From a virus, in IMG/VR virus record IMGVR_UViG_3300021255_000132, positions 1 to 48,723 of that record: a stretch of DNA of 48,723 nucleotides. One strand, written 5' to 3'. Shown in pieces: positions 1-48,723 of this stretch; within the stretch, counting starts at the first letter, position 1; each line of letters starts with the position of its first letter. The notes beneath the pieces were generated by a model. That model did not search any database. It worked only from the letters and a program-made list of their open reading frames with translations, and was not told the DNA's origin. The translations under genes and the position numbers were made by a program.

Positions 1-107
1 TATCATCATTTTATTTATTCTCCTAACCTTCTTTCTTTCACGCCTTAGAAACGTCTCATATTTCTTCCCCAGCAAGCCAATAGCTTTTACTTGCATTCCC
101 CACCTGT
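1..107. repeat. Terminal overlap copy 1 (identical to 48617-48723)
   Basis: Read directly: tatcatcattttatttattctcc...ttgcattccccacctgt occurs at both ends of the window. Confidence 0.95.
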
Positions 108-248
108 TATTCATACTTTCCTCCATTATCCAGAAGCAGCGCCATAGCAAAAGCCTTTCTTCGTCTATGGCGCCCATCACCAGCATAGCCCCGCAATTTA
201 TCAAATATACGGCGTTCAATCCGGATGGCGGCTTTATTGTGATACCTT

Positions 249-590
249 TTAATCATTACTGTCTCCCCCTGCCATTGATTCAACTATATCCATAGCCCTG
301 TCTAGGCCACAATCACGGCCAGCATACCATTCATCATCAATATCTCCATCCACTTCCTCTGACAGCTTACCCATCAATTCATCGACCAATTCTTTCCTGC
401 CGGCGTTATAGCCTTGGCCATAATAGAAGCTATCCCTTTCCGTGCGTGCCCCGTAACCGGCAGCGGTTTCCTTGTAGCGTTTCAGCTCTTTCAGGTGCTC
501 GATGATTCTCCTGGCTTTTCTGCTTCGTGGCTTTTTCTCTGCAGCCACATTTTCAAGGTACGCTATACACTCATCAATGCTCATGCTCAT
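249..590 (-). CDS. Hypothetical early protein (113 aa)
   Basis: ATG start. Its start overlaps the stop of the upstream small ORF (587-730). No motif recognised. Confidence 0.5.
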   Translation of the reverse strand: MSMSIDECIAYLENVAAEKKPRSRKARRIIEHLKELKRYKETAAGYGARTERDSFYYGQGYNAGRKELVDELMGKLSEEVDGDIDDEWYAGRDCGLDRAMDIVESMAGGDSND

Positions 591-730
591 TCTTTTCCCG
601 CTCCTTCTGACATATCACAATATATCAGCACCAGCAAGGCCGCTGTAATTCCTCGCCAAAACGGTTCATTATGGCCTGCGCATATTCCTGCCACTGCAGC
701 TATTGCCAGCGCTATTATTGACCTTTTCAT
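587..730 (-). CDS. Small hydrophobic protein (47 aa, MKRSIIALAIAAVAGICAG...)
   Basis: Hand-translated ORF below the length cut-off of the supplied track. It has ATGA overlaps with both neighbouring genes and a hydrophobic N-terminus. Confidence 0.45.
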   Translation of the reverse strand: MKRSIIALAIAAVAGICAGHNEPFWRGITAALLVLIYCDMSEGAGKE

Positions 731-942
731 TCATCATCAACTTCTTTCCGTCCTGTTATTAAATCAGCCAACACACTATCCATAATTATCAGGCTGTTAC
801 CAGTCTTGCCTGATTGCCACCATACTACACCACACGATTCAAATGAGTAGATGCTGTTATTCGCATCATCTTTGATTTTGAAATACTCGCCCAGTTTTTT
901 GCCAAACCTCTGGGCGATTTCTCCCATTTTATTTTCTTTCAT
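727..942 (-). CDS. Paralog A of a small tandem family (71 aa)
   Basis: ATG at 942. N-terminal KMGEIAQRFGKKLGEYFKIK and a C-terminal ...GRKEVDDE tail are shared with the ORFs at 929-1138 and 1482-1814. Confidence 0.55.
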   Translation of the reverse strand: MKENKMGEIAQRFGKKLGEYFKIKDDANNSIYSFESCGVVWWQSGKTGNSLIIMDSVLADLITGRKEVDDE

Positions 943-1138
943 CAACAATCACCGCCCTGCCAATTAACAAATAATGCAGTAGAAAAGCGTCAAAATCGTC
1001 ATATGCACCGTACACGATAAAACCGCAATCTGCGAACGTACAATCAAATAAACAATTGTCATGCCTGACTGTGAAACGCTCGCCTATCTTCTTCCCGAAC
1101 ATTTTGGCAACTTCTGCCATTTTATTATCTGCCATCAT
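929..1138 (-). CDS. Paralog B of a small tandem family (69 aa)
   Basis: ATG at 1138 preceded by GGAGG. KMAEVAKMFGKKIGERFTVR and the ...GRAVIVDE tail mark it as a family member. Confidence 0.55.
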   Translation of the reverse strand: MMADNKMAEVAKMFGKKIGERFTVRHDNCLFDCTFADCGFIVYGAYDDFDAFLLHYLLIGRAVIVDERK

Positions 1139-1313
1139 TCGGCCTCCAATAATTACAACCAAACGATAACGGGGATAATTCTGCGCGTTTTCTTGGCCCC
1201 CAGCCAATTAAAATGCCACGAAGTCTGCATCCGCCTGCTATCTTTTTATCAAGTTTTTGCCCTTTGACTTCTAACCTGCGAAATTGTCTGCAATAATAAC
1301 AGCATTTATTCAT
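1125..1313 (-). CDS. Small Cys-rich protein (62 aa, MNKCCYYCRQF...)
   Basis: ATG with AGGAG about 10 nt upstream. It fits the gene tiling with a 14-nt overlap on the next gene. Confidence 0.4.
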   Translation of the reverse strand: MNKCCYYCRQFRRLEVKGQKLDKKIAGGCRLRGILIGWGPRKRAELSPLSFGCNYWRPNDGR

Positions 1314-1351
1314 TACTCTTCCGCTCCTTATGCTCCATGATAATCACCGCC

Positions 1352-1492
1352 TCATTCGCAAAATGTATACAGCCAATTAGCTAACAAAATCACCCCAAGA
1401 AAAGCAGCTCCTATCAAAATTGAGATGATTACTCCGAGGCTTAATCCTGCAAAATATTCCTCGTCGATTTCATCGAACTCATTAATCTTCAT
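1352..1492 (-). CDS. Small single-TM protein (46 aa)
   Basis: Hand-translated as MKINEFDEIDEEYFAGLSLGVIISILIGAAFLGVILLANWLYTFCE. It overlaps the 3' end of the upstream gene. Confidence 0.35.
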   Translation of the reverse strand: MKINEFDEIDEEYFAGLSLGVIISILIGAAFLGVILLANWLYTFCE

Positions 1493-1814
1493 CGACAATC
1501 GTCGCCTCACCCCTTATCAGCTGGGCAATTAACATATCTGTTATAAACCAATCGTGATTCCATTTATCGGTTTCTTGATACCATAGCCCCTTTTTAGAAA
1601 AGCGACACTGTATTATCTTTCCTGTTGGGCATTTTATCTTAAATTCTTCGCCCAAATTCTTGCCGTACAGATGCGCTACTGCTTCCATTTTATTCGGCTT
1701 ATCTTTATAGTGTTGCCGGATGATTCCAAAAGCACCGGCCAATACTTGCTTTTTCCGTTCTTCCACAAGGTCTCCGTTTTCGCCAAGCAATTTTTCAAAG
1801 TTATTATCTGCCAT
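1482..1814 (-). CDS. Paralog C of a small tandem family with an N-terminal extension (110 aa)
   Basis: KMEAVAHLYGKNLGEEFKIK and the ...RGEATIVDED tail match paralogs A and B. Confidence 0.55.
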   Translation of the reverse strand: MADNNFEKLLGENGDLVEERKKQVLAGAFGIIRQHYKDKPNKMEAVAHLYGKNLGEEFKIKCPTGKIIQCRFSKKGLWYQETDKWNHDWFITDMLIAQLIRGEATIVDED

Positions 1815-1832
1815 CGTTAGCCCTCCAGTTCT

Positions 1833-2114
1833 TCAATATATTTCAAAAGAAAATGCTCTAATAGTGTCTTTCTTGACCTGCTGCCTAATACGTTCCTTTT
1901 GCTGTTGGCGCAAAACGCCATCTAAGCGTTTCATTTTATCACGGTGATCCAATAGCCTGAAGTATTCTCTTAACATATCCGCAATAAATTTGAGCTCGCT
2001 TTTATTAAACTGGACACCTTCCTCTAATTCTGACTCAGTCCGGCTATCAATCCATTTAACAAAATGTTGCAGCTTTTCTTTTTTCCTAACAATTTCTTTT
2101 TCTTGCCTATTCAT
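1833..2114 (-). CDS. Hypothetical charged / coiled-coil protein (93 aa)
   Basis: The ATG at 2114 is preceded by GGAGG. The longer start at 2129 has a weaker RBS. Confidence 0.5.
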   Translation of the reverse strand: MNRQEKEIVRKKEKLQHFVKWIDSRTESELEEGVQFNKSELKFIADMLREYFRLLDHRDKMKRLDGVLRQQQKERIRQQVKKDTIRAFSFEIY

Positions 2115-2179
2115 TTCCCATGCCTCCATTTCTTCTCATCCAGCCAGTACCAAAAACAAGAATAGTCGTCTATCAATGC

Positions 2180-2392
2180 TCATGCCCTTTCTTTTCGCTC
2201 CTTATGGTCCATCTTCAGCCAGTTCAGCCGCCCGCGCAGGCAATCATAGCCATTACCTGGGATATCACAGCATTTACCATTGAAGTGGCTACATGCTGCG
2301 CATGATTCTATGTGGCTATCCAACCAGCAGGCCAGTTCTTCATCGCTCATGCCTTCCAGCCATCGACGATTATTATTCTGGATACCGCCCAC
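2180..2392 (-). CDS. Small Cys-rich protein (70 aa)
   Basis: GTG start 7 nt after AGGAGG. The sequence contains CAACSHFNGKCC. Confidence 0.5.
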   Translation of the reverse strand: MGGIQNNNRRWLEGMSDEELACWLDSHIESCAACSHFNGKCCDIPGNGYDCLRGRLNWLKMDHKERKERA

Positions 2393-2394
2393 CT

Positions 2395-2640
2395 CTAGTC
2401 CTCCTTTTTCCGGTGTAAAGTCTTATATATGCCGTCAGAATGTCTTTCTTTTATTTCACAATGCTCGCCTACATATTTGAAACCAGTGCACCCCCATTCA
2501 GATTCCTTGTCTGTTAATTGGCTAATATGTTTCCCGGTACAGTCAAGGCACGGGTTACATGAAACGTCTGGGGTTTCTTCGCGGCATTTATAACAGCCAC
2601 AGATTGTCCTGCACTCCTCAAATTCCCCCAAAGCACTCAT
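2395..2640 (-). CDS. Small Cys-rich putative zinc-binding protein (81 aa)
   Basis: ATG start. The protein has 10 Cys, including CGCYKC and CNPCLDC. Confidence 0.5.
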   Translation of the reverse strand: MSALGEFEECRTICGCYKCREETPDVSCNPCLDCTGKHISQLTDKESEWGCTGFKYVGEHCEIKERHSDGIYKTLHRKKED

Positions 2641-2643
2641 AGC

Positions 2644-2949
2644 CTATTCCCCCTTGCAATACTTGCAGAACGGCTGCCCATCTTCTCTATATCCACCGAG
2701 ATTATCTGCATCCACACGGCCGCTACACTTACAGCAGAACATCCACCAGCCATTATTAATAAAGGCTTTAGGCGGGATTTTATCGAAATCACCATACTTA
2801 TCCGCCCATGGCACGCGCCTTATCCGAATGTCGGTATATTCCATATCGGTGAGACGTGCCCCTTCTGCCTTGGCTTTATTGGCGTTCTCTGCATAGACAA
2901 TCATTTCTACGCCTTCATCCTCGTCGTACATAAAAGCATACGCTTTCAT
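2644..2949 (-). CDS. Hypothetical protein with a C-terminal CxxC...CxxC motif (101 aa)
   Basis: ATG at 2949 preceded by GGAGGTG. C-terminal CCKCSG...CKYC. Confidence 0.55.
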   Translation of the reverse strand: MKAYAFMYDEDEGVEMIVYAENANKAKAEGARLTDMEYTDIRIRRVPWADKYGDFDKIPPKAFINNGWWMFCCKCSGRVDADNLGGYREDGQPFCKYCKGE

Positions 2950-2954
2950 CTGCA

Positions 2955-3653
2955 TCACCTCCAGCTGCATCTCCTTTTATCCTTAAAACACCATCTATCC
3001 ATGATGTATACCGGGCTGTACCATCTCTGCCATTCGTCCAGACTTAGCGCATCGCCATGAACCACTACTGCTGGGAGTCCATACAAGGCAAAGTGCAGGT
3101 AACTCATACAAACGCAACGATGGTCAATATCTCCAGCATAGATAAGCAGATGTTTTGAAGGGTTCAGCCCAGCCGCCCTCATGGCTTCTGCAAATGCCAG
3201 TATCATCACACCGCCGCCCACTGCAGGTTCGTTTATGGTAATATATCCCTCTTTAGCTATAATCTCCCGTGCTTTGCCTGCGTCAAAAACCATCCTGGCA
3301 GATAGCTCTGCCACGCTCCTGGGCGTGAAGAACTGCCCCACGTTCTTGTTGTAGATTTCCAGCTGCATAAACACTTCGGCGATTATGTCAACGTAACGGC
3401 CCTGCTTGACATATTCATCCATGGCCACAATCATCATACCCAGCATTTCCCCAAACCTTTTCAATTCAGCGGGGTTATATTTGCGCCGTATGGCTTTTAG
3501 CTGTTCTTCGGTCTTATCTTTGTTCAATGTGAACACCTGCACGATTGACATTGCTGCCATCTCCGCAAAGTCCGAAAACACTTCATAGGCATTCCGCCCA
3601 GAGAATGACCTCACTGCCTTTACCAACTCTGCTATTTCCGCGCCCTCTCGCAT
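2955..3653 (-). CDS. N6-adenine DNA methyltransferase-like protein, truncated with no recognisable catalytic motif IV (232 aa)
   Basis: GQFFTPRSV resembles motif X and NEPAVGGG resembles the AdoMet-binding motif I. GDID and HGDALS follow, but the ORF ends 27 aa later without NPPY/F or a target-recognition domain. ATG at 3653 follows an AGGTG RBS. Confidence 0.5.
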   Translation of the reverse strand: MREGAEIAELVKAVRSFSGRNAYEVFSDFAEMAAMSIVQVFTLNKDKTEEQLKAIRRKYNPAELKRFGEMLGMMIVAMDEYVKQGRYVDIIAEVFMQLEIYNKNVGQFFTPRSVAELSARMVFDAGKAREIIAKEGYITINEPAVGGGVMILAFAEAMRAAGLNPSKHLLIYAGDIDHRCVCMSYLHFALYGLPAVVVHGDALSLDEWQRWYSPVYIMDRWCFKDKRRCSWR

Positions 3654-3764
3654 AATGTCACCTGATTTCCCCGACTTTATTCCTCGCCATATCAATACTA
3701 GCTTCTGTATAATAAATAGCCCAACAGCACGCCAATCAGAACAAAAATACAACCTTCCATCGGT

Positions 3765-3953
3765 TTATCTCCTTTCATCATTTTTCCTGTACAGACAATG
3801 CCAAAACCTCGGCTCAAAATATTTGCATTCCGGACAATGCGCCATGTGAACCGCGCCGCCCGTCCAGGGACAGACAACAGCGGTAAATACTAACTGACCA
3901 CAAAAATCGCAACGCTCAATTTCCGGCGTTGTTTTCTTAATCTCCTTCTCCAT
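3765..3953 (-). CDS. Small zinc-ribbon-like protein (62 aa)
   Basis: CDFCGQ...C...HCPEC pattern. Confidence 0.5.
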   Translation of the reverse strand: MEKEIKKTTPEIERCDFCGQLVFTAVVCPWTGGAVHMAHCPECKYFEPRFWHCLYRKNDERR

Positions 3954-4227
3954 ATTCGTTCCTGCTTGTACAGTATGCCATCATCATCCGCATGCTGGCA
4001 TTAATCAGGTGCGGCTCACTTCTATCACCCTTGCGATAAAGATTGATATGCCGCATTGCTCTGGCCAGATGTTCGTCTGTGGGAATTGTCCGCCATGTCT
4101 CCCCTGGATGCTTTACTGCGCCAGCCGTCAGCCCCACAGCGATTTCATCCAGCCACATTGCAGAAATATAACGGTATTCATTGTTTTCGCTGTCCTGCGG
4201 AAATTCTTGGTTTTTCTTCTCGTCCAT
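3937..4227 (-). CDS. DUF5664-like (dATP/dGTP pyrophosphohydrolase N-terminal-like) protein (96 aa)
   Basis: The pattern LDEIAVGLTAGAVKHPGETWR...ARAMRHINLY...PHLINASMRMMMAY resembles the Ga.KYg..NW / RHl / Hla.a signature of that family, recalled from memory. Confidence 0.4.
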   Translation of the reverse strand: MDEKKNQEFPQDSENNEYRYISAMWLDEIAVGLTAGAVKHPGETWRTIPTDEHLARAMRHINLYRKGDRSEPHLINASMRMMMAYCTSRNEYGEGD

Positions 4228-4334
4228 TATTTATGTCTGCCTTTCTCTTTCCATATCCGATAAAAACATATAATCGTTGCCGGCAGGCAGAACAAAAAGC
4301 CTGCCAGTGCCGCCCACAAATTACTCTCCGTCAT
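4227..4334 (-). CDS. Possible 35-aa membrane peptide
   Basis: Hand-translated as MTESNLWAALAGFLFCLPATIICFYRIWKEKGRHK. TAATG overlap with the next gene. Confidence 0.3.
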   Translation of the reverse strand: MTESNLWAALAGFLFCLPATIICFYRIWKEKGRHK

Positions 4335-4335
4335 T

Positions 4336-4485
4336 TTACTTATTTCCATCATTAAGCGTTACTCGCATATACAAGAACAGCGCAATCGCATTCAACTTGT
4401 TTGCAATATCATCAGAAAACACACACATCATCATTAATACGGCATAAATTATATGCTCGTATAGTTTAAGCCATGCGTCAGACAT
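4336..4485 (-). CDS. Possible 49-aa protein
   Basis: ATG preceded by AGGAGG, with sequence MSDAWLKLYEHIIYAVLMMMCVF... Confidence 0.4.
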   Translation of the reverse strand: MSDAWLKLYEHIIYAVLMMMCVFSDDIANKLNAIALFLYMRVTLNDGNK

Positions 4486-4658
4486 TATTTACCTCCTGTC
4501 ATTGCCCTGTATGCGAGATAACTCAGATTTTCTATCGAGATAGCCCCTCTCAATATATTTCTGAACGTATCACGCCCCATACTGGTGCTTCTGTCGCATA
4601 ATTTCTTTGCATATGGCCGTGATACTATCCTTAATTTTGTCGCTAAGCTTTTTCTCAT
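4485..4658 (-). CDS. Possible 57-aa basic protein
   Basis: ATG preceded by AGGAGA, with sequence MRKSLATKLRIVSRPYAKKLCDRS... TAATG overlap with the downstream ORF. Confidence 0.4.
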   Translation of the reverse strand: MRKSLATKLRIVSRPYAKKLCDRSTSMGRDTFRNILRGAISIENLSYLAYRAMTGGK

Positions 4659-4716
4659 TTTCTCAATTCTCCTAACCTCGCAAAATCGTTCGAATCCCCC
4701 AAAAAACGATTTTCCA

Positions 4717-5022
4717 TCAATAACCGCCTCTATAATCTCTCATCCACTCTTTGATCTGGACATGAGCCTTGGCAAAAGCCAGTTCTATATCAGAATCCTG
4801 TACCCATACCATTTCGACATCTTCGCCTTTAGGGCCAATGCCTTTTCGATAAACACGGATGCAGTAGTCAGCAATCTTGTTGTATCCGATTTCCAGATGC
4901 ATATAGTATCCGTGGGATATCTGTTCATTAAAGAACTTTAAAAAGTCTTCCATTTTCTTCTCATAACCTCGCAATATTGTCTGAATACCTCTCAAACGAT
5001 TCTCGAACGATTCCGCCCGCAT
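4717..5022 (-). CDS. Hypothetical protein (101 aa; an alternative start at 4953 is possible)
   Basis: ORF from the supplied track. Its first codons overlap two of the 11-bp repeats, so the true start is uncertain. Confidence 0.45.
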   Translation of the reverse strand: MRAESFENRLRGIQTILRGYEKKMEDFLKFFNEQISHGYYMHLEIGYNKIADYCIRVYRKGIGPKGEDVEMVWVQDSDIELAFAKAHVQIKEWMRDYRGGY

Positions 5023-5078
5023 AAATACTGGCTTCGCGGCGTTTTTCGAACGATTCTCGAACGATTCTTGAACGATTG
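4992..5078. repeat. Five direct 11-bp repeats TCGAACGATTC in two clusters (4992-5013 and 5046-5078)
   Basis: Read directly: tcaaacgattc, tcgaacgattc, a 32-bp gap, then tcgaacgattc, tcgaacgattc, ttgaacgattg. An inverted 10/11 copy (aatcgttcga) lies at 4685-4694. Confidence 0.85.
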
Positions 5079-5096
5079 ACCTCTCAAAAACACCGA

Positions 5097-5372
5097 TTAC
5101 TTCACAATCCCTGCCTTGGCCATTTCGTCTGCACTACTAAATCCATGACTATGAGCATGCTCCTGTGTTATCATTTCGCACCACTCACCACAGATGGAGC
5201 AAATGCCCGGCGTCCATCTTGTATGATTCTTGGTTTTCCTTGTGATGGACGCCAAAGCTTCAGGCTCTTTAGGTCTGCTCTCTATCTGGTTACAGCTCAC
5301 TTCATGGCATTGACGAATGCCCTTGGCCATCGTATCGGGAATATGCATGAACCTTGGCTGTTTATAGCCCAT
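5097..5372 (-). CDS. Hypothetical protein with a C-terminal C..C...H...H element (91 aa)
   Basis: The ATG at 5372 sits just after the stop of the upstream small ORF. CSICGEWCEMITQEHAHSHG is zinc-finger-like, with a weak resemblance to Ros/MucR. Confidence 0.45.
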   Translation of the reverse strand: MGYKQPRFMHIPDTMAKGIRQCHEVSCNQIESRPKEPEALASITRKTKNHTRWTPGICSICGEWCEMITQEHAHSHGFSSADEMAKAGIVK

Positions 5373-5373
5373 A

Positions 5374-5517
5374 TCACGCCCAACCTTTCTGCTCTCCGAT
5401 AACATCCAGCAGTCCCATGATGGCATCATCATCCTTCATGTCAGCCCGCAGTTTCTGCCATTCTTCTTCAGTCATTCGCTCAATTGCTTCCCGCAGGTCT
5501 TTTTCCGTCTGTCCCAT
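5374..5517 (-). CDS. Small acidic protein (47 aa)
   Basis: Hand-translated as MGQTEKDLREAIERMTEEEWQKLRADMKDDDAIMGLLDVIGEQKGWA. GGAGGG RBS. Confidence 0.45.
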   Translation of the reverse strand: MGQTEKDLREAIERMTEEEWQKLRADMKDDDAIMGLLDVIGEQKGWA

Positions 5518-5531
5518 GGTTATGCCCTCCA

Positions 5532-5936
5532 TCAGAATGGTATTTCTTCATCATCAACTGGCTGGCCGAATCCGCCCGCCGCCGTGCCAGTCGCTTTTTG
5601 TGCCGGTGCTGGCGCGTCTGATTTCCTCCCGCAGAATTCGAGATAGGTCACTACGACTTCTGTCACATAACGTTTACTGCCGTCCTGCGCATCGTAGCTC
5701 CTTGTCTGCAGGTGTCCTTTAACTAGCAACTCCCTACCCTTGCCTGCATTGTTGCCGATTGTCTCTGCCAGCTTTTCCCAGGCTACGCAATTATGGAAAT
5801 CTGCCGTAGGCCCTTGGCTATTTTGTGCCACGCGCTTATCCGTAGCAATTGTGAACACCGCTACTGCTTTGCCCGACTGTGTATATCTGATTTCCGGGTC
5901 TTTTGTCAGCCTGCCCTTCAAAATTACTAAATTCAT
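5532..5936 (-). CDS. ssb: Single-stranded DNA-binding protein
   Basis: The OB-fold N-terminus MNLVILKGRLTKDPEIRYTQSGKAVAVFTIA and the acidic C-terminal tip DDEEIPF are both canonical for SSB. Confidence 0.9.
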   Translation of the reverse strand: MNLVILKGRLTKDPEIRYTQSGKAVAVFTIATDKRVAQNSQGPTADFHNCVAWEKLAETIGNNAGKGRELLVKGHLQTRSYDAQDGSKRYVTEVVVTYLEFCGRKSDAPAPAQKATGTAAGGFGQPVDDEEIPF

Positions 5937-5946
5937 TGATATCCTC

Positions 5947-6195
5947 CTATGCTTTTGCGAACTTCTCGATGCAGTGGATTGCGCATCTGATACTTACGTT
6001 CATGTTTTCCATCATCATCTGCTGCAGATACATCAGCCCGCCCTTCACTTTTCGCCAGAACGTGACTGTACAGGTTCCGCCATCCCGCTTTTGGCTCATA
6101 TCCATGTAATAGATACTGTCACCGTGCCGGAAAGCAACACGCAGTGAACGCCGCCCGCTCTTGTTCTGGGCGTTGAATACTTTTAACAGCTCCAT
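5947..6195 (-). CDS. Hypothetical protein (82 aa)
   Basis: ATG start with a TGATG overlap on the upstream gene. Confidence 0.5.
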   Translation of the reverse strand: MELLKVFNAQNKSGRRSLRVAFRHGDSIYYMDMSQKRDGGTCTVTFWRKVKGGLMYLQQMMMENMNVSIRCAIHCIEKFAKA

Positions 6196-6395
6196 CAGTA
6201 GCGGCTCCTTTCTGTTATGGCACGCCGTTCCGGTGTGTTCTTCCAGTTTTCTACACGGATGCGGTCTTCATCCTGCTCCTCCATTCTTGAACACCGCCCT
6301 GATACGCTGCACAAGCTCATCATCAATAGAGTGATTAACAGGCTCCCTGCGCCGATGCAGAACCATACAAATGCTTTCAGGTCAAATTCAAACAT
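6195..6395 (-). CDS. Small membrane protein (66 aa)
   Basis: ATG at 6395 preceded by GGGAGG. One clear TM segment (FVWFCIGAGSLLITLLMMSL). Confidence 0.5.
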   Translation of the reverse strand: MFEFDLKAFVWFCIGAGSLLITLLMMSLCSVSGRCSRMEEQDEDRIRVENWKNTPERRAITERSRY

Positions 6396-6409
6396 TTTGT
6401 TCCTCCCTT

Positions 6410-6718
6410 TCAGTGCTTGCCGCCCCGTTTGACGTATCTGCAATGGTGGCAGAAATCATCTTCTATACGCTCATTCGCTTTTACCGGGTGTGGTCTGCAG
6501 TCCCATACCCAGCTGAACTTCTCATAGCAGGCCGGGCAATCTGCCAAAATCACAAGGCGTTCAGCCTTAATCCTGTTCCTGCGTCTTTTTCCCAGTATTT
6601 CCCTCGTGTTTTTTGCGGAGAGAAACCGGTAGTAGGGAGAAATCTCTAAAAAATGCCGCTTGCAATTCCTGCCAATCCTGCGGTATGTCACGCCCGCCTG
6701 TTTCTTCGCCTTATTCAT
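6410..6718 (-). CDS. Basic Cys-containing protein (102 aa)
   Basis: CPACYEK...CHHC pattern and a very basic N-terminus. Confidence 0.45.
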   Translation of the reverse strand: MNKAKKQAGVTYRRIGRNCKRHFLEISPYYRFLSAKNTREILGKRRRNRIKAERLVILADCPACYEKFSWVWDCRPHPVKANERIEDDFCHHCRYVKRGGKH

Positions 6719-6866
6719 GCTTCAACTTCCTCCTTGCATGATGGTGCGCCTCCAAAAGCTCATGGGCTTTCTGCTTCTGCACCCGTCTCTCAAAGTAGCT
6801 GTATTCCTCGCCCCACTCCTGGGACGTTCTGGTGTGCTTATGGGTACTGCTATGATTTTCGGTCAT
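6711..6866 (-). CDS. Small His/Lys-rich protein (51 aa)
   Basis: Hand-translated as MTENHSSTHKHTRTSQEWGEEYSYFERRVQKQKAHELLEAHHHARRKLKHE. ATGA overlap with the upstream gene. Confidence 0.4.
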   Translation of the reverse strand: MTENHSSTHKHTRTSQEWGEEYSYFERRVQKQKAHELLEAHHHARRKLKHE

Positions 6867-7075
6867 TTGTGCTCCTTTACCTTAAAAACCTCGTAGAATT
6901 TATCAATGGTCAGGCTGATTGACAATCTGCAGTCCTGCGTGGCGATAAGCCGGTCTGCGTGAGCGCTGTCCTGCCGGAACTTCCATTCCTCGCCCGGTCT
7001 GAACTGGATTGCAATTCCTCCATAATCGCCTACTACATAGATTCCCTCGGTTTTCGGTTCACAAATTCCACTCAT
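6863..7075 (-). CDS. Hypothetical protein (70 aa)
   Basis: The internal ATG at 7075 gives an ATGA overlap with the stop of 7072-7557. The longer start in the track would overlap that gene by 142 nt. Confidence 0.45.
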   Translation of the reverse strand: MSGICEPKTEGIYVVGDYGGIAIQFRPGEEWKFRQDSAHADRLIATQDCRLSISLTIDKFYEVFKVKEHK

Positions 7076-7557
7076 TCTTTTTCTGCCTCCTTCGTAAATG
7101 TCAGCTTGGTCTGTGCCCTTTCTCCATCTATATATTTCCAGCACTCCTGCATGAGTTTCTGCATAGCGCCCTTGACGGTGTTGTTGAAGTCTCCTTTGGT
7201 GTTTGAATACCATACCCGCCAGTTCGGTGTCTCATACCTGAAAGTATATCCCCACGGGATTTGTACGCTTGCTTTTATCTGCAGCTTGTAATAATCCGCA
7301 TCAACAGGATATTCTATTTTCAATCCGTAAAAGCAGCCGCCGTCCATAACGTCTTTTTCCGTCAAAGACAGGCTAATCATTTTCGCAGAAATCAGGGCGA
7401 TGTTATCTGCCGCTGTTAAAAGTTCTGGCCTTGGTGGTTCAATGCCTTTGTATGTGTAGCTTTCCGTAGCCCCGGCATCGTTCTTGTTGGCCCATTCAAA
7501 AATATATCTGTCTACGGCTCCGCTGCGATTAATGCGAAATCCTGTCAACTGTCTCAT
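7072..7557 (-). CDS. Hypothetical protein (161 aa)
   Basis: ATG start with an ATGA overlap on the upstream gene. Confidence 0.55.
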   Translation of the reverse strand: MRQLTGFRINRSGAVDRYIFEWANKNDAGATESYTYKGIEPPRPELLTAADNIALISAKMISLSLTEKDVMDGGCFYGLKIEYPVDADYYKLQIKASVQIPWGYTFRYETPNWRVWYSNTKGDFNNTVKGAMQKLMQECWKYIDGERAQTKLTFTKEAEKE

Positions 7558-8357
7558 GCCATGTCCCTTTCCTTTCTGACGATAGCCCTGATTTTGTCTT
7601 GGTTCTCGGTCTTGTATAACCGATACATCATCCCTCTGATGGCTTTTTCAGATATCCCTGTTTGAATGGATATTACCGGGTAAGGTGTTGCTTCCAGCAC
7701 AGCATCAATTACCGTATACATTTCTTCTGCCGACCATTGATGTGCATGCTTATCCAGCTTTTGCGGTGCGTTCAGTCCCAAGGTGCTGCAGCGGCGAATT
7801 ACAGCACCGTAGGAGCGTTTCAGCAAGCTCGCTATTTCCCCGCCTGTCTTCTTTCCTTCTTTGATGTATCCGGCCAATCTGGCATCTTCTTCCTTTGTCC
7901 ACGGACTTACTTTTTTGAGTACATTGGCCATTCCATCCGCCCGCCGCTTCGCCTTTACCCATGCAGGCTCTTTCCCTAAGATGTTTTCCTCCATCTTCGA
8001 GAAGTCCAAAAAAGCTTTGTTCCTTTCCGCCCACTTCCAGAAGTCTGTTAAATTCACAACTCTGAATTTGCACTTGCCCACCTGTTTATATATGACCGGC
8101 AGGCCACGTTTCTCAACCCAGCTTGTTATGACATATCCGCCCCCACTTTTGCTGCCAGTCACCGCCCTGTAGAGCTGATGGAGCGTTATGTAATCGCCGT
8201 TTTCCAGGAATGCCCCCAGCCCCATACGAGCTCTTTTGACCAAAACGGCATTGACTGACCTATTCAGTCTCTTTGCAATGCTTGGTATAGGCACCCTCCC
8301 ATAGAGGTCTTCCAGCCGTTCTTCTTCCTCTGTCGTCCATTGTCTATTACTGCCCAT
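7554..8357 (-). CDS. Protein with repeated SANT/Myb-like DNA-binding motifs (267 aa)
   Basis: Three W-x-EE-type repeats are visible: QWTTEEEERLEDLYG, SPWTKEEDARLAGYI and HQWSAEEMYTVIDAV. Confidence 0.5.
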   Translation of the reverse strand: MGSNRQWTTEEEERLEDLYGRVPIPSIAKRLNRSVNAVLVKRARMGLGAFLENGDYITLHQLYRAVTGSKSGGGYVITSWVEKRGLPVIYKQVGKCKFRVVNLTDFWKWAERNKAFLDFSKMEENILGKEPAWVKAKRRADGMANVLKKVSPWTKEEDARLAGYIKEGKKTGGEIASLLKRSYGAVIRRCSTLGLNAPQKLDKHAHQWSAEEMYTVIDAVLEATPYPVISIQTGISEKAIRGMMYRLYKTENQDKIRAIVRKERDMA

Positions 8358-8733
8358 GACATTCTGCCCTCGCTTTGCACGCTGCTACTATTGCATAGAG
8401 TTCTGCACACCATGCTTCCCACGCCGGATTCGTGCCCACATTGTATGTAATCGGCTCTACTTTGTAGCCTGCCCTTTTGAGCGACACATATTTCCCATAA
8501 CTCATGCCGTACTCTTTGGCTTCCCTAGCCAGCGTGTCCAAATTGGACACATGCACTTTCCGTTTTCCGATTATGGATTTATGACGGAATCCCTCACGTT
8601 TTATGCCGCTGCGGATGGAAATGACACATTCCGGGCACCGTTTAGCACGGCTGAACTTACTATTGACTACGAAATCACGCCCACACAACTCACAGGTTAT
8701 TGTGCGGCTGTAAACAATCTCCGATACCTTCAT
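8347..8733 (-). CDS. Zinc-ribbon protein (128 aa)
   Basis: ATG preceded by AGGAG. CELCGRDF...CPEC. Confidence 0.55.
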   Translation of the reverse strand: MKVSEIVYSRTITCELCGRDFVVNSKFSRAKRCPECVISIRSGIKREGFRHKSIIGKRKVHVSNLDTLAREAKEYGMSYGKYVSLKRAGYKVEPITYNVGTNPAWEAWCAELYAIVAACKARAECHGQ

Positions 8734-8881
8734 TGTTCAATCTCCTTATTTTCGCTCTGATCGCTTTCAGCTGGCGTTTGAGATATCGCGGGCGGTGCTC
8801 GATGCCCTCCATCATGGCCAGCAGTTCTTTTTCCCTCGCCAGCAGGTCAGCTGACGTTTTTCTTTTCCTGCTCTTCGACAT
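8690..8881 (-). CDS. Possible small basic coiled-coil protein (63 aa)
   Basis: Internal ATG (MSKSRKRKTSADLL...). It overlaps both neighbours by 35-44 nt, so it is uncertain. Confidence 0.3.
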   Translation of the reverse strand: MSKSRKRKTSADLLAREKELLAMMEGIEHRPRYLKRQLKAIRAKIRRLNNEGIGDCLQPHNNL

Positions 8882-9461
8882 CGTCGTGCACCTTCCCATC
8901 TGACTTCCAGATATTTTCGTTGTCAAACTTCAGTCCGTGTTCTTCTGCCCAGGCTTTTGCCCAAGCTTCCAAATCTATCCCTGCTTCCCAATAGTTATAC
9001 GGGCAGTTCTTGGCGTTGACGTTGACCGGCTCGACACCATGTTTGCGGAAAATCTCGCGGATAAGGCACTCTTTCCACGCCTTCTTATGGCATTTACCGC
9101 AAGTCGCAGGGATAAAGCCGCTGTATAGCTTTTCAAAATCCTCTATGGGGAGAACCAGGCTCCCCGACATATCCTTGACAATCTTGTGATACTGCTGGGC
9201 CTTGTCATTCGGTACAAAAACAATATCCATATGGGTTAGATGCCGCGTAAAATCCTTTGCTGCATCCGCATCTAAGAAATCATAGCGGCGTTTGATGGCT
9301 TTATATCCCCACGTCCGACAACTGCGCAGGTCTTTCATGAAGTCTGCATCCACATCCTTCATTTTTTCTTCGTAGTCCTGGATGACTCTGTCCAGTATCT
9401 GAATTAGTAGCATCATCCGTGTCATATTTGCCTTTTCGGCTCGTGAAAAATATCTATTCAT
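8847..9461 (-). CDS. Hypothetical protein (204 aa)
   Basis: Long ORF with an ATG start. No motif recognised. Confidence 0.55.
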   Translation of the reverse strand: MNRYFSRAEKANMTRMMLLIQILDRVIQDYEEKMKDVDADFMKDLRSCRTWGYKAIKRRYDFLDADAAKDFTRHLTHMDIVFVPNDKAQQYHKIVKDMSGSLVLPIEDFEKLYSGFIPATCGKCHKKAWKECLIREIFRKHGVEPVNVNAKNCPYNYWEAGIDLEAWAKAWAEEHGLKFDNENIWKSDGKVHDDVEEQEKKNVS

Positions 9462-9516
9462 GGCTGTTTCTCCCCTCAGCCGCCCGCCTTGGGCGGCTTA
9501 TACATTCTGATTCGTA

Positions 9517-11013
9517 TTAGTCGAACTTTCTGCCCTTTCGCCAGTCGAGTTCTTCGTCATAACGTTTAATTTCTCTCTGCAGGCGCTCACACATTGCCTT
9601 ATCTTCTGGTCTTATAATGTCCAGATGTTCTTCCAACACATTTCGGATATAGCGTACAGCTTTCATCTGCAGTTCGTTTTCTTCCTGGCATTCGGCTTTG
9701 CGTATGGCTTCTTCTTCCTCAGCCTTGGCTCTTGCGGCTTTATCGGCTTCGATGGCTTCCAGCGGGATTTCGTCTATATAGCCGTTATCCTTCAGCACGG
9801 ATGCCTTTGTCGTGCCGGTTTTGGCTACTTCCATGGCTGCCGCCCGCAGGGCTTCTTCTTTGGTGTTGTAGGTATCCTTGAGGAATACCCAGTCTGCTTC
9901 ATCGCCATGCTCTACTACTGTATAGGTCAAGCAATAGCGGCCGCTTTCAGTCTTGTCTGCCACAGCCTTGATGGTGAAATTTATCCAGCTTTTGTAACCG
10001 CCTCGTCCAGTCTGATACGTTTCCTGCCCGTATTCATCGACCTCTGCGACTTCCCATTTCCCGGCATTAAGCTTTATTTTCCGGCCACAGGATTGAGCCA
10101 TACCGCATGCCTCATTGACTTCTCTGCAGGACTCACAGCATTTCAGGCATTGCGTTGACAAATGGCAGGCTTCGCAGGGTTCCAAACTGTCGCGGCCATA
10201 TGTTTCTGCTTTCTGTCGGATGGCGTTCAGCTGGTCTTGCTTGCGGTGTTCTTCGACTTTGGCCATACGTTCTGACCAGCCCGGTTCGTCTTCTCTTTCC
10301 TCATGCTTGACAATTGTTACATGATTGAGAGAGACTGTGCCTTCCTCTTGGAGCTTATTCGCCACTTTCTGCTGGCCTTCCTCAGATAGCTGACTTGCTT
10401 CATAGGCGGCGCTGACTTTCAGCCGCCCGTCTTTAAACGCCTGCTTCAAATCCTCGTTTTGCAGATTTTTGGCTATGGCGTGGTATCTTGCCAGCTGAGT
10501 GGACGACATCTGCAGCATCTTGCTGACTATATCCCTGACGCGCCCTTCTAAGCCCTGCTGTTCTTTCATTCGGTTTAGGATATCCGTCATGCGTTCAGCC
10601 TGCCGCATCTTTTCGGCATCTGTCAGCTGGCGGGCGGTGCTGTTAGTCAACATCAGCATCAAGTCCAGCATGTCTTCGTCATGCTCATTTTCAATCAAGC
10701 AGTTGACCTCAGCGAACTGCTGCATGCTTTTCCCTTTCACCAGCAATTGGCAAGCCGTCCATCGGCGCTCACCGCTGATAATCATATACTTGCCTGTTTC
10801 ATCAGCCGCCCGCACTACGAGGTTATGAAGGACGCCGCCCGCAATTTCGATGGCGTCCGCCAGCTCCTTAATGTTCTCTACACTGTATATGGTCTTGTTC
10901 TGCGGGTCTGGGTAAAGCTCATTGATGTTCAGCCGTTTTAATTCGTATTTCGGCGCTCCTGCTTCGGTCTTGCTCGCTTGATTCATGAGCCCCATCAAGT
11001 TAAATCCTGCCAT
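9517..11013 (-). CDS. parB: ParB/Srx N-terminal-domain protein with a long C-terminal extension (498 aa)
   Basis: The ParB box is visible: LYPDPQNKTIY...IKELADAIEIAGGVLHNLVV...YMIISGERRWTACQLL. The gene lies directly downstream of parA. A mid-protein Cys cluster (CEACHLSTQCLKCCESC) is unusual. Confidence 0.8.
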   Translation of the reverse strand: MAGFNLMGLMNQASKTEAGAPKYELKRLNINELYPDPQNKTIYSVENIKELADAIEIAGGVLHNLVVRAADETGKYMIISGERRWTACQLLVKGKSMQQFAEVNCLIENEHDEDMLDLMLMLTNSTARQLTDAEKMRQAERMTDILNRMKEQQGLEGRVRDIVSKMLQMSSTQLARYHAIAKNLQNEDLKQAFKDGRLKVSAAYEASQLSEEGQQKVANKLQEEGTVSLNHVTIVKHEEREDEPGWSERMAKVEEHRKQDQLNAIRQKAETYGRDSLEPCEACHLSTQCLKCCESCREVNEACGMAQSCGRKIKLNAGKWEVAEVDEYGQETYQTGRGGYKSWINFTIKAVADKTESGRYCLTYTVVEHGDEADWVFLKDTYNTKEEALRAAAMEVAKTGTTKASVLKDNGYIDEIPLEAIEADKAARAKAEEEEAIRKAECQEENELQMKAVRYIRNVLEEHLDIIRPEDKAMCERLQREIKRYDEELDWRKGRKFD

Positions 11014-11016
11014 CGC

Positions 11017-11784
11017 TTATTCCTCCACCATCTTGACCAGTTCAGCCACAAATGCTTTATAATCTTTTGCGGCTCCACACCGTGGTGAATGTACCATTAT
11101 CGGCTCGGCCGTAAACGTTGATTCATCAACTTTATCCGTCCAACGGATGAAGTTATCGAATGTCTTGTATTTTTCAGCCTGCCGCATCCACTCAGCGCCC
11201 TGTTGATTACTGTCATTTCTACGGTAACTCGTGATGAGCGTGCCAAGGAAGTTGAGCTGATGATTGAAGTAGGTTTTAACTGTCTGCATTTGGTTGAGTA
11301 AGCTGTCAATTCCATCGAATGTCCAGCGGTCGATTTTTGCAGGGATAACCAGATAATCCGATGTTGTCAGCGCATTTATGACGCACATGCCAAGACTCGG
11401 AGCGTTGTCTATGATCACGTAGTCGTATTCATCTTTGACCTGGTGCAGCACCTCTTTGAGCCGTACCTGCTGCGGCACCGTTGGGTCTGTCAGTACAGCT
11501 TTTTCAGCTTCCGCCAGTGATAGATTCGCGGCAATAATGTCGATATTCGGCTGAGTTGTGTGCTGGATAACCTGCTCAGCCGTCGCGGTACGTTTGAGTA
11601 CCTCGGTCATGCTGGGCTTGTCGTATCCGTACACGCCGAAGAACTGACTGGTGTTTCCCTGCTGGTCATTATCTACCACCAGTGTGCGCTTTTCATACTC
11701 CGTTGCCAGCACATATGCCGTGTTGATAGTGGTCACGGTCTTGCCCACTCCGCCCTTCAAATTTGCAATCGTTAATACTTTCAT
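11017..11784 (-). CDS. parA: ParA/Soj-family partition ATPase
   Basis: Deviant Walker A at the N-terminus, MKVLTIANLKGGVGKTVTT. Later motifs VIIDNAPSLG and DYLVIPAKIDRW also fit. Confidence 0.9.
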   Translation of the reverse strand: MKVLTIANLKGGVGKTVTTINTAYVLATEYEKRTLVVDNDQQGNTSQFFGVYGYDKPSMTEVLKRTATAEQVIQHTTQPNIDIIAANLSLAEAEKAVLTDPTVPQQVRLKEVLHQVKDEYDYVIIDNAPSLGMCVINALTTSDYLVIPAKIDRWTFDGIDSLLNQMQTVKTYFNHQLNFLGTLITSYRRNDSNQQGAEWMRQAEKYKTFDNFIRWTDKVDESTFTAEPIMVHSPRCGAAKDYKAFVAELVKMVEE

Positions 11785-11821
11785 CGTCTTATTCCTCCTC
11801 AGATTGTCGATGCTACGAGTT

Positions 11822-12382
11822 TTACATAATCAGCATGCTGAACGGATTGTTTTCCGCCTTGCTGACCTGTTGATTTTTGTATTCCAGAAACCGGACTACG
11901 GTATCTGCTTTGATTTCATATGAGGCTAAGTCTTCTGCACTGGCGTATTTATGGCCGTAGCGTTCTTTCATTTCCCGCCATACCTTCCACGGCACCATGA
12001 AATAACTAAGTTCCCAACCTGTACCGATGGCACAACAGACAAACGCTGCCGCCCCTGCCTTGTGGTATCGTTCCAGCATGGCGGCCTGCGTGGGTGTTAC
12101 CGCCGCCTGCTTGATTGCGTCCTTCTGCGTATACTTGGCTTCGAACGCTATTAGCCGCCCGCCTTTAATGCAGCCAATGAAATCAGGCTGCGCTTTCTGG
12201 GTGAACTGCACTTCTGCCCTGGCCCTTGCTCGGTCTAAATTCTTCACGACACGGAACGGCTCGCTTTCCTTGTGCAGTACCAGCTTGCCTTCCTGTTCGT
12301 ACTGCCGCGCCGCCGCCATAATCATTTCTTCGAGAATGCGGCCCTGAGCGTTGTTTACCCGGCTTACGTTGCTTCGGTTCAT
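11822..12382 (-). CDS. RecU-like Holliday junction resolvase (186 aa)
   Basis: RILEEMI...Y...G...KAQPDFIGCIKGGRLIAFEAKYT...TQAAMLERYHKAGAAAFV matches the RecU pattern Dy.G...G..i.FEaK...Q...L...GG.aF as I recall it. Confidence 0.55.
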   Translation of the reverse strand: MNRSNVSRVNNAQGRILEEMIMAAARQYEQEGKLVLHKESEPFRVVKNLDRARARAEVQFTQKAQPDFIGCIKGGRLIAFEAKYTQKDAIKQAAVTPTQAAMLERYHKAGAAAFVCCAIGTGWELSYFMVPWKVWREMKERYGHKYASAEDLASYEIKADTVVRFLEYKNQQVSKAENNPFSMLIM

Positions 12383-12386
12383 CAAA

Positions 12387-12635
12387 TCAGTTCTTCCCTC
12401 CCAGTTTTCTCTGCTTGCATTTCCGAATCAGGAAGGTTCTCCCTGTTCCATGCTTGGCATAGCACCGGAAATAATAGTCAGTCACTTTGATGGACTTGCC
12501 ACACAACCATGGCATACATCCAGCCCATTCACCCATATCACTGCACCACGCAGCATTAAGACATTCATAGCAGCATACCTGCCGCCCTTTTCTTTGGGTC
12601 TTGCACACATTCCCACGGCAATAGTATTTAGTCAC
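12387..12635 (-). CDS. Small Cys-rich protein (82 aa)
   Basis: GTG start with a GTGA overlap on the rep stop and GGGAGG upstream. It contains 9 Cys. Confidence 0.45.
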   Translation of the reverse strand: MTKYYCRGNVCKTQRKGRQVCCYECLNAAWCSDMGEWAGCMPWLCGKSIKVTDYYFRCYAKHGTGRTFLIRKCKQRKLGGKN

Positions 12636-13477
12636 AGGTTTGACCTCCCTTGTGGATTTTGTGGATAATCATCATCACGCTCAAATACTGCATGCTGATA
12701 GTCAAAGTTATCATCCGTATTACCGCTGTAGCTTAATGGCCATACGACGTGATAGCCTTTCGGTGCCTTAATCTCTTTCCGGAAGGAACCCCTCGGCACC
12801 AGTGTCTTGACTTCTTTTGTGCGGACAAGGTTCAGACTGGTGCAAATGCGGCTCCGTTTTGCTTTCAGCTCTGCATCCAGCGCCTTGGTATTGCCGCCCG
12901 CCCGTTTGACCTGCATTTTCTCATTGAGCGTGCTGATTAATGTTTCTTCTTTTGTCATGTAGGCCGCTACTTTCCTGGCGTCCATCGTCCGGGCTTCGTA
13001 CGGCTTGAAGTATGTGTTTCCTAACGCCCATGCATTCGATAAGGCTCTTTTCATCTTCCCAAAATCCACTCCTGGGATTGACGGGAGAAGAATGTGCCCG
13101 TGCAATCGTCCGCGCCCTTCCAAGTTCTCCTGCACAGCGATGTACTTAATGTCCATGCCATGCTCCTCATAGAACTTTCTAAGGCTTCGAATCATCTTCC
13201 CGTATGCTTTCTTGAACTCTGCCACAGATACTTTTTCTGCTAGTGTAAATGCTATCCACCAGTCACCTTCCTTGAAATTGTCCATAATCAGACGTTGGAA
13301 TCTTTCCGTCCGGTGTCTCAGGTTTATTTTCTCCTGCTGCTCGCTAGTAATCTTTCTCTTTGGTCTGCGTCTCTCTCTCGCTGACTCATTTTTGGGCATT
13401 GCTCTCACTGAATGGTACTTGTCCACTACAATAAAACGTTTGTCGTGAGATACCCATTTTTTCTGCATATAAGCCAT
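12632..13477 (-). CDS. HUH-superfamily rolling-circle replication initiator (Rep)-like protein (281 aa)
   Basis: The three RCR motifs appear in order: WWIAFTLA (motif 1), GRLHGHILLP (the HUH motif) and KVAAYMTKEE (catalytic Tyr). ATG with a GGAGAA RBS. Confidence 0.6.
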   Translation of the reverse strand: MAYMQKKWVSHDKRFIVVDKYHSVRAMPKNESARERRRPKRKITSEQQEKINLRHRTERFQRLIMDNFKEGDWWIAFTLAEKVSVAEFKKAYGKMIRSLRKFYEEHGMDIKYIAVQENLEGRGRLHGHILLPSIPGVDFGKMKRALSNAWALGNTYFKPYEARTMDARKVAAYMTKEETLISTLNEKMQVKRAGGNTKALDAELKAKRSRICTSLNLVRTKEVKTLVPRGSFRKEIKAPKGYHVVWPLSYSGNTDDNFDYQHAVFERDDDYPQNPQGRSNL

Positions 13478-13543
13478 GGCTTTTTCTCCGTCTCTTTCTT
13501 ACCCTAAAAATCCTTATTTTCTGCATGTTTATACGGCTTTTTT

Positions 13544-13578
13544 GTCAAGATATTAATTCCTTAATCAAGGGAGTCAAG
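13544..13578 (-). promoter_or_regulatory. Three CTTGA[C/T] motifs upstream of rep (candidate nick/origin core or -35 boxes)
   Basis: On the minus strand: CTTGAC (13578-13573), CTTGAT (13569-13564) and CTTGAC (13549-13544), with ATTAATAT between them. Confidence 0.35.
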
Positions 13579-13592
13579 AGGCGTTTCACCCC

Positions 13593-13621
13593 TTCACTTT
13601 TTCAGCCCTATGTGATACAAT
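13593..13621 (+). promoter_or_regulatory. Plus-strand extended -10 promoter (TTCACT - 17 nt - TGaTACAAT)
   Basis: TG at 13613-13614, TACAAT at 13616-13621, and TTCACT at 13593-13598. Confidence 0.45.
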
Positions 13622-13627
13622 AAATAT

Positions 13628-13689
13628 ATGGTTAATCTCCGTTAACCTGAAATCCTAGAGCCCGTCGCCTAACGGGCTCTTTTTCTTTT
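13628..13689 (+). ncRNA. Candidate ~60-nt small RNA antisense to the rep leader
   Basis: It lies between the plus-strand promoter and the plus-strand intrinsic terminator and holds two hairpins (13630-13647 and 13657-13680). No plus-strand ORF is present. The inference is from structure only. Confidence 0.35.
13657..13689 (+). terminator. Rho-independent terminator, plus-strand polarity
   Basis: A 9-bp stem agagcccgt / acgggctct with loop cgccta, followed by ttttctttt. The minus-strand side lacks a T-tract. Confidence 0.6.
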
Positions 13690-13706
13690 GTCTTTTTCTC
13701 ACGCCG

Positions 13707-14027
13707 TCACACTTTCAGTTCGTTGAACTGGCGTGTCAGCTCTTCACGGCACTTTTCCAGTGCTTTGATGAGTTCCTGACTGACATGTGTGCCCAGCGTT
13801 CCGCTTTTATCCTCGTAGATTTCTTCTTCTACCGGATGGCCTTTGGGGTCAGTAATACAGTCATCAGGGTAATAAATACCCTTCAGCTGCAGACGGCAAC
13901 CGTGGTCACTGCCATCCCCGTAGCAATTCAGAAATCCAATCACTTCATCCAGCTGTTCCAAATCGGCCAAAATATTTTCCGCTTCGGCCACCTTTTCTTT
14001 GATTTCTTCCAGGCGTTCTTCTGTCAT
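13707..14027 (-). CDS. Hypothetical acidic early protein (106 aa)
   Basis: ATG start with an ATGA overlap on the upstream small ORF. Confidence 0.55.
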   Translation of the reverse strand: MTEERLEEIKEKVAEAENILADLEQLDEVIGFLNCYGDGSDHGCRLQLKGIYYPDDCITDPKGHPVEEEIYEDKSGTLGTHVSQELIKALEKCREELTRQFNELKV

Positions 14028-14164
14028 GATGCTTTAGCCTCCTTATCCTCCCTTTCAACTTCGTGTACAATGATTTCCACGTTCTCAATGCCGTCCTGCT
14101 TTGCTTTGATTCTCATCAAAGCCGCCCACACGTTTGCAGGACTGAAGTTTGTGAAATTTTCCAT
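14024..14164 (-). CDS. Small early protein (46 aa)
   Basis: Hand-translated as MENFTNFSPANVWAALMRIKAKQDGIENVEIIVHEVEREDKEAKAS, with a GGAAGGGGAG RBS. Confidence 0.45.
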   Translation of the reverse strand: MENFTNFSPANVWAALMRIKAKQDGIENVEIIVHEVEREDKEAKAS

Positions 14165-14177
14165 GTTCTCCCCTTCC

Positions 14178-14336
14178 TTACGCCGTCTGCTTGTTTTCGT
14201 TCATCTTAACAAGCTGGTTCATCATAGCCGCGCCAACAATAGCGTTCGCAAAAGCCGCTACTTGGTCTGCATCTAGTTTCTCCAGCGCTTCGAGCAATCT
14301 GACTGTCTGCTCGTACTTGCGTTTCATTTCCTCCAT
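14178..14336 (-). CDS. First gene of the early leftward operon (52 aa; occupies the Cro position)
   Basis: Hand-translated as MEEMKRKYEQTVRLLEALEKLDADQVAAFANAIVGAAMMNQLVKMNENKQTA. GGAGGTG RBS, directly downstream of the early promoter. No obvious HTH. Confidence 0.5.
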   Translation of the reverse strand: MEEMKRKYEQTVRLLEALEKLDADQVAAFANAIVGAAMMNQLVKMNENKQTA

Positions 14337-14355
14337 TGCTCTTCACCTCCTCACT

Positions 14356-14449
14356 CTTGCTTTGTGAGTTTATAATATCACTATGTGAGGAATTTTGCAA
14401 GGGGTTATTTTATTTTTTTCTTGCTTTGTGAGTTTTTTTGATGTAAGAT
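14356..14449. promoter_or_regulatory. Lysis/lysogeny switch: divergent promoters plus two 16-bp operator repeats
   Basis: - Minus-strand promoter: TTGCAA (14395-14400), 17 nt, TGaTATTAT (-10 at 14372-14377).
- Plus-strand promoter: TTGCTT (14421-14426), 17 nt, TAAGAT (14444-14449).
- CTTGCTTTGTGAGTTT occurs at 14356-14371 and at 14419-14434. Confidence 0.7.
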
Positions 14450-14470
14450 AATCGTAGGAGGTGACTCACC

Positions 14471-14983
14471 ATGACAATAGGTGAACGTATCAAAGCCGCC
14501 CGCAAGTGCATGGGCATGACGCAGGCTGACTTTGCAGAACGCATTGGCCTTAAGCCGACAGCTGTTCTCATGTACGAAAAAGGCTCTCGAAATGTGACAG
14601 AGCAAAGCATTGCGCTTATCGTGCAGGCGTATAATATAAATGAGGAATGGCTACGTTCTGGCCACGGTGCTATGTTTCAAGAATGCGATGATGCAATCAT
14701 TAGCCAATTAGCAGAACAATATAAGCTTGGCGGCGAGCAAGTTGCTTTAATTAAGAGTTTTCTTTCTCTCACCGACTCACAACGTGATGCCGTTGTAGCT
14801 GCCGTTTGCAACGCTGCAGATGCAGTCAGCGCCGCCCGCAAAGTTGCAGCTGAAAAAGAAAAATCTCAGCGCGAGGAAGCTCATCAGCTTCTCGACATGG
14901 AGCTTGACGCTCAGGAAAAAGGGCAATCAGCCTCCACCTTTGGAAGCTCCGGCACCAGCGTTAACAACGAACAAAATGCATAA
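14471..14983 (+). CDS. XRE-family HTH repressor (cI-like), 170 aa
   Basis: N-terminal HTH: IGERIKAARKCMGMTQADFAERIGLKPTAVLMYEKGSRNVT. AGGAGG RBS. It is transcribed divergently from the early operon. Confidence 0.85.
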   Translation: MTIGERIKAARKCMGMTQADFAERIGLKPTAVLMYEKGSRNVTEQSIALIVQAYNINEEWLRSGHGAMFQECDDAIISQLAEQYKLGGEQVALIKSFLSLTDSQRDAVVAAVCNAADAVSAARKVAAEKEKSQREEAHQLLDMELDAQEKGQSASTFGSSGTSVNNEQNA

Positions 14984-15042
14984 AAAGGCCGCCCTGTTAT
15001 CAAGGCGGCCCTCTTACTATATATATTTTATGCTGCAGAAAA

Positions 15043-15076
15043 GGCCACCTGCTCTTCAACAGCAAGCGGCCTTTTT
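15043..15076 (+). terminator. Terminator after the repressor gene
   Basis: ggccacctgct / agcaagcggcc forms 9 of 11 pairs with a 7-nt loop, followed by ttttt. A run of A precedes the stem. Confidence 0.55.
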
Positions 15077-15190
15077 CTGGATTGTAAGGATATTTTTCGA
15101 AAGGTAATCTGGGGAATTACCTGCCTGATGTTAGAATAAGGCCCCAGCTATCACGCTGGGGTCTTACCTCGTAACACCAAAGCCTTATAG

Positions 15191-15236
15191 GCATGTGGAG
15201 AAACAGCCTATGTTTATTATATATCGCTCCACATGC
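15191..15236. promoter_or_regulatory. 10-bp inverted repeat gcatgtggag-N26-ctccacatgc upstream of the integrase gene
   Basis: Read directly. It ends 39 nt before the integrase ATG and the region between the arms is AT-rich. Confidence 0.4.
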
Positions 15237-15274
15237 TTTGTCTCACAATCAAACATTTTATGGAGGATTTTATA

Positions 15275-16681
15275 ATGACAAAAACAGTAAAACGTGCTGC
15301 CCTTTATATCCGTGTAAGCACCGACGAGCAGGCGCGATACGGATTATCACTTGGAGAACAGCGCCGCGACCTTGAAGATTACGCGCGTCGCAAAGGATAT
15401 ATTGTTGCCGGCATCTATGCTGACGAAGGCACATCCGCCCGCAAGTCCCTGCATCGCAGGAAAGAATTGCAGCGCCTGCTTGCCGATATCCGTGCCGGCA
15501 AGATTGATGTCGTTGTTGTTAAAGACTTGGAACGCTGGATGCGCTCCGTCCGTGACTTTTATAAAGTACAAGACATTCTCGATGAGCATAATGTCGGCTG
15601 GGAGTGTTCCCAGGACAGGTACAACACCACCACTGCCAATGGGAAGATGCAGCTGAATATGCGTCTGGCCATCGCACAGGACGAATCGGATCGGGACAGT
15701 GAGCGCATCCGTTACGTGTTCGAGGGCAAGAGAAAACGCAAAGAAGTCCTGTCTGGCGCAATTCCCAGGGGAATGTCTATTGTCGATAAGCATATCGTAT
15801 TTAACGAAGAAGCTGATATGGTGCGGGCCATATTCAATCATGTCTATAATGGCGGTTCCGTCCGTTCCTGTATCGCTTTGGCCAAAGAAGAATACGGCGT
15901 TGAATTGACTTATAGAACCATTCGCCGTTCGCTTGCCAATCGTGCATATATCGGGGAGCTCCACGGCGAACCAGGCTACATTGAGTCAATGATTCCCCTG
16001 GATGTGTTCAACAGAGTCCAGATTAAGTTGAAAAAATACTGCTCTTCTTTCCGGAACAAATCCACTGGTAGCCGTGTTTATCTTTTTACCGGATTGATTT
16101 CCTGCCCACATTGCGGCTCCACCCTCAGCGGTTATCGTGGGGATAAAAAAGCGGACGGCACTTATCGCACTTACTGGTATCGTTGTGGTCGTGCCAATGG
16201 CAACGCCGGCGTTGGCTGCAATTATACCCGGTGCTTGTACGAGCGGAAAGTGGAATCATTCCTTCTCGATAACATCCAGTCGCTACTATCCAATCACATG
16301 TATCAAATCGAGCAACGCCGCATTGCAAAGCAAAAATTCCGCTCTGAAATGACCGAAGAAAATATCCAGGCAAAGCTGGCGCGCTTGAAAGATTTGTATG
16401 TTGACGGGCTTATCGATAAACCGACGTACCTGCGCGACTATAATAAGTTTCAGCAGCAACTCCTTGAAATAGCTTCTGATGAGGTCATCCCTCTTACCAC
16501 AATTCCGCCCGAAGCCCAAAGCTTTGTTTCATCAGCTGACTTCCGTGAAGTATATCAATCCCTCACGCAGGAAAACAAGCGTGACTTTTGGGCATCCATT
16601 ATCAAACGGATTACATACGAAGATACCCCCGCAACTCATGGCCGTGGGGGTGTATATGACTTCCATGTTGAGTTTTATTAA
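15275..16681 (+). CDS. Large serine recombinase (phage integrase), 468 aa
   Basis: The resolvase-type catalytic domain is present: AALYIRVSTDEQ...GLSLGEQ. A C-terminal zinc-ribbon region follows (CPHCGSTLSGYRG...YWYRCGR...GC), then a coiled coil. ATG at 15275 lies 7 nt after GGAGGA. Confidence 0.9.
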   Translation: MTKTVKRAALYIRVSTDEQARYGLSLGEQRRDLEDYARRKGYIVAGIYADEGTSARKSLHRRKELQRLLADIRAGKIDVVVVKDLERWMRSVRDFYKVQDILDEHNVGWECSQDRYNTTTANGKMQLNMRLAIAQDESDRDSERIRYVFEGKRKRKEVLSGAIPRGMSIVDKHIVFNEEADMVRAIFNHVYNGGSVRSCIALAKEEYGVELTYRTIRRSLANRAYIGELHGEPGYIESMIPLDVFNRVQIKLKKYCSSFRNKSTGSRVYLFTGLISCPHCGSTLSGYRGDKKADGTYRTYWYRCGRANGNAGVGCNYTRCLYERKVESFLLDNIQSLLSNHMYQIEQRRIAKQKFRSEMTEENIQAKLARLKDLYVDGLIDKPTYLRDYNKFQQQLLEIASDEVIPLTTIPPEAQSFVSSADFREVYQSLTQENKRDFWASIIKRITYEDTPATHGRGGVYDFHVEFY

Positions 16682-16760
16682 GCATGCCTTTTATACCACC
16701 CGTAAAATGTCATGCCCTTTAGGTGATGTCAAATTACTGGTGGTAATACTTCCATCCCTG
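16682..16760. other. Probable attP region
   Basis: It lies immediately 3' of the integrase gene and coincides with the point where the radical-SAM homology breaks (around 16745). It contains attac-tggtg-gtaat dyad symmetry at 16733-16747. Confidence 0.45.
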
Positions 16761-16861
16761 TTCGGGCACGTGACTGGCAATGCAATCGGTAGCTTATATA
16801 CCTTTTCGCCATACCTTTCCTTTAGATAATCAGAAAATACTCGATACACTTGATGCTCCAT
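16691..16861 (-). pseudogene. 5' fragment of a TIGR01212-family radical SAM gene (host-derived)
   Basis: MEHQVYRVFSDYLKERYGEKVYKLPIALPVTCPNRDGSI matches the conserved N-terminus of YhcC/YtqA-type proteins (...L.e.yG.KV.K....g..CPNRDGtiG.GGC.FC). The match breaks off before the Cys-rich SAM cluster and reads into ...TTSNLTSPKGHDILRVV*. Confidence 0.65.
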
Positions 16862-16872
16862 TATTATTCCTT

Positions 16873-17052
16873 TCACGCATTCAATGCCCTATCCATCGCT
16901 GCCAGCACCCATGCTCTGAATGGCATGCCAGCTTTTTCCGCTGCCTGCTTGTAGCGTTCAAGCTCTGGCTTTGGTAGCTTGATACTGATTTGACCGAGTG
17001 ACCGCTGGTATTTTAGCGCAGCACGTTTCTGCGCGTCTGTCATCTTCGCCAT
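16873..17052 (-). CDS. Ribbon-helix-helix (CopG/Arc-like) protein, 59 aa
   Basis: Hand-translated as MAKMTDAQKRAALKYQRSLGQISIKLPKPELERYKQAAEKAGMPFRAWVLAAMDRALNA. GGAGG RBS. The pattern fits a beta strand followed by two helices. Confidence 0.55.
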   Translation of the reverse strand: MAKMTDAQKRAALKYQRSLGQISIKLPKPELERYKQAAEKAGMPFRAWVLAAMDRALNA

Positions 17053-17068
17053 TTTGTGCCTCCTTTTT

Positions 17069-17446
17069 TTACATCAATTTTTTTATAAATCCTCCGGTTT
17101 CTGGTTGCTGAATCTTTTCCTTATGTCTTAGGATTTTCGCTGTACCGTATTCAGCAACGTAGCCAAAAAAGAACTTTTCGCTAATGATATCTTCATCACG
17201 CACAGCTACGTAAATAGTCAGGGTATCTTGCTTGGAGTAATCCTGCGACTTAATGACAGCGCGGCCTTCGACTTTTCTGGCACCCCAATCAACAAGTTCA
17301 TCGTCCAGCGGTACAGGAATTTCATCGTATAGTTTTAGGTTGCCGAGCCAGTAAAAAGTCTTGAACTTTTTGCCCTGCCGTATTTTTACTGCATTGTCGG
17401 GGCTTCTGTTGACAAGATATTTCTTGCCTTCAAATTCAATTAACAT
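17069..17446 (-). CDS. Hypothetical protein (125 aa), cassette gene 3
   Basis: ATG with a GGAGGG RBS. No motif recognised. Confidence 0.6.
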   Translation of the reverse strand: MLIEFEGKKYLVNRSPDNAVKIRQGKKFKTFYWLGNLKLYDEIPVPLDDELVDWGARKVEGRAVIKSQDYSKQDTLTIYVAVRDEDIISEKFFFGYVAEYGTAKILRHKEKIQQPETGGFIKKLM

Positions 17447-17461
17447 TTTAATTCCCTCCTA

Positions 17462-17827
17462 TTATTTGATACAATCACATACTGCTTTAATGGCTTTGTC
17501 AATATCCCCGCCGTCCTGGTGGAAAATCGCTGCTAATTCGCGATGTGCATTGTCCTCTTTAGCTCTGAAATCATCAAATTCGGCTGGTGTCGGATTATCA
17601 TCGAGATATAAATCGGTGATACAGAACATATACATTTCTACATCACGATATGCGGCACTTGCAATTCTCTCTGCTTTATTTTCTGCCTCACGGCGTTCTT
17701 TTTCCTCGTCACTCTCGAAAGCCTCAATGTCAAAGCAATTTGGAGCTTGCGCTTGTATTTGCCGATACTCGCGGGATTTCTTGTCCAGTCTTTTAAGCAA
17801 CATTTTCAAGTAAGCCATCTTTTTCAT
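17462..17827 (-). CDS. Hypothetical acidic / helical protein (121 aa), cassette gene 2
   Basis: ATG at 17827 lies 8 nt after AGGAGG. Confidence 0.6.
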   Translation of the reverse strand: MKKMAYLKMLLKRLDKKSREYRQIQAQAPNCFDIEAFESDEEKERREAENKAERIASAAYRDVEMYMFCITDLYLDDNPTPAEFDDFRAKEDNAHRELAAIFHQDGGDIDKAIKAVCDCIK

Positions 17828-17840
17828 TTTGAAAACCTCC

Positions 17841-18143
17841 TTAAAATTTACCACAGTTCACATAATTTTCGGCGAGATATAAGATTCTGCCGGAGCTAAA
17901 TTTTTCGCGGTGGGTAATGATTACGCCTGCTTGGTCAATCTTTGCTAAAACGTTATTTTCGAGCTGGCTGATGATTTTGTCGAAGGCTTCTTCCCATTTG
18001 TCTGCGTGCGGCCACTGCTTATCGTGTGCACGCTTGATATTGTTGTTTGCTGTGGTGTATACGCAAGCTATGATGTCCGTTGCCCATTTAATTTGCTTAT
18101 CACTGCCCTGCAAATTCAGTTTTGGCATTTCCCACGTTCTCAT
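17841..18143 (-). CDS. Hypothetical protein (100 aa), cassette gene 1
   Basis: ATG with an AAGGGGG RBS, about 38 nt downstream of the predicted transcription start of the consensus promoter. Confidence 0.6.
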   Translation of the reverse strand: MRTWEMPKLNLQGSDKQIKWATDIIACVYTTANNNIKRAHDKQWPHADKWEEAFDKIISQLENNVLAKIDQAGVIITHREKFSSGRILYLAENYVNCGKF

Positions 18144-18187
18144 TTTAATTACCCCCTTAGTGTTTGCTTATCCCTTATCTTGATTAT

Positions 18188-18216
18188 ATTATATAGCTAT
18201 CTATATATTTTGTCAA
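18188..18216 (-). promoter_or_regulatory. Perfect sigma70 consensus promoter TTGACA-17-TATAAT
   Basis: On the minus strand: TTGACA (18216-18211), the 17-nt spacer aaatatatagatagcta, and TATAAT (18193-18188). It is flanked by the repeats atagctaKctatatatttt. Confidence 0.75.
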
Positions 18217-18299
18217 TAGCTAGCTATATATTTTTTTTGAGATTTCTCCTGCTGGAATATTTTTCGCTCTTTTCGTGGAATATTTTTTGCACAAAAATA

Positions 18300-18340
18300 A
18301 GGCCCGTACCGGCGCTATGCCAGTACGGGCCTGTTTTTAT
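18300..18340. terminator. Bidirectional rho-independent terminator ending the lysis operon
   Basis: A 10-bp stem aggcccgtac / gtacgggcct, with a T-tract on the plus strand (gtttttattt) and on the minus strand (ttatttttgt). Confidence 0.75.
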
Positions 18341-18351
18341 TTAATTTTAGC

Positions 18352-18639
18352 TCACTTCACAGCGTTTGCTGCTGCTTTGGTCAGCACGAGCTTGAGAACG
18401 AATACGCCGCCTGTGATAGCGACCGGGAGAACGAACGCATCTCTGATTTTGCACCAGCCTGTTTCGTTCGCGGCATCCTTGCGGCATTCGTCGATAACGC
18501 CATCCGCGAAGGTTTCGACGAACTCAATGCCTTCATTTTCTGCCCAGCCAACGAGGTTGTCTTTCAATTCCTTGCCGACTTCCTCTGCTTTTACTGCTTC
18601 CAGTAAGCTATCTCGAACCTGTACCCATTTGCTGCTCAT
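18352..18639 (-). CDS. Tail-anchored membrane protein in the lysis cassette (95 aa)
   Basis: ATG at 18639. C-terminal TM segment FVLPVAITGGVFVLKLVL. Confidence 0.5.
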   Translation of the reverse strand: MSSKWVQVRDSLLEAVKAEEVGKELKDNLVGWAENEGIEFVETFADGVIDECRKDAANETGWCKIRDAFVLPVAITGGVFVLKLVLTKAAANAVK

Positions 18640-18689
18640 ATGTAACACACTCCTAACTCGTTTTTAACTCATGTTTAACTCGTTTTAAC

Positions 18690-19415
18690 TCAATAAAGCC
18701 CTGCCCGGTCGTTGACTACGAAAATCCGCAGCATGTCCAGCGACAAATCAAGGCTCTCACCATTCCCATTGAGCAGACCTTTGTCAATCATCTTTTGGAC
18801 AGTCCGCTGTGCCCATTCCGGTACAGCATCAATCGTGTTGAACCGTTCGGCACCTCTGCCGCCCTGCTTGCCGCCGTCCTGCTCTGCTGGCGGTTCGCTT
18901 TCAGCCTCCCCGGCCTCTATGCCGTGGGTCTGATTGTAGTAAAAGATGGCCTTGCCCGTAATCGTGCCATCGTCCAGCAATGCCTGGAGGTTTACGCCGG
19001 GGCAAGATGTGGCCATGAGTTCCCCGTGGCCGACGATATGATCGCGGTCAATGGGAATCCCGTAACGGTCGCAGATGTCTGCCACAAGTGCGCCGCAACG
19101 GTCAAGCTGTTTCTCGGTCGGCTCTGCGTCTTCAAAATCTCCGCTCAGGTGGATGCCGATGGTGTGCGAGTTTTCGCCATAAGCGTGACTACCAATAGCC
19201 CATTCCGGGCGGCCGCGCTCAATGGTGCCGTCTTTACGGATGACATAATGATAGCCAATACCTGCCCAGCCATTGCCCAGGTGCCAGCCGTGAATCTGTT
19301 CTGCGCCGGCGTCCATGTCCGGGCTGCCAGTATGATGGATGACAATCATATCGGTGTAGCTGCGCTCTGACAAACTGTTAAAATTCAGATTAGTTTCTTT
19401 AATATCAACGCTCAT
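18690..19415 (-). CDS. N-acetylmuramoyl-L-alanine amidase endolysin (Amidase_2/PGRP type) with a C-terminal binding domain
   Basis: IVIHHTGS...IHGWHLGNGWAGIGYHYVIRKDGTIERGRP...GSHAYGENSHTIGIHLSGDF...HGEL..TSCPG. Confidence 0.85.
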   Translation of the reverse strand: MSVDIKETNLNFNSLSERSYTDMIVIHHTGSPDMDAGAEQIHGWHLGNGWAGIGYHYVIRKDGTIERGRPEWAIGSHAYGENSHTIGIHLSGDFEDAEPTEKQLDRCGALVADICDRYGIPIDRDHIVGHGELMATSCPGVNLQALLDDGTITGKAIFYYNQTHGIEAGEAESEPPAEQDGGKQGGRGAERFNTIDAVPEWAQRTVQKMIDKGLLNGNGESLDLSLDMLRIFVVNDRAGLY

Positions 19416-19581
19416 TTTCTGTTACCGCCTTTCGTATCCGACCTGTAATTTCTTGGAAAAGGACACATCTCAAATAAGCTGTCCTCCATTTCCTGTATCT
19501 GGTTTACATAAAAACCTTGCCGCCTTGCTACATAAGCAAAGGCGGTAAATTTGTTATATAGTTCCGTCCACGCTAAGCCAT

Positions 19582-19773
19582 TCATTTAACCTCATCTTTC
19601 TTCCGTGCAATCTCCTGCGGATTTTCAAAATGATTAACTGCGGTTTTGGACAGATACCCACTAAGCCCGCCCGCAATGCCTGTCAGCAGTTCTGACGGGG
19701 CGCCCATGAACACGCCGACAATCAACGCCGTTGATAGTCCGCCGACTGCCACTAAGTCTGTCGTGATTTTCAT
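19582..19773 (-). CDS. Holin-like small membrane protein (63 aa, 2 TM)
   Basis: Two hydrophobic segments and a charged C-terminus. It lies upstream of the endolysin. Confidence 0.45.
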   Translation of the reverse strand: MKITTDLVAVGGLSTALIVGVFMGAPSELLTGIAGGLSGYLSKTAVNHFENPQEIARKKDEVK

Positions 19774-20033
19774 TTTGCTGCACCTCCTACGACGTTATCC
19801 AGTCGGTCAATACGGTGGTGTGCGGATGCAGCGCTGGCTTCCACTTTTGCCACGCGTTCCTGCAGCTCGTGGCGGCGTTGTTCACTATAACGCAGTTCAT
19901 CCTTCAATTCCTGCACAATCGTTCTAAGCCCGTCAATACTGTGGTTGAGCGGTTTCAGCACGATGTACGAAAACGCACCTGCGAAAAAACCTGCTATTGC
20001 TACCGACTGAGCAATCATGTTTATAATCTCCAT
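19770..20033 (-). CDS. Membrane protein with an N-terminal TM and a coiled coil (87 aa), lysis-associated
   Basis: TM segment MIAQSVAIAGFFAGAFSYIVL followed by heptad-like ELKDELRYSEQRRHELQERVAKVE. Confidence 0.45.
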   Translation of the reverse strand: MEIINMIAQSVAIAGFFAGAFSYIVLKPLNHSIDGLRTIVQELKDELRYSEQRRHELQERVAKVEASAASAHHRIDRLDNVVGGAAK

Positions 20034-20262
20034 CCTCTGCCACCTGCCTTACAACATCTTCTGCATAATCCAGTTCAACAATCCTTGCCACGTCACGGCG
20101 ATATTGTACATGCGTTCACCTCCCCTTAGTACCTACCCTGCACAGTGCCAGCAGGTATTTGCGCGTGTCCGAATTGGACACATCATCACCGTTCGCAATT
20201 GTGTTCATGGCGAATCCGCATATTTATCACCGGCTATGGCACCGATATATGGCAGTCGCTTC

Positions 20263-20571
20263 CTAGAATGTTCCGTGCACTATCCAAATAACACCTTCAC
20301 CAATGACCACACCGCCGACGTCAGCCGCCAGGTCTCCCAAATGGTCATGCGTAGCATGTCCCTTGTTATGGTCATAAATTTCCTTAGCCACAAATAAGCC
20401 GCCTAATATGCTCCAGCGCGTTTCCTTTTTCACTCCACATTCAGCCATAGCCAAGTCAAGGCCCGTCGCAACGCCGATGTGCTTTTGCTTATCCGGCGCT
20501 ATTTCCGCATAGCAAAAAGACGGTATCATCATCGATATCGCCATCAGTGCCGCTATTAACTTTTTGTTCAT
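20263..20571 (-). CDS. Secreted or membrane-anchored small protein with a signal peptide (102 aa)
   Basis: MNKKLIAALMAISMMIPSFCYAEI... Its start lies 83 nt inside the 3' end of the RT ORF. Confidence 0.5.
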   Translation of the reverse strand: MNKKLIAALMAISMMIPSFCYAEIAPDKQKHIGVATGLDLAMAECGVKKETRWSILGGLFVAKEIYDHNKGHATHDHLGDLAADVGGVVIGEGVIWIVHGTF

Positions 20572-21655
20572 CTCCCGTCACCCCCTTTCTTTGCAAGCAA
20601 ATTGAGCTCAGGAGCTTTGTCCTGAGCCTATAACTATCGCAGTGTCGCATTTGCCCATTGTATGACGCATAGGTTTTCATGAAGTCCTCCACATTGGCTT
20701 TACCTCTGGCGAATCTTTTTACTATGCCCTTTAGCCTATGCTTCATCTTTAATGCAGTTTTCTTTCTGAGCAATATGTGGTCCCTCCAGATGCGGAAACC
20801 ACAAAAGTCAACTCCCTGCGTTTCTGTCCGTATTGATGTTTTGTTGTTGAGGAGCAAAGCCCGCTCATTGAGCAGGAAGTCATACATAGCATCACGACAT
20901 TCAGCTAAATATTTTTTATCTGTGCTGACAATCGTAATATCATCCATGTACCGCAGATAATACTTTGCTCCCAGTTCGTGCTTAGCAAACTTGTCTGCAC
21001 CGTCAAGATAAAAGTTTGCCAGCATCTGTGATGACAGGTTGCCGATTGGCATACCAACATCATGCAGTCTTTCACCGCAATAATCGTGGTCTCCAATATT
21101 AATTCCGAAATCGTGCTCACTGTTCACTATTATGCCCAGCAGCCACAATAGTTCTTCGTCTTTTATGGTCTGACTGAGCAAATCCATCATTATTGCATGG
21201 TTCACGCGGTAAAAATACTTTGAGATGTCCATTTTGAGTATATACGCCTTGCCAGGCTGTGCCCTTATATACTCCTGCAGTTTGGCTACTGCACTATGAG
21301 GCCCGCCCTTTATTGGTGCGCACTTCATACGGCAGCCAAAGCTGGTATTTATATAGCGTTTCTCTAACAAGGGATTCAGCTGGCGGTAAACCGCCCATTG
21401 AATAATCCTGTCCCTAAATGGCAGCGCCATTATCAAACGCTTCTTCGGATCGTGTACAAAGAATTCTCGATATCGCCCCACTTTATAAGTATGCCAAATC
21501 AGTTCATTCTGTAATTCAATAAGGTTTTCATCCAGATTGGCCGAAAACTCCATAACTTCCGTTCGATATCTTTTGCCCTTTCTGGCTTCCAGATATGACG
21601 CATAAAGGTTTTCGTAATCATAGATTTTCTCAAAGATGTTTCCTATTCGTTTCAA
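20489..21655 (-). CDS. DGR-type reverse transcriptase (388 aa, apparent TTG start)
   Basis: RT motifs are present, including the DGR hallmark PIGNLSSQMLANFYL and the catalytic YMDD (YLRYMDDITIV). The gene lies 226 nt downstream of the TR. Confidence 0.9.
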   Translation of the reverse strand: MKRIGNIFEKIYDYENLYASYLEARKGKRYRTEVMEFSANLDENLIELQNELIWHTYKVGRYREFFVHDPKKRLIMALPFRDRIIQWAVYRQLNPLLEKRYINTSFGCRMKCAPIKGGPHSAVAKLQEYIRAQPGKAYILKMDISKYFYRVNHAIMMDLLSQTIKDEELLWLLGIIVNSEHDFGINIGDHDYCGERLHDVGMPIGNLSSQMLANFYLDGADKFAKHELGAKYYLRYMDDITIVSTDKKYLAECRDAMYDFLLNERALLLNNKTSIRTETQGVDFCGFRIWRDHILLRKKTALKMKHRLKGIVKRFARGKANVEDFMKTYASYNGQMRHCDSYRLRTKLLSSICLQRKGVTGDEQKVNSGTDGDIDDDTVFLLCGNSAG

Positions 21656-21881
21656 TGTATGTTTCTTCCTTACATGTTACATATAAGCCACAATAAATTA
21701 ATCAATCACTGTCACGTTTTTCGCCCGCCTACTCTTTCAAGGAACGCTACTAACCGCGATGCAGTCCTTTTTTGTTTTTGAGACGGTGTATCTTCCCCAC
21801 CGCCTATGGATACATGCTCCTTATTCTTCATGTAACTGGATGCGCTCCCGTAAGATACGCAACTTCTGACAAAATGAAGAT

Positions 21882-21997
21882 TAAGCCACGCGCCCGCCCA
21901 CGTTGTTGTTCGAATTCGAGCGAACATTATTCAGGTTCAAGGCGAAAACGCCCGCGTTGGCACCATTGTTCCAATTGCCGCCGGATAACGGAACGCG
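21882..21997 (-). repeat. DGR template repeat (TR), 116 bp
   Basis: 102 of 116 positions are identical to 22492-22607. It lies in a non-coding stretch between avd and the RT gene and carries 11 AAY triplets in the VR reading frame. Confidence 0.9.
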
Positions 21998-22023
21998 AAT
22001 TTAGCATGTCCCCAAAGTAACCA

Positions 22024-22398
22024 TTATTTTCTGTTGTTTGTCATCATCCTGCCTATTATTCGCCCACATTCATCAGCACATTTTGATGTAATCTCATATC
22101 GCTTAAAGGCCATATACTTGAATTCAACTCCCAGCCGTAAATACTGCCGCAACGTGTCCAGTTTAATATCTGCTTCTTCTAGTGAAGTTTTCTTGATATG
22201 CTTGTCCTTTATCCTGATTACCAGCTCCATAAAATCATTAAAGATTTTCTTAGTATCTGCAGCAAGTCCGTATTTCTCAGATTTTGGATACTGCCTCAAG
22301 CTAATATATAGTTCTTTCATCAGGTCATGAGTTCTTTCCAACAGGTAAAATGGCACCTTACTTGCTGTTAAATGATTCAGGACGGTCTCTTGTTCCAT
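22024..22398 (-). CDS. avd: Accessory variability determinant (Avd)-like four-helix-bundle protein (124 aa)
   Basis: Its size, basic helical sequence (LYISLRQYPKSEKYGLAADTKK...) and position between VR and TR all fit Avd. Confidence 0.75.
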   Translation of the reverse strand: MEQETVLNHLTASKVPFYLLERTHDLMKELYISLRQYPKSEKYGLAADTKKIFNDFMELVIRIKDKHIKKTSLEEADIKLDTLRQYLRLGVEFKYMAFKRYEITSKCADECGRIIGRMMTNNRK

Positions 22399-22433
22399 TC
22401 ATATTCTCCTCTTCTTTCAATATTTGTAATTTA

Positions 22434-22455
22434 GGGGCTTGCTCCCGCAAGCCCC
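22434..22455 (-). promoter_or_regulatory. GC-rich hairpin downstream of VR (DGR homing-associated stem-loop)
   Basis: On the minus strand: GGGGCTTGC-GGGA-GCAAGCCCC, a 9-bp stem with a 4-nt loop, 36 nt after the VR 3' end. Confidence 0.65.
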
Positions 22456-22478
22456 GCCAGATTTTCAGTGTTCAGTGG

Positions 22479-23465
22479 TCAGATTTCAGCGTAAGCCACG
22501 CGCCCGCCCACGTCGCGGTACGAATGCGAGCGAACATCAGCCAGGCGCAAGGCGAAAACGCCCGCGCCGGCACCACGGTTCCAATTGCCGCCGGATAACG
22601 GAACGCGCTCACCTTCATGAACTGCCCAGATATGGTCATCCGTGGTGACATCAGAGCACTTCATAAGCGCCAGCTGTTTAATAGCCTGGTGAGGGGTTAC
22701 TCCAGATGCGGCCGTGATGGAAGAGAACGCAGCATCCGTGTTAGCAGTTGAAGCTGCAGTCTGAATGGTAGTGCCACTCAGATAGTTAGCCGTATCGATA
22801 TAACCTGCTGTGCTGTTCTCGCTGTCAGCCGTATCAAAGTTATTCATGGCTACACCATCTTCGCCTACGACATAGATTTTGCCGTTGATGAGCTTCATGC
22901 CCTGGTTCCACTCCCAGATATTACCGCAAAGGTCATAGATACCAGCTGCAGTACCATCGTGAGACCAGGACACCGGGCCAGAGCCGGTCAGTACGCGACC
23001 ATCACCGCCCATCACGCCATGCTCATACGTTGCATCATGAGCCTTACCCGTTGCAGTATTGCCACGCGGCACATAGCCCGACTTCGCACAAAGCAGTGCA
23101 AGGCCAGCCTGTTCAGCGCGGGATAACAGATGCCAGCCCTTCCCCTTTGCGCTGCATGCATTACGCGTATTATCAAAGGTCGTGTAGACTGTCGGGTCTT
23201 CCATCGGCATGGAGCAAGCGCGCCCATTGACGATTTTTGCCTGATATTTACCAATCCAAACTTCCGGCAGCTCCTTGCCATGATAGAGGAACATCGGATG
23301 CACGCCAGTGCCAGCACCGGCATCGCTGGTTACATCCTCAATGTTGAATTTCGGAATGCAGACAAGCACAGACGGATAACCTTTGTCGTCATATCTGACA
23401 GTATTGCGTCCACCGGATGCAGCCTCAACAGCCTGACGGTACGGGTCTTTAATCGTGAAATACAT
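22479..23465 (-). CDS. DGR target: FGE/C-type-lectin-fold receptor-binding (tail fibre tip) protein, 328 aa
   Basis: Formylglycine-generating-enzyme-like signatures are present: GWHLLSRAEQAGLALL and DLCGNIWEWNQG. The C-terminal GGNWN.GA.AGVFAL scaffold is typical of DGR variable proteins. The gene is last in the tail-fibre module. Confidence 0.8.
   Translation of the reverse strand: MYFTIKDPYRQAVEAASGGRNTVRYDDKGYPSVLVCIPKFNIEDVTSDAGAGTGVHPMFLYHGKELPEVWIGKYQAKIVNGRACSMPMEDPTVYTTFDNTRNACSAKGKGWHLLSRAEQAGLALLCAKSGYVPRGNTATGKAHDATYEHGVMGGDGRVLTGSGPVSWSHDGTAAGIYDLCGNIWEWNQGMKLINGKIYVVGEDGVAMNNFDTADSENSTAGYIDTANYLSGTTIQTAASTANTDAAFSSITAASGVTPHQAIKQLALMKCSDVTTDDHIWAVHEGERVPLSGGNWNRGAGAGVFALRLADVRSHSYRDVGGRVAYAEI
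22492..22607 (-). repeat. DGR variable repeat (VR), 116 bp, codons 287-325 of the target gene
   Basis: All 14 differences from the TR fall at TR coding-strand adenines. The VR ends 10 nt before the stop codon. Confidence 0.9.
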
Positions 23466-23468
23466 AGT

Positions 23469-23900
23469 TTAGTCCTCCTTAGTCTCTTTGCTATCATCAG
23501 AATCAGTTGCTTCCTCAATCGGGAAGAAACTGCCAAACAACTCAATAACACAGTTCTCTGTGTCAACCGGCACCTTGCGTTGAGCCATCACAGGCTCCAT
23601 CTTGCCTGTTGTCGGGTTTTTCTGCTTCTCGCCGGTGTCGTAAATCTCATACTTGCCAGCAGGAATAGTGACGCGTGCAACACAGTACGGCGGAATTTCA
23701 CCATCATAGTCGATGTAACCATGAAGCGTTCCGTCCGTATCCTGACAAATATGGATGATTGTTTCTACATCGTGCTGCAGCTCGTCCATGTCAAAGCTCA
23801 GCAAGTTCTCACCCTTGCCTACAAACAGCGTCGTTTCCTTGACGCCATACGGCACATAGCCGTACGGCTCCCAGGTCAACGTCTTCTTTTTTTCAATCAT
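23469..23900 (-). CDS. Hypothetical tail-fibre-associated protein (143 aa)
   Basis: ATG at 23900 after GGAGGTG. The start in the track is TTG. Confidence 0.5.
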   Translation of the reverse strand: MIEKKKTLTWEPYGYVPYGVKETTLFVGKGENLLSFDMDELQHDVETIIHICQDTDGTLHGYIDYDGEIPPYCVARVTIPAGKYEIYDTGEKQKNPTTGKMEPVMAQRKVPVDTENCVIELFGSFFPIEEATDSDDSKETKED

Positions 23901-23914
23901 GCTTGCACCTCCAT

Positions 23915-25567
23915 TCAATGAACCTGATTAACCAGCGTCCAGCGGAATTTAACATTATCAGCTTCGCCCGTAAGCGCCACCGTGAAAAAGCCACTCTGGT
24001 GTTCAATTACTTCGATGCCCGGATTAACGCCGTCATGTGAAAGCACCGACAGATGCACATCATAGTCCGGCGCGTCAACAGCAGCATAACCAGGCATGGG
24101 CACGCTTACTGTCGGACGCGTGTTGTAATAGTTCTCTGAGCCCTCCACGCGACGGATATCAGCAAAGCTGACAGCATTCAGATTAGCTGCCGTATCTCCT
24201 GCAGGCACCGTGATGCGATAAAGCCCCAGCTTTCCTACAGGCACTGCATCAGCAATACGCACCGTATAACCATTAGATGCATTGCCATCGACATATGCAT
24301 AGTAGTTGACAGCCGTGGTGCCCGTGTTGGTTGGAACAGCTGCCACGCTGTTTTCCGTATCTGCAATGCTGTATATATGGCCATCAACATAAACAAGTGA
24401 ATAATTAGACGCTAAATAGGTGCCTGTCTTAGTCACTTTGATGTTTCTGGTGCCGGATACTGCATTGACCACACAGCCACTGCGTACATACTTGTTATAC
24501 AGTGTAGCTTCCCCCTGTTGTACGCGCTGATTCTGCCATTTGTCAAGTTCCGTATTCGCGGCATTGACCTGCTGAATGAGGTACTTGAGGACAGATTTCT
24601 TGGTTTCTGCTTCGCCGTCATACGGCAAAGCCCTCGTGTAAAGCGCCTTGACATCAGATGCTGCGATTACATTGCTGTAAAGACCATCAGGCCGCCCGCT
24701 TCCTGCCGGATACGCGCCTGCACCGCTGGTGTTATCATCAGGGTTATAAGCTGTAGCATTGCGTCTATGCACCTGAAATAACGGGATGGCATAAACATAT
24801 CCGTCAACGCATTTCAGTGCGCTGCAAGCCGACGTGCTGCCATCTCCGGCACGATAAAGCCCCGTCTCTCCGCTGAGTGCAGTGAACGTATAAGCCGAAT
24901 CGCTGTTAGCACCGCCACGGGCCTTGACGCGGTTGCCATTGGTCACGCCTGCCGGATAGCCCACAAAATCCACATCAGACACGGTGCGAATGTTCCAACG
25001 CAACTGCACGCGACGAGTGGTTTCTGCCCCAGCGACGCTGTCCAGCAAGTCATTTCCTAACGTGCCAGACTGCACGCCGCCGTATTTGTAGACATTTTCA
25101 TCATCATCTTCTTGCGAGCCAGTAGGAGCAACCTCTTCAAACCAAATCTCAGCAAATGCAAGGTCTTCACGACTGCCAGAGTTCGGCGCTGCAGGAAAAA
25201 TGATGTCGCTTGCCTGGTCGCTACGATTTGCACCGTAAAGATTTAGCAACCAGCCATGCGCATGCACCGTTGCGTCACTGATGCGCAAGCAATTTGCCGG
25301 GTTCGTGACGCCATATGTAGGCGCCAGCGAAAGCACCCCCGGAGACAGCAGCTTTCTGAGCATCTGGGCACGCAGATAGTTCTGATTCTGCTGGGCAAGG
25401 TTATGCTCACTATCGAGAGGCGGTTTTGCCTGCTGATAGATAAGCATCGAAAAATTTCTGTTTTCCGGGCTAAGCTTACGAGAAACGCCCGTGGACACAG
25501 TAGGGCCTCCTTCGTAAAGTTCCCTGGTGGTGGTATCGCCTACCACCTGCACAAGATTTTCACTCAT
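23915..25567 (-). CDS. Tail fibre / distal baseplate structural protein (550 aa)
   Basis: It follows the gpJ and gpI homologues and is large and Gly/Asn/Thr-rich. The call is positional. Confidence 0.5.
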   Translation of the reverse strand: MSENLVQVVGDTTTRELYEGGPTVSTGVSRKLSPENRNFSMLIYQQAKPPLDSEHNLAQQNQNYLRAQMLRKLLSPGVLSLAPTYGVTNPANCLRISDATVHAHGWLLNLYGANRSDQASDIIFPAAPNSGSREDLAFAEIWFEEVAPTGSQEDDDENVYKYGGVQSGTLGNDLLDSVAGAETTRRVQLRWNIRTVSDVDFVGYPAGVTNGNRVKARGGANSDSAYTFTALSGETGLYRAGDGSTSACSALKCVDGYVYAIPLFQVHRRNATAYNPDDNTSGAGAYPAGSGRPDGLYSNVIAASDVKALYTRALPYDGEAETKKSVLKYLIQQVNAANTELDKWQNQRVQQGEATLYNKYVRSGCVVNAVSGTRNIKVTKTGTYLASNYSLVYVDGHIYSIADTENSVAAVPTNTGTTAVNYYAYVDGNASNGYTVRIADAVPVGKLGLYRITVPAGDTAANLNAVSFADIRRVEGSENYYNTRPTVSVPMPGYAAVDAPDYDVHLSVLSHDGVNPGIEVIEHQSGFFTVALTGEADNVKFRWTLVNQVH

Positions 25568-25583
25568 GTTCTTCTCCTTTCAA

Positions 25584-27098
25584 CTAAGAGAGTCTTAAAT
25601 ATCCAAGCACGGCCTTGTCATTAAGCAAGGTGCCGCGCTCATAGCTAAAGTATTTTTCGGTATGGGCAGGCTTGATAATAATGGTCTTCGTGGTGGTCTC
25701 AGCATGCCGATTATTATTATTCAGCACGCTTGCACCATGATAGCGCTTAACCTTCCGCCACTTTTCAATATGCACAGTCTCCTGTTTTGTGGTACTGGCT
25801 ACTCGGTTAAGCCCCAAACGCCCGCCCAAAGTTAAGCCATTGAATAGCTTGGCCACAGTAGTTTTTGTGGTACTTCCTGATTCGGTTCTTGTGGTAGTCT
25901 TGATGTCATTCAGCTTCAAATCACCGTTAAGACCTTCATTACCGTTCAGCCCATCGTCGAATGTTGTGATACGCTTCGTGTACGGCGTTTCTATCGTCGT
26001 CTCCTTCGGCTGCATAGCAGCCCCATTGAGACCATCATGGAAAACTGTGCGCGTGATGGTCACGTCTTCGCCAACATCTTCCCATGACTCAGTAGGCTTG
26101 CCAATCTGATTTAATGCAAATCCCGGCATGATAAATCTCTGTCTGCGTTTCGTTTCCGTCACAGTATTGGATTCGGTCTTTATCTTCACGGCTGAACCAT
26201 TGAGGACATTGCCATGCCATATAATGACGGTACGAATATCCGGCACATATCTGCGCTGTGATAGAGTTTTCTTTTCAATATCATTGATACCCGTCAGCCC
26301 ATTAAGTGTGACATCTCCATTTAGCCGTCCGCCCGCAAACGTTTCCCATGTGTCGGTAACATACCCGCCCAGGTCTCTTTCTTCACGGTCTGCAAAGTCT
26401 CCATTGAGCCGCATCCGACCGTTCAGCTTTGGACCGGTAAACAACAGACGCTTAATTGTTGTGGTCTTGCTGGTGGTCTCTTCAAAGTGTTCCACCTTTC
26501 CACTGTCATTCAGTCCTGTATCAAACAAGGTGCTGTGTATTATCAGCTCTTTGGTTACAGCAGCAACCTCCCTGGTGATCAGCACGCCACCAGAGTTCAA
26601 AATCATTTGCTTGCCGGGATACCAGACAACACACTCAAGCCACGACCGGACATTTTTCAAAGCTAATGCCAGTTTTCTGATAGCGTCATGTTCAGCCTTG
26701 GTGATGGTTTCGCCGTTTATCTCGATACGGAAATAATATGGCTGGCCGCCATACTCAAACCATTCCTTAATTTTGGCATTTCGAGTTATGACCTGTATGG
26801 CCTCATTCACGACACCGGCAGTGCCTTTTATCATGTGCCACGGTATGCCATTCTTTACCAGTTCCCTGCGCTGCTCCAACGGCAATGACTTATCATAGTA
26901 TTCCAGATGAAATTGCACCGCTAATTCATCTATGAAGTCGCTGGAAAGTGAGTCAATACACGGATAGAGACAAACCAACTCAGTAAGGGCATTGACCTGT
27001 GCCATAATACTGTCAAAGGTCTCTGCCACCTCATGCATATTGTTGCGGTTCAACGATGGCGGTAATCTCGCCGCCGTCTTATAGTCTGCCGCGTTCAT
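25584..27098 (-). CDS. P2 gpI-like baseplate protein with a long repeat-containing C-terminal extension (504 aa)
   Basis: The N-terminal DELAVQFHLEYYDKSLPLEQRRELVKNGIPWHMIKGTAG is gpI-like (tail protein I). The C-terminal ~300 aa contain about 7 F..G..LNG repeats. Confidence 0.6.
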   Translation of the reverse strand: MNAADYKTAARLPPSLNRNNMHEVAETFDSIMAQVNALTELVCLYPCIDSLSSDFIDELAVQFHLEYYDKSLPLEQRRELVKNGIPWHMIKGTAGVVNEAIQVITRNAKIKEWFEYGGQPYYFRIEINGETITKAEHDAIRKLALALKNVRSWLECVVWYPGKQMILNSGGVLITREVAAVTKELIIHSTLFDTGLNDSGKVEHFEETTSKTTTIKRLLFTGPKLNGRMRLNGDFADREERDLGGYVTDTWETFAGGRLNGDVTLNGLTGINDIEKKTLSQRRYVPDIRTVIIWHGNVLNGSAVKIKTESNTVTETKRRQRFIMPGFALNQIGKPTESWEDVGEDVTITRTVFHDGLNGAAMQPKETTIETPYTKRITTFDDGLNGNEGLNGDLKLNDIKTTTRTESGSTTKTTVAKLFNGLTLGGRLGLNRVASTTKQETVHIEKWRKVKRYHGASVLNNNNRHAETTTKTIIIKPAHTEKYFSYERGTLLNDKAVLGYLRLS

Positions 27099-28240
27099 TC
27101 ATCTTCAACTCCTCCCATTGTGACGGATATGCGGGATGCAACAGCCACTTGACTGGGGTGATAATTCCCTTCGGCGTCATCACCTCTGTAGACCGTCAAA
27201 AAGCCGGGCTGGTTGATGATTACGCGTTTAACACCTTTAATCTCTTTTATGGCCTGATGCAATTCTGATGGATTGACATCCCGCCCAAGCGCACTCTTCT
27301 GCCACAGTACAAAGTTGTTTACAGCATCATTGACTTTGGCCTGCACCGTAGTCATGTCTGCCTCTGCGTAAATGTAGTAAGTCACATCTACGTCATAGGT
27401 TATTTGCTCCGGTGGAACCACCTGCACATGATCCGTAAGTGGTCTCACGGCCCGTTTCATCAAAGCCTCTTGCACTTCGTTTATGAGTTCTTCCCCTGGG
27501 GCTGTTCCGCCCGTCATAAGCGGAACAATTTCAACCGTTCCCGGCTGCGGGCTCCCCAGTCCTACATCAATGATGCCGCTGTTCATACTCATCACGTGAT
27601 ATCTATATGCCCCCGCAGGCCCTGCCGTTGAAAAACTTTCCGGCGCCTCAAAGGTTCTTGCTCTAAGCGCATCATCGGTTTCGGTTTCCGAGCCGCCCTC
27701 GCTCTGTGTTGTATTTGAGATAGATGCTACATAAGCAACAGGGTCAACGATTAATGATATTTCCCCTGGCATGTATCCATTGCCTGTAACGCCTGTATCT
27801 GTGCATGTAGCTCCCACTGTCCCCGTCAAGCTTCCTGCTGTAATAATCAGGTCTTCATCCGTGGCAAAATATTTATTATCACCAGACGCCACTCTTGTAC
27901 CAGCCGGAATAACGGTTTCATTTGCCCTGGCTGCAGACAATGTGACCATTAATGTGGTGGTAGCTGCGCTTGACTGCAGTCTGGTTGTTCTGACCAAAGC
28001 GGCCAAGTTATCCAGTTTGCCACCATTTGCATATTTCAGCAGGTTCTGCTTGCCGGTATCATTGAGTTTATTCAGCAATCGGATAAACACTTCCGTGATA
28101 AAGAGGTTGTATAGTCTGATTGGATCGCCCTGTGCCAGCGTCCGGCCGGTGATGTTTGTATAAGCATCAAAAACAGCCTGCTGTATGGTATCCCTGTCAA
28201 CATCTACAAAGTCAATATCAGGCAAATCGCTAAGTTTCAC
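27095..28240 (-). CDS. Baseplate J-like protein (381 aa, GTG start)
   Basis: ETDDALRARTFEAPESFSTAGPAGAYRYHVMS is typical of the gpJ family. It lies downstream of the gp25-like gene. Confidence 0.7.
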   Translation of the reverse strand: MKLSDLPDIDFVDVDRDTIQQAVFDAYTNITGRTLAQGDPIRLYNLFITEVFIRLLNKLNDTGKQNLLKYANGGKLDNLAALVRTTRLQSSAATTTLMVTLSAARANETVIPAGTRVASGDNKYFATDEDLIITAGSLTGTVGATCTDTGVTGNGYMPGEISLIVDPVAYVASISNTTQSEGGSETETDDALRARTFEAPESFSTAGPAGAYRYHVMSMNSGIIDVGLGSPQPGTVEIVPLMTGGTAPGEELINEVQEALMKRAVRPLTDHVQVVPPEQITYDVDVTYYIYAEADMTTVQAKVNDAVNNFVLWQKSALGRDVNPSELHQAIKEIKGVKRVIINQPGFLTVYRGDDAEGNYHPSQVAVASRISVTMGGVEDE

Positions 28241-28547
28241 GAATACTCACCTCCACTGCCGGGACCAGCCGCCCGTTTATATCACCGCTAAAACTTATAG
28301 ATTCTATGGTTGCCCTGGGCTCATATTGCTTAATGGCCTGAAATATCTCGTTGGTCATCTTTGCTTGTGCCTGGGGCATGGGCAAATCTATAGCTGAGCC
28401 ATCTATACCAAAGTTACGGTCAAGCGGGATTGTGCCTTTAACTGTGGTTATGATGGTCAGCACATTTTGCAGCACCTCTGCCGCCGTAGAATCAGGCGCA
28501 AAATCAATAGCAGGAGAATCATCGCCTGCCACTCTGAAAACGCCCAT
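28230..28547 (-). CDS. gp25/GPW-like baseplate wedge protein (105 aa)
   Basis: Size, the IPLDRNFGIDGS motif and the position immediately before gpJ. Confidence 0.6.
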   Translation of the reverse strand: MGVFRVAGDDSPAIDFAPDSTAAEVLQNVLTIITTVKGTIPLDRNFGIDGSAIDLPMPQAQAKMTNEIFQAIKQYEPRATIESISFSGDINGRLVPAVEVSIRET

Positions 28548-29026
28548 CAGAAAGCACCTCCCAGCAAAGTTGAAGCAGCATTAAAGATGGTGCCATATTT
28601 ATTTATCACGCTGCTTTCCTCGGTATAATTACTATCATCGTACTCTGTAAGCTGCACAGATGCCTTTGCTTGAATGAGGTTTCCTGTCGGGTCATAAAAC
28701 TGTTCGTTTTCGTTTAGGCTATCCAGCCGCCAGTAGTTCTGGCTGACCGGCCGCCCGCCGATTATCAGCGGAAAAACCGCTCCTGTATCCCTCATTTTCC
28801 GCAATTTAGATAGAATTGAGCCTGGCGATGCACCTAAATCGGCTTTAAGTATTATGTCAAAACTCAGCTTCTCCAAGCCTGGGCCGCTAAACTGACTGAC
28901 TGGCTTGCGCAGTATGAGGTCATGTTGTGCCCATCGGGATTCTCCTGATCTTACATAATTTGTTGGCGTCACAAAATAATGTGAGGACACAATGAATACG
29001 ATATCCCCCATGTAGCCAATGTACAT
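28547..29026 (-). CDS. P2 GpU-like tail protein (159 aa)
   Basis: The pattern ...SRWAQHD...QFSGPGLEKLSFDIIL...LRKMRDTGAVFPLIIGG...YWRLDSLNE...G...A.V.L resembles P2 gpU as I recall it. Confidence 0.55.
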   Translation of the reverse strand: MYIGYMGDIVFIVSSHYFVTPTNYVRSGESRWAQHDLILRKPVSQFSGPGLEKLSFDIILKADLGASPGSILSKLRKMRDTGAVFPLIIGGRPVSQNYWRLDSLNENEQFYDPTGNLIQAKASVQLTEYDDSNYTEESSVINKYGTIFNAASTLLGGAF

Positions 29027-29041
29027 GCTGACTCACCTCCT

Positions 29042-29362
29042 TTATCCTCCTGCAAAAACATTACTGCTCCCTGTCACATGACTGCCGCTTTGCCCGCATG
29101 ACTGGCACGTTGTCGTGTCTCCTACGCGTGTCACCGGCTGGCCATTACAGAACACGGTAGTACTCCCCGCCGTGGTTGCAAATGTGCCTCCGTGCGGGCA
29201 GTTCGTAGGGCCTGTGTCATTTAGTCTGTGTAATGGTTGACCGTTAACGAAAACATTTTGGGAGCCTGCTGTATTGGTGCCTGACCTTCCGTGTGGGCAA
29301 CAATCGAGTCCCAGGTCACAAGTTCCTGTTGTCCCATCGCCTACTTTTGTTACTGCTGGCAT
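29042..29362 (-). CDS. PAAR-repeat spike-tip protein (106 aa)
   Basis: Repeated units: CPHGRSG...VFVNGQPLHRLND, CPHGGT...VFCNGQPVTRVGD and C.SCG... Confidence 0.75.
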   Translation of the reverse strand: MPAVTKVGDGTTGTCDLGLDCCPHGRSGTNTAGSQNVFVNGQPLHRLNDTGPTNCPHGGTFATTAGSTTVFCNGQPVTRVGDTTTCQSCGQSGSHVTGSSNVFAGG

Positions 29363-29371
29363 AAAACCACC

Positions 29372-29776
29372 TCAGTTCAGATAGATATTTGCACCAGTTA
29401 TGGTGACATTGCCAGTTGCATGGATTTCGATATTCCCGCCTTCATACTTAACATATGACCCGTCCGGAAATCTAACACTGCGCGCATCGGCATTGCTTTC
29501 TTTCGGCTTATCCACATCGCTGTAAATAGCGCCAAGCACAAAACCTTCGCCTGTACCTTTGCCGCTGATATTCGGCAGGCGCATGCACAGCACCTGATCA
29601 TCGATAGCCGGCATCCAGTATTCTTTTGTGGCATGCGTGCCGCGTTGCAAAACAGCCAGCTCTTTGGTTGTAACATTGCCCTTATCGGGTCTTGTCACTA
29701 TCACAGTGCCTTTGTCGTCATTGCGTTTGCTCACATAGCCAGTAAAGAACAGCTTCGATAAGTCATTAATATCCAT
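29372..29776 (-). CDS. Baseplate spike / assembly protein V-like (134 aa)
   Basis: OB-like N-terminus (GYVSKRNDDKGTVIVT) with a beta-helix-like C-terminal NVTITGANIYLN. It sits between the gpD-like and PAAR genes. Confidence 0.6.
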   Translation of the reverse strand: MDINDLSKLFFTGYVSKRNDDKGTVIVTRPDKGNVTTKELAVLQRGTHATKEYWMPAIDDQVLCMRLPNISGKGTGEGFVLGAIYSDVDKPKESNADARSVRFPDGSYVKYEGGNIEIHATGNVTITGANIYLN

Positions 29777-30887
29777 TCAAGCATCTCCTGACTTCTATGT
29801 TGGTAGTGTAGCTGCCGCCAATTTCATGGTTGGCCTTTGTTATCAAGTAATTGCCATCAAACTTTCCGTACCCGTCCAGCTTGATTACAATCCCTGCCAC
29901 CAACTGGAAGTTGCCAATGGTGGAAAAGCCGCCCGTGAATTCGTCTTTATTGGCTTCTCTCAGCTTCTTCTTAGCCAATTCCTCAGCTTCTGCAACGGTC
30001 TCCACCTGTTCATCCACATAGAGAATTTTCCCCTCTTTGCGGTCTGGCGCGGCAAATTCGCCCTCAATGAGTTTCTTTTCCTTGCCCTTTTGGTATTTAA
30101 CCTTGCATTTCCAGTAAACATCTCTGGTTTTAGCTTTGAAATGATACCCGGTAAACTGAAATATCGCAGGCAAGCTGCCTGTTTTGACTGCGTCACCAGG
30201 GCGTTGAAACACCAAAACAGGCTCCTGCTTTTCATATTTCATATCATCGAAGATGATAACCTTTTCCGGCGTTACCTTGAGCGAAAAGCCCGCATCTTTG
30301 GTTATCTTCTGCAAAAATTCCAGGTCGCTTTCATCGGTCTGCTCGACGTGGTCAAGATTTGGGTTCTTCTCGCAATCCCAGTACAGCTCAACACCATTTT
30401 CTTTGCAGATATCATCAGCACATTTCCAAATGCTGATTTTATCCCATGTGCGGTTTTTCTTTTCCCCTCTCAGTGTCCCTGCCGATATGACAGACACCGC
30501 TTTTATCTGTGCCGTCGATGGCATGCCCTGGATTTCAATTTCATCAATCTCAAATTTCCCCAGGTCAAAAGTCAATTCCCCGGCGTTAAGATTTGTCCAG
30601 TTGTAGGTATGAATTACCAAAGACAAGATTGCTCCCTCTTCCGGGAACCAATCGCCCATCCATAACTGGCCACGGTCTTCCAGCGTCAGCGTAATATCAT
30701 CAGCCTGCCCGCTTAGGTTGTCAGTATATGACAGGGACAGGAAGTATTTGCTGATATCCTCAGATATATCTTTGCTTTCCCCGCCCCCTTTCGGCGTGTA
30801 GGTTATCACTAACCATGCACGCCTCGACAACTTAGTGCCTGGGGTAAGGTCTGCAAACCAATCGGCCAGGATATTGAAAAGCCCCAT
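29766..30887 (-). CDS. Late control D / baseplate hub protein (gpD, XkdQ-like), 373 aa
   Basis: LSLSYTDNLSGQADDITLTLEDR, together with its size and its position after the tape measure and LysM-like genes. Confidence 0.65.
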   Translation of the reverse strand: MGLFNILADWFADLTPGTKLSRRAWLVITYTPKGGGESKDISEDISKYFLSLSYTDNLSGQADDITLTLEDRGQLWMGDWFPEEGAILSLVIHTYNWTNLNAGELTFDLGKFEIDEIEIQGMPSTAQIKAVSVISAGTLRGEKKNRTWDKISIWKCADDICKENGVELYWDCEKNPNLDHVEQTDESDLEFLQKITKDAGFSLKVTPEKVIIFDDMKYEKQEPVLVFQRPGDAVKTGSLPAIFQFTGYHFKAKTRDVYWKCKVKYQKGKEKKLIEGEFAAPDRKEGKILYVDEQVETVAEAEELAKKKLREANKDEFTGGFSTIGNFQLVAGIVIKLDGYGKFDGNYLITKANHEIGGSYTTNIEVRRCLNGY

Positions 30888-30890
30888 ATC

Positions 30891-31091
30891 CTACCGCCTC
30901 CATGGTGGCAGCGTGCTTATTGCCGCCGCCTTATAATCCGGGCAGTTCAGGACAACCCCTTGCGGAAATACAGCCACGTCTTTATACGTTTGGTTGGCTT
31001 CCAGCAGCAATGTCATGCCGCCCTCCTGCCCATAGACTTTGTAAGCTATCATATCCCACATATCTCCCTGTATGGTTGTATATGTTTTCAT
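30891..31091 (-). CDS. Tail protein X / LysM-like (66 aa)
   Basis: YTTIQGDMWDMIAYKVYG...LLLEANQ. P2 gpX-like in size and position. Confidence 0.6.
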   Translation of the reverse strand: MKTYTTIQGDMWDMIAYKVYGQEGGMTLLLEANQTYKDVAVFPQGVVLNCPDYKAAAISTLPPWRR

Positions 31092-34000
31092 GAGTATGAC
31101 AACCTCCTCATTCTGGCTTCACGTTCACGCATCAGACGGTCAAATTTTGCTTCCAGCTCACGCTCTGCCTCTGCCAGCGCAGCTTTAAGCTGTCCGACTG
31201 TTCCTTCGTCTGCATTGCCGTTAATGGTTATCTGTGGCGCAAAGGTAAAGTCCGTATGGCTATTATCATAGCTATGTGGGGCTTCTATTGGTTGCACCGG
31301 CTCGTCAACTGTTATTGCTGGTACTGCCTGCGCAATTTCCGGCTGACTTGCCATCACATTAACCATCGGCTGCGGGATATCCGGCATGGCCATCGCAGGG
31401 CTGGATGCCACATTTACCACCGACTGTGGAATGTCCGGCAAAACTGTCTGCATTTGCGGAATTGAAATGTTTGGCGTTTCGCCGGCTGTGACATTAACGG
31501 CCTGCTGAATGGGCACGCCCTGTGGGAGTGCCCCCATCATGGCACCGGCCTGTTGCCATAGTCGCATTCCATTCTTCGAACCGTCCAGCGGGATTATTGC
31601 TTCTGGTCCCGCCTCGGCCACCAAACCTAAGTGTGGTTGGTTGAAGATACCGCCTTTAGCATGTGGCGCCGCATTGACACCGATGCTAAAGCCAGCACTA
31701 AATGTTGACTTTATATTCTCCCATGCGTTGCTAATAACGCTTGAGATAGCACCGGGCAACTGGTTAATCCAGTTCATTACGCCTTCATATGCTGACTGCG
31801 CCCAGCTAATAGCCGCATTAACAAACGCTGTCCCCGCCTCAACACACGCTGCAGGCAGTTGCTGTAAGAACGCAGACACACTAGCCACAAGCTGAGTCAG
31901 CCACGATACTGCAGTATTATAGGTCTGAGACAGCCATGCTATTACATCTGCAATAAACTGTGTTGCCATTTGCTGTAACTGCATAGGCAGCTGTTGCAGG
32001 AATGTTATTGTTGCTGTTACAGTCTGCGACAGCCATTGTGAAACTGTGGCATAAGTCTGACTTAGCCATTCCGCAGCATTTGATACAAACTGTGTTCCTG
32101 CCGTTTGAATTTGCCCTGGCAAAGCATTTACCCAAGCCGTAAAAGATGCCCATGCTGCAGCAATTCTCCCCGGCACAGTGCTGAGATAGCCTATAACCAT
32201 ACCAAAGCCCATAACAATGTTCATCGGCAGGTTGCTGACAAAGGTAATACAGGATGATATGCCCTGCTGGATAGTATTACCCAGCCACGTCATAGTATTG
32301 CTGGCCGTTTCCGTCAAACCATTCCACATGCCAGACAGTCCATTACTTGCCCATTGCGCCGTGTTGACAGCTTCATTTACCAGCCATTGGTAAGTATTTG
32401 ACGCCTCGGCCTTGACTGCTTCCCAGCCGGTTCCTGGTTGTGCATCCACAGTCACTGCTTTGCCATCTCCTGCCTCCGGTGTTTCCGTCGATTCCGGCGA
32501 TTCCGGTTTAACTCCACCAAAGCCCAGTAGATTGCTCAACATTTGAGACGCACCGCCCACAAAGGCTTCTATTGTGCCCCTTATTCCATCAAGCACGCCG
32601 CCCGCTATGTCAGACAAGCCATTCCATGCTTTCTCCCAGTCACCGCTAAACACGCCTGTGACAAAAGTTATAAGTCCACCAATCACTTTAGCTAATGTCT
32701 CAATGATATTGGCTATGATATTGATTGATGTCTCAATAGTTGCTGCCAGCCCGGCAAATATTACCTCTACAGCAAAGCCCAGGTTGTTGAATACAGCGGC
32801 AATAAGTTCTGAAGAAGATGAAGATTGCCCTGTGACTTTATTCCAGACATTTGTAATGGTATCCACTACCCGCCCAAATGTGTCACTTATTCGCTGGACA
32901 GTGCCAGAAATGATGTTGGAGATGTATCCCCACACCACGCCAGCAGTTTCCTTGAAACTTTCCCAATTTGCGATTACTATACCAACCACGGCAGACAGCG
33001 CCAACAGCGCCAACCCGATGGGGTTTGTCGCCATGATGGTGCGTATGACGATAAAAGCACCACGGATGCCGTTTACCAATCCGCCCGCGAAAAGCGTGCG
33101 TATAAAAGTAATTGCTCCCGTGATTGCAGTTCCTATAGAAGACATCATGCCCGTAACCACGCCCATTATCGCGCTGCCAGCACCAGATATCAGCCCTGGT
33201 ATGGCACTAATGCCGTTTACCATGGCCATCGGTGCACGTCCAATCATAGTGAATACCTGGAATATGCGCTGGCCTAGTGCTCTGAACGCACCTGACAGTG
33301 TTGGCACATATCCTATTGTCGTTTCGCAGAACAATGCAAACTTCGCTCCAAAAAGCGCGATGTACGCTTGCGCTGTCTTGAACGCATAAAAAGAAACTGC
33401 AGCACCTGCAACAGCAGCCGCCACGGCTCCCAGCCCGGCAACCAATTCCTGATGCTCTTTTGCCCATGCAGTAAACGAGCTTACTACCTCAGATATTTTT
33501 TTGATAATTGCCGTGAGTGGGGGCAAGAACACCTGCCCCAAAGCAATGGCAGCACCTTCCACTGCTGACATCAGCTGAGTTATAGCACCTTTGGCATTGT
33601 TATTCATAGTCGCTGCCATTTTTGCCGCTGCGCCTTCTGAATTATTAATGGCATTTGTCAGCTTGGCGTAGTCCTCATCAGAAGCATTGACTACTGCCAG
33701 TAAACCAGACATAGCTTCCTGTCCTGCCAACATTTTGGCATAAGATGCCTGCTGCTCTTTGGTCATACCCTTAAACTTGGCACGCAGGTCATTCATTGTC
33801 TCTGCGAAGGGTTTAATTGTGCCATCTGCATTGGTAATAGATATCCCTAGTTGTATCATGGCGTTTTCCGATTCCTTTGTCGGTGCCGCCAATCTTGTCA
33901 TGATAGACCTTAGCGATGTACCTGCTTGGTCTGCTTTAATGCCCGCATTAGCCATCAAGCCCGTAGCTACTGCCACATCTTCCAACTTATAACCCATAGC

Positions 34001-34777
34001 ACCTGCGACAGCACCCGCGTATTTGAACGTCTGGCCCATCATTTCCACGTTGGTGTTTGCGTTTGTGCTGGCGGCGGCCATAACATCAGCCATCCGCCCA
34101 GCCTCATTCGCGCTCATCCCAAATGCAGTCAAATCATCAGACACGATGTCAGCCGTAGTTGCTAAATCAGTGCCGGATGCGGCTGCCAAATCGAGCAATC
34201 CAGGCATACCGCCTATGATTTGCTCGGTTTTCCAGCCCGCCATACCTAAATATGACATAGCTTCTGCAGCTTGTGATGCTGAAAACTGTGTTTTGGCACC
34301 CAACTCCTGGGCCGTGGCATTCAGCTTTTTCATATCCTCATTAGAGGCATTGGTGATGGCCTGCACTTTACTCATAGCCTGCTCAAAGTTAGCAGCTACT
34401 GTTACAGCACCAACCAACGGAGCCGCAGCCACCGTTGCAGCGCCCGCAACTGCGCCAAGGCGCCCTTGCTGTGTATTTACATTTTGCTGTGCCGATTCTA
34501 CGGCGGCCATACGGTTGGCAAGCTGTGCGCGACGTTCTGTCAGCTGGGTTATCTGCCTCTGCAGTTGCTGAGCACGCTGCAGTGTGGCTTCATTGACACG
34601 CCCATATTGCCTAACCTCTTCGTCCATCCGTCTCCAGGCGTTGTGCATTTCCTGCGTAAGACTTTTGGTTTGATTCTTCAAGCCAGACATCTCACTCATG
34701 GCCCGTCTCGTTGAACTTGCCAGGCTACCGTCAACCCGTCCTTTAATCGCAATAGCCAATTCCAACAATCTGCTCAC
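31088..34777 (-). CDS. Tail tape measure protein (1229 aa, GTG start)
   Basis: It is the largest ORF. The N-terminal coiled coil, the central conserved MSKVQAITNAS...L..A.ELGAKTQFSASQAAEAM..LGMAG segment and the Gly/Ala-rich hydrophobic repeats all fit a tape measure. Confidence 0.9.
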   Translation of the reverse strand: MSRLLELAIAIKGRVDGSLASSTRRAMSEMSGLKNQTKSLTQEMHNAWRRMDEEVRQYGRVNEATLQRAQQLQRQITQLTERRAQLANRMAAVESAQQNVNTQQGRLGAVAGAATVAAAPLVGAVTVAANFEQAMSKVQAITNASNEDMKKLNATAQELGAKTQFSASQAAEAMSYLGMAGWKTEQIIGGMPGLLDLAAASGTDLATTADIVSDDLTAFGMSANEAGRMADVMAAASTNANTNVEMMGQTFKYAGAVAGAMGYKLEDVAVATGLMANAGIKADQAGTSLRSIMTRLAAPTKESENAMIQLGISITNADGTIKPFAETMNDLRAKFKGMTKEQQASYAKMLAGQEAMSGLLAVVNASDEDYAKLTNAINNSEGAAAKMAATMNNNAKGAITQLMSAVEGAAIALGQVFLPPLTAIIKKISEVVSSFTAWAKEHQELVAGLGAVAAAVAGAAVSFYAFKTAQAYIALFGAKFALFCETTIGYVPTLSGAFRALGQRIFQVFTMIGRAPMAMVNGISAIPGLISGAGSAIMGVVTGMMSSIGTAITGAITFIRTLFAGGLVNGIRGAFIVIRTIMATNPIGLALLALSAVVGIVIANWESFKETAGVVWGYISNIISGTVQRISDTFGRVVDTITNVWNKVTGQSSSSSELIAAVFNNLGFAVEVIFAGLAATIETSINIIANIIETLAKVIGGLITFVTGVFSGDWEKAWNGLSDIAGGVLDGIRGTIEAFVGGASQMLSNLLGFGGVKPESPESTETPEAGDGKAVTVDAQPGTGWEAVKAEASNTYQWLVNEAVNTAQWASNGLSGMWNGLTETASNTMTWLGNTIQQGISSCITFVSNLPMNIVMGFGMVIGYLSTVPGRIAAAWASFTAWVNALPGQIQTAGTQFVSNAAEWLSQTYATVSQWLSQTVTATITFLQQLPMQLQQMATQFIADVIAWLSQTYNTAVSWLTQLVASVSAFLQQLPAACVEAGTAFVNAAISWAQSAYEGVMNWINQLPGAISSVISNAWENIKSTFSAGFSIGVNAAPHAKGGIFNQPHLGLVAEAGPEAIIPLDGSKNGMRLWQQAGAMMGALPQGVPIQQAVNVTAGETPNISIPQMQTVLPDIPQSVVNVASSPAMAMPDIPQPMVNVMASQPEIAQAVPAITVDEPVQPIEAPHSYDNSHTDFTFAPQITINGNADEGTVGQLKAALAEAERELEAKFDRLMREREARMRRLSYS

Positions 34778-34782
34778 TCAGC

Positions 34783-35273
34783 TCACCTCCCCTGTGGTTC
34801 TTCCGCCGTCCCTTTGTTCTCTCTCTTGATTTCGGCACCGATTATGCTCATCCACTCCGCTAATTCGCTGACAGGCATGGCCATGTAGTCCGTCACTGGT
34901 GTTTTGCTATAACGTGCCATACGTAAGACCGACTTCCTTAGACCGTCTGGTCTTGGGCACCAAGTAAAAAAGCCTGTACCTTGACCGTAGCCGCTGTAAA
35001 ATCCATGGCATTCAGTGCGAGGATTTCCTCATACTTTACGCCCGCAGCGATAGCCGCCACGTGTGCCTGATAAGCCTGTGACAATGCCGGCACAATCATC
35101 TGGGGATCATCTTTCTTCGCCTCACGTGCTGCCTTCACCAATTTGAAGCCCGTGATTTTGTCAAAATCAAAAATCAGCTTATCCACGCCACTTGCAAGCG
35201 GTTTGGATAGTGTGACCACATTATTATCATCAATGATCTCTGCCTCGATGGCTTTTACAGCTTTTTCTGCCAT
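34783..35273 (-). CDS. Frameshift-extended tail chaperone isoform (-1 PRF at T_TTT_TTA)
   Basis: The zero frame reads GCT TTT TTA CTT. A -1 slip at 34971-34965 enters a frame that stays open to the TGA at 34783-34785. I verified by hand that this is the frame of MARYSKTPV.... Confidence 0.6.
34938..35273 (-). CDS. Tail assembly chaperone (gpE/XkdN-like), 111 aa
   Basis: It lies between the tube and tape measure genes and ends just after a slippery heptamer. Confidence 0.65.
   Translation of the reverse strand: MAEKAVKAIEAEIIDDNNVVTLSKPLASGVDKLIFDFDKITGFKLVKAAREAKKDDPQMIVPALSQAYQAHVAAIAAGVKYEEILALNAMDFTAATVKVQAFLLGAQDQTV
34965..34971 (-). promoter_or_regulatory. Slippery heptamer T_TTT_TTA
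   Basis: Read directly; the plus strand is taaaaaa. Confidence 0.6.
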
Positions 35274-35346
35274 GTTAAATCCTCCTTTTAAAAGTCAGGC
35301 GTGGTTTCCCACGCCCTCCCATTTACCTATTTTCAATTATCAGCTA

Positions 35347-35874
35347 TCAGCTCATGCCAATGTTGCGGCGTACAGCTTCCATGATATCAACGCCATTGAT
35401 AACGGCTTTATAGCCAAACTTATCAATTTCTACGATAGTCTTGCCGCCCACCTCAAACTTAATATAGTGACACTCAAGCGTATTGCTTGCATCAGCAGTT
35501 TTACCCGCCTCCATGGTGCCCGGCTTGTAACTCTTAGCACGGCCACGGATGACCACACGCACCTGCTCATGGCCATACTCATTAACGCCACCATCAAAAT
35601 GCTGCGTATCGCCATAGAGTTCCAAAGCAAATGCTTCGCCACCGATAATGGACAAGCCCGTCTCTTCGATGGTGCGCCAATTAAAAGTCACTTCCATGCT
35701 TTCAAAGTGGCCACGCACCGGTGCATCCAGTTTTCCTGCCAAGCCAATACCAGTAACTTCGGTGGTCATGCTGGACAGTTCCGGCAGTTCAATGTTTGTC
35801 ACGCCGATAAAGCTATCTGCACCTTCCAGATAGGCTCTCATATCGTTCAGAAACTCAGGAATTTTATTAGCCAT
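35347..35874 (-). CDS. Tail tube protein (P2 FII-like), 175 aa
   Basis: MANKIPEFLNDMRAYLEGADSFIGVTNIELPELSSMTTEVTG resembles the FII N-terminus. It follows the sheath gene. Confidence 0.75.
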   Translation of the reverse strand: MANKIPEFLNDMRAYLEGADSFIGVTNIELPELSSMTTEVTGIGLAGKLDAPVRGHFESMEVTFNWRTIEETGLSIIGGEAFALELYGDTQHFDGGVNEYGHEQVRVVIRGRAKSYKPGTMEAGKTADASNTLECHYIKFEVGGKTIVEIDKFGYKAVINGVDIMEAVRRNIGMS

Positions 35875-35889
35875 TTATTATCACCTCAC

Positions 35890-37308
35890 TCAGTCGTTAA
35901 ACAATGCCCGGAAGTTGTTGACATCATATTCCAGCACATCTTCAATCTGCTCAGCCGGTACAGGCGGGGTGATGTAAGTGTGGACACGGAAGATGCCATT
36001 TAGCAGGTCTGTCAACGGGTTCTCCTCTTCGAGGAACTGTACCGATGCACCCAGCAAATAGCCGCGTGCAGCCAGCCCATTAAGGCGAATCTGCTCACTG
36101 TCAACAATCGTCTTGACTAAGCGGCGCGTAAGCGGCTGGTCAACCTTTTGCCAATAAGTGAGGATAAACGTCTGATACTGCCAATCAAACATTCTGCGAA
36201 CGCAACCAAAGCAATCTTTGACATCGGTATTGCTCGGATAAGCCGCCGTGCGATTGCCCCAGCCTTTCCAGCCGCCCGTGAAGTTCAGTGCCGTATAAAT
36301 ACCCTGGCCGTTCAGCAGGTTAGCCTGGTCAAGCGACAGAGTAACTTCCGTGCCATCCTTGAGACAAGTACCAGTAATCTGCATGGTGAGATTACTGGGC
36401 GACTGGTACGGCACATCCCCGTTAGCAGCATCCATCACGCCAATCATGCCGATTAAGTGTGTGGACATATAAAAAATATGGTCTCCGTTGCGGACGCAGG
36501 GCCAGCAAGCATACTGATTAGTACCGGTATAGTTGTTGTTGTTCTTCCAGGTATTTACGGCATCATAAGAGGTTGCCTGAGTCGTATCAATATCGGTCAA
36601 ACAGATGCAACGGAACAAGCCCATAATGTTGAGTGCATGCGCTTTTAGCGATGCAGCAATCGTCGGGTTCTGCGTCCAGCCCGGTGCAGCGAGCACGCCT
36701 GGTACGATAGACAGGCGGGGATAGATGCTGTCAATCAGATTGAATGCCTCAAGCTTATCGTCATCATCTACCAGGCTAGGGTCAAGCTTATCGTAGCTGA
36801 CAAAGATGCTCGTTACATCCGCCGCCACATTAATCATAGTAATGACCAGTTCGCCATCATCGTTATAAGCTGCTGTGTAGTCTTCGTTGAGCACTTTAGG
36901 GTCAGCCTCGGTCGAAGTACGCACAGCCAAAGTCCCAAGCAGGACAGGCTCTTTGATGGTCACAGTCTTATCTGCCGACAATGCCTGCTCAGCATTAGTT
37001 ACTGCCGTTTTATGCTTAGCCGGATCAAGTACGTTGACAAAGCAAATCGGCGCTACTGCGTACAGATTAAACTCAGCATAGAGCACTTCAGACAACGTGA
37101 ATTTGCCCCAGTCACTGCTATAGCCAAATTTCTTCTTGCCCTCCTCATAGGAATACAGGATAGTCGGCTTGTTGACATAAGCAGCAGGGTTATCCGTCAG
37201 ATGAATCGGCGCAGTGCCAAATACAACCGGAAAGCCTGCCGTAGTCTGTACCGGCGATACGATAGAAGTTGGCACTTCGCCAGCCTTTACGCCATGAAAA
37301 TATGCCAT
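35890..37308 (-). CDS. Contractile tail sheath protein, 472 aa
   Basis: The N-terminus MAYFHGVKAGEVPTSIVSPVQTTAGFPVVFGTAP, the size and the synteny all fit a sheath protein. Confidence 0.85.
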   Translation of the reverse strand: MAYFHGVKAGEVPTSIVSPVQTTAGFPVVFGTAPIHLTDNPAAYVNKPTILYSYEEGKKKFGYSSDWGKFTLSEVLYAEFNLYAVAPICFVNVLDPAKHKTAVTNAEQALSADKTVTIKEPVLLGTLAVRTSTEADPKVLNEDYTAAYNDDGELVITMINVAADVTSIFVSYDKLDPSLVDDDDKLEAFNLIDSIYPRLSIVPGVLAAPGWTQNPTIAASLKAHALNIMGLFRCICLTDIDTTQATSYDAVNTWKNNNNYTGTNQYACWPCVRNGDHIFYMSTHLIGMIGVMDAANGDVPYQSPSNLTMQITGTCLKDGTEVTLSLDQANLLNGQGIYTALNFTGGWKGWGNRTAAYPSNTDVKDCFGCVRRMFDWQYQTFILTYWQKVDQPLTRRLVKTIVDSEQIRLNGLAARGYLLGASVQFLEEENPLTDLLNGIFRVHTYITPPVPAEQIEDVLEYDVNNFRALFND

Positions 37309-37310
37309 TT

Positions 37311-37568
37311 TTACATTCCACCTTTCTGGTGAGCCGCTACGGCCTGCTGGTAAAATGTGTTGAGTGCAGTCCCCTTGCGGGCAATCTGTTCTCTCGCTTC
37401 CACCAGCTTGTCAGGCGGCACAAACAAATGCTTATAAATAGGGTCTTCAGCAAACTGTGCTGGAATTTCCCTGTAAAATTTGAAAGTCCGCATCTCGCCG
37501 TCCTTGAATTGAGGGCCGACATAGATTACGGACTGTGGCTTAGCTTTAACGCTTTTCTTTTTTCTCAT
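37311..37568 (-). CDS. Hypothetical structural-module protein (85 aa)
   Basis: The ATG at 37568 forms an ATGA overlap with the upstream gene. Confidence 0.45.
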   Translation of the reverse strand: MRKKKSVKAKPQSVIYVGPQFKDGEMRTFKFYREIPAQFAEDPIYKHLFVPPDKLVEAREQIARKGTALNTFYQQAVAAHQKGGM

Positions 37569-38035
37569 TTTTCCCACCCATTCAATACTTGATGATTTTC
37601 TGGCTGTGGGAGATTTACCGTGAATTCCATCTGTCCCCACCACTGGGGATATGGTTGCTCACCGGGTATGTATGTGTCCATGCTCCCGCGCTTAATCTGC
37701 CATTTATTTTTGATTGGATTTTCCTCCAGCAATTTCAGCCGCAAGAATTCCAACATGTGGAACATGCCCTGTGCTCCGCCTATCATGTCCTCATCAAAGG
37801 TCGTCACGATAATGAGCACAGTCAGCAAGGTTTCCTCTTCCCCATCCACCACTTCTGCCGGGCGGATAACAACAGCAGGGCAAAGTTTTTTCTTCGTCTC
37901 GCGGGTATTGGCGTATGGAAGAAAGCCTGCATACACATTGACAGGGGTATGTTCTTCCTCATCATGCTCGTCATAATCAGCAAACACTTCGTCAAGGAAA
38001 TTCTTTAGGCCTTCCACACACTCAAGCGGTGTCAT
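37565..38035 (-). CDS. Putative tail terminator / neck protein (156 aa)
   Basis: Positional call only. Confidence 0.4.
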   Translation of the reverse strand: MTPLECVEGLKNFLDEVFADYDEHDEEEHTPVNVYAGFLPYANTRETKKKLCPAVVIRPAEVVDGEEETLLTVLIIVTTFDEDMIGGAQGMFHMLEFLRLKLLEENPIKNKWQIKRGSMDTYIPGEQPYPQWWGQMEFTVNLPQPENHQVLNGWEK

Positions 38036-38571
38036 TGCCCCAGCCTCCTTTCAAGTTCATGCATCAGCCTGTTCTCATACATCTCCATCATCCTTGCCTG
38101 TACCTCTCCCATAACCTCGACATTTTGGAAAAGCTGTGGCACTGATGGGCCATATAAGCCCTTAAGCGGGCCACGCTCCGGGCCAACACGCGCCACCAAT
38201 CTGCCGTTGTCCGGTCTTTGGAATGACCTGGGTACTGTTTTACCTTTGCCGCGCTTGATTGCCACGAAAATCCCGTGAGCATTCTTGCGGGCCCGGTATT
38301 TCTTCACCGGCTCAAATGGGCCTTTGATTTCAATGCGTGTCTCCGTACCGCCTATATCCGCTTTGATGTTAGCGCGGTTCTTTATATCCCCGGCTTTGAT
38401 GGTGTATATCTCCCTTATGCGCTTAGCTGCAAGCGTTCTGCCTGCTGTGGCTGCCCTGCGCTGGGCCGACATGATAGCCGGTATAATCTTTTGTCCTGAG
38501 ATACTGCCAATGGCTCTTTCTATCGCCCTGGCGCTAATCTCATTCAGTTCAACTTCAAACACAGCCATCAC
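38032..38571 (-). CDS. HK97 gp10-like head-tail connector protein (179 aa)
   Basis: Position and the general pattern (ELNEISARAIERAI...AAKRIREIY). Confidence 0.45.
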   Translation of the reverse strand: MMAVFEVELNEISARAIERAIGSISGQKIIPAIMSAQRRAATAGRTLAAKRIREIYTIKAGDIKNRANIKADIGGTETRIEIKGPFEPVKKYRARKNAHGIFVAIKRGKGKTVPRSFQRPDNGRLVARVGPERGPLKGLYGPSVPQLFQNVEVMGEVQARMMEMYENRLMHELERRLGQ

Positions 38572-38900
38572 CTCTCGTGCGCGTGCAGTTCAATCGACAG
38601 CATTCCCATATCGTCAGCAACACTATTGACAAAGAACGGCGTGCCATCTAGCGAGAATACCTGACCTTCCACCGGCGTTTCCGGCAAGTCTGCTTTACGA
38701 CAGTGCACCATTACCTCAACGCCGGATATGCCATTGTATTCGTCATAATTCTGGCCTGCGATGAAACGCTCTTGAGATGTCGGGGATTGCACAACAGCCT
38801 GGCAAACAGTTCCGTTTAAGTCATGCTCGTCCGCGAATTCGTCGGCATTGATAAAAACGTCGGTCAGGTCTTTTGCCACCATCTCCTTGAAGGCGCTCAT
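38568..38900 (-). CDS. Putative head-tail adaptor (110 aa)
   Basis: Positional call only. Confidence 0.4.
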   Translation of the reverse strand: MSAFKEMVAKDLTDVFINADEFADEHDLNGTVCQAVVQSPTSQERFIAGQNYDEYNGISGVEVMVHCRKADLPETPVEGQVFSLDGTPFFVNSVADDMGMLSIELHAHER

Positions 38901-39214
38901 TTTTTGCCGCCCTTTTTGCCGCCCTTCTTGACACCTGCCGTGGGGTCAACCGGTGGCAAATCTTTCACAGTTTCTTCCCCTGCGTCATCGTCAGCATCAT
39001 CGTCAGCGTCCGCAGGGTCAACCTGCGGTGCCTTCGGTTCTTCCGGCACAGGTTCTTCCGGTTCTGCTGCAGTCTCCTTCAAGAGCGTAGCAACACCCAG
39101 GCGAACAAAGCGTTCAGCAATCTCTTTGTCCACGTCTGCAGTCTGATTAAGCTTGTAGAGCTTCTTTCCGCATGTAATCATGCCTTTTGTTACTAAAATC
39201 TTCATGGCCATCAC
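38897..39214 (-). CDS. Hypothetical protein with an acidic Pro/Asp-rich region and a KKGGKKGGKK tail (105 aa)
   Basis: ORF with overlapping stop and start codons in the head module. Confidence 0.45.
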   Translation of the reverse strand: MMAMKILVTKGMITCGKKLYKLNQTADVDKEIAERFVRLGVATLLKETAAEPEEPVPEEPKAPQVDPADADDDADDDAGEETVKDLPPVDPTAGVKKGGKKGGKK

Positions 39215-40269
39215 GCTTTCGTCTTAATGTAAGCCCAGTCATCAGTGAATTCTGGGGCCAACAGGAACCGGCTGTAAACCGTCAGGCTCATCGTGTTCGA
39301 TGCCTTGGATGCTACATACTTCGGCACATACAGACCGGAATACGTCTCAAAGCCGTTTTCTGCATCGTCAATGAGATTGACTGCGCCATGGAGCTGACGG
39401 CCGCGCCCCGGAATGCCGATGATTACATCATCATCACCGAGGAATGGAACGACCTGACCTGCATCGTTGGTGTAGGTTTCCATGTATGCATATACTTCCA
39501 GATTCAGACTATGAATCACGCCGATACGCATAACCTGCGGTGAAGTGATACGCGGCTGAATGCTCATGAGGGACAGGTTATTGTTATTCGGAATAGCCAG
39601 CCACTTCATGATTTCCGTGTTGTTCATAAGATAATCCGCGATATTCTTTCCGCAAATCATCACCGTAGGGACAACGCCAGCGTTTTCCTGGATAGTTTCG
39701 GATGCATTCTTGATGTCCGAGTAAATCGTAGCTCCTGCCTGATCCCAATCGACATCCGGCGTGATGCTCTGATTCCAGTCAAAGCTGATGGTAGCCTGCT
39801 TTTCGGTTACGCCGTCATCAGCATAGCCTTTGATGGTATAGGAGCCCGTGGTGAGGATTTCTGCTGCCATCTGATTCTTGCGGTTCAGAATCATGGCCTG
39901 CAGTTCTTTCAAATCTGCTGCCTGAATCTCAGCCGCCCGCTGAGCTGCCGTTTTGCTCGTGTAGATGTTCTCGCCAAAGCCACGCTGTTCGATGTCAGCT
40001 GGGTTTACCGTGCGACGCGGTGCGACCATCGGCGGTTCATAGATGTTGATGTTGGAACCTTCACGGCTCACGTTTACGCCATGCACTTCGCCGTCAACAA
40101 CGAACGGGGCAAGGCGACGACCACCCTTGCGATATTCGACCATGATTTTGCTGGTCACGGCGGGTGTAGGGATGTTCGGGAAAAATGTGTCTACCAACGT
40201 GGTAGCAGGAGCTTTGAAACGCTCCATCGCCTGCATAAGAGATACAGTGTCTTTCATGTTAATGGCCAT
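39211..40269 (-). CDS. Major capsid protein, E-type (lambda gpE family), 352 aa
   Basis: The N-terminal ...LMQAMERFKAPATTLVDTFFPN..., the size, and the preceding decoration-protein and protease genes all fit. Confidence 0.75.
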   Translation of the reverse strand: MAINMKDTVSLMQAMERFKAPATTLVDTFFPNIPTPAVTSKIMVEYRKGGRRLAPFVVDGEVHGVNVSREGSNINIYEPPMVAPRRTVNPADIEQRGFGENIYTSKTAAQRAAEIQAADLKELQAMILNRKNQMAAEILTTGSYTIKGYADDGVTEKQATISFDWNQSITPDVDWDQAGATIYSDIKNASETIQENAGVVPTVMICGKNIADYLMNNTEIMKWLAIPNNNNLSLMSIQPRITSPQVMRIGVIHSLNLEVYAYMETYTNDAGQVVPFLGDDDVIIGIPGRGRQLHGAVNLIDDAENGFETYSGLYVPKYVASKASNTMSLTVYSRFLLAPEFTDDWAYIKTKA

Positions 40270-40287
40270 AATCTTTAGCCTCCTTCT

Positions 40288-40698
40288 TTACTTCAAGCTG
40301 GACAACAGAATGCCCACGCCGCGCAGTTCTTCTTCATGCCCCGTAACCGTATCGCCGGTGCTGGCAATGAGTTTTTCGCGATTGAAAAATCCACGCGTGT
40401 AAACCGTGCCTACCGCATCTGCTGCGCTGGCATCCACATCTTCTTTGGCAATGTATACAGCCACACCAGCAGGTACAGCGTCCTGTGCTTCGATATTGTG
40501 CTCTGCATCTGCTTCCACGGCCGCAATAGCTGCCGGCGTGGCGATAACCTTGCCTGTACCTGCGTCAATGCTCAAAAGAGCGCCGCGCTTGACATTGGTA
40601 CCACTCTTGAAGGTCACATTCTTAGTCATCATTGCGACCTCGGGGCCGGCGATGAGTTCATCATAGGCTACGCCGGTCATGGTTTCTAAACTAGCCAT
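40288..40698 (-). CDS. Head decoration protein (gpD-like), 136 aa
   Basis: Size, Ala/Gly/Val-rich composition and the position directly upstream of the capsid gene. Confidence 0.55.
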   Translation of the reverse strand: MASLETMTGVAYDELIAGPEVAMMTKNVTFKSGTNVKRGALLSIDAGTGKVIATPAAIAAVEADAEHNIEAQDAVPAGVAVYIAKEDVDASAADAVGTVYTRGFFNREKLIASTGDTVTGHEEELRGVGILLSSLK

Positions 40699-40712
40699 AA
40701 TCTTTTACCTCC

Positions 40713-41864
40713 TTACTTGCCATTAGCAATGTTCACAATCTCATCAATGGCAGCCTGCTTTTCATCAGCCGTGGGAGCACTTGCCGTTACACCTTCAGCG
40801 CCAGACTGCAGATTGTCTTCGATGATGTTCTTGATAGCCGTCACAGCGTTATCCTTCGGTTCTTCTTTGCGAGCCTCAGCAACAGCATCAATGTAGGGCT
40901 TGATTTCATCAGCCGTCTGGCCGTTTGCTTTTGCCGTGTTGATAATGCCGTCAACAACCTTGTCACCGGTCAGCATAGCTTCCAGGTTGCCGATACGATT
41001 GCGCTCTGCTTTTACGGCATCTTCGATGCTCTGATTGGTTGCTGCCGGTTCCGGCTTGTCACTGATGCCCAGCTTGTCAGCAATCTTCTGCAAGAGGGTT
41101 GTGGTTTCCTGATTTTCCATAGTCTTTTTTCCTCCTTTTGGCTTTGTGGTGGTATGATTTGTCGGTGTCTGACGCCGATTCAGAATCTCCTTCACTTTCT
41201 CGCCATGTTTGAACTTCGCCAAATCGCACGACACACTATTCATAATCAGCATATTGCCGCTTATGTTGTCTTCGATAGGCGTTTCTTGGTCAATGACATC
41301 TACAAAGCCGTAGTCTAACGCTTCCTGCGCTGTAAGCCACGATTCTGCATCCATCATGGATTTGATATCGTCTGCCCCAACTTTGCCGCCTGTGCGCTTT
41401 AAGTAGACATTTACGATGGTATCTCGTACAGTGTCCAGCTTGTCAGCGGTCTTGCGCATTTCCTCAGCGTTGCCCACAGCAAAAGTCAGCGGATTATGAA
41501 TCATGTACAGGGCATTTTCCGGCATAACAACCGTATCGCCTGCACATGTGACGATTGTCGCCGCGCTGGCACTCAATCCGTCAATCTTGACCGTGACTGC
41601 CCCAGGATAATCACGGAGCTTGTTATAAATCGCCTGCGCTGCAAATACATCGCCGCCCGGACTGTTGATTCGCAAAGTTAAGGGCTTGCCACCCAGTTCC
41701 GCCAGCGCATCCGCGAATTGTTTTGGCGCAGTATCGTCATTGAACCACTGTTCAGCTACGATTTCCCCATAAATCAGAAGTTCGGCGGTTTCTTCCTCGG
41801 CTTTGTTCGTCACCTTCCAAAATTTCGTCATCGTTGTCGGTGCCGTCGTTTTCTTGTTGTTCAT
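40713..41864 (-). CDS. ClpP/S49-family head maturation protease fused to a scaffold-like C-terminus (383 aa)
   Basis: RINSPGGDVFAAQAIYNKLRDYPGAVTVKIDGLSASAATIV. ATG at 41864 lies 6 nt after GGAGGTG. The start is 113 nt inside the portal ORF. Confidence 0.8.
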   Translation of the reverse strand: MNNKKTTAPTTMTKFWKVTNKAEEETAELLIYGEIVAEQWFNDDTAPKQFADALAELGGKPLTLRINSPGGDVFAAQAIYNKLRDYPGAVTVKIDGLSASAATIVTCAGDTVVMPENALYMIHNPLTFAVGNAEEMRKTADKLDTVRDTIVNVYLKRTGGKVGADDIKSMMDAESWLTAQEALDYGFVDVIDQETPIEDNISGNMLIMNSVSCDLAKFKHGEKVKEILNRRQTPTNHTTTKPKGGKKTMENQETTTLLQKIADKLGISDKPEPAATNQSIEDAVKAERNRIGNLEAMLTGDKVVDGIINTAKANGQTADEIKPYIDAVAEARKEEPKDNAVTAIKNIIEDNLQSGAEGVTASAPTADEKQAAIDEIVNIANGK

Positions 41865-43440
41865 TCTTTTCACCTCCCTTCTCGCCAGTTGCATCAGGCA
41901 GGCCAAGGCTTTCCCGCAAGGCTTTTTCATATGCCGCCTGTTGCAAGTTTTCCTCGTAATCCGAGCCGGTCATTTCTGCCGCCTCGCGTTCACCGGTGCT
42001 AAGTCCGGACTGCACGCGAAGGATTGAACCGTTCACGTCTTTGACAGGGTCGAGGATGCTCATTGTCGGCCCGAACCATTCCGCATTACACCATGCTTTT
42101 CGTATAGCCGGGTCGTCAAAAAAGCCGGGACAATCAATGCGGCCTAATGCCACCGCCTCAGCTAACCATATTTCATACACTGGCTGGCAGAAATCACGAG
42201 CGAACCACACCCGCCTTTGCTTATATTCATCCCAGGCTTGCAGCAGCGCCGCTCGACTGGCTGAATAACTGGAAGTAAAGTGCTTCATTAGCACTTCATA
42301 GGGCTGCCCTAAAGCCGCGCCTGTCTGTTTCACCAGCTCCTGCACAAATACGCCGAAGGTGCTCTGCGCGTTGCTGGCATCCATAGCTTTGACATCTACG
42401 CCCTGTGGCAATGCGTTAAGTGTTCCAGGGCCTAATGCATATTCATTGACATTCACTACCGGTTCATTCGGATCGCCTTGATATGAACTTACTCCGAGCA
42501 TAGAGTTCAGGTCACTCCCTGCAGCCGAGCTCGTAAAGAACAGCGCAAAGAACGTCTTGACGATAGCACTTGCCAGCTCAGCCGTAGTATAACGGCTTGT
42601 CTGTTTCAGCGTTTCGAGCACTGGCGCCAGATACGGCACGCCGCGATACTGGTCAGCCCGCGTATCATGGCAAATCTGCAAGATATTCGGCAGTCCAGTA
42701 TGGTCGCCATAGGCTTTAACACGCTGCCATTCGGTAACACCCGTCAAATCCACGCGGTCAAACGGCACCTTGTTTGATACCCAGTAGGCGACAATAGCGC
42801 CCGTTTTGTCCACTTCCACCCCTGAAACAATGCGGTTTCCCTTGGTAGGGGCGTTCATTTCTATCTGCGAAACAGTGGTAAAACCACCGCTCAGCGGATT
42901 GCTTACCCGGTTCGCTTCCAAAAGCTGGATGCGTAGAGAGTACGGATTGCTCACGTCCGGCAGTTTCCGTCTGAACAGGGCGAACGCATCGCCGTCCGTC
43001 ATGTAGGACAAGTATGCGATATGCTGCAGGTCATAAAAGTTATTGCGACGATATATGTCACAGTGCTTCGATGCCGCCCACAGCTCAAATTCGGCCCGTG
43101 TTTTCTTAATCCACTGCCGCGCTTCTTTCACGCTTATGCCCAGCTCGCTGAATTTTGGACGAGGGAACAACGTCAATCCCGTTCCGACTGCATGTGTCAC
43201 ACTTGTATTCAGTGCCGCTGCGCCGATGGGCGTGTTAATGGCCAAATCTGCTGCACGATTTCGCAGTGTATCGGCGTTCCAGTCAATATCCGACTTTGAA
43301 GACGATTTGACTGGGTTCCAGCTTTTCAGAATGTTTGACTTATGCGATGCCCCGCCCTCTGAATAGCCTGTATTTTTGATTTCAGGGCGCTCCCTGCTCT
43401 TGATTTTCCGCTTTTTGCGACTCACTCTCTCAACTCCCAT
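41752..43440 (-). CDS. Portal protein, lambda family (562 aa)
   Basis: GYSEGGASHKSNILKSWNPVKSSSKSDIDWNADTLRNRAADLAINTPIGAAALNT resembles the lambda gpB family N-terminus. It lies between the gpW-like and protease genes. Confidence 0.8.
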   Translation of the reverse strand: MGVERVSRKKRKIKSRERPEIKNTGYSEGGASHKSNILKSWNPVKSSSKSDIDWNADTLRNRAADLAINTPIGAAALNTSVTHAVGTGLTLFPRPKFSELGISVKEARQWIKKTRAEFELWAASKHCDIYRRNNFYDLQHIAYLSYMTDGDAFALFRRKLPDVSNPYSLRIQLLEANRVSNPLSGGFTTVSQIEMNAPTKGNRIVSGVEVDKTGAIVAYWVSNKVPFDRVDLTGVTEWQRVKAYGDHTGLPNILQICHDTRADQYRGVPYLAPVLETLKQTSRYTTAELASAIVKTFFALFFTSSAAGSDLNSMLGVSSYQGDPNEPVVNVNEYALGPGTLNALPQGVDVKAMDASNAQSTFGVFVQELVKQTGAALGQPYEVLMKHFTSSYSASRAALLQAWDEYKQRRVWFARDFCQPVYEIWLAEAVALGRIDCPGFFDDPAIRKAWCNAEWFGPTMSILDPVKDVNGSILRVQSGLSTGEREAAEMTGSDYEENLQQAAYEKALRESLGLPDATGEKGGEKNEQQENDGTDNDDEILEGDEQSRGRNRRTSDLWGNRS

Positions 43441-43657
43441 CTACGAATACTACCCGCTTGCTCATCCCCAGCCCCACGGGCTGTTCATCGTCGATAACCG
43501 CTCCGCCCGCTATCAAGCTGTCAATCGCCGCCCGGATACTCGATAAATTCGCCCTGGTCAGCGTTCTATTGCCGATTGTGTACGATTGACCAGTCAAAAC
43601 CGCCTTTTCAGCTTCCAGATACAGCTTTAGACGTTCATTCTGCATTGCACTTGCCAT
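43430..43657 (-). CDS. gpW-like head-tail joining protein (75 aa)
   Basis: ERLKLYLEAEKAVLTGQSYTIGNRTLTRANLSSIRAAIDSL. It lies between the large terminase and portal genes, as in lambda. Confidence 0.6.
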   Translation of the reverse strand: MASAMQNERLKLYLEAEKAVLTGQSYTIGNRTLTRANLSSIRAAIDSLIAGGAVIDDEQPVGLGMSKRVVFVDGS

Positions 43658-43742
43658 CTTTTCACCACTCTTTCATGTGTCCAAATCGGACACGTTCGCG
43701 TAAGAAAAGGGCAATGCGTTTTTACACATTGCCCTGGCAGGT

Positions 43743-45665
43743 TTACCAAATGTTTGTTTGCCGCGACGACCGACGCGAACTGCTTTTTATCCGCATCGGT
43801 TCGGCAGTTTTCTTTTCGGCCGGCTTTTCATCCCGCACTTGCGGTTGCCCATTGACTACTTCGTACATTTTCGCCCAGTCTGGGCGAATTGACTGCATGC
43901 ATGCGATGTTATACACCCGCAAATCAAGTGGCTCGTTTCTTACGCCCTGCACCTGCTCCCATGTCGTGGTGATGATGCCGTTCTTCTTGACCTTCTTTTT
44001 CTGCTCTGAAATAAGCCCTTTGAAGTAAATCTGGTCATATCCACGGATTTCCATTCCCTTGTCACCGTCCAGCGGGAAATGAAAATACTGCTCGCCCGGT
44101 TCCGTGATGGAAAGGCGGTTCATAACCTGCTGCTTCCCTTCATCTACGCCCAGCATCTGCAATGGTATTGGTATCTTCTTGCCATGTGTCAGCTTATGAA
44201 GTAGCTGCAGACCTGGGCCAGCCTGCCCTTTTATCGGGACACGCCCTTTATTCCAGTTTTTTATGCAGTAATTATACACGTCGGTCGTGTAGTGACCGCC
44301 TGAGTCGATGAACGTGCGGACAACCTGCAGTCCTGTGCCATCCGGTAGGTAGTAAGTGCGGTCAAGGACTGCATCCAGCGCTTTCCACGTCTTTGCTTTG
44401 TCCGGTGTACCGAGAACTTCGCCCTTGCTTATGCCCCAACACTCCTCAGCCATTCCCCATCCGCAAATCTCGTACTCAAGACGGTTGTCCTGCGTATCGA
44501 CTGCGGCAGTCAGCATCAAAACGCCGTTCGGCAAATCAGCTCCGTATTGTTCACGACGGCGAACAAACTGCATTTCGTCTTCGAAGGCACCGCGCTGGCG
44601 GTACGGTTCACCGAAGCGGGTATTTACGACAACCTGCTCTCGTGTCGGATCGCCTTTTGCTTCCAGCCATTCCCGCATGATTTCTGCCCATGACAGCCAT
44701 GGGCTGGAAAAGGAATTCACGAAAAAAGACCGGATGCCATTCTTGATAGCTTCCGGGTTCATTGCCGTGTATTTTGACGGGGCGTTCTTGATTTCCCGTT
44801 CCTGGAATGTATGGCCACAGTCAGGGCATACCCACTGCACACCGCTGACAACCACCATCAGCCGGCCTTGGCTGTCCTTGTGCTCAGTATAATCGGCTTT
44901 CATGTCGATATAGCGCAAAGTGTGGTACTCGCCACAGTTTGGGCACTCATACTGCCATTCCTCCTGTGTTCCAGCCAGATACTCCTTCTCGATGCGGCTG
45001 CTGCCCTCGTTGGTGGGCGTAGAAAACAGCCCCATGACTCGGTTCCAAAACGTTGTCATACGTTTTGCGGCCAAATCTACCGGATCGCCCTCGCCGCCTG
45101 CCGAATCCGGAAAGCGGTCAACCTCATCCGCTAGCAGAATTCGTACTGGACGGCTGGCCAACCCTGCTGGGGAGTTCGCCCCGCACATGATCAGGCGGCC
45201 ACCAGGGAATATCTTGGACAAGATGGTGTTATTGCCATCGTTCTGCTTCCCTGGCTTCGCTTCTTTGTCCTTGACGGTATAAAACAGGTTCGTCAGGACT
45301 GTCGTATCTCTCAGCATGGGGGCGATACGGCTCTTGGAAAAGTCTATGGCCATGTCTATCGTGGGCTGAATCATCATGATTGAGCACGGATCAAGATGCG
45401 CAAAGCGGCCAATGATGTTGTTCATCAAGTCAGATTTTCCTACCTGCGAACTACTCATGACCGCCACACGGCTGACTCCTGTCTGTGTGAAGGCGTCCAT
45501 GATGTCTTTTTGGTACGGGGCGCGACTGGTTTTCCAGCGTCCGGGCTCTGCTGAGTTGTTGGACAGGATGCGGTAATCATCCGCCCACTGGCTGACCGAT
45601 GTTTTTGGCAGTGGTTTCAGCCCTTTCCGCGAAACATACCGCCAGAGGTCAATCGGCCGCTTCAT
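43743..45665 (-). CDS. terL: Terminase large subunit, GpA type (640 aa)
   Basis: WADDYRILS...GRWKTSRAPYQKDIMDAF...VAVMSSSQVGKSDLMNN (Walker A-like) plus a Zn-ribbon CPNCGEYH...CPDCGH. ATG at 45665 lies 6 nt after GAGGAGGTGG. Confidence 0.9.
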   Translation of the reverse strand: MKRPIDLWRYVSRKGLKPLPKTSVSQWADDYRILSNNSAEPGRWKTSRAPYQKDIMDAFTQTGVSRVAVMSSSQVGKSDLMNNIIGRFAHLDPCSIMMIQPTIDMAIDFSKSRIAPMLRDTTVLTNLFYTVKDKEAKPGKQNDGNNTILSKIFPGGRLIMCGANSPAGLASRPVRILLADEVDRFPDSAGGEGDPVDLAAKRMTTFWNRVMGLFSTPTNEGSSRIEKEYLAGTQEEWQYECPNCGEYHTLRYIDMKADYTEHKDSQGRLMVVVSGVQWVCPDCGHTFQEREIKNAPSKYTAMNPEAIKNGIRSFFVNSFSSPWLSWAEIMREWLEAKGDPTREQVVVNTRFGEPYRQRGAFEDEMQFVRRREQYGADLPNGVLMLTAAVDTQDNRLEYEICGWGMAEECWGISKGEVLGTPDKAKTWKALDAVLDRTYYLPDGTGLQVVRTFIDSGGHYTTDVYNYCIKNWNKGRVPIKGQAGPGLQLLHKLTHGKKIPIPLQMLGVDEGKQQVMNRLSITEPGEQYFHFPLDGDKGMEIRGYDQIYFKGLISEQKKKVKKNGIITTTWEQVQGVRNEPLDLRVYNIACMQSIRPDWAKMYEVVNGQPQVRDEKPAEKKTAEPMRIKSSSRRSSRQTNIW

Positions 45666-46191
45666 CGGCAGCCACCTCCTCTTCGATTTCCTCATTGGTG
45701 AAGAGTTCCGGCGTGTATTCGCTCAGCTCGCTCAGCTTATCTTCGATTTCCCTGGTCATGATGCCGTAAATCTCGCCCTTTTCCTTGCCTTCCAGCTGAG
45801 GGGCCATCTTGGACGGCAGTCCTAGCAACTGCGTCCGCAGGTTTGACAGCATTTCTGTCATGACCATTTCCACGGTACGGGCATCATACACCCTAGCCTC
45901 AGCCTTGGCCAGCTTTAATTCTGCCAGTTCGCGCTTCACACGCTCATGGCGGGCTTTTTCTTCCATGAGGTCAAGGCTGTTTTCGCCATCGCCTTGAGTC
46001 GTCACGCCCTTCAGCCGGTCATAGTTCCTGGCGCTTTCCAGCAAGAACACACCTCCACGGGCATCTTTATCGTCACGAACAACCACACCCTCTTTGATTA
46101 ACTGGCTCACGCGCCCCGTCGTTACCCCGATTGCCTTGGCAAAATTCGACTGTGACACCGTGATTTTCCGTGGATCTCCTGCCACTTTCAT
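45649..46191 (-). CDS. terS: Terminase small subunit with an N-terminal HTH (180 aa)
   Basis: ITVSQSNFAKAIGVTTGRVSQLIKEGVV, a coiled coil and an acidic tail. It lies immediately upstream of terL. Confidence 0.7.
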   Translation of the reverse strand: MKVAGDPRKITVSQSNFAKAIGVTTGRVSQLIKEGVVVRDDKDARGGVFLLESARNYDRLKGVTTQGDGENSLDLMEEKARHERVKRELAELKLAKAEARVYDARTVEMVMTEMLSNLRTQLLGLPSKMAPQLEGKEKGEIYGIMTREIEDKLSELSEYTPELFTNEEIEEEVAADEAAD

Positions 46192-46394
46192 GTAACCCCT
46201 CCTTTCTGCCGGATAGCTAAACATTTCCGAGCAATTTTTGACGTACCAAATTTTTGGGCGTTAGATAAGTATTGTTTTCAGCCAGTAGACTTTCGTTTAC
46301 TTACTTAGCCATAAAAAAAATTTATGTGCAGACAAATTCCGGGCGCCGAGGGACGCGCGGCTCTTCGCTCCGGCTGAAAGAACCTATGCCCTTG

Positions 46395-46661
46395 CTACCT
46401 CACGCGCCTTATGTCCGTAGTGATGTGCTTGCCACCCTGCTTGCGGCATCCAGACCGATAAGCAGAATGCATAAGCGCCGCCGCCCGCTTAGTTGACGCC
46501 CTCCGGAACGACCGGCACCGCCGACGCACATAGTACACTTCATGCTTCACGCACAACTGACTCTCGTTGTACTCGCAGTCTTCGTTGTCGCAGTAGACCT
46601 TCAACCACCACTCACCACCTTGCTTCTGCGCATACGAAAAGAGAGCGCCAGCCTTAGCCAA
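46395..46661 (-). CDS. Possible DUF1540-like Cys-rich protein (88 aa, TTG start)
   Basis: VYCDNEDCEYNESQLCVKHEV resembles the DUF1540 repeat. The non-ATG start, weak RBS and odd basic tail keep confidence low. Confidence 0.3.
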   Translation of the reverse strand: MAKAGALFSYAQKQGGEWWLKVYCDNEDCEYNESQLCVKHEVYYVRRRCRSFRRASTKRAAALMHSAYRSGCRKQGGKHITTDIRRVR

Positions 46662-46738
46662 CGCTCTCTTGCCGAACTTCTATTTCTTTCAGGGGTGAAA
46701 TCCATGCCGCCAAATAGCTACACTTTTTCCATGTGTCT

Positions 46739-46747
46739 ATTATATCA
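46739..46747 (-). promoter_or_regulatory. Extended -10 promoter TGaTATAAT upstream of the packaging operon
   Basis: The minus strand reads ctgTGaTATAATag. No good -35 element, consistent with activator dependence. Confidence 0.45.
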
Positions 46748-46800
46748 CAGTTTTTTCACAAAGAAATTGCATCTTTTTTGCACCGGTAAATTTCACTGAG

Positions 46801-47322
46801 TCAAATCGCTTCCGCCCCGTACAAGACTATACTCATCTGGCGAATCAGTCTCTTTCTATTCCGCCATATCGTAGTCTTATCACAGTTCAACACCTCTGCG
46901 ATATCCTCCAGTTGTCTTTCTTCCAAGTAGGTCATTGTGATTATTTTATAATACGGGTCAGCCTTCACGTAGTTTATCGCGATATCCATTTCCTCCACGT
47001 TTTTGGAATCTCGATAAAGTTTTTCGGTCAAAGCAAATATCTTTTCTTGCCGCAGTTCTTCCAAATCCCGTTCCGGAGCTTTCCCACTGTTTGACTGAAA
47101 CATGATAATGTCCGCAGACTTTCCCATATCCTCATGTGCTATGTCTTTGATATCTGCTTTGTATCTCTGAATATTTGCTTTCAAAGTCGGATACGCTCGC
47201 AGACGTCTTTCAGTGGCTTGATAGAATCCCTTGTTTTGTTTTTTTCCTTCTCCGATAAGCTTACGCCCAGTTTTCTCGATGATGTCTAAAATCTGCTTTA
47301 AGTCCTTTTCCGACAATGCCAT
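46801..47322 (-). CDS. ArpU/RinA-like late transcriptional activator (sigma region-4-like HTH), 173 aa
   Basis: C-terminal YLEERQLEDIAEVLNCDKTTIWRNRKRLIRQMSIVLYG. It lies just upstream of the terminase genes. Confidence 0.65.
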   Translation of the reverse strand: MALSEKDLKQILDIIEKTGRKLIGEGKKQNKGFYQATERRLRAYPTLKANIQRYKADIKDIAHEDMGKSADIIMFQSNSGKAPERDLEELRQEKIFALTEKLYRDSKNVEEMDIAINYVKADPYYKIITMTYLEERQLEDIAEVLNCDKTTIWRNRKRLIRQMSIVLYGAEAI

Positions 47323-47587
47323 TTACTTTTCCCTCCGATACGTCCCGAAAAATTTGGCTGTTTCTTCACGGCGCTATCGGCTCTATCAATATTTTACTAT
47401 TATATAGAAGAATTGTCGAACCTTTGAAGTAAAGATTAGCATATTTATTCAAGTTTTAGTTTACCTTGTCAATGATTTTTGCTAAACATTTTTTGCCCGC
47501 AGACTCTTGTTTTTCTGTTTTTGAATCTTCCTCCGCCTTCTGCGCTTAAAGATATGTTTCCATGGCTGGATGCGGAATATCAACCGC

Positions 47588-48505
47588 TTAATCGTCAAAT
47601 GTAACTGTGGTGTCCGTTTCATTGCAATATTTACACCTCACGAATGCCCATTTCTCATTTATATCCGTCTTATAGTCTGCCCCACAATTATGGCAAGTTA
47701 CATTGCCACGTCTCCAACCTTGCGAGCGGCTCCGATTTTTATATGAAGGAACTGGCCTATAATCTTCTTCTGGTTCTTCCTGTTCCTTGTCTTCCTCTGC
47801 CAGCTTTAGTCCTTCGCTGCTGATGCAGGCCACTTGGCGCAGGTCAACTTCCCACAGGCCGCCATACTGCAATCTCATGTTTGGCAGATTACATGCAAAT
47901 GTAGGCTTATTGTGCTGACGAAATCCTACCGCCATGTTTTCGGCATCATATCTGCCCATCCACAGTTTCTGCGCCGGCGCCCCTGGTATAAACACTTCCA
48001 CAGGTATAACATCCGGTTCAGACCATTCATCCGGCTTTATGCTGTCAGCATCCGAATCTTTGCCAACTGCTTCCTTCACTATCTGTTCCCGTTGTTCCGG
48101 CGTTGACTTTTCCGGTTTTGCCATCATATCAGCCACTTCTTTCACCATGACAGCTGCCTTGGCCGCAGACTCCTTTAATTGCTTGTTGAGGTTCTTCCGC
48201 TCAGCCAGCGCCTTCAAATCAGCGACTATCTTTTCCATGTCTCCATAAGTTATTTCCATGTTTCCGTTACGCTCCTTTTCTCCTTTTTTTCTGTACTCTT
48301 TCAACTCGCAAAGACAATTTATGATAAAACCGGCATCTTCTACAGGCACCTTCAAATCGTCCACTTTCATTGTCATATCTGTATTCCCGTCCGGTGTAAC
48401 CAAGATTCTCGCGTTTTTCCTTGCTTCCATTACGGAGGCCTTCCACACCTCAATTATCATATCTAAAAAATCAATTTCTCCGTCTATCTTTACTTGCATT
48501 TTCAT
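47588..48505 (-). CDS. Hypothetical protein with a C-terminal zinc ribbon (305 aa)
   Basis: CHNCGADYKTD...CKYCNE. No other motif recognised. Confidence 0.55.
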   Translation of the reverse strand: MKMQVKIDGEIDFLDMIIEVWKASVMEARKNARILVTPDGNTDMTMKVDDLKVPVEDAGFIINCLCELKEYRKKGEKERNGNMEITYGDMEKIVADLKALAERKNLNKQLKESAAKAAVMVKEVADMMAKPEKSTPEQREQIVKEAVGKDSDADSIKPDEWSEPDVIPVEVFIPGAPAQKLWMGRYDAENMAVGFRQHNKPTFACNLPNMRLQYGGLWEVDLRQVACISSEGLKLAEEDKEQEEPEEDYRPVPSYKNRSRSQGWRRGNVTCHNCGADYKTDINEKWAFVRCKYCNETDTTVTFDD

Positions 48506-48511
48506 TGCTCC

Positions 48512-48712
48512 TTATATAGATACTTCATTAATCATTTTCAGCGCTTCATCAGCATTACATCCAAATAATTTCATTGCGAGCCGATCAGCCTCCTCCTCAG
48601 TCAATGGTCTAGGCACTATCATCATTTTATTTATTCTCCTAACCTTCTTTCTTTCACGCCTTAGAAACGTCTCATATTTCTTCCCCAGCAAGCCAATAGC
48701 TTTTACTTGCAT
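48512..48712 (-). CDS. Hypothetical small protein (66 aa); the ORF stays open across the circular junction
   Basis: The frame stays open upstream into the sequence equivalent to positions 97-190. An alternative ATG lies at the equivalent of position 114, after GGAGGA. Confidence 0.45.
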   Translation of the reverse strand: MQVKAIGLLGKKYETFLRRERKKVRRINKMMIVPRPLTEEEADRLAMKLFGCNADEALKMINEVSI

Positions 48713-48723
48713 TCCCCACCTGT
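48617..48723. repeat. Terminal overlap copy 2 (identical to 1-107)
   Basis: Read directly. This is most simply the end overlap of a circular assembly. Confidence 0.95.

What the first reader, a model, noticed from the sequence alone, without database searches (positions are those of the whole stretch)
16682..16876. Phage carries a 5' fragment of a host TIGR01212-type radical SAM gene next to the serine integrase: probable attP and target-gene reconstitution
Ten bases after the integrase stop, on the opposite strand, an ORF begins MEHQVYRVFSDYLKERYGEKVYKLPIALPVTCPNRDGSI. This is the conserved N-terminus of the YhcC/YtqA (TIGR01212) radical SAM family.

The similarity breaks off just before the expected G.GGC.FC iron-sulfur motif and runs into unrelated sequence and a stop codon. 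The break point (around 16745) lies in a small dyad, attac-tggtg-gtaat.

The simplest reading is that the phage integrates inside the 5' part of the host radical SAM gene and supplies a replacement N-terminus with its own RBS, so the gene is not inactivated.
Basis: partly seen in the sequence, partly recalled or inferred. Interest (0 to 1): 0.65.

Follow-up and report, generated by a model that had tools for sequence, protein, structure and literature searches.

The report
Phage attP inside a borrowed gene start
A gut/rumen Selenomonas-type phage inserts into the start of the host tRNA-modification gene mnmL and rebuilds it with its own promoter and N-terminus, adding 14 extra in-frame amino acids that also persist, in one or two copies, in phage-free strains.

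Summary
ORF 16691-16861(-) carries the first 38 codons of an MnmL/YtqA (TIGR01212) radical SAM gene, 9 nt from the stop of a large serine integrase.

1. The crossover is not at the 16733-16747 dyad. It is the dinucleotide 16719-16720 (AA on the gene strand). This is the centre of a 52-bp imperfect inverted repeat, 16694-16745, which is the best such repeat in the whole window.
2. Rebuilding is not seamless. The P arm is translated in frame, so the rebuilt gene gains 14 residues (NRDGSITTSNLTSP) between the first and second Fe-S cysteines.

A lysogen contig holds both junctions about 45.5 kb apart. attL is the host 5' end joined to the P' arm and integrase. attR is the phage 5' end plus 42 nt plus the host 3' end, an intact 333-aa ORF.

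At the same prophage-free locus in the same species, alleles with 0, 1 or 2 copies of the 42-nt unit coexist. One-copy alleles differ from each other almost only synonymously.

This is a new variant of a known kind. How the footprints form, and whether the enzyme stays active, are inferred rather than shown.

The parts
15275..16681 (+). Large serine integrase, 468 aa (the longest ORF starts at 15233)
   Evidence: Pfam Resolvase 1.4e-29, Zn_ribbon_recom 1.1e-09, Recombinase 5e-4. NCBIfam XisF/CcrB-like. PDB catalytic-domain match to TP901-1 integrase, 4e-16. Gene callers give 468 aa in identical contigs.
16694..16745 (.). attP: 52-bp imperfect inverted repeat, TACCACCCGTAAAATGTCATGCCCT-TT-AGGTGATGTCAAATTACTGGTGGTA
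   Evidence: 19 of 25 symmetric positions; unique best centre in the window, next best 16 of 25. Homology to attL stops at 16723 and homology to attR starts at 16719.
16719..16720 (.). Crossover dinucleotide (TT on the + strand, AA on the gene strand)
   Evidence: attP CCT-AA-AGG; attB CCG-AA-TAG; attL CCG-AA-AGG; attR CCT-AA-TAG. The flanking bases differ on both sides, so exchange is confined to AA.
16694..16718 (-). P' arm; supplies the unrelated tail KGHDILRVV* of the fragment ORF
   Evidence: Follows the host 5' end in attL of L134-L136 with identical sequence, and in L001-L005 with a related one.
16721..16745 (-). P arm, translated in frame as part of ...SITTSNLTSP
   Evidence: Retained at attR and in the footprint alleles.
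16719..16760 (-). 42-nt unit (CAGGGATGGAAGTATTACCACCAGTAATTTGACATCACCTAA) that ends up inside the host gene as NRDGSITTSNLTSP
   Evidence: Present once at attR (L124, L127, L128), at least 3 times in L123, once in L019, L021 and L100-L103, and twice in L099.
16761..16762 (.). Site-1 AA: centre of the phage-borne copy of the host attB left arm plus about 10 nt of the right arm (pseudo-attB)
   Evidence: Gene strand GTCACGTGCCCG-AA-CAGGGATGG, against host GTTACGTGCCCG-AA-TAGAGATGG. Footprint alleles switch from host to phage sequence exactly here.
16748..16861 (-). Phage copy of mnmL codons 1-38 (MEHQVYRVFSDYLKERYGEKVYKLPIALPVTCPNRDG), with RBS GAAAGGAATAATA upstream
   Evidence: TIGR01212 N-terminal match. 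95.5% identical DNA forms the 5' end of the rebuilt gene in L124.
16691..16861 (-). Whole 56-codon fragment ORF as it stands in the free phage
16873..18143 (-). Four small co-oriented genes (100, 130, 125 and 59 aa; the last is CopG-like) between the promoter and the fragment
   Evidence: Absent from the L124 prophage, where the promoter sits directly upstream of the gene.
18188..18216 (-). Promoter-like site TTGACA-17-TATAAT (12 of 12) reading towards the fragment
   Evidence: The equivalent TTCAAA-18-TATAAT lies 43 nt upstream of the rebuilt gene in lysogen L124.
18300..18332 (-). Terminator-like hairpin (14-bp stem) insulating that promoter from the lysis genes
   Evidence: Conserved in L124.

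Best explanation
**What the window is.** It is a complete, circularly assembled temperate phage of about 48.6 kb that infects Selenomonadaceae or other Selenomonadales.

**Integration.** Its large serine integrase recombines attP (16694-16745, crossover at 16719-16720) with an attB inside host mnmL. The host exchange point is the AA that spans the Pro-Asn codons of the motif CPNRDG, one residue after the first Fe-S cysteine.

**Why an insertion results (inferred).** A serine-integrase attP arm cannot have the same sequence as the host attB arm. The phage therefore carries the gene's first 38 codons, then its P arm in the same reading frame.

**Products of integration.**
- attL is a dead 42-49-codon host stub fused to the P' arm.
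- attR is a full-length mnmL made of the phage promoter, RBS and N-terminus, then 14 extra residues (NRDGSITTSNLTSP), then the host remainder.

**Shown:** site, crossover, both junctions, intact ORF, and promoter-like signals.

**Inferred:**
- The rebuilt enzyme works.
- The 42-nt units left in prophage-free alleles (1 or 2 copies), and the arrays of at least 3 units at attR, arise because the phage-borne copy of the attB left arm and core can itself be used by the integrase.
For: **Fragment and integrase:**

**attP:** unique 19-of-25 inverted repeat centred at 16719-16720.

**attL:**
- L001-L005 run host SMC, FtsY, PEPCK and a B12 radical SAM gene, then a 49-aa stub, then a convergent integrase and phage genes 76-91% identical to the window.
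- The window segment 16724-16760 is missing from attL.
- L134-L136 show a second host with a P' arm identical to the window's.

**attR on the same contig as attL:**
- L124 encodes a 333-aa gene hit by Radical_SAM and Radical_SAM_C. Its sequence reads MEHQVYRTF...VTCPNRDGSITTSNLTSP|NRDGFCGNGNNGC.
- GH25, the DGR RT and Avd, and a Mu gp48 homologue lie upstream.
- Homology to the window begins exactly at 16719.

**Empty attB in the same species and synteny:** L104-L111.

**Free attP form:** eight contigs, plus the terminal overlap 1-107 = 48617-48723.

**Expression signals:**

**Tolerance of the insert:**
- One-copy alleles differ by 7/0, 7/1 and 8/1 synonymous/non-synonymous codons.
- An AF2 model of a one-copy allele keeps the fold (pLDDT 84.5, pTM 0.86), with residues 43-65 predicted as a low-confidence loop.

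**The insert is foreign:**
- Only 3 of 78 species representatives deviate from the 12- or 14-residue Cys spacing.
- The 55 nt around the unit are 54-55/55 identical to the window in two species whose flanking 5' DNA is only about 81-85% identical.
Against: - No enzyme assay exists. The insertion sits between cluster-binding cysteines, and the equivalent first Cys (C33) is essential in E. coli YhcC (bioRxiv 10.64898/2026.05.18.725915). Activity could therefore be impaired.
- The exact window phage was seen only in the free attP form. The lysogens are relatives whose integrases are 93-95.5% identical.
- No recombination directionality factor was identified.
- The integrase route to footprints needs a reaction on a pseudo-attB that is not established for this enzyme family.
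- The zero-unit phage that such a reaction predicts was not seen among the 59 fragment homologues.
Confidence: 0.85

Rival explanations
1. Footprints arise by ordinary homologous recombination between the host 5' copy at attL and the phage 5' copy at attR. This deletes the prophage and leaves the 42-nt unit. The integrase plays no part, and tandem copies come from slippage or unequal crossing-over.
For: - The prophage is flanked by direct repeats of about 100 nt.
- The two-copy allele L099 carries two upstream SNPs, one of them phage-like (GCCAGT), which hints at a conversion tract.
- L133 looks like an element joined through the shared unit.
Against: - The repeats are only about 81% identical, and the longest shared runs are 8-11 nt.
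- All five one-copy alleles are host-type up to the base before site-1 AA (CCCG).
- They are phage-type (CAGGGACGG) immediately after it.
- Phages carrying that unit variant have CCCT before the AA.
- The switch therefore falls on the integrase crossover dinucleotide rather than at scattered positions.
Confidence: 0.35
2. The 14-residue segment is native to some host mnmL genes, and the phage simply captured a 5' fragment from such a host. On this view nothing is inserted on integration.
For: In the listed part of the HGM14095-like species cluster, insert-bearing alleles outnumber insert-free ones.
Against: - The same species has insert-free alleles in identical synteny.
- The attL stubs lack the segment.
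- In the S. ruminis group the native motif is NRIGECG, and the inserted alleles read NRDGSITTSNLTSP+NRIGECG.
- The unit is nearly identical across species whose flanks have diverged.
- 75 of 78 species lack any such insert.
Confidence: 0.03
3. The fragment is a functionless relic of imprecise excision. Integration inactivates mnmL, which is dispensable, and the intact attR ORF is an accident.
For: - Enzyme activity is untested.
- The AF2 loop is disordered.
- MnmL is not essential in B. subtilis or S. mutans (bioRxiv 10.1101/2023.12.21.572861).
Against: - The unit is exactly 42 nt and in frame in every copy number: 326, 340 and 354 aa, and 333 aa at attR.
- A start codon, RBS and promoter-like site are conserved in two phage lineages with different upstream cargo.
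- Substitutions among insert-bearing alleles are strongly biased towards synonymous changes.
Confidence: 0.12

Closest known systems
SPbeta/SprA in spsM, skin in sigK, and other gene-intervening elements with large serine recombinases (PMC5499854, PMC5025042, PMC5595907)
   Same: A large serine recombinase with its attB inside a protein-coding gene, attP next to the integrase gene, and conservative exchange at a 2-bp core.
   Different: Those elements split the gene, and it is restored only by excision. Here the element brings its own 5' gene copy, so an intact ORF exists while the prophage is integrated.
Tyrosine-integrase phages that duplicate the end of their target (tRNA 3' ends; e14 and phage 21 at icd). 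From my own knowledge.
   Same: The phage carries a replacement copy of the part of the gene it displaces, so the target stays intact in the lysogen.
   Different: - In those phages the replacement abuts a shared core, so rebuilding is seamless and involves the 3' end.
- Here the 5' end, promoter and start codon are replaced.
- A serine-integrase P arm has to be translated, which adds 14 residues.
SCCmec CcrAB integration at the 3' end of rlmH/orfX. From my own knowledge; the integrase shows NCBIfam similarity to CcrA, CcrB and CcrC.
   Same: A serine recombinase that integrates within an ORF yet keeps it open.
   Different: That case affects only the last codons at the 3' end, with no duplicated gene fragment and no repeat units left behind.
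Integration-dependent immunity in mycobacteriophages, where attP lies inside a phage ORF. From my own knowledge.
   Same: attP is embedded in a reading frame, so integration changes what protein is made.
   Different: There the ORF is the phage repressor, and integration truncates it. Here the ORF is a host-gene fragment, and integration completes it.

Membership tests
TIGR01212 MnmL/YtqA/YhcC radical SAM | Whole-protein score above the curated cut-off (180 bits) | tested here: not met
   The window ORF scores 38.9 bits and covers profile positions 2-36 of 302 only. It is a fragment, not a member gene.
TIGR01212 MnmL/YtqA/YhcC radical SAM | Conserved N-terminal block FSDYLK.RYGEKVYKLP..LP.TCPNRDG | tested here: met
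   identical or nearly identical to Selenomonadaceae MnmL N-termini.
TIGR01212 MnmL/YtqA/YhcC radical SAM | Complete Cys motif C-x11/13-C-x2-C plus Radical_SAM and Radical_SAM_C domains | tested here: met
   Not met by the window ORF alone, which has the first Cys only. Met by the rebuilt attR gene in L124: 333 aa, hit by PF04055 and PF16199, with spacing stretched to 28.
Large serine recombinase (phage serine integrase) | N-terminal resolvase catalytic domain with the serine motif | tested here: met
   PF00239 1.4e-29. Sequence AALYIRVSTDEQ read. TP901-1 integrase catalytic domain 4e-16.
Large serine recombinase (phage serine integrase) | C-terminal recombinase domain and zinc ribbon | tested here: met
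   PF13408 at 38.9 bits against a 25.3 cut-off. PF07508 at 20.7 against 21.1, which is borderline.
Large serine recombinase (phage serine integrase) | Conservative exchange at a non-palindromic central dinucleotide, with attP and attB otherwise dissimilar | tested here: met
   The four sites compared share only CCN-AA, and the exchange is confined to AA.
Large serine recombinase (phage serine integrase) | attP of about 50 bp with imperfect dyad symmetry, next to int | tested here: met
   16694-16745, 19 of 25 symmetric, unique in the window, 13 nt from the int stop.
Large serine recombinase (phage serine integrase) | Catalytic activity and dependence on a directionality factor for excision | not testable with these tools
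   No directionality factor identified; this needs biochemistry.
Target-rebuilding temperate phage | Both junctions of one prophage flank the target, with an intact ORF at one of them | tested here: met
   L003 and L124 are one contig, with junctions about 45.5 kb apart on the same strand.
Target-rebuilding temperate phage | The rebuilt gene product is active | not testable with these tools
   Indirect only: synonymous bias, in-frame units, and an AF2 fold that is retained.

The most novel reading that the evidence does not exclude
The phage-borne copy of the attB left arm and core (site 1, 16761-16762) is a working integrase substrate.

If so, rounds of integration, excision or phage-phage recombination would move whole 42-nt units between phage and host. 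Host mnmL alleles would then carry 0, 1, 2 or more in-frame 14-residue modules in the Fe-S cluster loop.

That would be a natural, countable scar of past lysogeny written into a working enzyme. It would also be a route by which a site-specific recombinase lengthens a protein loop.
Probability: 0.4. Interest if true: 0.8.

Novelty: new variant of a known kind. Interest (0 to 1): 0.62.

Why it matters
**A serine-integrase phage that spares its target.** This phage targets a coding sequence without disrupting its reading frame, and the data suggest how. Serine-integrase attP and attB arms have to differ, so the attP arm is read through as protein.

**A ready-made test set.** The work provides mapped attP, attB, attL and attR sequences for a new integrase. 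These can be tested directly and may be useful as a recombination tool.

**Prophage scars in healthy genes.** Site-specific integration appears to leave precise in-frame scars in genes that still look functional. Those scars are polymorphic within one gut species. This matters for reading strain-level variation, for annotating MnmL proteins with odd cysteine spacing, and for tracing past lysogeny in metagenomes.

**A probe of the enzyme.** The alleles offer natural insertion mutants in the cluster-binding loop of MnmL/YhcC, whose function was assigned only recently.

Tried and rejected
- **Phage records.** Megablast of 15200-17100 against 50,697 phage records found no match.
- **IMG/VR.** An exact P-arm pattern found no match.
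- **Neighbouring 125-aa protein, JGI metagenomes.** The scan gave one unrelated phage contig, L112.
- **Neighbouring 125-aa protein, homologue search.** Its relatives sit in unrelated phages, including a 254-kb contig, so it does not lead to attR.
- **Direct look-up of a host neighbour gene.** attR was reached instead through cluster members of the host cupin gene.
- **Fragment homologue search.** It returned only short proteins. Three of them (P0010, P0012, P0013) look, from my own knowledge, like assembly chimeras ending in translated sequencing adapter.
The crossover at the 16745 dyad was rejected, as was a junction at the 15.2-kb inverted repeats. The repeats I1 (14975-15083) and I2 (15191-15236) lie beside a variable cargo slot inside prophage homology.
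- **Own promoter.** No promoter lies immediately upstream of the fragment in the window. The nearest one is at 18188-18216.

Full report
**1. Observation**

The minus-strand ORF 16691..16876 reads MKGIIMEHQVYRVFSDYLKERYGEKVYKLPIALPVTCPNRDGSITTSNLTSPKGHDILRVV. It lies 9 nt beyond the stop (16681) of a convergent 468-482-aa gene.

That gene has Resolvase, Recombinase and Zn_ribbon_recom domains. It also has an XisF/Ccr-like NCBIfam profile, and its catalytic domain is related to TP901-1 integrase. It is a large serine integrase.

Residues 11-45 of the short ORF match positions 2-36 of TIGR01212 (MnmL/YtqA) at E = 5.4e-10. The score is far below the full-length cut-off. This is a real N-terminal fragment carrying only the first of the three cluster cysteines.

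MnmL/YtqA/YhcC is a radical SAM enzyme that converts cmnm5s2U to nm5s2U in tRNA (bioRxiv 10.1101/2023.12.21.572861; 10.64898/2026.05.18.725915).

**2. The window is a free phage**

- Bases 1-107 repeat at 48617-48723, which marks a circular assembly.
- An ENA contig of 48,671 bp is 100% identical over the 11.6 kb compared.
- All eight contigs shown that carry the exact neighbouring 59-aa protein have the same fragment-integrase arrangement.
- The phage collection and IMG/VR hold nothing similar.

**3. Where the site is**

I scanned every position of the window for 25+2+25 dyad symmetry. One outlier emerged: 16694-16745, TACCACCCGTAAAATGTCATGCCCT-TT-AGGTGATGTCAAATTACTGGTGGTA. It has 19 of 25 symmetric positions, against 16 of 25 for the next four centres.

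**4. attL**

Proteins related to the fragment fall into two classes.
- Class A matches the window: ...VTCPNRDGSITTSNLTSPKG....
- Class B lacks 14 residues: ...VTCP|KGHDILRVV and ...VTCP|KGYDNLRVV.

Class B protein P0032 sits in long gut-metagenome contigs (L001-L003). The order there is host SMC, FtsY, L28, PEPCK and a B12 radical SAM gene, then the 49-aa stub, then a convergent 468-aa serine integrase. Repressor, Rep, RecU and ParAB genes follow.

The prophage DNA is 76-91% identical to window 16723 down to about 4476. The integrase is 93% identical to the window's.

The host 5' end aligns to window 16846-16761 and the phage side to 16723 onward. So 16724-16760 is absent from attL.

Class B protein P0008 gives the same junction in a Selenomonas ruminantium-like host. 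Its P' arm is identical to the window's, and its integrase is 95.5% identical.

**5. attB and the predicted attR sequence**

A scan of species-representative genomes places the closest N-termini in Selenomonadaceae and other Selenomonadales.

Two representatives have full-length mnmL with an in-frame 14-residue insert:
- Selenomonadales bacterium HGM14095 (L019);
- Selenomonas ruminis (L021).

Their sequence reads ...VTCPNRDGSITTSNLTSP|NRDGFCG... and ...TSP|NRIGECG... respectively. There is no phage upstream.

The 55 nt ACGTGCCCGAACAGGGAyGGAAGTATTACCACCAGTAATTTGACATCACCTAA are 54-55/55 identical to the window. The adjoining 5' DNA is host-type and much more diverged.

Among the 78 species representatives in which the gene was located, only these two and one other (L026, a different insert) depart from the usual 12- or 14-residue spacing between the first and second cysteines.

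**6. attR in a lysogen**

Cluster members of a host cupin gene led to L124, which is the same 175,379-bp record as attL locus L003.

About 45.5 kb downstream of attL, on the same strand, lies a 333-aa gene hit by Radical_SAM and Radical_SAM_C. It reads MEHQVYRTFSDYLKERYGEKVYKLPIALPVTCPNRDGSITTSNLTSPNRDGFCGNGNNGCTFCG.... Phage genes precede it: GH25 lysozyme, the DGR reverse transcriptase and Avd, and a Mu gp48-like protein.

Homology to the window runs from 16872 to exactly 16719 at 95.5% identity.

The four sites read as follows:

| Site | Sequence at the core |
|---|---|
| attP | CACCT-AA-AGGG |
| attB | GCCCG-AA-TAGA |
| attL | GCCCG-AA-AGGA |
| attR | CACCT-AA-TAGA |

The bases on both sides of AA differ between the partners. 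The exchange is therefore confined to that dinucleotide, as expected for a serine recombinase.

**7. How it most likely works**

- The phage carries mnmL codons 1-38. This stretch includes a copy of the attB left arm, the AA, and about 10 nt of the right arm.
- The P arm follows in the same frame. The P' arm then supplies the meaningless tail and the stop.
- Integration gives a dead host stub at attL.
- At attR it gives a complete gene: phage N-terminus, then NRDGSITTSNLTSP, then the host remainder.
- In the window, a terminator-like hairpin (18300-18332) and a perfect TTGACA-17-TATAAT (18188-18216) precede four small genes and the fragment, all on the minus strand.
- In L124 the same hairpin and a TTCAAA-18-TATAAT lie directly upstream of the rebuilt gene.
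- I infer that the in-frame P arm is the price of rebuilding a gene with a serine integrase, because the attP arm cannot have the attB sequence.

**8. Footprints**

In one species, at the same syntenic locus and with host genes on both sides, three allele lengths coexist.
- 326 aa, no unit: L104-L111.
- 340 aa, one unit: L019, L100-L103.
- 354 aa, two tandem units: L099.

The attR of lysogen L123 has at least three units and a scaffold gap. The S. ruminis group likewise has 321-aa native alleles (NRIGECG) and 335-aa alleles.

One-copy alleles are host-type up to CCCG-AA and phage-type (CAGGGACGG) from the next base. Phages with that unit variant (L017, L124) have CCCT-AA. This places the switch on the site-1 dinucleotide. 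It suggests integrase action on the phage-borne pseudo-attB rather than scattered homologous exchange between repeats that are about 81% identical.

This remains inference, for three reasons:
- a donor phage with CCCG cannot be excluded;
- L099 shows a possible conversion tract;
- no zero-unit phage was seen.

**9. Is the rebuilt gene functional?**

This was not tested. Four observations favour function.
- Every copy number is in frame.
- One-copy alleles have diverged by 7/0, 7/1 and 8/1 synonymous/non-synonymous codons.
- The lysogen, one-copy and two-copy alleles are closer to one another than to the zero-copy alleles. This suggests the scar has been inherited for some time.
- An AF2 model of a one-copy allele keeps a confident fold (pLDDT 84.5, pTM 0.86), with residues 43-65 as a low-confidence loop.

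One observation counts against it. The insert lies between cluster cysteines, and the first of these is essential in E. coli YhcC (10.64898/2026.05.18.725915).

**10. Comparison and novelty**

Gene-intervening serine-recombinase elements such as SPbeta, skin, gin and yin restore their target only on excision (PMC5499854, PMC5025042, PMC5595907, PMC10747680).

Rebuilding a target from a phage-borne duplicate is classic for tyrosine integrases at 3' ends (my own knowledge).

Three full-text searches found no report of any of the following:
- a serine-integrase phage that rebuilds the 5' end of its target through a translated attP arm;
- integration into mnmL/ytqA;
- in-frame unit scars of this kind.

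I rate this a new variant of a known kind. The footprint dynamics are the most novel element and the least proven.

Noticed in passing
window 1-107 and 48617-48723: A terminal direct overlap of 107 nt shows the window is a circular assembly of about 48.6 kb. An ENA contig of 48,671 bp is 100% identical over the 11.6 kb compared.
   Followed up: yes
window about 20489-22398 (-): A diversity-generating retroelement: a reverse transcriptase (RVT_1) and an Avd accessory protein. They were mapped from gene calls on the identical contig L011. The L124 prophage also has them.
   Followed up: partly
L006-L010 (e.g. L006:8420-8620): An mnmL 5' fragment plus P arm ends exactly at the crossover AA. Unrelated DNA follows (RBS and yvrJ, then a hydantoinase), in a host-like context with no integrase and no rest of mnmL. 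It looks like an attR-type junction at a secondary site, or an integrase-mediated rearrangement.
   Followed up: partly
L133:4519-4807: Here the host 5' end and one 42-nt unit are joined at the second AA to a different, P'-like arm (AGGTTGCATGTCAGGCAACCT) and a different convergent gene. Another element appears to have joined a footprint allele at site 2.
   Followed up: partly
L123 (attR, about 11441-12700, minus strand): The attR of this lysogen has at least three tandem 42-nt units, interrupted by a scaffold gap of Ns. Short-read assembly evidently fails on the array.
   Followed up: partly
P0070-P0072, L026:2302 onward; P0123 and relatives (Anaerovibrio): These are other in-frame insertions around the same cysteine loop. 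One set reads NRDGSIASRGFALSGHEAACGG..., with Cys spacing of 25-32. Anaerovibrio has a 12-residue insert just before TCPNRDG. They may be scars of other elements or native variation.
   Followed up: no
window 15023-15175 versus L001:11660-12714 and L003: A variable cargo slot lies between the integrase and the repressor. It is 153 bp in the window. L001 has a 1,055-bp segment there with a PH_gly_zipper/SHOCT gene, and L003 adds an IS (rve). The inverted repeats at 14975-15083 and 15191-15236 flank this slot.
   Followed up: partly
window 17069-17446 (-): This 125-aa protein of unknown function has 83-92% identical relatives in unrelated phage contexts. One is a 254-kb contig that carries Csf (type IV CRISPR-like) genes (L113).
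   Followed up: partly
window 16873-17052 (-): This 59-aa protein shows weak CopG-antitoxin/LmbU-like similarity. It overlaps the alternative GTG start of the fragment ORF and would be co-transcribed with the rebuilt mnmL in a lysogen.
   Followed up: no

What the first reader, a model, noticed from the sequence alone, without database searches (positions are those of the whole stretch)
20489..23465. Complete diversity-generating retroelement (target-VR, hairpin, avd, TR, RT) at the end of the tail-fibre module
On the minus strand the order is:
- 328-aa target gene (23465->22479) whose last ~40 codons are a 116-bp VR (22607->22492)
- GC hairpin (22455->22434)
- 124-aa Avd-like four-helix-bundle ORF (22398->22024)
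- 116-bp TR (21997->21882), starting 27 nt after the avd stop
- 226-nt spacer
- 388-aa reverse transcriptase (21655->20489) carrying the DGR-type PIGNLSSQ motif and YMDD

My base-by-base alignment of TR and VR gives 102 of 116 identities. All 14 mismatches lie at TR positions that are A on the coding strand. That is 14 of 24 TR adenines changed and 0 of 92 non-adenine positions changed, which is the signature of adenine-specific mutagenic retrohoming. The gene order matches Bordetella phage BPP-1 (mtd-avd-TR-brt).

The element sits in a temperate phage that also has plasmid-like partition and replication genes, so tropism switching could operate from a stably maintained element.
Basis: partly seen in the sequence, partly recalled or inferred. 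Interest (0 to 1): 0.85.

Follow-up and report, generated by a model that had tools for sequence, protein, structure and literature searches.

The report
Active phage diversity-generating retroelement (DGR)
This is a complete and demonstrably active diversity-generating retroelement that rewrites 11 codons of a tail-associated binding protein in a rumen (Selenomonas-type) phage; it is a textbook example of a known system, not a new one.

Summary
TR (21997->21882) and VR (22607->22492) are 116 nt long and differ at 14 positions. All 14 are TR adenines (chance P about 5e-12).

All parts of a canonical DGR are present:
- a target gene homologous to the solved Thermus aquaticus DGR variable protein TaqVP;
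- a 9-bp GC hairpin with a GGGA (GRNA) loop after VR;
- an Avd that passes the NCBIfam equivalog cut-off;
- a reverse transcriptase (RT) whose best solved relative is the BPP-1 enzyme bRT, with every key bRT residue conserved.

New evidence shows activity. In public contigs 96-100% identical to the window, 10 of 11 TR copies are identical to the window's TR. All eight VR copies (three of them partial) differ from one another. 100 of 167 adenine-templated cells are changed, against 2 of 640 other cells. One contig is 99.5% identical over 4.4 kb and 20 of its roughly 21 differences lie in VR. In the 90%-identity protein cluster (91 members), the hypervariable columns are exactly the 11 AAY codons of TR.

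The TR-RT spacer carries covariation-supported RNA helices laid out as in the BPP-1 RNP, and belongs (divergently) to Rfam RT-14.

Verdict: new member of a known kind. The plasmid-maintenance idea is untested.

The parts
22479..23465 (-). DGR target (variable protein) gene, 328 aa. It is an FGE-type C-type-lectin-fold protein and the last gene of the baseplate/tail-fibre module.
   Evidence: ORF. PDB 5VF4 (TaqVP, T. aquaticus DGR variable protein) E 2.5e-59 over residues 1-215 and 244-325. phrog_2889 E 4e-105 and phrog_5302 'tail protein'. Homologues in the DGR phages BalMu-1, FP_Lagaffe, VHML and VP585.
22492..22607 (-). Variable repeat (VR), 116 nt, codons 287-325 of the target. The mutable part is 22596->22513.
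   Evidence: 14 of 14 mismatches to TR are at TR adenines. Eight different VR versions occur in near-identical contigs. The hypervariable protein columns are 294, 296, 297, 300, 307, 309, 310, 314, 316, 317 and 318.
22495..22512 (-). GC-rich, never-varying 3' end of VR (CGTGGGCGGGCGCGTGGC). It is identical in TR and sits in the position of the (GC)-rich part of the BPP-1 IMH.
   Evidence: Sequence. Invariant in all 8 VR and 11 TR copies. The function is inferred by position only.
22434..22455 (-). DNA hairpin/cruciform downstream of VR: 9-bp GC-rich stem with 4-nt loop GGGA, starting 36 nt after VR.
   Evidence: Fold; no T-run follows, so it is not terminator-like. It fits the published rule of 7-10 bp GC-rich stems with GRNA loops (PMC3240598). 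Relatives carry equivalent hairpins with different stem sequences and GATA, GAGA or GTGA loops.
22024..22398 (-). avd, accessory variability determinant, 124 aa.
   Evidence: Pfam bAvd 70.6 bits (cut-off 40). NCBIfam DivGenRetAVD equivalog 85.8 bits (cut-off 80).
22003..22013 (-). Upstream strand (GGGGACATGCT) of a long-range RNA duplex with the spacer. It is the counterpart of the avd:Sp 'cPRT Stop' duplex of BPP-1.
   Evidence: RNAduplex finds an 11-13-bp duplex at the same place in all 9 relatives, with different sequences. The cognate partner ranks first in 7 of 9. It is also recovered in the MFE fold of the whole RNA.
21882..21997 (-). Template repeat (TR), 116 nt, non-coding, with 24 A of which 22 lie in 11 AAY codons.
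   Evidence: It is identical in 10 of 11 related contigs, and the 11th differs at two non-A positions. No gene is called here in public gene sets.
21725..21881 (-). Structured spacer RNA downstream of TR, a divergent Rfam RT-14 class RNA. Parts: template strand 21880->21874 paired with primer strand 21831->21825; Avd-binding-like stem-loop 21861->21841 with UACG tetraloop; stop-duplex strand 21818->21808; hairpin 21804->21782; A-run 21780->21766.
   Evidence: RF02921 RT-14 scores 29.2 bits over the full-length model, below the 48.1 cut-off. Orthologous spacers of relatives and of phage BalMu-1 score 57-80 bits. Covariation: 85.5% of cells are paired against 36-52% in slid controls, 11 of 13 pairs have compensatory changes, and 0 of 500 shuffles reach that.
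20489..21655 (-). DGR reverse transcriptase, 388 aa, TTG start.
   Evidence: Pfam RVT_1. PDB 8ub7 bRT E 8e-42, 34% identity. The counterparts of bRT K29, F66, R74, I76, D138, I181, G182, Q187 and Y213-M-D-D216 are all conserved. phrog_1423 E 3e-125. All RT relatives retrieved with a detectable repeat pair carry A-biased TR/VR pairs.

Best explanation
This is a canonical, currently or recently active phage DGR.

Proposed mechanism:
1. A transcript spanning the 3' flank of avd, TR and the ~160-nt structured spacer folds so that the spacer pairs with the sequence just after TR (template:primer duplex) and with the sequence just before TR (stop duplex). A UACG-capped stem-loop binds Avd.
2. The RT-Avd complex cis-primes from a spacer adenosine near 21825. 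It copies TR into cDNA, misincorporating only opposite adenines.
3. The cDNA replaces VR at the 3' end of the target gene. It is guided by the shared GC-rich 3' end and by the GRNA-loop hairpin 36 nt downstream.
4. Because 22 of the 24 TR adenines lie in 11 AAY codons, each of 11 residues on the C-type-lectin binding face can become any of 15 amino acids without creating a stop codon. That allows about 9e12 proteins.
5. The target is the last gene of the baseplate/tail-fibre module, so the likely outcome is switching of receptor specificity (tropism).

Shown here:
- the repeat anatomy;
- family membership of Avd, the RT and the target;
- conserved RNA helices;
- A-restricted VR diversification with an invariant TR across natural genomes.

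Inferred:
- the priming nucleotide;
- the retrohoming route;
- virion location and receptor binding of the target.
For: - Repeat: 116 nt, 14 of 14 mismatches at TR adenines, P 4.8e-12.
- Population evidence: 10 of 11 TR copies are identical, and all 8 VRs (3 partial) differ. 100 of 167 A cells are changed against 2 of 640 non-A cells (Fisher 2e-79).
- L023 is 99.5% identical to the window over 4,438 nt, and 20 of its ~21 differences are in VR.
- In L001, VR diverges 13.8% while TR diverges 0% and the flanks 0-6%.
- The target's 90% cluster has 91 members against 26 for Avd. Its hypervariable columns coincide with the 11 AAY codons.
- Proteins: Avd passes the equivalog cut-off. The RT is closest to bRT with all key residues conserved. 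The target is homologous to TaqVP.
- Hairpin with GRNA loop, conserved in kind among relatives.
- RNA helices with covariation, matching the BPP-1 RNP layout. RT-14 hits in the relatives' spacers.
- Context: baseplate J-like and gpI-like genes upstream, holin-region ORFs and an amidase downstream.
Against: - No experiment or read-level data exist. Activity is inferred from differences between assemblies of different samples.
- Two non-A VR differences exist (T50G in L001, T11G in L023).
- The window's spacer scores below the RT-14 gathering cut-off (29.2 against 48.1). It has a ~21-nt insertion and several non-standard pairs in the 3' stem.
- The whole-RNA fold is no more stable than shuffles (z = -0.25).
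- The hairpin lies 36 nt from VR, just outside the published 4-34 bp range.
- The 550-aa and 149-aa neighbours have no informative matches, so the virion role of the target rests on gene position and on a PHROG 'tail protein' hit.
Confidence: 0.93

Rival explanations
1. The DGR is real but the target is not a virion receptor-binding protein. On this reading it diversifies a protein with another role, for example one expressed from the prophage on the host surface or a non-structural ligand-binding protein.
For: There is no direct evidence of virion incorporation. The best PHROG match (phrog_2889) has no assigned function. TaqVP-type proteins are single-domain monomers without the trimerising domains of Mtd. 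The 550-aa and 149-aa neighbours are unannotatable.
Against: The gene directly follows the baseplate J-like and gpI-like genes and two further ORFs, on the same strand, and precedes the lysis cassette. It has a C-terminal match to phrog_5302 'tail protein'. Homologues in cultured phages are annotated as antireceptor or Mtd-like and occupy the same slot.
Confidence: 0.1
2. The element is a relic DGR. On this reading it diversified VR in the past but is now inactive in this genome.
For: A single assembled sequence cannot show ongoing activity. The spacer RNA scores poorly against RT-14.
Against: All catalytic and A-mutagenesis-related RT residues are intact. Avd, TR and the hairpin are intact. 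Non-A positions of VR are kept identical to TR even though flanking DNA diverges 2-6% between the same genomes. A genome 99.5% identical already carries a completely different VR.
Confidence: 0.04
3. The repeat is an ordinary duplication whose copies diverged by point mutation and selection, next to an unrelated retron, group II intron or defence RT.
For: None beyond generic RVT_1 membership and sub-threshold hits to group II, retron and DRT models.
Against: Restriction to adenines has P 4.8e-12 in the window and 2e-79 across eight VRs. RT scores are far below every rival family cut-off (group II 115 against 300; retron 43 against 235; Drt3a 42 against 200). No group II or retron RNA is found by Rfam. 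Avd is present.
Confidence: 0.01

Closest known systems
Bordetella phage BPP-1 DGR (mtd-avd-TR-brt), the prototype
   Same: - Same gene order.
- RT is 34% identical to bRT, with K29, F66, R74, I76, D138, I181, G182, Q187 and YMDD conserved.
- Avd family member.
- A-only TR/VR differences.
- GC-rich shared 3' end, followed by a GC hairpin with GRNA loop.
- The spacer RNA has the same order of elements: Avd-binding tetraloop stem, template:primer duplex, stop duplex with the sequence upstream of TR, hairpin, then adenosines.
   Different: - The target is a 328-aa single-domain TaqVP-like protein, not the trimeric Mtd.
- TR is 116 nt against 134 nt.
- The spacer belongs to Rfam RT-14, whereas the BPP-1 spacer was assigned to RT-10.
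- The upstream duplex strand lies in the avd-TR intergenic gap, not inside avd.
- The host is a Selenomonas-type Bacillota bacterium and the phage is a P2-like contractile-tail type.
Thermus aquaticus prophage DGR variable protein TaqVP (PDB 5VF4)
   Same: It is the closest solved homologue of the target (E 2.5e-59). It has the FGE-type CLec fold with a C-terminal VR, and belongs to a prophage DGR with the same cassette order.
   Different: TaqVP is 385 aa with longer inserts, and the window protein lacks about 55 residues in the insert region. The hosts are from different phyla.
Bacillus phage BalMu-1 DGR cassette, the closest cultured phage; also Clostridium phage Saumur, Faecalibacterium phage FP_Lagaffe and Vibrio phages VHML and VP585
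   Same: In BalMu-1 the RT is 51% and the target 39% identical. The order is target - Avd - (TR) - RT - holin - endolysin at the end of the tail module. An RT-14 RNA lies between TR and the RT.
   Different: There is no nucleotide-level similarity. The window phage has no close relative among 50,697 deposited phage records.
Rfam RF02921 RT-14 RNA (Weinberg et al. 2017, one of 19 'RT' motifs of unassigned role)
   Same: The match covers the full model, in the orthologous position immediately 3' of TR. Relatives pass the cut-off.
   Different: The window copy scores 29.2 bits against the 48.1 cut-off, so it is not a member by Rfam's own criterion. It has an insertion in the 3' stem-loop.

Membership tests
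Diversity-generating retroelement (DGR) | TR/VR imperfect repeat whose differences are confined to TR adenines | tested here: met
   14 of 14 mismatches at A, P 4.8e-12. 100 of 102 differences at A across eight VRs.
Diversity-generating retroelement (DGR) | RT of the DGR clade: closest to bRT, motif-4 IGxxxSQ, intact YMDD | tested here: met
   bRT (8ub7) E 8e-42 against 1.6e-16 for the next class. PIGNLSSQ and YMDD are present, and the bRT contact residues K29, F66, R74, I76, I181, G182 and Q187 are conserved. No full RT phylogeny was built.
Diversity-generating retroelement (DGR) | Accessory variability determinant (Avd) adjacent to TR | tested here: met
   NCBIfam DivGenRetAVD equivalog 85.8 against cut-off 80. 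Pfam bAvd 70.6 against 40.
Diversity-generating retroelement (DGR) | VR at the 3' end of a target ORF with a CLec (or Ig) scaffold; TR adenines concentrated in AAY codons | tested here: met
   VR covers codons 287-325 of 328. Homology to TaqVP. 22 of 24 A lie in 11 AAY codons. Pfam FGE-sulfatase alone is below its cut-off (16.4 against 23.3).
Diversity-generating retroelement (DGR) | Target-site signals: GC-rich IMH-like 3' end of VR and a downstream GC hairpin with 4-nt GRNA loop | tested here: met
   9-bp stem with GGGA loop, starting 36 nt after VR. Rule taken from PMC3240598. Relatives conserve the structure but not the sequence. The functional role was not tested.
Diversity-generating retroelement (DGR) | Structured RNA around TR (Avd-binding stem-loop, template:primer duplex, stop duplex) | tested here: met
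   Covariation: 11 of 13 pairs compensatory, 0 of 500 shuffles reach it. The long-range duplex is cognate-specific in 7 of 9. The layout is as in the BPP-1 RNP.
Diversity-generating retroelement (DGR) | Diversification in nature: VR varies at A-templated sites while TR stays constant | tested here: met
Diversity-generating retroelement (DGR) | RT-dependent mutagenic retrohoming through an RNA intermediate | not testable with these tools
   This needs cDNA detection and an RT-dead control.
Group II intron RT/maturase | Passes TIGR04416; flanked by intron RNA domains | tested here: not met
   115 bits against cut-off 300. No group II RNA in Rfam at gathering or at E<=1.
Retron, DRT and Abi reverse transcriptases | Pass the NCBIfam retron, Drt or AbiA models; msr/msd RNA for retrons | tested here: not met
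   Retron_St85 43 against 235; Drt3a 42 against 200; Drt2 40.5 against 390; Drt5 26 against 550; AbiA 15 against 250. No retron RNA was found.
Rfam RT-14 RNA (RF02921) | Score at or above the gathering cut-off of 48.1 bits | tested here: not met
   The window scores 29.2 bits, although over the full length and in the orthologous position. Relatives score 57-80 bits. It works like an RT-14 RNA but is a divergent copy.
Phage-plasmid | Phage structural genes together with plasmid replication/partition genes, and episomal maintenance | tested here: inconclusive
   ParA, ParB, a Rep-like protein and a serine recombinase are present. The sequence is a 48,616-bp circle. No plasmid relative was found. 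A related RT lies in a 177-kb Selenomonas ruminantium contig, which suggests integration there.

The most novel reading that the evidence does not exclude
The phage could persist as a ParAB-partitioned circular episome (a phage-plasmid) in a Selenomonas-type host. In that case the DGR would diversify the receptor-binding protein during long-term carriage rather than only during lytic growth.

Separately, the RT-14 RNA motif, whose role has been unassigned since 2017, would be the cis-priming scaffold RNA of this Bacillota-phage DGR clade. The window would carry a divergent version with an expanded 3' stem-loop.
Probability: 0.15. Interest if true: 0.4.

Novelty: new member of a known kind. Interest (0 to 1): 0.3.

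Why it matters
This is an unusually clean natural example of DGR action. Near-identical phage genomes from different metagenomes carry the same TR and entirely different VRs. One genome pair differs almost only in VR.

It adds a rumen Selenomonas-type phage lineage with no close deposited relative to the list of DGR phages. It gives coordinates for every cis element.

It also links the Rfam RT-14 motif to the DGR spacer RNA of a whole clade. The helices follow the cis-priming and stop architecture solved for BPP-1, which supports the view that this mechanism is general.

It does not change what is known about how DGRs work.

Tried and rejected
- Megablast of the cassette and of both halves of the window against 50,697 phage records gave one match only, an 85%-identical 1.6-kb stretch to the Selenomonas phage M1 int/attP record. 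Megablast against 72,556 plasmids gave nothing.
- Rfam at gathering thresholds found nothing in the window.
- Pfam FGE-sulfatase on the target is below its cut-off. NCBIfam has no model that matches the target.
- PDB, Pfam and PHROG searches of the 550-aa ORF gave nothing. The 149-aa ORF gave only a PHROG family of unknown function, and ORF 20263-20571 gave nothing.
- A search for a second, remote VR in the window found none.
- The whole-transcript MFE is no better than shuffles (z = -0.25), so the structural claims rest on covariation and not on energy.
- RNAalifold proposed a local GGAG/CUCC hairpin at spacer positions 62-74. I rejected it in favour of the long-range duplex with the sequence upstream of TR, because that duplex is longer and covaries in all nine relatives.
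- The group II, retron, DRT and Abi readings of the RT were rejected on curated cut-offs.
- I did not run the expensive protein-database searches or a structure prediction, because a solved homologue at E 2.5e-59 already fixes the fold.


Full report
**1. The observation.**
On the minus strand, TR (21997->21882) and VR (22607->22492) align without gaps over 116 nt. They have 14 mismatches, and every one is at a TR adenine: 14 of 24 A changed and 0 of 92 other bases changed. The repeat finder returns this pair as its top family. The chance that 14 mismatches all fall on the 24 A positions is 4.8e-12. A TR pattern with every A replaced by N matches only these two places in the window, against none expected in shuffles, so there is one target. 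All 14 changes are at codon positions 1 or 2 of the target frame. Of the 24 TR adenines, 22 lie in 11 AAY (Asn) codons. NNY codons encode 15 amino acids and no stop, so about 8.7e12 proteins are reachable.

**2. The proteins.**
- Avd: the 124-aa ORF passes Pfam bAvd (70.6 bits, cut-off 40) and the NCBIfam equivalog DivGenRetAVD (85.8 bits, cut-off 80).
- RT: the 388-aa ORF is an RVT_1 protein. Its best solved relative by far is the BPP-1 DGR enzyme bRT (8ub7, E 8e-42, 34% identity). Group II RTs follow at 1.6e-16.
- In that alignment, the counterparts of bRT K29, F66, R74, I76, D138, I181, G182, Q187 and Y213-M-D-D216 are all identical. These are the residues that Handa et al. describe as contacting the template base and incoming nucleotide, plus the catalytic aspartates.
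- The RT fails the curated cut-offs of the rival families: group II 115 against 300, retron 43 against 235, Drt3a 42 against 200, Drt2, Drt5 and AbiA.
- Target: the 328-aa protein matches PDB 5VF4 at E 2.5e-59. That entry is TaqVP, the variable protein of a Thermus aquaticus prophage DGR. It has an FGE-type C-type-lectin fold with a C-terminal VR.

**3. Activity in nature.**
I retrieved public contigs that are 96-100% identical to this region. They came from a TR pattern search, from the RT and from the exact Avd sequence.
- Of 11 TR copies, 10 are identical to the window's TR. The 11th differs at two non-A positions.
- Eight VR copies (three partial) are all different.
- Pooled, 100 of 167 adenine-templated cells differ from TR, against 2 of 640 other cells (Fisher 2e-79). 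The changes are A->G 54, A->C 24 and A->T 22. Every A from TR position 12 to 95 is hit, and A116 is never hit.
- Against L001, VR is 13.8% divergent, TR 0%, the VR-avd gap 0% and the neighbouring genes 0.8-5.8%.
- L023 is 99.5% identical to the window over 4,438 nt, and 20 of its roughly 21 differences lie inside VR.
- The window's target protein sits in a 90%-identity cluster of 91 distinct sequences, against 26 for Avd. Among 14 full-length members, the columns with 6-10 residue types are 294, 296, 297, 300, 307, 309, 310, 314, 316, 317 and 318. These are exactly the 11 AAY codons of TR.
- Non-A positions of VR stay identical to TR although the surrounding DNA diverges by several percent. 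This is what repeated overwriting by TR-derived cDNA predicts (inference).
- Of the more distant RT relatives (31-63% identity), every one in which a repeat pair was detected (all but L005, L013 and L015) has an A-biased TR/VR pair in the same position relative to the RT.

**4. Cis elements on the DNA.**
VR and TR share an invariant GC-rich 3' end (CGTGGGCGGGCGCGTGGC, VR copy 22512->22495) and diverge after GGCTTA. A 9-bp GC-rich stem with loop GGGA starts 36 nt after VR (22455->22434). No T-run follows, so it is not terminator-like. Guo et al. showed for BPP-1 that such a hairpin is required for retrohoming. They reported 7-10-bp GC-rich stems and GRNA loops 4-34 bp after VR in phage DGRs. 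Relatives carry hairpins of the same kind with different stem sequences and GATA, GAGA or GTGA loops.

**5. The RNA.**
I aligned the TR-RT spacers of nine relatives. This gave two helices with strong covariation.
- One helix is a stem capped by UACG or a similar tetraloop (window 21861->21841).
- The other encloses it. It pairs the 7 nt that follow TR (21880->21874) with 21831->21825.
- On my named structure, 85.5% of cells pair against 36-52% when partners are slid. Eleven of 13 pairs show compensatory changes, and 0 of 500 shuffles reach that.
- In addition, the 11 nt just upstream of TR (22013->22003) pair with spacer 21818->21808. The same long-range duplex of 11-13 bp, with a different sequence each time, exists in all nine elements. 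The cognate partner is the best partner in 7 of 9.
- A hairpin and an A-run follow (21804->21766). The unconstrained MFE fold recovers all of these helices.

This is the order of elements in the cryo-EM structure of the BPP-1 RNP: Avd-binding tetraloop stem, TR:Sp template:primer duplex ending at the priming adenosine, avd:Sp 'cPRT Stop' duplex, then a short stem-loop and adenosines. By analogy, the priming nucleotide is the A near 21825 and the first templated base is at about TR position 117/116. This is an inference.

Rfam's RT-14 model (RF02921) matches the spacers of six relatives and of Bacillus phage BalMu-1 above its cut-off (57-80 bits). It matches the window's spacer over its full length at only 29.2 bits, below the 48.1 cut-off. 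The window has a ~21-nt insertion in the 3' stem-loop. Weinberg et al. assigned only RT-10 to a DGR (BPP-1) and left the other RT motifs open. Here RT-14 is the spacer RNA of this DGR clade.

**6. Context.**
- Upstream on the same strand lie a baseplate J-like gene, a P2 gpI-like gene, a 550-aa ORF and a 149-aa ORF. Downstream lie a small signal-peptide-like ORF, holin-region ORFs and an amidase endolysin.
- BalMu-1, the closest cultured phage (RT 51%, target 39%), has the same layout.
- The likely host is a Selenomonas-type bacterium. A 63%-identical RT lies in Selenomonas ruminantium S137, and window 2652-4286 is 85% identical to the Selenomonas phage M1 int/attP record.
- The window is a 48,616-bp circle with a 107-nt overlap.
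- ParA, ParB, a Rep-like protein, RecU and a serine recombinase are present, but no plasmid relative was found. The phage-plasmid idea therefore stays open.

**7. Verdict.**
This is a canonical, active phage DGR of the BPP-1/TaqVP type in a previously undeposited rumen phage lineage. It is a new member of a known kind. Interest is modest. Its value lies in the clean population-level evidence and in tying RT-14 to DGR cis-priming RNA.

Noticed in passing
window 1-107 and 48617-48723: The window is circular: the first 107 nt repeat exactly at the end, giving a unit length of 48,616 bp. The public contig ENA ERZ12302814 NODE_944 (48,671 nt = unit + 55) is the same circle opened inside VR at 22512.
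   Followed up: partly
L014, L024, L026, L028, L029, L030 (contig ends at window 22511-22575): Six of the public contigs that carry this element begin inside VR. This suggests that assemblers break there, either because VR is heterogeneous within samples or because of the TR/VR repeat.
   Followed up: no
window 21725-21881 (-); L003, L006-L009, L011, L031: Rfam RT-14 RNA (a motif of unassigned role) is the TR-RT spacer of this DGR clade, including Bacillus phage BalMu-1. The window copy is divergent (29 bits) and has a ~21-nt insertion in the 3' stem-loop.
   Followed up: partly
window 20489-20600 and 20263-20571 (-): The RT has a ~35-residue acidic C-terminal tail with no counterpart in bRT. 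The tail overlaps by 83 nt a 102-aa ORF with a signal-peptide-like N-terminus and no family match. The RT also has an ~18-residue insertion before PIGNLSSQ relative to bRT.
   Followed up: no
window 9517-16681: There is a partition/replication/recombination block: ParB-like 9517-11013, ParA 11017-11784, RecU 11822-12385, Rep_ORF2-G2P-like 12632-13477, an HTH repressor-like gene 14471-14983 (+) and a large serine recombinase 15233-16681 (+). It has no plasmid relative at the nucleotide level.
   Followed up: partly
window 2652-4286: This stretch is 85% identical to the Selenomonas phage M1 record annotated as integrase plus attP. It is the only nucleotide match to any deposited phage. The ORF at 2955-3752 nevertheless gives a weak N6-methylase hit.
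   Followed up: no
L003 9437-9502; L008 9500-9867: A type II hammerhead ribozyme lies about 3.3 kb downstream of the RT gene of the DGR in the Selenomonas ruminantium-type prophage (L003). A tmRNA gene and a tRNA flank the related element in L008, and may be its attachment site.
   Followed up: no

What the first reader, a model, noticed from the sequence alone, without database searches (positions are those of the whole stretch)
22492..22607. Codon-level reading of the VR: nine surface residues already rewritten from Asn-templated AAY codons
Translating the TR in the VR frame gives RVPLSGGNWNNGANAGVFALNLNNVRSNSNNNVGGRVAY, with 11 AAY (Asn) codons.

In the VR, nine of these codons now encode R297, G300, R307, A309, D310, H314, Y316, R317 and D318. 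N294 and N296 are unchanged. Only first and second codon positions (the As) vary, so no stop codon can arise.

NNY at 11 codons gives 15 amino acids per site, about 15^11 combinations in theory.

The invariant scaffold GGNW..G..AGVFAL, together with the upstream GWHLL and GNIWEW motifs, indicates an FGE/C-type-lectin fold. This is the fold used by known DGR receptor-binding proteins.
Basis: seen in the sequence. Interest (0 to 1): 0.7.

Follow-up and report, generated by a model that had tools for sequence, protein, structure and literature searches.

The report
Phage DGR rewriting a tail-receptor protein
This is a textbook diversity-generating retroelement in a temperate tailed phage: a reverse transcriptase copies a template repeat with errors at adenines into the end of a lectin-fold tail protein. 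That rewrites 11 asparagine-templated positions; the reading is correct, but the system is of a well-known kind.

Summary
Window 22492-22607 (minus strand) is a 116-nt variable repeat (VR) at the 3' end of a 328-aa gene. Its template repeat (TR) lies 610 nt downstream at 21882-21997. All 14 differences fall on TR adenines (24 A in 116 nt; chance about 5e-12).

The cassette is complete: target, Avd, TR, RT, a GC-rich VR end, a GRNA-loop hairpin after the VR, and covarying RNA elements around the TR.

- **Fold:** the target folds with high confidence (pLDDT 94) and matches the Thermus aquaticus DGR variable protein TaqVP (5VF4; TM 0.89, 34% identity). TaqVP has an FGE-type C-type-lectin fold.
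- **Exposure:** all nine solvent-exposed variable residues of TaqVP align one-to-one with adenine-bearing codons here.
- **Population evidence:** fourteen near-identical phage relatives carry 14 different VR alleles, while the seven whose DNA was read have a TR identical or 2 nt different. Only NNY-encodable residues appear at the 11 sites.

The direct test of surface exposure could not be run, because no model coordinates are available. Verdict: a new member of a known kind. One side lead remains: a small protein of unknown fold always sits just upstream of this target family.

The parts
22479..23465 (-). Target gene: 328-aa variable protein with an FGE-type C-type-lectin fold, TaqVP-like
   Evidence: ORF. 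phrog_2889 at 3.7e-105. AF2 pLDDT 94.2. Foldseek 5VF4 at E 3e-36, TM 0.89. Profile match to 5VF4 at 1.6e-111.
22492..22607 (-). Variable repeat (VR), codons 287-325. The 11 diversified codons are 294, 296, 297, 300, 307, 309, 310, 314, 316, 317 and 318.
   Evidence: Alleles in relatives.
22495..22511 (-). GC-rich, adenine-free 3' end of the VR (GTGGGCGGGCGCGTGGC), encoding V319-A324. It is IMH-like and marks the 3' boundary of mutagenesis.
   Evidence: Read from the sequence. Invariant in all alleles. Compared with the IMH description in PMC5758913.
22434..22455 (-). Hairpin/cruciform element after the VR: GGGGCTTGC-GGGA-GCAAGCCCC. It has a 9-bp GC stem and a 4-nt GRNA loop, and starts 36 nt after the VR end.
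   Evidence: -19.9 kcal/mol. There is no T-tail, so it is not a terminator. 31 of 47 family loci have an equivalent perfect stem of 6 bp or more with different stem sequences; the loop is GATA in 22. Matches the consensus in PMC3240598.
22024..22398 (-). avd, the accessory variability determinant (124 aa)
   Evidence: Pfam bAvd 1.8e-19. NCBIfam NF033474 equivalog at 85.8 bits, above the cutoff of 80. phrog_3206 'Avd protein of DGR'.
22003..22013 (-). Upstream strand (GGGGACATGCT) of a predicted duplex with the spacer RNA, like the 'cPRT Stop' duplex of the Bordetella phage DGR RNA
   Evidence: RNAduplex pairing in the window, with covarying pairs in relatives. Cognate versus non-cognate energies are -28.9 versus -22.5 kcal/mol, p = 9e-12. 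Compared with bioRxiv 10.1101/2023.10.23.563531.
21882..21997 (-). Template repeat (TR): 24 adenines, 22 of them in 11 AAY codons
   Evidence: Identical in 5 of 7 related contigs and 2 nt different in the other 2.
21841..21861 (-). Stem-loop in the spacer RNA about 20 nt after the TR (TGCGTATC-TTACGG-GAGCGCA). Its position and form match the Avd-binding stem-loop.
   Evidence: Alignment A3 of 82 loci. RNAalifold finds compensatory changes in every pair of this helix.
21808..21818 (-). Spacer strand (AGCATGTATCC) of the predicted duplex with 22003-22013
21783..21803 (-). Second spacer stem-loop (GCGGTG-GGGAAGATA-CACCGT), followed by an adenosine-rich run
   Evidence: This pattern (stem-loop then adenosines next to the duplex) is described in 10.1101/2023.10.23.563531.
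20489..21655 (-). DGR-type reverse transcriptase (388 aa), with IGNLSSQ and YMDD motifs
   Evidence: RVT_1 at 5.6e-22. phrog_1423 at 2.7e-125. Best PDB match is the 328-aa RT of entries 8ub7-8ube at E 8e-42; the next best is a group II intron RT at 1.6e-16.
23469..23900 (-). Small all-beta protein (143 aa from the ATG with a GGAGG ribosome-binding site) directly upstream of the target. Conserved partner of unknown function.
   Evidence: Homologous ORF in 143 of 150 related loci. phrog_8734, unknown function. AF2 pLDDT 78.8. No PDB fold match.
23915..25567 (-). 550-aa tail-fibre-position protein. Its C-terminal ~210 aa co-occur with the target family.
   Evidence: tblastn homologue in 103 of 161 loci, always on the same strand and 340-510 nt before the target. 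It follows the P2 gpJ-like and gpI-like genes.

Best explanation
The region is the variable repeat of an intact diversity-generating retroelement (DGR) carried by a temperate contractile-tailed phage. The cassette order is target gene, avd, TR, RT.

Proposed mechanism:
1. An RNA spanning the end of avd, the TR and the spacer is bound by the RT-Avd complex.
2. That RNA is reverse-transcribed with misincorporation opposite template adenines.
3. The cDNA replaces the VR at the 3' end of the target gene. Homing is directed by the GC-rich VR end and the GRNA-loop hairpin downstream.

Because 22 of the 24 TR adenines sit in the first two positions of 11 AAY codons, each round redraws up to 11 residues from 15 amino acids without ever making a stop codon.

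The target is a single-domain, FGE-type C-type-lectin protein homologous over its whole length to TaqVP. It sits at the end of the tail-fibre module. It therefore most likely acts as the phage's receptor-binding protein, and diversification lets the phage follow changes in host surface receptors.

Shown here: the repeat anatomy, the adenine specificity, the protein families, the fold, the conserved RNA and DNA elements, and population-level diversification. Inferred: the enzymology (by homology to the Bordetella phage system), the surface exposure of the variable residues, and the receptor-binding role.
For: - **Adenine specificity:** 14 of 14 mismatches fall at TR adenines, P about 5e-12.
- **Avd:** passes the NCBIfam equivalog cutoff.
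- **RT:** its closest solved relative is the 328-aa RT of 8ub7, by about 25 orders of magnitude over group II intron RTs. It has IGxxxSQ and YMDD motifs.
- **Hairpin:** 9-bp GC stem and GGGA loop with no T-tail, fitting the 7-10 bp / GRNA rule of PMC3240598.
- **Spacer RNA:** helices with compensatory changes in all 13 predicted pairs, plus a covarying duplex between the sequence upstream of the TR and the spacer, as described for DGR RNAs in 10.1101/2023.10.23.563531.
- **Fold:** 5VF4 at TM 0.89.
- **Site mapping:** the nine exposed TaqVP variable sites map to adenine-bearing codons here.
- **Relatives, DNA level:** 7 distinct alleles give 97 TR-VR mismatches, 91 of them at A. The TR is identical in five of the seven related contigs and 2 nt different in two, while the rest of the gene differs by 3-6%.
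- **Relatives, protein level:** 14 of 14 VR alleles are distinct. Mean entropy is 2.68 bits at the 11 sites against 0.06 elsewhere. None of 154 residues lies outside the NNY set.
- **Family-wide pattern:** the same codon positions carry AAY in the TR in 46 more distant viral loci. 95 of 161 related loci have an A-biased TR/VR pair.
- **Context:** the gene follows P2 gpJ-like and gpI-like genes and fibre genes, and precedes the lysis genes. Homologues in cultured phages are annotated as 'antireceptor' or Mtd-like.
Against: - No read-level data, so ongoing diversification within this particular phage population is not shown.
- The 14 alleles come from different samples and from phages 3-6% divergent.
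- Surface exposure and contiguity of the 11 residues were not computed, because no coordinates are available.
- The target lacks the trimerising N-terminal domains of Mtd, and how it is attached to the virion is unknown.
- Two relatives show 3 non-adenine changes each in the VR, so not all VR variation is DGR-made.
- The identity of PDB 8ub7 as the Bordetella phage RT is inferred from its length and from the nine-entry set, not stated in the search output.
Confidence: 0.93

Rival explanations
1. The cassette is a real DGR but is now inactive in this genome. On this view the VR is a frozen allele, and the differences among relatives are old.
For: No within-sample heterogeneity could be examined. 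The relatives compared differ by 3-6% outside the VR, so they are not clones.
Against: - All parts are intact: full-length RT with YMDD, Avd above the curated cutoff, the hairpin and the RNA elements.
- The TR is identical across contigs whose flanking gene has diverged.
- All 14 alleles differ.
- N294 and N296, unchanged here, are changed in relatives.
Confidence: 0.08
2. The target is an enzyme of the SUMF1/EgtB/PvdO (formylglycine-generating enzyme) family, as RefSeq names its homologues, and not a receptor-binding protein.
For: There is a weak Pfam FGE-sulfatase match. RefSeq names homologues this way. The profile matches SUMF2 and EgtB.
Against: - The Pfam score of 16.4 is below the cutoff of 23.3.
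- The positions that superimpose on the human FGE catalytic Ser333, Cys336 and Cys341 in TaqVP (D348, N351, near V354; PMC6328139) correspond to N294, R297 and G300 here. These are hypervariable sites, so no catalytic triad is kept.
- The gene sits in the tail-fibre module.
Confidence: 0.04
3. The repeat is an ordinary duplication that diverged by random mutation, not a retroelement product.
For: None beyond the existence of a repeat.
Against: - All 14 differences fall on TR adenines (P about 5e-12).
- The same bias appears in 7 alleles and in 95 related loci.
- An RT gene and an Avd gene are adjacent.
Confidence: 0.005

Closest known systems
TaqVP, variable protein of the Thermus aquaticus prophage DGR (PDB 5VF4; PMC6328139)
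   Same: - Homologous over the whole length (34% identity, TM 0.89, profile E 1.6e-111).
- Single FGE-type C-type-lectin domain with the VR at the C terminus.
- Same cassette order: target, avd, TR, RT.
- All nine TaqVP variable positions coincide with adenine-bearing codons here.
   Different: - 328 aa instead of 381 aa, with shorter inserts.
- 11 AAY sites instead of 7 AAY plus 2 others, so the theoretical repertoire is about 9e12 instead of 3e9.
- Position 317 is variable here, whereas TaqVP has the invariant W371 at that position.
- The host is probably an animal-gut Negativicute, not a thermophile.
Mtd of Bordetella phage BPP-1, the prototype DGR
   Same: - Same mechanism and parts: RT closest to the 8ub7 RT, Avd, adenine mutagenesis of AAY codons, GC-rich VR end, GRNA hairpin, and structured spacer RNA.
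- C-type-lectin variable domain at the C terminus of a tail protein.
   Different: Only the lectin domain aligns (Foldseek TM 0.36, 12% identity). There are no beta-prism or beta-sandwich trimerisation domains, and TaqVP-type proteins are monomers in vitro. The host phage is a P2-like contractile-tailed phage; that BPP-1 is short-tailed is from my own knowledge.
ORF35 of Vibrio phage VHML, and 'antireceptor' gp42 of Pseudoalteromonas phages ACA1/ACA2, Faecalibacterium phage Lagaffe and Bacillus phage BalMu-1
   Same: Full-length homologues (33-39% identity over 93-99% of the query). In VHML and ACA2, the two inspected, the gene follows the gpJ-like and gpI-like baseplate genes and a short tail-fibre gene and is followed by an RT gene, with avd annotated in ACA2.
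   Different: In VHML and ACA2 the target is about 410 aa and follows directly after a short gpH-like fibre subunit. Here a 550-aa protein and a 143-aa protein come before it.
TvpA of Treponema denticola (PDB 2Y3C); target category 'b' (FGE-sulfatase only), VR class CLec1 and architecture B of Wu et al. 2018 (PMC5758913)
   Same: FGE-type lectin fold, C-terminal VR and an avd-TR-RT core.
   Different: TvpA is a cellular protein, not a phage protein. That DGR has several remote targets, whereas this window has a single VR.

Membership tests
Diversity-generating retroelement (DGR) | TR/VR pair whose differences fall on TR adenines | tested here: met
   14 of 14 mismatches fall at TR adenines, P about 5e-12. 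Over 7 alleles, 91 of 97 do.
Diversity-generating retroelement (DGR) | Reverse transcriptase of the DGR clade (IGxxxSQ motif, YxDD) | tested here: met
   Best solved relative is the 328-aa RT of 8ub7-8ube at E 8e-42, against 1.6e-16 for group II intron RTs. IGNLSSQ aligns to IGSLTSQ, and YMDD is present. That the SQ motif is diagnostic is from my own knowledge of the DGR literature.
Diversity-generating retroelement (DGR) | Avd accessory protein next to the TR | tested here: met
   NCBIfam NF033474 (equivalog) at 85.8 bits, cutoff 80. Pfam bAvd at 1.8e-19.
Diversity-generating retroelement (DGR) | GC-rich IMH at the VR 3' end, and a GC-stem hairpin with a 4-nt GRNA loop downstream of the VR but not of the TR | tested here: met
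   The adenine-free GC-rich 17-mer is at 22495-22511. The hairpin at 22434-22455 has a 9-bp stem and a GGGA loop. No such hairpin follows the TR in this window. The rule is taken from PMC3240598.
Diversity-generating retroelement (DGR) | Structured RNA around the TR: a stem-loop just after the TR, and a duplex between sequences upstream and downstream of the TR | tested here: met
   Compensatory changes occur in all 13 predicted pairs. The cognate upstream-spacer duplex is favoured, p = 9e-12. These are predictions only; protein binding was not tested.
Diversity-generating retroelement (DGR) | Ongoing mutagenic retrohoming | not testable with these tools
   Only population-level evidence is available: 14 of 14 VR alleles are distinct and the TR is conserved in the seven relatives read. 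No reads and no experiment.
C-type-lectin-fold DGR variable proteins, FGE subtype (TaqVP / TvpA / Mtd lectin domain) | FGE-type C-type-lectin fold | tested here: met
   AF2 pLDDT 94.2. Foldseek gives 5VF4 at TM 0.89. Mtd, TvpA and PvdO match at E about 5e-4 with probability 0.99 or higher.
C-type-lectin-fold DGR variable proteins, FGE subtype (TaqVP / TvpA / Mtd lectin domain) | Variable residues solvent-exposed and forming one binding face | not testable with these tools
   Model coordinates are not returned. Indirect support: an ungapped alignment places all nine exposed TaqVP variable residues on adenine-bearing codons here.
Mtd family (BPP-1 major tropism determinant) | [quoted passage not shown] | tested here: not met
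   The match to 1YU0 has TM 0.36 and 12% identity. The whole protein aligns instead to monomeric, single-domain TaqVP.
Formylglycine-generating enzyme / SUMF1-EgtB-PvdO enzymes | Pfam FGE-sulfatase above threshold, and conserved catalytic residues | tested here: not met
   PF03781 scores 16.4 bits against a cutoff of 23.3. The positions equivalent to the FGE catalytic Ser and Cys residues are the hypervariable sites 294, 297 and about 300.

The most novel reading that the evidence does not exclude
Within this TaqVP-like subfamily, the variable protein may not act alone. It may be the last unit of a conserved three-gene module: a fibre protein with a conserved ~210-aa C-terminal domain, a small (~117-143 aa) all-beta protein with no known fold relative, and the variable protein.

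The small protein would be a previously unrecognised DGR-linked adaptor or chaperone that mounts the monomeric lectin-fold protein on the tail fibre. That would answer how Mtd-unlike, non-trimeric variable proteins are displayed on virions.

The evidence is synteny only: 143 of 150 and 103 of 161 loci across many phyla. The protein is not among the accessory genes listed by Wu et al. 2018. Shared descent of one tail module could explain the synteny equally well.
Probability: 0.3. Interest if true: 0.45.

Novelty: new member of a known kind. Interest (0 to 1): 0.22.

Why it matters
This phage lineage is abundant: the 90%-identity cluster has 91 sequences from many metagenomes, and its host is probably an animal-gut Negativicute. 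The finding gives that lineage an exact map of which 11 receptor-binding residues it can redraw. It also gives natural evidence that it does so.

It adds a well-populated set of natural alleles to a scaffold (TaqVP-type lectin fold) that has been proposed for molecular display.

It also shows that RefSeq's name for this family ('SUMF1/EgtB/PvdO family nonheme iron enzyme') is misleading for phage genes. It does not change what is known about how DGRs work.

Tried and rejected
- **Near-identity DNA search of the cassette against GenBank phages:** no match. The phage itself is not a described isolate.
- **Rfam and tRNA scans of the window:** nothing.
- **Search for a second VR in the window:** adenines treated as wildcards, up to 10 other mismatches, both strands. 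None found.
- **Hairpin after the VR as an intrinsic terminator:** rejected, because there is no T-run.
- **Direct exposure mapping of the variable residues:** not possible, because structure prediction returns no coordinates and /data holds no model file.
- **Small upstream protein:** the word-indexed homology search found only 3 relatives. The AF2 model from that shallow alignment is moderate (pLDDT 78.8). Foldseek against the PDB gave no match better than E 0.25, and Pfam and NCBIfam gave nothing.
- **Avd against PDB sequences by phmmer:** no hit at E 0.01 or lower. It was identified by profile libraries instead.
- **Apparent local hairpin in the spacer (AAGG..TCC):** I first read it as a local hairpin. 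It is better explained as one strand of the duplex with the sequence upstream of the TR.
Full report

Yes. A single 116-nt direct repeat links 21882-21997 and 22492-22607, at 88% identity and 610 nt spacing. Both copies are read on the minus strand.

The copy at 22492-22607 starts exactly at codon 287 of a 328-aa ORF (23465..22479) and runs to the second base of codon 325, four codons before the stop.

The 14 mismatches are all A in the downstream copy and C, G or T in the gene copy. With 24 A among 116 template bases, the chance that 14 mismatch positions all fall on A is 4.8e-12.

The template read in the gene's frame has 11 AAY codons. Nine are changed, giving R297, G300, R307, A309, D310, H314, Y316, R317 and D318.

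There are two small corrections:
- The template's codon 325 is TAA, not Tyr, because homology ends after its second base.
- The template holds two more adenines, in TTA (Leu290) and in codon 325.

No other copy of the repeat exists in the window.

**2. What surrounds it**

On the minus strand the order is: target gene, then a hairpin, then avd, then the TR, then a structured spacer, then the RT.

- **Avd (22398..22024).** It matches Pfam bAvd at 1.8e-19. It passes NCBI's equivalog model for DGR Avd at 85.8 bits against a cutoff of 80.
- **RT (21655..20489).** It has RVT_1. Its closest solved relative is a 328-aa reverse transcriptase deposited as nine entries, 8ub7-8ube, at E 8e-42 over the full length. 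Group II intron RTs follow at 1.6e-16. I take 8ub7 to be the Bordetella phage bRT of the cryo-EM study 10.1101/2023.10.23.563531. This rests on its length and on the nine complexes described there, so it is an inference. The alignment shows IGNLSSQ opposite IGSLTSQ, and YMDD.
- **VR 3' end.** It is an adenine-free GC-rich stretch, GTGGGCGGGCGCGTGGC (22511..22495).
- **Hairpin after the VR.** It starts 36 nt beyond the VR end: GGGGCTTGC-GGGA-GCAAGCCCC at 22455..22434, -19.9 kcal/mol, with no T-tail. This fits the published rule for phage DGR targets: a 7-10 bp GC-rich stem and a 4-nt loop 5'-GRNA, required for efficient homing (PMC3240598). Among 47 family loci, 31 have a perfect stem of 6 bp or more at the same place. 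The stem sequences differ, and the loop is GATA in 22.

**3. The RNA side**

I aligned the 130 nt around the TR end from 82 loci.
- RNAalifold finds two helices in which all 13 pairs show compensatory double changes.
- The first helix is a stem-loop about 20 nt after the TR (window 21861..21841).
- The second helix is followed by an adenosine run (window 21803..21783).
- The 11 nt just upstream of the TR (GGGGACATGCT, 22013..22003) pair with spacer AGCATGTATCC (21818..21808).
- The same duplex, with different central sequences, appears in relatives.
- Cognate upstream/spacer pairs are more stable than non-cognate ones: -28.9 versus -22.5 kcal/mol, Mann-Whitney p = 9e-12.

These three features match what the cryo-EM preprint calls the Avd-binding stem-loop and the 'cPRT Stop' (a duplex, then a stem-loop, then adenosines). 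That study reports predicted Avd-binding stem-loops and cPRT Stop duplexes in 207 of 278 DGRs with Avd, and the adjacent stem-loop in 47 of them. So the cis elements needed for self-primed, adenine-mutagenic cDNA synthesis appear to be present. Their function here is inferred.

**4. The target protein**

- **Sequence libraries.** Pfam gives only a sub-threshold FGE-sulfatase match: 16.4 bits against a cutoff of 23.3. PHROGs gives phrog_2889 at 3.7e-105.
- **Structure.** AlphaFold2 on that alignment gives pLDDT 94.2 and pTM 0.93.
- **Foldseek against the PDB**:
  - TaqVP (5VF4): E 3e-36, TM 0.89, 34% identity.
  - Five Mtd variants, TvpA and PvdO: E 5e-4 to 2e-3.
  - EgtB: further down.
- **Profile search of PDB sequences**: 5VF4 at 1.6e-111, EgtB and SUMF2 at about 1e-5.
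- **Foldseek against viral models**: many 'tail collar fibre' proteins in which this domain is the C-terminal part.

**5. Are the variable residues a surface patch?**

I could not compute this, because no coordinates are returned.

The indirect test is strong, though. The alignment to TaqVP across the VR is ungapped, with TaqVP numbering equal to ours plus 54. The TaqVP paper lists its nine variable residues as I344, D348, N351, V354, Y361, N364, S368, R370 and G372. It states that all are solvent-exposed and form one potential binding site. These map to 290, 294, 297, 300, 307, 310, 314, 316 and 318 here, and every one is an adenine-bearing codon in our TR.

Our three extra AAY sites (296, 309, 317) lie next to those in the sequence. 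Position 317 aligns with TaqVP W371, described as lying within the binding site.

The residues that superimpose on the human FGE catalytic Ser333 and Cys336, and near Cys341, are TaqVP D348, N351 and V354. These correspond to our hypervariable 294, 297 and 300, so an FGE-type enzyme function is excluded.

**6. VR alleles in relatives**

The protein belongs to a 90%-identity cluster of 91 sequences.

At the protein level:
- Fourteen full-length members carry 14 different VR alleles.
- The 11 AAY sites have on average 7.5 different residues and 2.68 bits of entropy.
- The other 317 columns have 1.11 residues and 0.06 bits.
- All 154 residues seen at the 11 sites belong to the 15 NNY-encodable amino acids: no K, E, Q, M or W.
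- N294 and N296, unchanged in the window, vary in relatives.

At the DNA level, using seven contigs from other samples:
- The TR is identical in five and differs by 2 nt in two.
- The rest of the target gene is 94-97% identical.
- Over seven distinct alleles, 91 of 97 TR-VR mismatches are at TR adenines.
- Two alleles carry three non-adenine changes each.

Further out:
- 95 of 161 related loci from viral contigs and bacterial genomes have an A-biased TR/VR pair.
- In 46 viral loci (37-95% identity) the same codon positions carry AAY in the TR. Examples are 307 in 47/47, 309, 310 and 314 in 46/47, 297 in 45/46, and 294 in 42/46.

The pattern of diversified sites is therefore an old, conserved property of the family.

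**7. Context and likely role**

- **Genome.** The window is a circularly closed assembly, since its first 107 nt repeat at the end. It is a temperate contractile-tailed phage, with terminase, portal, protease, major head protein, sheath, tape measure, a P2 gpJ-like and gpI-like baseplate, a serine integrase and an amidase endolysin.
- **Position of the target.** It is the last gene of the tail-fibre block.
- **Cultured-phage homologues.** Full-length homologues occur in phages known or annotated to have DGRs: Vibrio phage VHML ORF35, Faecalibacterium phage Lagaffe ('Mtd-like') and Pseudoalteromonas phages ACA1/2 ('antireceptor'). In VHML and ACA2, the two records inspected, the gene directly follows a gpH-like fibre subunit.
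- **Host.** The closest genome-borne relatives are in Megasphaera and Selenomonas, at 54-55% identity. The small upstream protein has a 58%-identical relative in a Selenomonadaceae MAG. The host is therefore probably a Negativicute. This is a weak inference.

The receptor-binding role is inferred from fold, position and homology, not shown.

**8. Comparison and novelty**

In the terms of Wu et al. 2018 (PMC5758913), this is a CLec1-class VR on a category 'b' target (FGE-sulfatase domain only). It has the avd-TR-RT core of architecture B, the most common one.

It works like the Bordetella phage Mtd system. It is not an Mtd family member, because it has no trimerisation domains and TM is only 0.36. 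It is a member of the TaqVP/VHML-ORF35 family. Nothing about the VR reading is unexpected for a specialist, so it is a new member of a known kind.

**9. Side observation**

- In 103 of 161 related loci, the C-terminal ~210 aa of the window's 550-aa fibre-position protein has a homologue that ends 340-510 nt before the target.
- The small ORF filling that gap is homologous in 143 of 150 loci (local jackhmmer, final E of 1e-19 or lower).
- The small protein is all-beta (AF2 pLDDT 78.8) and has no PDB fold match and no family annotation.
- It is not among the DGR accessory genes catalogued in 2018.
- It may be an adaptor or chaperone for the monomeric variable protein, or the synteny may simply reflect shared descent of one tail module. 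VHML and ACA2 lack it.

Noticed in passing
window 23469-23900 (-); related loci L012-L172: A small all-beta protein (143 aa here, median 117 aa in relatives) lies directly upstream of the TaqVP-like target in 143 of 150 related loci from many phyla. It has no Pfam, NCBIfam or PDB-fold relative. It may be an adaptor or chaperone for the variable protein.
   Followed up: partly
window 23915-25567 (-), residues ~340-547: The C-terminal ~210 aa of the 550-aa fibre-position protein have homologues in 103 of 161 loci, always on the same strand and 340-510 nt before the target. The whole protein has no Pfam, PHROG or NCBIfam match.
   Followed up: partly
window 21760-22013 (-): The spacer between the TR and the RT, together with the 11 nt before the TR, form covarying helices: a stem-loop after the TR, an upstream-spacer duplex, and a second stem-loop followed by an A-run. 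These match the RNA elements described for the Bordetella phage DGR. Conserved single-stranded motifs GTCAGAAG and CCAGTACA flank the first stem-loop, and their role was not examined.
   Followed up: partly
window 1-107 and 48617-48723: The first 107 nt are repeated exactly at the end of the window. This indicates a circular, and so probably complete, phage genome of about 48.6 kb with 48.3% GC.
   Followed up: yes
window 15233-16681 (+): A large serine recombinase (phrog_95 integrase, 4.4e-99) lies on the opposite strand to the structural genes, so the phage is temperate.
   Followed up: no
L006 4859-4974 and L010 4859-4974: Two VR alleles each carry three substitutions at non-adenine template positions (T>C, G>A, T>C; and C>T, G>T, C>G). 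These give, for example, W295C, G298S and A299G. They could be RT errors at other bases or ordinary mutations.
   Followed up: no
L001, L004-L006, L008-L010: TR versus rest of the target gene: The 116-nt TR is identical in five of seven relatives, although the target gene upstream of the VR differs by 3-6%. The template is held more constant than its surroundings.
   Followed up: partly
L004 7914-8525; L005 8896-8987: The lysis module is mosaic among near-identical phages: one relative has a GH25 muramidase in place of the Amidase_2 endolysin. Another has an IS66-family transposase next to the endolysin. RT gene calls also vary in length (366-397 aa) among relatives.
   Followed up: no
RefSeq records NC_004456.1, NC_047911.1, NC_030945.1: RefSeq names homologues of this phage variable protein 'SUMF1/EgtB/PvdO family nonheme iron enzyme'. 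The catalytic positions are the hypervariable ones, so the name is misleading for phage DGR targets.
   Followed up: partly
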